DNA of 33,264 nt, taken from the UHGV virus genome UHGV-0106174; one strand, given 5' to 3'. Both the position numbers and the translations under genes were made by a program. Source of the DNA: a virus. The first letter of the stretch is position 1. The number at the start of each line of letters is the position of its first letter. Shown here piece by piece: positions 1-33,264 of the stretch. Below the pieces are notes generated by a model. The model was not told where the DNA came from and did not search any database. It saw nothing but the letters and a program-made list of their open reading frames with translations.

Positions 1-49
1 GACTGTTCGTAATCATGCAATAATGTACACCGCAGTAAAAAGGATAACA

Positions 50-313
50 CTAGATCAACGTAGTGATGATCTCGGCTATGTGTTCAAGTGGGATTGGTGC
101 CAAAATAACACCATTTGCTGCCAGTAGTGGAACCGCTACATAATTATAAATGAGAACGCCAAAGGTGATTGAAGCAATCGCAGTAGTTTTCCATTTAATT
201 TTTACATCTTCGCCATCTTCTTTAATGAAGGCTTTTTTAGTTAGCTCTATCATCTTTTTCATCTTTTTCATCTTTTTTATCCTTATCTTTTTTATTATCG
301 GTTGCTTCATCAA
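50..313 (-). CDS. Hypothetical small protein, Lys-rich N-terminus and hydrophobic C-terminus (possible membrane protein)
   Basis: Six-frame ORF; N-terminal KKMKK repeats come from a simple tcatcttttt DNA repeat; C-terminal stretch AIASITFGVLIYNYVAVPLLAANGVILAPI is hydrophobic. No homology recognised. Confidence 0.3.
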   Translation of the reverse strand: MMKQPIIKKIRIKKMKKMKKMIELTKKAFIKEDGEDVKIKWKTTAIASITFGVLIYNYVAVPLLAANGVILAPIPLEHIAEIITTLI

Positions 314-384
314 TTTTTTTAGTTATGAAGTATTGAAGACTTTGTACTAGCACAACTTTTAACATACTAAACATATACACATCC

Positions 385-2211
<1,827 letters not shown>

Positions 2212-2213
2212 AA

Positions 2214-2250
2214 AAGAAAGGGAAGCCGAAGATGGTTTCCCTTTTTTATT
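2214..2250. terminator. Bidirectional rho-independent terminator between the convergent endolysin and late operon
   Basis: Inverted repeat AAAGGGAA...TTCCCTTT (about 2217-2244) flanked by an A-run upstream and a T-run downstream; sits between the stops of the plus-strand endolysin and the minus-strand ORF 2249..2500. Confidence 0.55.
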
Positions 2251-2500
2251 ACTTCGATACTACATTTAGAACACGCTTTAAATCTGACTTGATATCTGTT
2301 AATTCATTATGAATTCTCATCAACTCATTTACATCATCTTCTAACATTTCTGTACGTGCTTCTAATGCTTCTAACTTCACTTCTAACTGCTTGATACGAC
2401 TTTCTAGCTGTACCGCTTCTCGTCGTTTAATTACGGCATAACGTACCATAAATGTAAACAACGTAGCGAATACACCGACTAATGTCAGATCCATACACAC
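2249..2500 (-). CDS. Small membrane-anchored coiled-coil protein (possible i-spanin-like or holin-associated lysis protein)
   Basis: 83 aa; N-terminal hydrophobic segment LTLVGVFATLFTFMV followed by heptad-like EAVQLESRIKQLEVKLEALEARTEMLEDDVNEL. Adjacent to endolysin. Function inferred only from architecture. Confidence 0.35.
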   Translation of the reverse strand: MCMDLTLVGVFATLFTFMVRYAVIKRREAVQLESRIKQLEVKLEALEARTEMLEDDVNELMRIHNELTDIKSDLKRVLNVVSK

Positions 2501-2554
2501 ATCCTTATTTAATTTATTATAATAATATGCGGTGATATTTTACCGCATTATTAT

Positions 2555-5982
<3,428 letters not shown>

Positions 5983-6019
5983 GAATGAACCACTATTTGA
6001 ACTGTCTTTATGTGGTAGT

Positions 6020-11002
<4,983 letters not shown>

Positions 11003-11067
11003 TGGATTAATTCCTTATAGTGAAACGGGGGAATAGATCCCCCAAGTAAAAGTATTTATAATTATAA

Positions 11068-11526
11068 TTATTCTACTAGACCAGTAGCTAGTGGACCGCC
11101 GTCTACTGATAACACAAATTCCCTCACCACTACCGCGTCTTTATCGCCACCAGTGGTAGAAGAAGAAATAAATGCATTATAAATTGCATAGTAACCTTCG
11201 TCATGTGTACCGTCGGTGTAATATGTGATCTTGAACTGTGCACGTTTTTGATCTTCGGCTAGTGCAAGTAGTTTTGTATGTACTGCGTTATCTGGTAGAT
11301 AGTTTACAGTTAGTGGGATATCTGGTACTGATTTAGTACCAAGTAGTTTACGGTTGTAAGCACTATTAAAAGTGACTACATCAATTACTACGCTTTCTGC
11401 ACCCATAGTTGGGAATGCACCTAGTTCTGGGATAATTTCGAAATCAGTTGCAGGAGTGGTAGAACCTGCGGTATATGTGCCAACTTCAACGGTGACGTTA
11501 GCACCAGCAAAAATATCAAATGCCAT
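11068..11526 (-). CDS. Major tail (tube) protein
   Basis: 152-aa ORF directly upstream of G/GT; strong AAGGAAA-type SD context; no in-frame CGG. Confidence 0.65.
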   Translation of the reverse strand: MAFDIFAGANVTVEVGTYTAGSTTPATDFEIIPELGAFPTMGAESVVIDVVTFNSAYNRKLLGTKSVPDIPLTVNYLPDNAVHTKLLALAEDQKRAQFKITYYTDGTHDEGYYAIYNAFISSSTTGGDKDAVVVREFVLSVDGGPLATGLVE

Positions 11527-11602
11527 TTTTTATTTCCTTATATAGATTTAAGTTATTAAGTGAACAGGTACATATATATATCATGTACCCGTGTATATTT
11601 AT

Positions 11603-15484
<3,882 letters not shown>

Positions 15485-15486
15485 AA

Positions 15487-15814
<328 letters not shown>

Positions 15815-15817
15815 TTA

Positions 15818-17726
15818 TTACGCCTTGATAGAAAGTTGTACTACTGCTTCTGGATGAGTCTGTACCACATCTAGGTAGTGATAATTTCTAATGCACACGC
15901 CTAAACTAGAACGATATGTCGTATCATCGTAATCTACAGAAGATCCTACCCAATTTGCGATAGTTACAAAGCTAAAATCACCCATTAGGATAGTATCATC
16001 AGCTACCATAGTGCTGACGTGAAGTGGCATTTCATCTAGCAACCATTGAGTATCAGCAAAACGCATACCTTCAGCTAGTGCAACACCAGCAACATTCGAG
16101 AGGAAAGGAGTCTGACGCAATTTCGCATACATGGTCGGTGAAACGATAGCGATACAATCACGGGATTTAACGTTAGCAGTTAGTAGTTTTGAAAATGCTG
16201 CTTCGATATCGGAATCTGCAATAACACCAGAAGCTGCGGTTTCTACTTTAGTAGCTTGTGCTTCAACAACATCAACTACTGCTTTTTCTAGAGAAACAGC
16301 TACGTTTTCTAGTAGAATATCGGTGATGTAACGTTCGATATTAGGACTAGATAGGATTAGACTACGGGTTAGTGGAATAGATCCGGGCAAATAATCTAGG
16401 ACGCATCACGATCTGGTCCATCGAAACTACAGATTCTTCAATCGCCTGACCTTCTTCATAGAATTTGAAGGATGCTTTAGAATCGATACCAGTTAGACGT
16501 GGAATAGTAAATTCACGGTTATTCATACCAGAATAAACTTTAACACCCATACGACCTAGGATTGAATCTGGAAGTAGTGGTTGGATAAAATCATCTGCAT
16601 AGTTAGTTTGAATTGCACCTGCTGCGGTAACAGTAGTGGTATTTGCACGAGCTTGTGCTAGTTCACCAGCTTGTAGGGTAAAACCACGTTGACCTTGTTC
16701 TAGATTTTCTAGAGCGGATTTATCACCTTTAATTGCTTTAGCTAGTGCTTCGATAGTACGGACTTGTTGAGTCATTTTGTCTTCCTTAATATTAAGTTTA
16801 TTATGTTTTTGTGTCTCGATTTCACGTTTAAAATCTTCGACGCTTACGTTATTATTTATTGCTTTAGTACTGTCAATATTAAAAACTTTAGCAATACTTT
16901 CAATTTCACGAATACGGGATTGATTCAATTCTTCAGCTTTAGCATCTTCAATTGCTTTCAATTCTGCATTAATGTTATTTAGTTCTTTTTCAACTTCCAT
17001 TTTACGACGAGCTTTATCAAGTGAGCGTTTAGCTTCTTCTAGTTCGCGTTCTTCTGGTAGTTCTTCTTTTTCTTCATCTTCTTTAGATTCAGATTCAATT
17101 TCACGCACTTCTGTTTCTTCAACTTCAACCGCTTTTTCTTCGGTTTCTACTGCTTCAACTTCTTCGCGTTCAACTTTATTTTCTTCGTCCATGACAATTT
17201 CCTTAAGTTGTTCACTATTTTTATTTATGCTTCGACCAACACCTACTTTATTGTCGGCAGGACAACTAACCATACTTAATTCATATGGTTCGATCTTAGT
17301 TACCATTAGATTATTACCTTCAAAATAATAATCACGAATGTTATAACCGAAAGATACTTTAGTTAGTACGCCTTCTTTTACTTGTTGATACTTCTGATCT
17401 GCAAATCCAGTAGCACTAAAACGGACGCTTGCACGTCCTACGCGGTCTGAATCAATTCGAGCATTCTCGACTACACCGATTAACCAATCCATATTGTGAT
17501 TATATAGGAGTGGTGCACCTGTATTTAGTCGAGTAAGGTCTACGCTATCAGGAGTAGTAACAAGAATTTCATTGTAGATTTGTCCGTTGATTTCACGTTC
17601 TACGGGTTGCTCTGACATAAAGGCAATTTCTACTACGCGTGAATCATCATCAATAGAATTATTAATACTTTGAATATTAATTTCACGCGTCTGTTTCATC
17701 GCTTCCAGTTTTATTTGATTGCTCAT
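15818..17726 (-). CDS. Prohead protease - scaffold - major capsid protein fusion (HK97-like), one CGGN recoding site
   Basis: Segments 16362..17726 and 15818..16390. N-terminal protease-like region, a long acidic E/K-rich linker (scaffold-like low complexity), then a capsid-like C-terminal domain. Joined at CGG 16383-16385: ...MRPRLFA-G-SIPLTRSLILSSPNIERY... Confidence 0.65.
16382..16385 (-). other. CGGA recoding site (capsid gene)
   Basis: In-frame CGG; downstream ORF is +1. Confidence 0.55.
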
Positions 17727-17788
17727 CTATATTTACTTCCTTGTTTTGTTGTTTTTCCTTTTCAACCTGTAATAATACAACGGCCGGG

Positions 17789-19687
<1,899 letters not shown>

Positions 19688-19697
19688 ATATATTTCC

Positions 19698-21668
19698 TTA
19701 ACGTTTGAAATAGTTCTTACCAGTACTCTTAGTTTGTACAAAACCAAACTTCTTACGTGCATGCACTGGTTGTTCTATATATTTATCTTCATCTATATTT
19801 ACTTCTGAAGTATCTATATCTTTTTTATCTTCTATCTTTTTGCGTTGATTTGCATCATATATACGTAGTTCGGCAAATGGATTATTACCTAATGTACTTA
19901 AACGCCACTCAATTGCTACTAAAGCATACGCAAGACAATCTAACATTTCGTTACGGTCTAGATTGCTCTTACTCTTTTTCTCCCATACATAGCGACCACC
20001 TTTGAATACTCGTTTCTCACTGGTCAACTGAATGAAATAATCGTCGGGTAGATTACCACTGAAATAGATATTAGTACCGAATGATCCGGCTTCATCATGT
20101 ATTGCCTGTTGTACTAACTTCATAATTGTATTTTTACTTTCACAACTATTAAGTATGATTAGTTCTTTACCACCAGCTTTACTTTTCTTGAATAACTCCT
20201 GTGTACCATTACCTTTAATTGGTCTTAGTAGTTTCTCGCCATATGCATTGTACTTATTACAGATACGATAGATTGTATGTGTAGCGTTACCGTTACCTGA
20301 GTCTATGAAGTTACCAAAATTACGTAATGGCTTACCTGATACAGTCTTGAATGGATACTTTAGATAACGTGCCAATTCTTCATATGCTGGTGATTCTACT
20401 TTAGTAGTATCTACGGCACTGAATATACGATGATCTAATACATAAACCTTCTTCTTATTGTCAGTAATACCTAATGTAGTAGTCTCGATCCTATCTAATT
20501 GTTGATCGCTGCCTGTGAAAATTCCGGATAACATCATCGGGGATATTTTTAATATCAAAATCAAAATCTCTTAGGTTCTCTAAAATAGTTAAATCGATTT
20601 GTTTATTTGCTTCATCTTCATATGGTAAACCGTAATGATGTATTATAAAAAGTTTGAAGGTCAAAGTTTGCAAAGCTATCACTAAAATCTTGTACAATCT
20701 TTTCGATAGTAGTTAGTGGACTGTAAAGACGTGATATATGGAAGCCTGCATAGTCTGTTACTTCGGGACGTGTCGCAATCCATCGCCCATTAGCTACGGC
20801 AGTATGTCGTTGTGCTTCGGTGAATGGTTTATCACACTTAGGACAATGCAGTTTTGCACCCTTTGATACGGCAATCTTCTTACCGTTCTTAGGATCTACA
20901 GTCCAGGTGAATCGAACGTTAGCCCATACAATTTCATGTTCATGTTTACAGTGTGGACACGGTACAAAATACTTACGCTGATCACTCTTAGACCATTCAA
21001 CCATTACGGGATCTGTTGGATGTACTGGCGTTGATGCACTCATAATCAGACTATCGGCAAACGATGCACCGACGCTGATTAGCCAGTGCAATCGGATCGC
21101 CCTCATCAGTTTCTACTGCTCCCGATATCTCATCGAGGAATAGATACTTTGTAGTGACACTACGTAGCGTAGCTGGTGCACCCAACGAGGCAAAGTAAAT
21201 CATAGTACCATCTTTCATCTCGATCTGGTTCTGGTCGTTCACGGCGTTCTTATCGGTCTTGCGTGTCACTAAATTATCTAGTACTGAACACTGTTTGATA
21301 CCTTGTTCAAATACACCCGTTTTATATTTCTTCTTCATCTCACCAGTGATTGAAGCATGTAACATATTCGATGGGTTATTATGCATCAGATAGTAAGATG
21401 CATATGTCAGTATTGAAGTCTTGAGGATCTGAGCACTAGAAACAAATACCGTTTTACGGATACTTGGATTAACAATTATATCGAGGGGATCGCGTTGGAA
21501 GGGAAATAAGCGTACGGGACTTCCATTCATTGGCCCCGACACGAATTTAATATTCTCTTCGGTCCATTCACTCGGAAGGATCTTGCGAGGCGGAATTATC
21601 GCCTGATTCGCCTGATTGAATATCTTCGTTAGTTTCGTTGTTAAATCGTTCTTCATATTTGAAATCAC
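19698..21668 (-). CDS. Terminase large subunit (lambda gpA-like), three CGGN recoding sites
   Basis: Segments 21051..21668 (ATPase-like N-terminus, LFLDEIS Walker-B-like), 20618..21106 (CPHC...CPKC zinc motif as in gpA), 20491..20697 and 19698..20564 (nuclease-like C-terminus, GSDQQLDRIE). Each successive segment is +1 shifted at an in-frame CGG (21069, 20630, 20524). True start near 21668 is uncertain because of a 100-nt overlap with TerS. Confidence 0.8.
20523..20526 (-). other. CGGA recoding site (TerL)
   Basis: ..PDDVI CGG A; +1 frame continues GIFTGSDQQLDRIE... Confidence 0.55.
20629..20632 (-). other. CGGT recoding site (TerL)
   Basis: ..FYNTSL CGG T; +1 frame continues GLPYEDEANKQIDL (compare lambda NTTLGETWEAK). 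Confidence 0.55.
21068..21071 (-). other. CGGT recoding site (TerL)
   Basis: ..ALANQR CGG T; +1 frame continues GASFADSLIMSASTPVHP... Confidence 0.55.
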
Positions 21669-22089
21669 CTAGTTCTAATAATTTATCATCTATATATTCT
21701 TGTAGTTTGTTTTTAATAGCCATGCCATCGTCGCCAACCTTTGATAGTTCCATATATGCCTGTACTGGTAGAGTACGGAATGATTGACGTATACGTGAAC
21801 AATATGCAGCCAGTTCATCAGCCACTTCATTTACATAAACTACTTCACCAATGGTCAGTTTAGTTTCAATTTCTTGTTGGTCGGCACGGGCTTTAGTGAG
21901 TCGGATTTCTTCGCGTAGTTTTTCACTTTTCAGTGCTGGGTCGCTCTTACGCAGTGGTGTGATTTTATTCTCTACTACCCACTTAAAAACATCGGCATCT
22001 GGTGCGGATAGGTCTAATCCTTCCGTTTGCCAACGACTAATAACAGACATGTCATATCCATATATCAGTACTAAATCTTTTAACATCAT
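21568..22089 (-). CDS. Terminase small subunit (lambda Nu1-like)
   Basis: N-terminal LKDLVLIYGYDMSVISRWQTEGL resembles the Nu1 winged-HTH (LADIFGASIRTIQNWQEQGMPV, recalled from memory); first gene of the minus-strand late operon. Confidence 0.6.
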   Translation of the reverse strand: MMLKDLVLIYGYDMSVISRWQTEGLDLSAPDADVFKWVVENKITPLRKSDPALKSEKLREEIRLTKARADQQEIETKLTIGEVVYVNEVADELAAYCSRIRQSFRTLPVQAYMELSKVGDDGMAIKNKLQEYIDDKLLELGDFKYEERFNNETNEDIQSGESGDNSASQDPSE

Positions 22090-22200
22090 GATAGTTTTTA
22101 CCTTTTAATTGTTTGTTAAACTTTGATTATTTTTTATATAAAAAAAAGAGATCGCGGCGGAAACTCGTATTTATTTAGTCTTCCTAAAGGAACCTATAGA

Positions 22201-22226
22201 TTCAAAGAATATGACTGTGGTATATT
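22201..22226 (+). promoter_or_regulatory. Candidate promoter for the plus-strand SLATT/nucleotidyltransferase operon
   Basis: TTCAAA ... TGgTATATT (extended -10) about 30 nt upstream of the ATG at 22254; AAGAAGG SD precedes the start. Spacing to the -35-like hexamer is short, so only the extended -10 is convincing. Confidence 0.25.
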
Positions 22227-22253
22227 TAATGCAAACAACAAAGAAGGTTTAGC

Positions 22254-22781
22254 ATGAACAATAATCTTATCCAGACTATTATCCGTGAATGCTATAGAAT
22301 CGAAGAAGATGCATTATTTTCTTCAAAATCACATTATAATGTCTCTGATAGATGGGATAAATTGAATATGTGGTTTGGAGTGCCTTTAGCTATACTAACG
22401 GCATTAAGTGGAGTTGCTGCGATAAAAAGCTCTACCAACGCAGTAATTTTAATTTCTATAGTTTCCACAACTCTAACTGCTTTGAATACCTCATTAAATC
22501 CTAGCAAACGTGCGGCTCTTCATAAATCATCCGCCAATGAATATAATAAGTTAAAAAATGAAGTTAGAATTTTTAGAGAACTATTAATTTCTAATTATGA
22601 TTTCACTGATGATGATACTAATATTGATCAAGTATTAGTTGAAAAACTCACTATATATTCTGATCGACGCAATCAGCTCAATGCAAGCTCTCCAAATATT
22701 CCGCGATGGGCTTACAAAAAAACGCAACATGACGTTAATCAAGGCTTTACTAATTATAATATTGACAAGGAGAAATCATGA
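22254..22781 (+). CDS. Two-transmembrane-helix protein, SLATT-like candidate effector
   Basis: 175 aa; soluble N-terminal segment, two hydrophobic helices (FGVPLAILTALSGVAAI and AVILISIVSTTLTALNTSL) separated by a short loop, then a ~80-aa polar tail. Architecture matches SLATT-type membrane effectors that pair with SMODS nucleotidyltransferases. Stop overlaps the next start (ATGA). Confidence 0.45.
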   Translation: MNNNLIQTIIRECYRIEEDALFSSKSHYNVSDRWDKLNMWFGVPLAILTALSGVAAIKSSTNAVILISIVSTTLTALNTSLNPSKRAALHKSSANEYNKLKNEVRIFRELLISNYDFTDDDTNIDQVLVEKLTIYSDRRNQLNASSPNIPRWAYKKTQHDVNQGFTNYNIDKEKS

Positions 22782-23554
22782 CTGTCAGTACATATTTAGA
22801 ATCAATCAAAAATAAAGCATATCAAAAAGATATTACAATAACTAATTCAATCAACACGATAAAAAGACGGCTTGACTATTTCTTCTCAAGTGAAATAAAA
22901 GAACATTTTGTTTTTGGCTCATATTCAAGAAATACGATGTTACCAAGAAGTTATGATCGTTTTTCTGATGTTGATTATATGATTGTATTTAAAAATGTAA
23001 TACATCAGCCACAAACTTATCTAAACAAATTAAAAAAGTTTGTAAACTTTTATTATAGCACATCAGAAATCAAACAAAGTCATCCTACAATTCAGTTAAA
23101 TTTAAACCATATTACTTTTGAACTTGTCCCCGCTTCACATAGTATTTTTTATGGTTATCAAATCCCTTCAAAAGATGACTTATTAGGACGTTGGATGCAA
23201 ACAGATCCTTTAGACTTTAACATGCAATTAACCAACTGCAATAAAAACAACAAATCATTGATTAAACCTCTTATTAGAATCATGAAATATTGGAATGCTA
23301 ACTCTGGTTACGTATTTGAATCATATCAATTAGAAAAGAAAATTGTTTCATTTAATTATTTCTGGTGTTCAACACTTAAAGAATATTTTTACTCTGCTGT
23401 AGAGCAACTTTCAGCACCATATGAATTTGCTTACTGGAAAAAGCTAAAGATACAAAAACTTAAAGATTCCGTAAAGCTAGCAAAATATTACGAAACGATA
23501 GACTGTCCTTTCTCTGCTGAAAAAGAAATAAAAAGTATCTTACCAGAGATATAA
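22778..23554 (+). CDS. Nucleotidyltransferase (pol-beta superfamily, SMODS/cGAS-DncV-like minimal fold)
   Basis: 258 aa; motif FVFGSYSRNT...(x)...SDVDYMIVF is the hG[GS]...DxD nucleotidyltransferase signature, with a downstream hEh (FELVP) candidate third acidic residue. Strong AAGGAG SD. Contains an in-frame CGG at 22868-22870 translated as Arg (IKRRLDYFF) with no frame break. Confidence 0.6.
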   Translation: MTVSTYLESIKNKAYQKDITITNSINTIKRRLDYFFSSEIKEHFVFGSYSRNTMLPRSYDRFSDVDYMIVFKNVIHQPQTYLNKLKKFVNFYYSTSEIKQSHPTIQLNLNHITFELVPASHSIFYGYQIPSKDDLLGRWMQTDPLDFNMQLTNCNKNNKSLIKPLIRIMKYWNANSGYVFESYQLEKKIVSFNYFWCSTLKEYFYSAVEQLSAPYEFAYWKKLKIQKLKDSVKLAKYYETIDCPFSAEKEIKSILPEI

Positions 23555-23571
23555 CCTTCTAATTAATTATT

Positions 23572-23638
23572 ATCGATTGTTTGCAATAAGTGAAGCTCAT
23601 CATTCACATATATACAAACAATCGATTTTTATTATTTT
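23572..23638 (+). terminator. Rho-independent terminator after the nucleotidyltransferase gene
   Basis: Perfect 12-bp inverted repeat ATCGATTGTTTG ... CAAACAATCGAT (23572-23583 and 23615-23626) followed by TTTTTATTATTTT. Confidence 0.5.
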
Positions 23639-23746
23639 GGTATTGATTATAAAATTAACAATACGAACAAGTCCAACTAGCCAACCGCCAACTCACTTGA
23701 TTTATTAAAATTAACATTAATTGCACTCTCTCATCTTTTATTGTGA

Positions 23747-24475
23747 TTAGCTCTTTTTAATTAGTTCTCTTAAATCTTCTATTGAACGTACATCCATACC
23801 AATATGTATCATTACATGACAATTTGCACATAATGGGATAAGATCCTTTACCGGATCAACTTTATATCGTTTAGCAATCTTATGTAAAGGTTTTATATGG
23901 TGAACTTGAATATAGTTTTTGCCTAACTTTCCATATGTTTTTTCAAAATTAAAACCACACACCTGACATGTATAACCATGAGCTTCTATACAAGCTTGTC
24001 TTGCTTTAGGATCACGTTCATAGTAGGTTATTCGCCTTTCTTGTTGTTCACCTTCATAATACTCCTTATCCACATTAGGCGTATATGAATAGTATTCTTC
24101 ATCAGTAGCGTACCAATCACCATTGATTTTCGTTAGATATTTACGCACTATCTTTTTTTCAAAATCTTTGATTTTAGCTGCACCGCTTGATGTTTTTCTT
24201 TCGTCTCTTACTTGGCAAAACGTATATAAGTTATAACCTTCATACAAAATTTTGTTTATATGCTCAATCGATTGACTATATCCGCTTTTTTTGCGTCCTT
24301 GTTCGTTTTCCTTCCACTTATGTGATAAAATCAAGACGCTTTTACCATCAATAGATTTGAGATCTTCCCATGCACCAAATATAATTCTTTTGTTCGTTTC
24401 ATCAATAAACGACCAACTCCAACTATAATTTTTACATGTTGCACCTAATGAACGTAGAAACTCAGTTCTGGACAT
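23747..24475 (-). CDS. HNH endonuclease, McrA-like C-terminal domain with an uncharacterised N-terminal domain
   Basis: C-terminus ERDPKARQACIEAHGYTCQVCG...IQVHHIKPL...LIPLCANCHVMIH matches the HNH/McrA motif layout (RDP, CxxC, HH, CxNCH). Probable start is the ATG at 24473-24475 (MSRTEF...) with a GAGGA SD; the track ORF begins at an upstream GTG. Confidence 0.65.
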   Translation of the reverse strand: MSRTEFLRSLGATCKNYSWSWSFIDETNKRIIFGAWEDLKSIDGKSVLILSHKWKENEQGRKKSGYSQSIEHINKILYEGYNLYTFCQVRDERKTSSGAAKIKDFEKKIVRKYLTKINGDWYATDEEYYSYTPNVDKEYYEGEQQERRITYYERDPKARQACIEAHGYTCQVCGFNFEKTYGKLGKNYIQVHHIKPLHKIAKRYKVDPVKDLIPLCANCHVMIHIGMDVRSIEDLRELIKKS

Positions 24476-24626
24476 ATTATATTCATCCTCTAACACTTCC
24501 TTTCATATATAATCATACTACATTTCGAAATATATTTCATACTAAAAAGATGATCCTTGCCATAAGAGATTAACTTAATAAAATCTATATTTTCTAAATA
24601 TCGATTGCGATTTTTACATCTTCCCA

Positions 24627-24655
24627 TTACCCTGGTGTTGATATTTTGGTATACT
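24627..24655 (+). promoter_or_regulatory. Candidate promoter (extended -10 TGgTATACT) upstream of ORF 24763
   Basis: TGgTATACT at 24647-24655 with a weak -35-like hexamer 17 nt upstream; AGGAG SD before the ATG at 24763. Confidence 0.3.
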
Positions 24656-24762
24656 ATATCATCTAGTAAAGTTAGGGTTAACATTTATCCCCAACATAAT
24701 AACAACCCACTAATGAAAAGTATATGTTTGATGTGATTTATCAATAATATAGGAGTAACATC

Positions 24763-25131
24763 ATGAAAAAATTAATCATTGCCTCTATCTTAGCTGCTTC
24801 TTGCAATGCTAATGCAGCATCACGTGAGCTTCTTAATATGGTAGATCCGATTGAAAATTATTTAATCATAAATGGTAAAGCCTCTGGTAAGGAGGCACAT
24901 TATACCGCTTACCGTTTAGCAGATGAATTAGCCTCGGTTTTCGATAAGAATATGGTCGAAGTATTAAACGAAGGAATAAATTGTAGTACAATTGTACAAA
25001 AAACAAGCCCCCTCCCAGTACATATGTTTCCTGTTGATGACAATAATAAAGTAGCTAAAATTAATCGTAAAAAGATTGAAAAAGCAATTATCCACTATGT
25101 AGAAACTAGATGTCAGGAATTATCAGAGTAA
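24763..25131 (+). CDS. Secreted protein or lipoprotein (possible superinfection-exclusion function)
   Basis: N-terminal signal peptide MKKLIIASILAASCNANAAS with a Cys in lipobox-like context; accessory-region location. Function is speculation. Confidence 0.4.
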   Translation: MKKLIIASILAASCNANAASRELLNMVDPIENYLIINGKASGKEAHYTAYRLADELASVFDKNMVEVLNEGINCSTIVQKTSPLPVHMFPVDDNNKVAKINRKKIEKAIIHYVETRCQELSE

Positions 25132-25202
25132 AATGTCACATTCATAAATTACATTTATTACATATGGCTACGATTATAACAAATATCATTCACAGGTACA
25201 TA

Positions 25203-25409
25203 ATGAAATCATTACTATTAAAATACGAAAAAGTGCTAATTGATATTTCAGCAGTTGCTTCGGTAGCTATCATCGGTACTTATTATGAGTCAGATCACCC
25301 TTCTGCCTTACATGAAGTTTTTTCTGTAATATCAGTTGGCGTTTTGTTCTACGCTGCAAAACGTTATATATCACCAGTTATTTCAAAATATACCCCATGG
25401 AAAAAATAA
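25203..25409 (+). CDS. Small membrane protein (two predicted TM helices)
   Basis: Internal ATG at 25203 (MKSLLLKYEKV...); hydrophobic segments ISAVASVAIIGTYY and VFSVISVGVLFYAA. The upstream part of the track ORF (from 25110) overlaps the previous gene. Confidence 0.35.
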   Translation: MKSLLLKYEKVLIDISAVASVAIIGTYYESDHPSALHEVFSVISVGVLFYAAKRYISPVISKYTPWKK

Positions 25410-25627
25410 TTTATTTTAGACTAATGGTAATTAATTAAATTATAGATTTCTTAAACTATTGATTGTACAAGTTGTGCAATCAATAGTAATACTCGATTTA
25501 CTCCTTAGCACGCTGGACATGTTCTTAACTTCAAAAGCTCGTAGTGTAAAGCGAATTATATATTTAAAACCACTACATGTTATTAAAGCACAGGGCTATA
25601 AATTTACATGTCCATTTAATCTCATTA

Positions 25628-25952
<325 letters not shown>

Positions 25953-25995
25953 CAATTTAACTATTTTGATTGTAGTGTCGAAATCGTACATTTTT

Positions 25996-26045
<50 letters not shown>

Positions 26046-26073
26046 TAGAGTATACAGTTTGCCGCATTTGATT

Positions 26074-26465
<392 letters not shown>

Positions 26466-26588
26466 TTATATTGAAAAAAGTAATTTCGTTGAAAATTGAC
26501 GAAAATAACACAATATATTGCATGCACTGAATCATAGTACATACTATATATTGCGTCTAAAATTCGACAAGGTAATAACTCTATAGAA

Positions 26589-26960
<372 letters not shown>

Positions 26961-26997
26961 TCTAAAATGTGTGATTTTTCTGTGTAGCAGCGACGCA

Positions 26998-27210
26998 TCT
27001 CTAGTCTATTATATAAGAACGATAGATAAAAGATGCGTCGTCGCTAGTACACTAACAACATCTTAGTGCTTTGAATTTACGTTGAAAATCGACATAGAGT
27101 TTACTCATCGGTTCCACTTCAATTTCTTCTTTTTGTAACGCATCTTTTATTTATTATATAAGATCTATAGATACGACTTGCGTTACAACTTTATCAAAAG
27201 AGATGCGTTT
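26998..27210. repeat. Cluster of ACGCATCT/AGATGCGT repeats with two ~50-bp direct repeat units; putative origin or operator array
   Basis: Inverted repeat GCGACGCATCT (27000-27010) ... AGATGCGTCG (27041-27050) around an AT-rich spacer containing TATTATATAAGA; a second unit ACGCATCT...TATTATATAAGA...ATAGATA...TGCGT at 27138-27186. Further ACGCATCT/AGATGCGT copies occur inside the helicase gene 3-prime end near 27200-27208, 27354-27362 and 27400-27412. Confidence 0.45.
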
Positions 27211-30030
27211 GAATGTCAAACCAGTTAGACTCAATGCTTCGATTGGGTAACCACGACTAACATCACCATTAACACGACTTGTTGTAGACTTACCCAATTT
27301 GATGTATTGATTGAGTACATCACGTACTTTCTTAGTCTTGACTTTCACAATCAGCGACGCATCTTTAGTTATATTATTAAGATCATTAACTACGACTTGC
27401 GTCGCTGCATCGACTAAAACAACCGATTTAGACCAGCTACGTGATTTTACCATTTGTTTAACATCACCATCGAAGTATTGATTTAGAATAAAATCGACAA
27501 CTTCATTTGCAATATCTTCTGCTTCACTATTCACGATGAATGATTTAGTACCGACATGTTTACGAATCAATTCGAGAGCATCACAACCTTTTACAAAACG
27601 TTCTTGATCGATGTATGCCTTACGTGGCAATTCATCATCTTCTTTCAAACCTTCGACGAATGGGACGAGTTGGTCGCGTTGTAGACCTTTATCGAGTAAT
27701 TTGCCGATAGAAGTCAGTGTAGCATCATAAACACCATCTTTAGTATCTTCATCTACGGTATTGTTGATTAGGTCGTTCTTGAGCTTCTCAAGCGATTCTA
27801 CGCGTGCTTTAGCTTTCTCTTCTTTGATTGCTTTTACACATTGATTTATTTCTTTTTGTTTATCTTCATCACCATCGGCAACACATGGACTGTACACATT
27901 GAAATCGAATTCTTTCATAGCCATTGCAAATAGTGAAAAATCATTTTCGTACATACTTACACGATATTCACTATGTTCGAAATCGATACCAGTATAAGAA
28001 AGATGAAAATCGTTGTTATGGAAGTAAATCAAATCTTTACTCATTTCACCGCGATATTGACTAATGAAACGTTCACCATTAGTACATTTTGCATATACCG
28101 ATTTAATTGCATCGACAAACATCAAACCATCATTGATTACATCTTGAGTACTGTAAACGTCCATTACTTTAACTTGTTTACGGTCAACCAAAATCCAAAC
28201 GCGTTTTTCGGTAGTTACATTACGGAAACGGTTTGTAACTTGTTCGATACGTGCAACATCCATTTCACCCCAGACAAATACATCTACGGTGTCTTCGATA
28301 TCATTGATGTTTAGACCTTCGACAATACTGTTAGTACCGATCAGTACTTCATACTCGCCCATCAATTCAGTTTGTAGGAAGTGTTGAACTTCTGGTTTGT
28401 TGATTGTATCGGCAGTAATAACGAGACATTTGCGATTAATACGATTAACCATCTCACTAATGAGATCTTTATTGTTAACGAGAACAATACTGCGAACATT
28501 ACTTTCATTGATAGAATCAATTAGTACATCATCCTTACTTTTACAAAATACAGTACGCAAAGATTTAGTAGCTTGTAGTTTTTTAACGATACGATAAACA
28601 CGGTCAAATTTAATGTTACTGAAATATTCTGGTTTAACCGTACCACTCATTAGTACTACACCTTTGAAGTATTTAAATGAATCGATTAGTTTGTTGATTG
28701 TACCATTCTTAAAACCATAATCTGAATATAGGCCATGTGCTTCATCGATAACAAGTACTTTATCTTTAAACTTACTTTTATCTTTTTCGCGAACGATAGA
28801 TTTAATTTGGTTCCAAGTACCGATACCATCGTCTAGACTGTTTTTAGTATTCCCACCACTGAATACAATTGCACGTAGTGGTGCTAGGAATACATACTTA
28901 CCTTCATGTTTTGGTTCTTTAAAGTATGCACTCTTCCCTGCTGCTGGATCTGCATTGATAAGTGTAATACCTTCATCTAGGATCATATCATCGGCATAAT
29001 CGCTGAGATGTTCACCTTTGTTTTCGATACCATTGACAAATTGATTTGGCTTTAGAGTCCATACGGCATCGTAGACGCTCTTTTTTTCGAAACCTCTATC
29101 GGACTTCATAGTACGCACTAGACGACGTTCTAATGCAGTAATACGCATACCTTTGGGGATGTGCTTATATAGACCTTCGACGTTTGCATAGAGCGAATTA
29201 GCCCCCTTAACGATATCATAGTTAGAACGACCAGCACCCGGACGTTGAACACGGTCAAGTACTTGAACGATATCGAAATCGTTCATACCAACAAGCTTAA
29301 GACGGTTAGCGAGTAGGCGACGTTCTTCATAACTAAGTTGACCACTTTGATGATCGATAATCGCCGCACCCAATTCTGCCAATTCTTCATTGGTGAATAC
29401 GGCATCTTCATAAACGATATTTGCCGTAATAGTTTCTAGACTGATATTCTCGACAAATGGTAAATCTTCTTGATTGGTATAATCGAACCAAATACCTTTA
29501 TTATGTTCAACTACAAACTTATCTTCGAATGCAGTATTAATAACTGGTAGGTATTGAATCTGGATACCTTTCTTAAATGATTGGTCAGAGTATGGGAAAC
29601 GTTCAGTTAGTGAAGTATTGTAACGACTCCATTCAGATGCATCCATCGGTGTATTTAATGGAATAACTACGCGAAAACGATCACCATTTTTAAGTCCAGT
29701 AGAACCACTTGAGTACATTACATATTCATATTTGTTCAAATCTTGACGTACTTGATCATAGCTAGCACCATCATCAACATCGAGAACGATTGCATAAAAA
29801 CGTAGAACGTTATTAGCAGTACGTGGTGCATTCTTACGCATTTCGGCAACGACAAATGCATCGAAGTTAATTTTGCATTTTTCATATTTTTCTTTATCAT
29901 CAGCATAGAAAGACAACCATTGAGATTTGTCAGTAAGCATTTCTACTAATTCGGACCATTCACCTTCGAGGTGAGTAACGCCATTATCTTTACTACTGAA
30001 GCGGTTTTGGTAGTGTGTATATTTTAACAT
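27154..30030 (-). CDS. Replication protein: N-terminal primase-polymerase-like domain fused to an SF2-type (DEAH) helicase
   Basis: 958-aa uninterrupted ORF; Walker A INADPAAGKSAYF and Walker B VLVIDEAHGLY; N-terminal LDVDDG acidic motif typical of primase-polymerase-type enzymes. No in-frame CGG codon found in a scan of the gene. Confidence 0.55.
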   Translation of the reverse strand: MLKYTHYQNRFSSKDNGVTHLEGEWSELVEMLTDKSQWLSFYADDKEKYEKCKINFDAFVVAEMRKNAPRTANNVLRFYAIVLDVDDGASYDQVRQDLNKYEYVMYSSGSTGLKNGDRFRVVIPLNTPMDASEWSRYNTSLTERFPYSDQSFKKGIQIQYLPVINTAFEDKFVVEHNKGIWFDYTNQEDLPFVENISLETITANIVYEDAVFTNEELAELGAAIIDHQSGQLSYEERRLLANRLKLVGMNDFDIVQVLDRVQRPGAGRSNYDIVKGANSLYANVEGLYKHIPKGMRITALERRLVRTMKSDRGFEKKSVYDAVWTLKPNQFVNGIENKGEHLSDYADDMILDEGITLINADPAAGKSAYFKEPKHEGKYVFLAPLRAIVFSGGNTKNSLDDGIGTWNQIKSIVREKDKSKFKDKVLVIDEAHGLYSDYGFKNGTINKLIDSFKYFKGVVLMSGTVKPEYFSNIKFDRVYRIVKKLQATKSLRTVFCKSKDDVLIDSINESNVRSIVLVNNKDLISEMVNRINRKCLVITADTINKPEVQHFLQTELMGEYEVLIGTNSIVEGLNINDIEDTVDVFVWGEMDVARIEQVTNRFRNVTTEKRVWILVDRKQVKVMDVYSTQDVINDGLMFVDAIKSVYAKCTNGERFISQYRGEMSKDLIYFHNNDFHLSYTGIDFEHSEYRVSMYENDFSLFAMAMKEFDFNVYSPCVADGDEDKQKEINQCVKAIKEEKAKARVESLEKLKNDLINNTVDEDTKDGVYDATLTSIGKLLDKGLQRDQLVPFVEGLKEDDELPRKAYIDQERFVKGCDALELIRKHVGTKSFIVNSEAEDIANEVVDFILNQYFDGDVKQMVKSRSWSKSVVLVDAATQVVVNDLNNITKDASLIVKVKTKKVRDVLNQYIKLGKSTTSRVNGDVSRGYPIEALSLTGLTFKRISFDKVVTQVVSIDLI

Positions 30031-30069
30031 GATTTAATTCCTTTTATATTGTTTGGCATCAATGCCTAT

Positions 30070-30303
30070 TTACTGTTGAATGTGTTTGAACATTGCATCG
30101 AGAATTGCAAAATCTTCATCAGTGAGAAGTAATGTAAATTTATCTTCATCACTCAGCTTCATATATATATCAAGAACATCATTATAGGTTACTGCATCAT
30201 TGTGGTTTCGTAGAATCATCAAACAATCATCACTTACTTTATAATATGCCTTCACACCATTACCAATTGCCATAATACCTTTTTCATCGTTAGTTATTTT
30301 CAT
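30070..30303 (-). CDS. Hypothetical small protein (early operon)
   Basis: 77-aa ORF with a GGGAG SD; acidic; located between the RHH gene and the replication gene. Confidence 0.4.
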   Translation of the reverse strand: MKITNDEKGIMAIGNGVKAYYKVSDDCLMILRNHNDAVTYNDVLDIYMKLSDEDKFTLLLTDEDFAILDAMFKHIQQ

Positions 30304-30318
30304 TTCTCATTTCTCCCA

Positions 30319-30459
30319 TTAGTTGAACATTACAAATTTGTTTATAATGTACTGAACTGCTTCATTTGCATTCTTTGCTTTACCTTCGGCGATCAATTTT
30401 GCGATTGCATTGTGTTGTACTTCGTTGATACGAGCGGTAACTTTAAATTCTTTTTTCAT
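30319..30459 (-). CDS. Ribbon-helix-helix (CopG/Arc-like) DNA-binding protein, candidate early regulator or excision factor
   Basis: 46-aa ORF not in the track (below the size cutoff): MKKEFKVTARINEVQHNAIAKLIAEGKAKNANEAVQYIINKFVMFN; beta-strand then two helices, typical RHH layout. Confidence 0.4.
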   Translation of the reverse strand: MKKEFKVTARINEVQHNAIAKLIAEGKAKNANEAVQYIINKFVMFN

Positions 30460-30496
30460 TATTGTGTCCTTATTTTTGTCTACATCATTCTCATTT

Positions 30497-30539
30497 TAAA
30501 AATCCTAAAATAACCCCTTAGAATGTCACGACTAAGGGG
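30497..30539 (-). terminator. Hairpin with T-rich tail (terminator or operator) upstream of the RHH gene
   Basis: Perfect 8-bp inverted repeat CCCCTTAG ... CTAAGGGG (30514-30521 and 30532-30539); on the minus strand it is followed by TTATTTTAGGATTTTT. Confidence 0.35.
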
Positions 30540-30598
30540 ATGTTGAAATAGGAGAATTTAAAATGAAAGTTAACTAATGGAATCTTTACTACAATAAA

Positions 30599-30635
<37 letters not shown>

Positions 30636-30649
30636 TTCTTTTTACATAT

Positions 30650-32486
<1,837 letters not shown>

Positions 32487-32545
32487 TTACTTACCTCCAT
32501 TAACTGTGGTGTACATCATATCATAACTGTTCATTGCTGCTGATG
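32487..32545. other. Prophage-host junction (attachment site region for the serine integrase)
   Basis: AT-rich phage DNA including the integrase SD ends here and GC-rich host coding sequence begins; the host reading frame is open from 32504. The exact crossover dinucleotide cannot be identified without the other junction. Confidence 0.5.
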
Positions 32546-33214
32546 GGGCCGCAGTGGCGTTCGCGTCTCGATCGTGAAGCCAGCCTGCTGGGTCACAGTG
32601 GTTGCCGTATTGGCGGTAACGATCTGGACATCGCACTGGCGTTTAAAAACCTGATGCCGTTACTGGGCATGGGTGGCGAAACCGAAAAAGGCATCGCCCT
32701 GCCGATTCTGCCGTGGTGGAATGCGGTTGCCATCAACGACGTACCTGCGCAGAGTGATTTCTACAGTAGTGCCAACGGTCGTCTGCTTAACGATCTGGTA
32801 CGCGATGCCCGCGAACCGGAAAAAGTGGCCCTGCTACAGAAAGTCTGGCGTCAGCGTTTAAGCTATCGCCTGGTGCGTAGCGCAGAAGAGAGCAAAATTG
32901 CTCTTTCCAGCACTGCGGAAACCCGCGCCTCACTGCCGTTTATCAGCGATGAACTGGCTACGCTGATTAGCCAGCAAGGGCTGGAAAGCGCCCTCAGCCA
33001 GCCACTGGCGCGGATTCTGGAACAGGTGCAACTGGCCCTGGATAACGCCCAGGAAAAACCGGACGTTATCTACCTGACCGGCGGTAGCGCCCGTTCTCCG
33101 CTGATTAAAAAAGCGCTGGCAGAACAGTTGCCGGGCATTCCGATTGCAGGCGGCGATGACTTTGGCTCCGTCACCGCCGGGCTGGCTCGCTGGGCGGAAG
33201 TGGTATTTCGTTAA
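32528..33214 (+). CDS. yegD: Hsp70-family protein YegD-like, C-terminal portion only (gene interrupted by the prophage)
   Basis: GC-rich ORF ending ...YLTGGSARSPLIKKALAEQLPGIPIAGGDDFGSVTAGLARWAEVVFR*, the conserved C-terminal actin-like ATPase subdomain of DnaK/YegD-type proteins. No plausible N-terminal domain is present upstream. Symbol assigned from memory of the E. coli protein. Confidence 0.7.
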   Translation, partial: CSLLLMGPQWRSRLDREASLLGHSGCRIGGNDLDIALAFKNLMPLLGMGGETEKGIALPILPWWNAVAINDVPAQSDFYSSANGRLLNDLVRDAREPEKVALLQKVWRQRLSYRLVRSAEESKIALSSTAETRASLPFISDELATLISQQGLESALSQPLARILEQVQLALDNAQEKPDVIYLTGGSARSPLIKKALAEQLPGIPIAGGDDFGSVTAGLARWAEVVFR

Positions 33215-33264
33215 AAGAAAATGGCTCAGCAGCGGCTTAAATCTGCCTGCGCCTGGGCCAGTTT

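Follow-up and report, generated by a model that had tools for sequence, protein, structure and literature searches.

The two overlapping genes on the plus strand at positions 22254–23554 very probably form an ordinary, already catalogued type I CBASS system, consisting of a CD-NTase and a SLATT membrane effector and carried on a decayed E. coli prophage. They lie in the virus genome UHGV-0106174, all 33,264 nucleotides of which are referred to here as the window. The features of the locus are as follows.

22254–22781, plus strand: effector gene, encoding a 175-residue SLATT_4 protein with two TM helices (PADLOC and NCBIfam profiles)
22778–23554, plus strand: cyclase gene, encoding a 258-residue CD-NTase of the SMODS family (Pfam, PADLOC, AlphaFold with Foldseek)
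22767–22781, plus strand: translational-coupling junction, with a Shine-Dalgarno sequence AAGGAG (22767–22772) inside the effector gene, followed by ATGA (22778–22781)
22168–22253, plus strand: 5' leader, starting at a mosaic boundary, with an extended −10-like element TGgTATATT (22218–22226) and a Shine-Dalgarno sequence AAGAAGG (22241–22247)
23572–23639, plus strand: terminator-like element, with a perfect 12-bp stem (23572–23583 / 23615–23626) and an inner hairpin, then TTTTTATTATTTT

Both open reading frames are present on the plus strand where the initial annotation had placed them, and the ATGA overlap that it described is also there, the cyclase ATG (22778–22780) running over the effector TGA (22779–22781). 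A Shine-Dalgarno-like sequence precedes each gene. In homologous loci the effector and cyclase genes meet in the same manner, with either a stop/start overlap or a gap of at most 5 nt. The profile matches described below, with E-values of 1e-109 for the cyclase and 6.8e-67 for the effector, rule out chance reading frames. The position of the pair is also as described, with the small terminase subunit gene (ending at 22089) to the left and the genes for an HNH endonuclease, a primase-helicase and a serine integrase to the right. The two genes were however said to be the only ones on the plus strand in the region, and here RefSeq differs: it has two further plus-strand genes 1.2 kb downstream, corresponding to the reading frame at 24763–25131 and to a shorter frame inside 25110–25409.

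The cyclase matches the Pfam SMODS family (PF18144) with 107.4 bits (E = 1.2e-30; cut-off 26.5), and its residues 1–257 align with positions 1–260 of the 261 in the PADLOC CBASS cyclase model PDLC00769. Its score against NCBIfam CBASS_cyclase_b, 93.4 bits, is well under the equivalog cut-off of 200. There is a weak match to Pfam NTP_transf_2 (23.3 bits; cut-off 21), which is explained by the shared core of the pol-beta superfamily. The searches place the protein in the SMODS/CD-NTase group rather than among MNT proteins or antibiotic nucleotidyltransferases.

The GS...DxD signature that had been picked out in this protein is well supported, in that G47-S48, D64 and D66 are invariant in all 120 homologs, as are F46, R51 and T53. 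Residue 115 is Glu in 102 of the 120 and Asp in 18, and E115 aligns with the catalytic Asp of BcCdnD. The usual third catalytic acid is Asp, and in the present cyclase it is Glu. The catalytic signature of pol-beta enzymes, which combines GS and [DE]x[DE] with a third acidic residue, is intact. Neither AGS-C nor any other sensor domain is appended to the protein. The cyclase was described as smaller than is typical, which is true in relation to solved CD-NTases (about 270–350 residues) but not within its own family, where 256–290 residues is normal.

AlphaFold generates a confident model of the cyclase (pLDDT 92.1, pTM 0.87). When this was compared with the PDB using Foldseek, the top 50 matches were all CD-NTases (CdnD, CdnC, CdnB, CdnE, CdnG and DncV), with query-normalised TM-scores of 0.47–0.78, the best being PaCdnD (E = 5.7e-14). 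The sequence identity to any solved CD-NTase is only 9–18%. The protein is thus predicted to adopt the CD-NTase fold, with a nucleotidyltransferase core and a helical C-lobe.

The first protein had been described as SLATT-like, and this is confirmed by two sets of models: it matches the PADLOC CBASS 2TM effector PDLC00712 over its full length (222.8 bits) and NCBIfam SLATT_4 (NF033632) with 124.3 bits (E = 3.7e-36; cut-off 55). Against Pfam SLATT_4 (PF18186) it scores 24.6 bits, slightly under the gathering cut-off of 27, and it also matches the PADLOC model for RT-associated SLATT proteins, PDLC03811 (E = 2.4e-12). The two TM helices that had been noted are seen as hydrophobic segments at approximately 39–57 and 63–81 in the hydropathy profile, and AlphaFold places helices there, in an all-helical model of the monomer (pLDDT 91.1) with helices at 3–57 and 61–81. 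On either side of the TM region the protein is predicted to form helical segments outside the membrane, and these soluble parts contain a set of conserved charged or polar residues (R15, E17, E18, D19, K25, H27, R105 and R108). TM2 is rich in Ser, Thr and Asn, with nine such residues, and this polar face is consistent with a channel or pore. No SAVED or β-barrel nucleotide-binding domain and no solved relative were found for the effector.

Here and in homologous loci, the SLATT effector gene adjoins the gene for a SMODS signal-generating enzyme. The pair has no Cap2/Cap3, HORMA/TRIP13 or type IV accessory genes, its flanks being the small terminase subunit and HNH endonuclease genes, and PADLOC gave no match for six neighbouring proteins, including the HNH protein, small ORFs and the primase-helicase. 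The system is assigned to type I because no other defence gene is adjacent. The convergent HNH gene was considered as a Cap5-like second effector and rejected: its product has no SAVED domain and no PADLOC match, and the gene lies beside that of the small terminase subunit.

The proposal of a CBASS-like module is therefore supported by the profiles, the fold search and the conserved pairing, and the contrary outcome named in the initial annotation, namely a non-signalling nucleotidyltransferase next to an unrelated membrane protein, was not seen. The suggestion that the pair may be uncharacterised has to be corrected, and can apply to the biochemistry of the subfamily but not to its existence: dedicated PADLOC models exist, both genes already bear the right names in RefSeq, and SLATT4 is, together with SLATT6, a listed class of CBASS effector (PMC12480259). 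The family is not new.

By analogy with what is known of the family, the system may work as follows. The effector and cyclase genes would be co-transcribed and translationally coupled. Infection by another phage would switch on the CD-NTase; published studies of type I CBASS suggest cues that come late and are linked to virion assembly. The pol-beta-type site (G47-S48, D64, D66 and E115) would then generate a cyclic di- or oligonucleotide, which the helical, cytoplasmic portion of the SLATT_4 protein would recognise. The effector would oligomerise, the polar face of TM2 would form a pore or channel across the inner membrane, and the cell would no longer support phage growth, which amounts to abortive infection. 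SLATT effectors are thought to form oligomeric assemblies that breach the membrane (10.64898/2025.12.03.692087).

Several known systems resemble this one. EcCdnF04-SLATT6 and EcCdnF05-SLATT6 are likewise two-gene type I CBASS operons of E. coli in which a CD-NTase is paired with a two-TM SLATT effector, and were shown experimentally to give broad and strong phage restriction (Richmond-Buccola et al., 10.1101/2023.05.21.541620), of at least 10,000-fold for EcCdnF04-SLATT6. Going by their published description, they differ in having a C-terminal AGS-C Ig-like domain on the cyclase and SLATT6 as the effector, whereas the present cyclase has 258 residues without AGS-C and its partner is SLATT_4. 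In the lactococcal plasmid operon pUCCL631_167/168 (PMC11381338), for which antiphage activity was confirmed, the locus tag of the SLATT protein (PF18186, SLATT_4, 190 residues) also comes before that of the CD-NTase; again by description, it differs in that the cyclase has 408 residues with an AGS-C sensor, and in being plasmid-borne and from Firmicutes. Cap14 (a Saf-2TM-SAVED chloride channel, PMC10402079) and Cap15 are small, nucleotide-activated TM effectors of type I CBASS in the inner membrane, but they carry a recognisable nucleotide-binding domain (SAVED or β-barrel), while the present SLATT_4 protein is all-helical and has none. ThsH of type VII Thoeris (10.64898/2025.12.03.692087) and the DRT10 SLATT protein (10.64898/2026.04.29.721553) belong to the same effector superfamily, with a different signal generator: a TIR (cADPR) or a reverse transcriptase (cDNA) in place of a CD-NTase.

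Close relatives of the cyclase occur both with and without AGS-C, those fused to it being approximately 50% identical. Such a mixture fits what has been reported for clades F and G. In a phmmer search with the cyclase, solved CdnD was detected weakly, and no solved CdnB or CdnG was found. Judged from the identity of the AGS-C-fused relatives and the lack of a solved CdnB or CdnG in the phmmer search, the cyclase may belong to clade F. As of 2023, no product had been observed in vitro for this clade (10.1101/2023.05.21.541620).

The pairing of a signalling enzyme with an effector, also claimed from the start, is kept together with its gene order across distant bacteria and viral contigs: the effector gene is followed by the cyclase gene in Pseudomonas, in Providencia, in a second E. 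coli allele, in a bivalve gill symbiont and in 10 IMG/VR viral loci. Firmicute-like relatives have a 4TM CBASS effector in place of SLATT, and effector swapping is typical of CBASS. The pair also sits in defence islands outside phages, such as one in Pseudomonas between an MmeI-type RM gene and GmrSD. Of the 5426 complete genomes of E. coli, 108 contain one or the other of the two alleles, and a cyclase identical to the present one was found on 218 contigs and an identical effector on 528. Between the two alleles, dN/dS is 0.079 for the cyclase; for the effector dN is 0.099, with dS saturated. The pair is under strong purifying selection. The second allele is retained in 88 complete E. coli genomes in which hardly anything of the phage remains, and its survival there fits with selection for the pair. 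Among phage records, megablast found no match to the 3.1-kb region and tblastn no homolog of the effector; the cyclase has a tblastn homolog in one record only, a Clostridioides phage, at 44% identity.

The carrier is a low-GC E. coli prophage located in yegD, and it is defective. Strain PSJ-42 is among its natural hosts. Its terminase, portal and protease-capsid genes are frameshifted or split mid-domain, while the CBASS pair is intact. Homology to a variant of the same prophage that lacks CBASS stops at position 22167. The locus is a clear example of a defence module retained under selection while the prophage that carries it decays.

Other readings of the pair have to be weighed against this one. 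The weak NTP_transf_2 match might suggest an MNT-type toxin-antitoxin or an antibiotic nucleotidyltransferase, a reading that keeps almost no probability: the SMODS score is 107.4 bits, the partner is a SLATT protein with no HEPN in sight, and both the C-terminal helical lobe and the matches to the whole model are those of a CD-NTase, so that together with the PADLOC cyclase profile the idea is refuted. The pair might instead benefit the phage without abortive infection, with the membrane protein acting like a holin in lysis or its timing, or excluding superinfecting phage by itself while the nucleotidyltransferase modifies some other target. The element is a prophage, packaging genes adjoin the pair, and a holin role is in principle conceivable for a 2TM protein of small size. 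However, the only lysozyme gene of the carrier (1764–2171) is 20 kb away, the effector matches SLATT and CBASS profiles over its full length, and the same pair is found in the Pseudomonas island, outside any phage; we regard this reading as very improbable.

Somewhat less remote, though still unlikely, are two readings that we consider equally probable. One is that the pair is an inactive relic, decaying with its prophage and no longer functional in defence, as the frameshifted packaging and capsid genes and the absence of a strong consensus promoter in the scan might suggest. It is opposed by the intact reading frames and invariant catalytic residues, the low dN/dS of the cyclase, the many identical copies of both genes, and the persistence of the second allele after almost complete loss of the phage. 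The other is an inverse, guard-type logic like that of Panoptes, in which the product of a constitutive, sensor-less cyclase would keep the SLATT_4 effector closed, and a phage sponge or nuclease that removes the nucleotide would release it; the effector would then need a new, all-helical nucleotide-binding site. The cyclase does lack the appended sensor domain that its approximately 50% identical relatives carry as AGS-C, constitutive activity in vitro is known for some CD-NTases (EcCdnE01, 10.1101/2023.05.21.541620; CdnB, PMC10402079), and the effector-first order and translational coupling would keep both proteins co-produced. Panoptes itself (PMC12657218, PMC12657230) provides a precedent, as a two-gene operon of a minimal cyclase and a 2TM effector with inhibitory signalling. 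However, its cyclase OptS is an mCpol with the Cas10 palm fold and its effector OptE is a 2TM-SAVED protein; with a SMODS cyclase and an effector that lacks SAVED, the present pair is not a member of Panoptes. In addition, the SLATT-effector type I CBASS operons that have been tested are described as conventional CBASS, and nothing at the present locus favours inverse logic. If it were true, CBASS parts would here have been assembled into inverse signalling of the Panoptes kind, triggered by phage anti-CBASS counter-defences.

As a conventional type I CBASS, the pair has small discovery value, defence-annotation tools already calling it CBASS. Its value is practical: it represents, natively in E. 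coli, the branch of CBASS that is least understood, with short sensor-less CD-NTases and SLATT_4 effectors. Being small and from E. coli, it is a convenient model for asking which signal such cyclases make and how a SLATT domain reads it.

It is worth adding that the pair was proposed to have its own promoter and terminator, and that both proposals stand in part. A consensus scan found no promoter upstream, and promoter-like sites in the region are no more numerous than in shuffled sequence. There is nevertheless the extended −10-like element in the leader, which the second E. coli allele conserves in the form TGtTATACT (shared pattern TGnTATAxT); as a consensus match only, it is a putative promoter element. 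A search of the whole window against Rfam gave no match at the gathering threshold, and none at E ≤ 1 within 22000–23800, which indicates that no catalogued RNA element plays a part. The consensus scan likewise found no terminator directly after the stop codon, but a hairpin is present at 23572–23626, followed by a T-run; the hairpin's loop is long and its stem AT-rich, and for this reason the scan misses it. RNA folding gives it −22.2 kcal/mol (z = −4.98, with none of 200 shuffled sequences equally stable), and the repeat search also recovered it, as inverted repeat I1. The element as a whole (23572–23639) may act as the terminator of the operon.

The two genes of the CBASS pair overlap on the plus strand by ATGA, as the initial annotation had it, and both the ORF listing and a direct reading bear this out. 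The features of the operon and its surroundings are as follows.

22218-22226, plus strand: extended -10-like element, TGgTATATT, kept as TGtTATACT in the second E. coli allele (77% identical)
22241-22247, plus strand: Shine-Dalgarno-like AAGAAGG before the effector start codon
22254..22781, plus strand: effector ORF, 175 aa
22767-22772, plus strand: Shine-Dalgarno-like AAGGAG before the cyclase start codon
22778-22781, plus strand: ATGA junction, with the second ATG over the first TGA
22778..23554, plus strand: cyclase ORF, 258 aa
23572-23626, plus strand: perfect 12-bp hairpin, then a T-run, folding far better than shuffles (z = -4.98)

The effector start is supported by the alignment of its N-terminus with those of homologs. 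The proposal that the operon has its own promoter and terminator holds only in part. A consensus scan found no promoter upstream of the pair, with fewer promoter-like sites in the whole region than in shuffled sequence, and no terminator directly after the cyclase stop codon, but the conserved -10-like element and the hairpin with its T-run are present. No Rfam family matches the region of the pair. Nor are these the sole plus-strand genes in the region, as had been thought: two more lie 1.2 kb downstream.

The 258-residue protein matches Pfam SMODS (E 1.2e-30), the PADLOC CBASS cyclase model PDLC00769 over its full length (E 1e-109) and PHROG 23526. Across 120 aligned homologs F46, G47, S48, R51, T53, D64 and D66 never vary, and the third catalytic residue, 115, is a Glu in 102 of them and an Asp in the other 18. 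AlphaFold generates a confident model (pLDDT 92.1, pTM 0.87), for which the best 50 Foldseek matches in the PDB are all CD-NTases (CdnD, CdnC, CdnB, CdnE, CdnG and DncV), with a best E of 5.7e-14 and a query-normalised TM-score of up to 0.78, at an identity of only 9–18%. By sequence, the closest solved protein is B. cereus CdnD (E 2e-7; PMC13424991). The family is a large one: of 1.84 billion representative proteins, 645 match it at E <= 0.001, and 157 do so at E <= 1e-30. Nearly all are 255–290 aa long, so that a “minimal” cyclase is what the family normally has; the length of 258 aa was read correctly, but within this family it is not small. Comparison of the two E. coli alleles gives the cyclase a dN/dS of 0.079.

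The 175-residue protein matches the PADLOC CBASS 2TM effector model PDLC00712 (E 6.8e-67). Its score is above the cut-off for NCBIfam SLATT_4 and marginally under that for Pfam SLATT_4, a shortfall that is outweighed by the other two profiles. There are two hydrophobic segments, at about 39–57 and 63–81, and nine Ser/Thr/Asn residues lie within the second. AlphaFold predicts it with confidence as all-helical (pLDDT 91.1), with no specific resemblance found to any solved structure. Conserved residues in the soluble helical part are R15, E17, E18, D19, K25, H27, R105 and R108. Between the two E. coli alleles the effector has a dN of 0.099, with dS saturated.

The initial reading of a CBASS-like cyclase with a SLATT protein is thus supported by the SMODS, PDLC00769, SLATT_4 and PDLC00712 matches. 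No gene neighbouring the pair matches a defence model, which makes the pair a type I CBASS of two genes. All the features of type I CBASS that are open to sequence analysis are present, as are those of SLATT_4 apart from the Pfam score. The order of effector then cyclase, with an overlap or a gap of <= 5 nt, is shared by Pseudomonas (where the pair lies in a defence island, with an MmeI-type RM gene on one side and GmrSD on the other), Providencia, the second E. coli allele, a bivalve gill symbiont (where the cyclase is AGS-C-fused) and 10 of 19 IMG/VR viral contigs. In Firmicute-type relatives a 4TM CBASS effector, upstream or downstream of the cyclase, replaces SLATT, which is the effector shuffling typical of CBASS. 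The comparison loci L011, L027 and L029–L033, from a Cellulosilyticaceae genome assembly and IMG/VR contigs, carry cyclase relatives of about 44–48% identity paired with the 4TM effector PADLOC PDLC00726. A cyclase homolog is also found in one 113-kb Clostridioides phage.

The analysis shows what the parts are, and conventional CBASS is the best-supported model of how they work. Infection by another phage would activate the cyclase to make a cyclic oligonucleotide, which would be bound by the soluble helical part of the SLATT protein. The latter would then oligomerise, with the polar face of TM2 lining a pore or channel, and the infection would be aborted. Each of these functional steps is inferred from related systems. 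EcCdnF04-SLATT6 gives at least 10,000-fold restriction of phages of five families (10.1101/2023.05.21.541620), and antiphage activity is confirmed for a lactococcal operon of SLATT (PF18186) and CD-NTase-AGS-C (PMC11381338). SLATT effectors are presumed to assemble into oligomers that breach the membrane (10.64898/2025.12.03.692087), and Cap14 demonstrates that a CBASS TM effector can act as a nucleotide-gated channel (PMC10402079). A minority of the close relatives of the present cyclase, at about 50% identity, have AGS-C as a C-terminal domain; from this mixture and the published clade description we infer that the cyclase probably belongs to CD-NTase clade F.

The most novel alternative is inverse, guard-type signalling of the kind seen in Panoptes, which also pairs a minimal cyclase with a 2TM effector; it is very improbable here. 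The other rivals, that the pair is an inactive relic, that it serves lysis or exclusion, or that it is an MNT toxin-antitoxin, are likewise much less likely than conventional CBASS.

It had been suggested that this compact version might be uncharacterised. This is not borne out: SLATT4 is among the CBASS effector classes already catalogued (PMC12480259) and both proteins have dedicated PADLOC models, so both this kind of locus and its family are already on record. The searchable literature yielded neither biochemical nor structural work on any SLATT_4 CBASS effector or on the short cyclase subfamily.

The window is a segment of E. coli chromosome, and the pair is carried there by a prophage-like element, about 31 kb long and inserted in yegD, that has lambda-type terminase, portal, HK97-type protease and capsid, and tail genes, a primase-helicase and a large serine integrase. 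Its GC content is about 35% (1–32500), against 30% in the CBASS pair and 57.6% in the host flank (gene fragment 32534–33264). Such a value is very low by the standards of E. coli prophages and suggests that the element came recently from a low-GC donor. The essential late genes (15818–21668, minus strand) are broken, every split falling within a Pfam domain.

Large terminase gene, minus strand: 3 ORFs, with GpA_ATPase profile positions 10-158 and 160-247 in separate ORFs, and likewise GpA_nuclease 2-45 and 80-285
Portal gene, minus strand: 2 ORFs, with profile positions 14-145 and 153-350
Protease-capsid gene, minus strand: 2 ORFs, split mid-domain

Independent E. coli genomes have these same splits in terminase and portal, some of them with an intact protease-capsid gene, and the prophage is therefore defective. 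The CBASS pair is nevertheless intact. The prophage encodes an HK97-family prohead protease (16362–17726), a class of protein reported by the type I CBASS screen to be of key importance both for CBASS activation and for escape from it. It is a matter of speculation whether a resident CBASS would be triggered by the assembly proteins of its own prophage, and whether this has any bearing on the defective state of the present one.

Exact copies of the cyclase are found on 218 contigs and of the effector on 528; RefSeq labels the two “SMODS domain-containing nucleotidyltransferase” and “SLATT domain-containing protein”. The packaging module is common to 20 of 5426 complete E. coli genomes, half of which (10) carry the pair. 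In the other 10 the packaging and structural module is 96–98% identical, and the DNA to the right of 22167 is wholly different. Homology ends there, 87 nt 5' of the effector start, and the pair is therefore part of a right-hand module that can be exchanged within a mosaic prophage. The boundary, at 22167/22168, comes after a GC-rich motif, TCGCGGCGGAAACTCG, which is also conserved upstream of the second allele.

The second allele (77% nucleotide and 78–80% protein identity) is present in 88 more complete E. coli genomes. In the example examined, L008 (NZ_CP082103.1 4874435-4891511), it is accompanied in an island by IS3, an inovirus Gp2-family gene and a GTPase; all that is left of the phage is the gene for the small terminase subunit and part of that for the large one. 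Here the defence pair has outlived its prophage.

Here (30921–33264 of the window) and in strain PSJ-42 the element lies in yegD beside a 521-aa serine recombinase; in other genomes, compared across loci L001–L006, a 581-aa recombinase adjoins a radical-SAM/TRAM gene instead, a difference that may reflect two variants of the integrase or two attachment sites. It is worth adding that the two small plus-strand genes (24763–25409), which lie between an HNH gene and the early region, are of unknown function and match no Pfam or PADLOC model. One encodes 122 aa with a signal-peptide-like N-terminus, MKKLIIASILAASCNANA, and the product of the other is small and hydrophobic, with a match to PHROG 30003; both genes may be additional accessory cargo.
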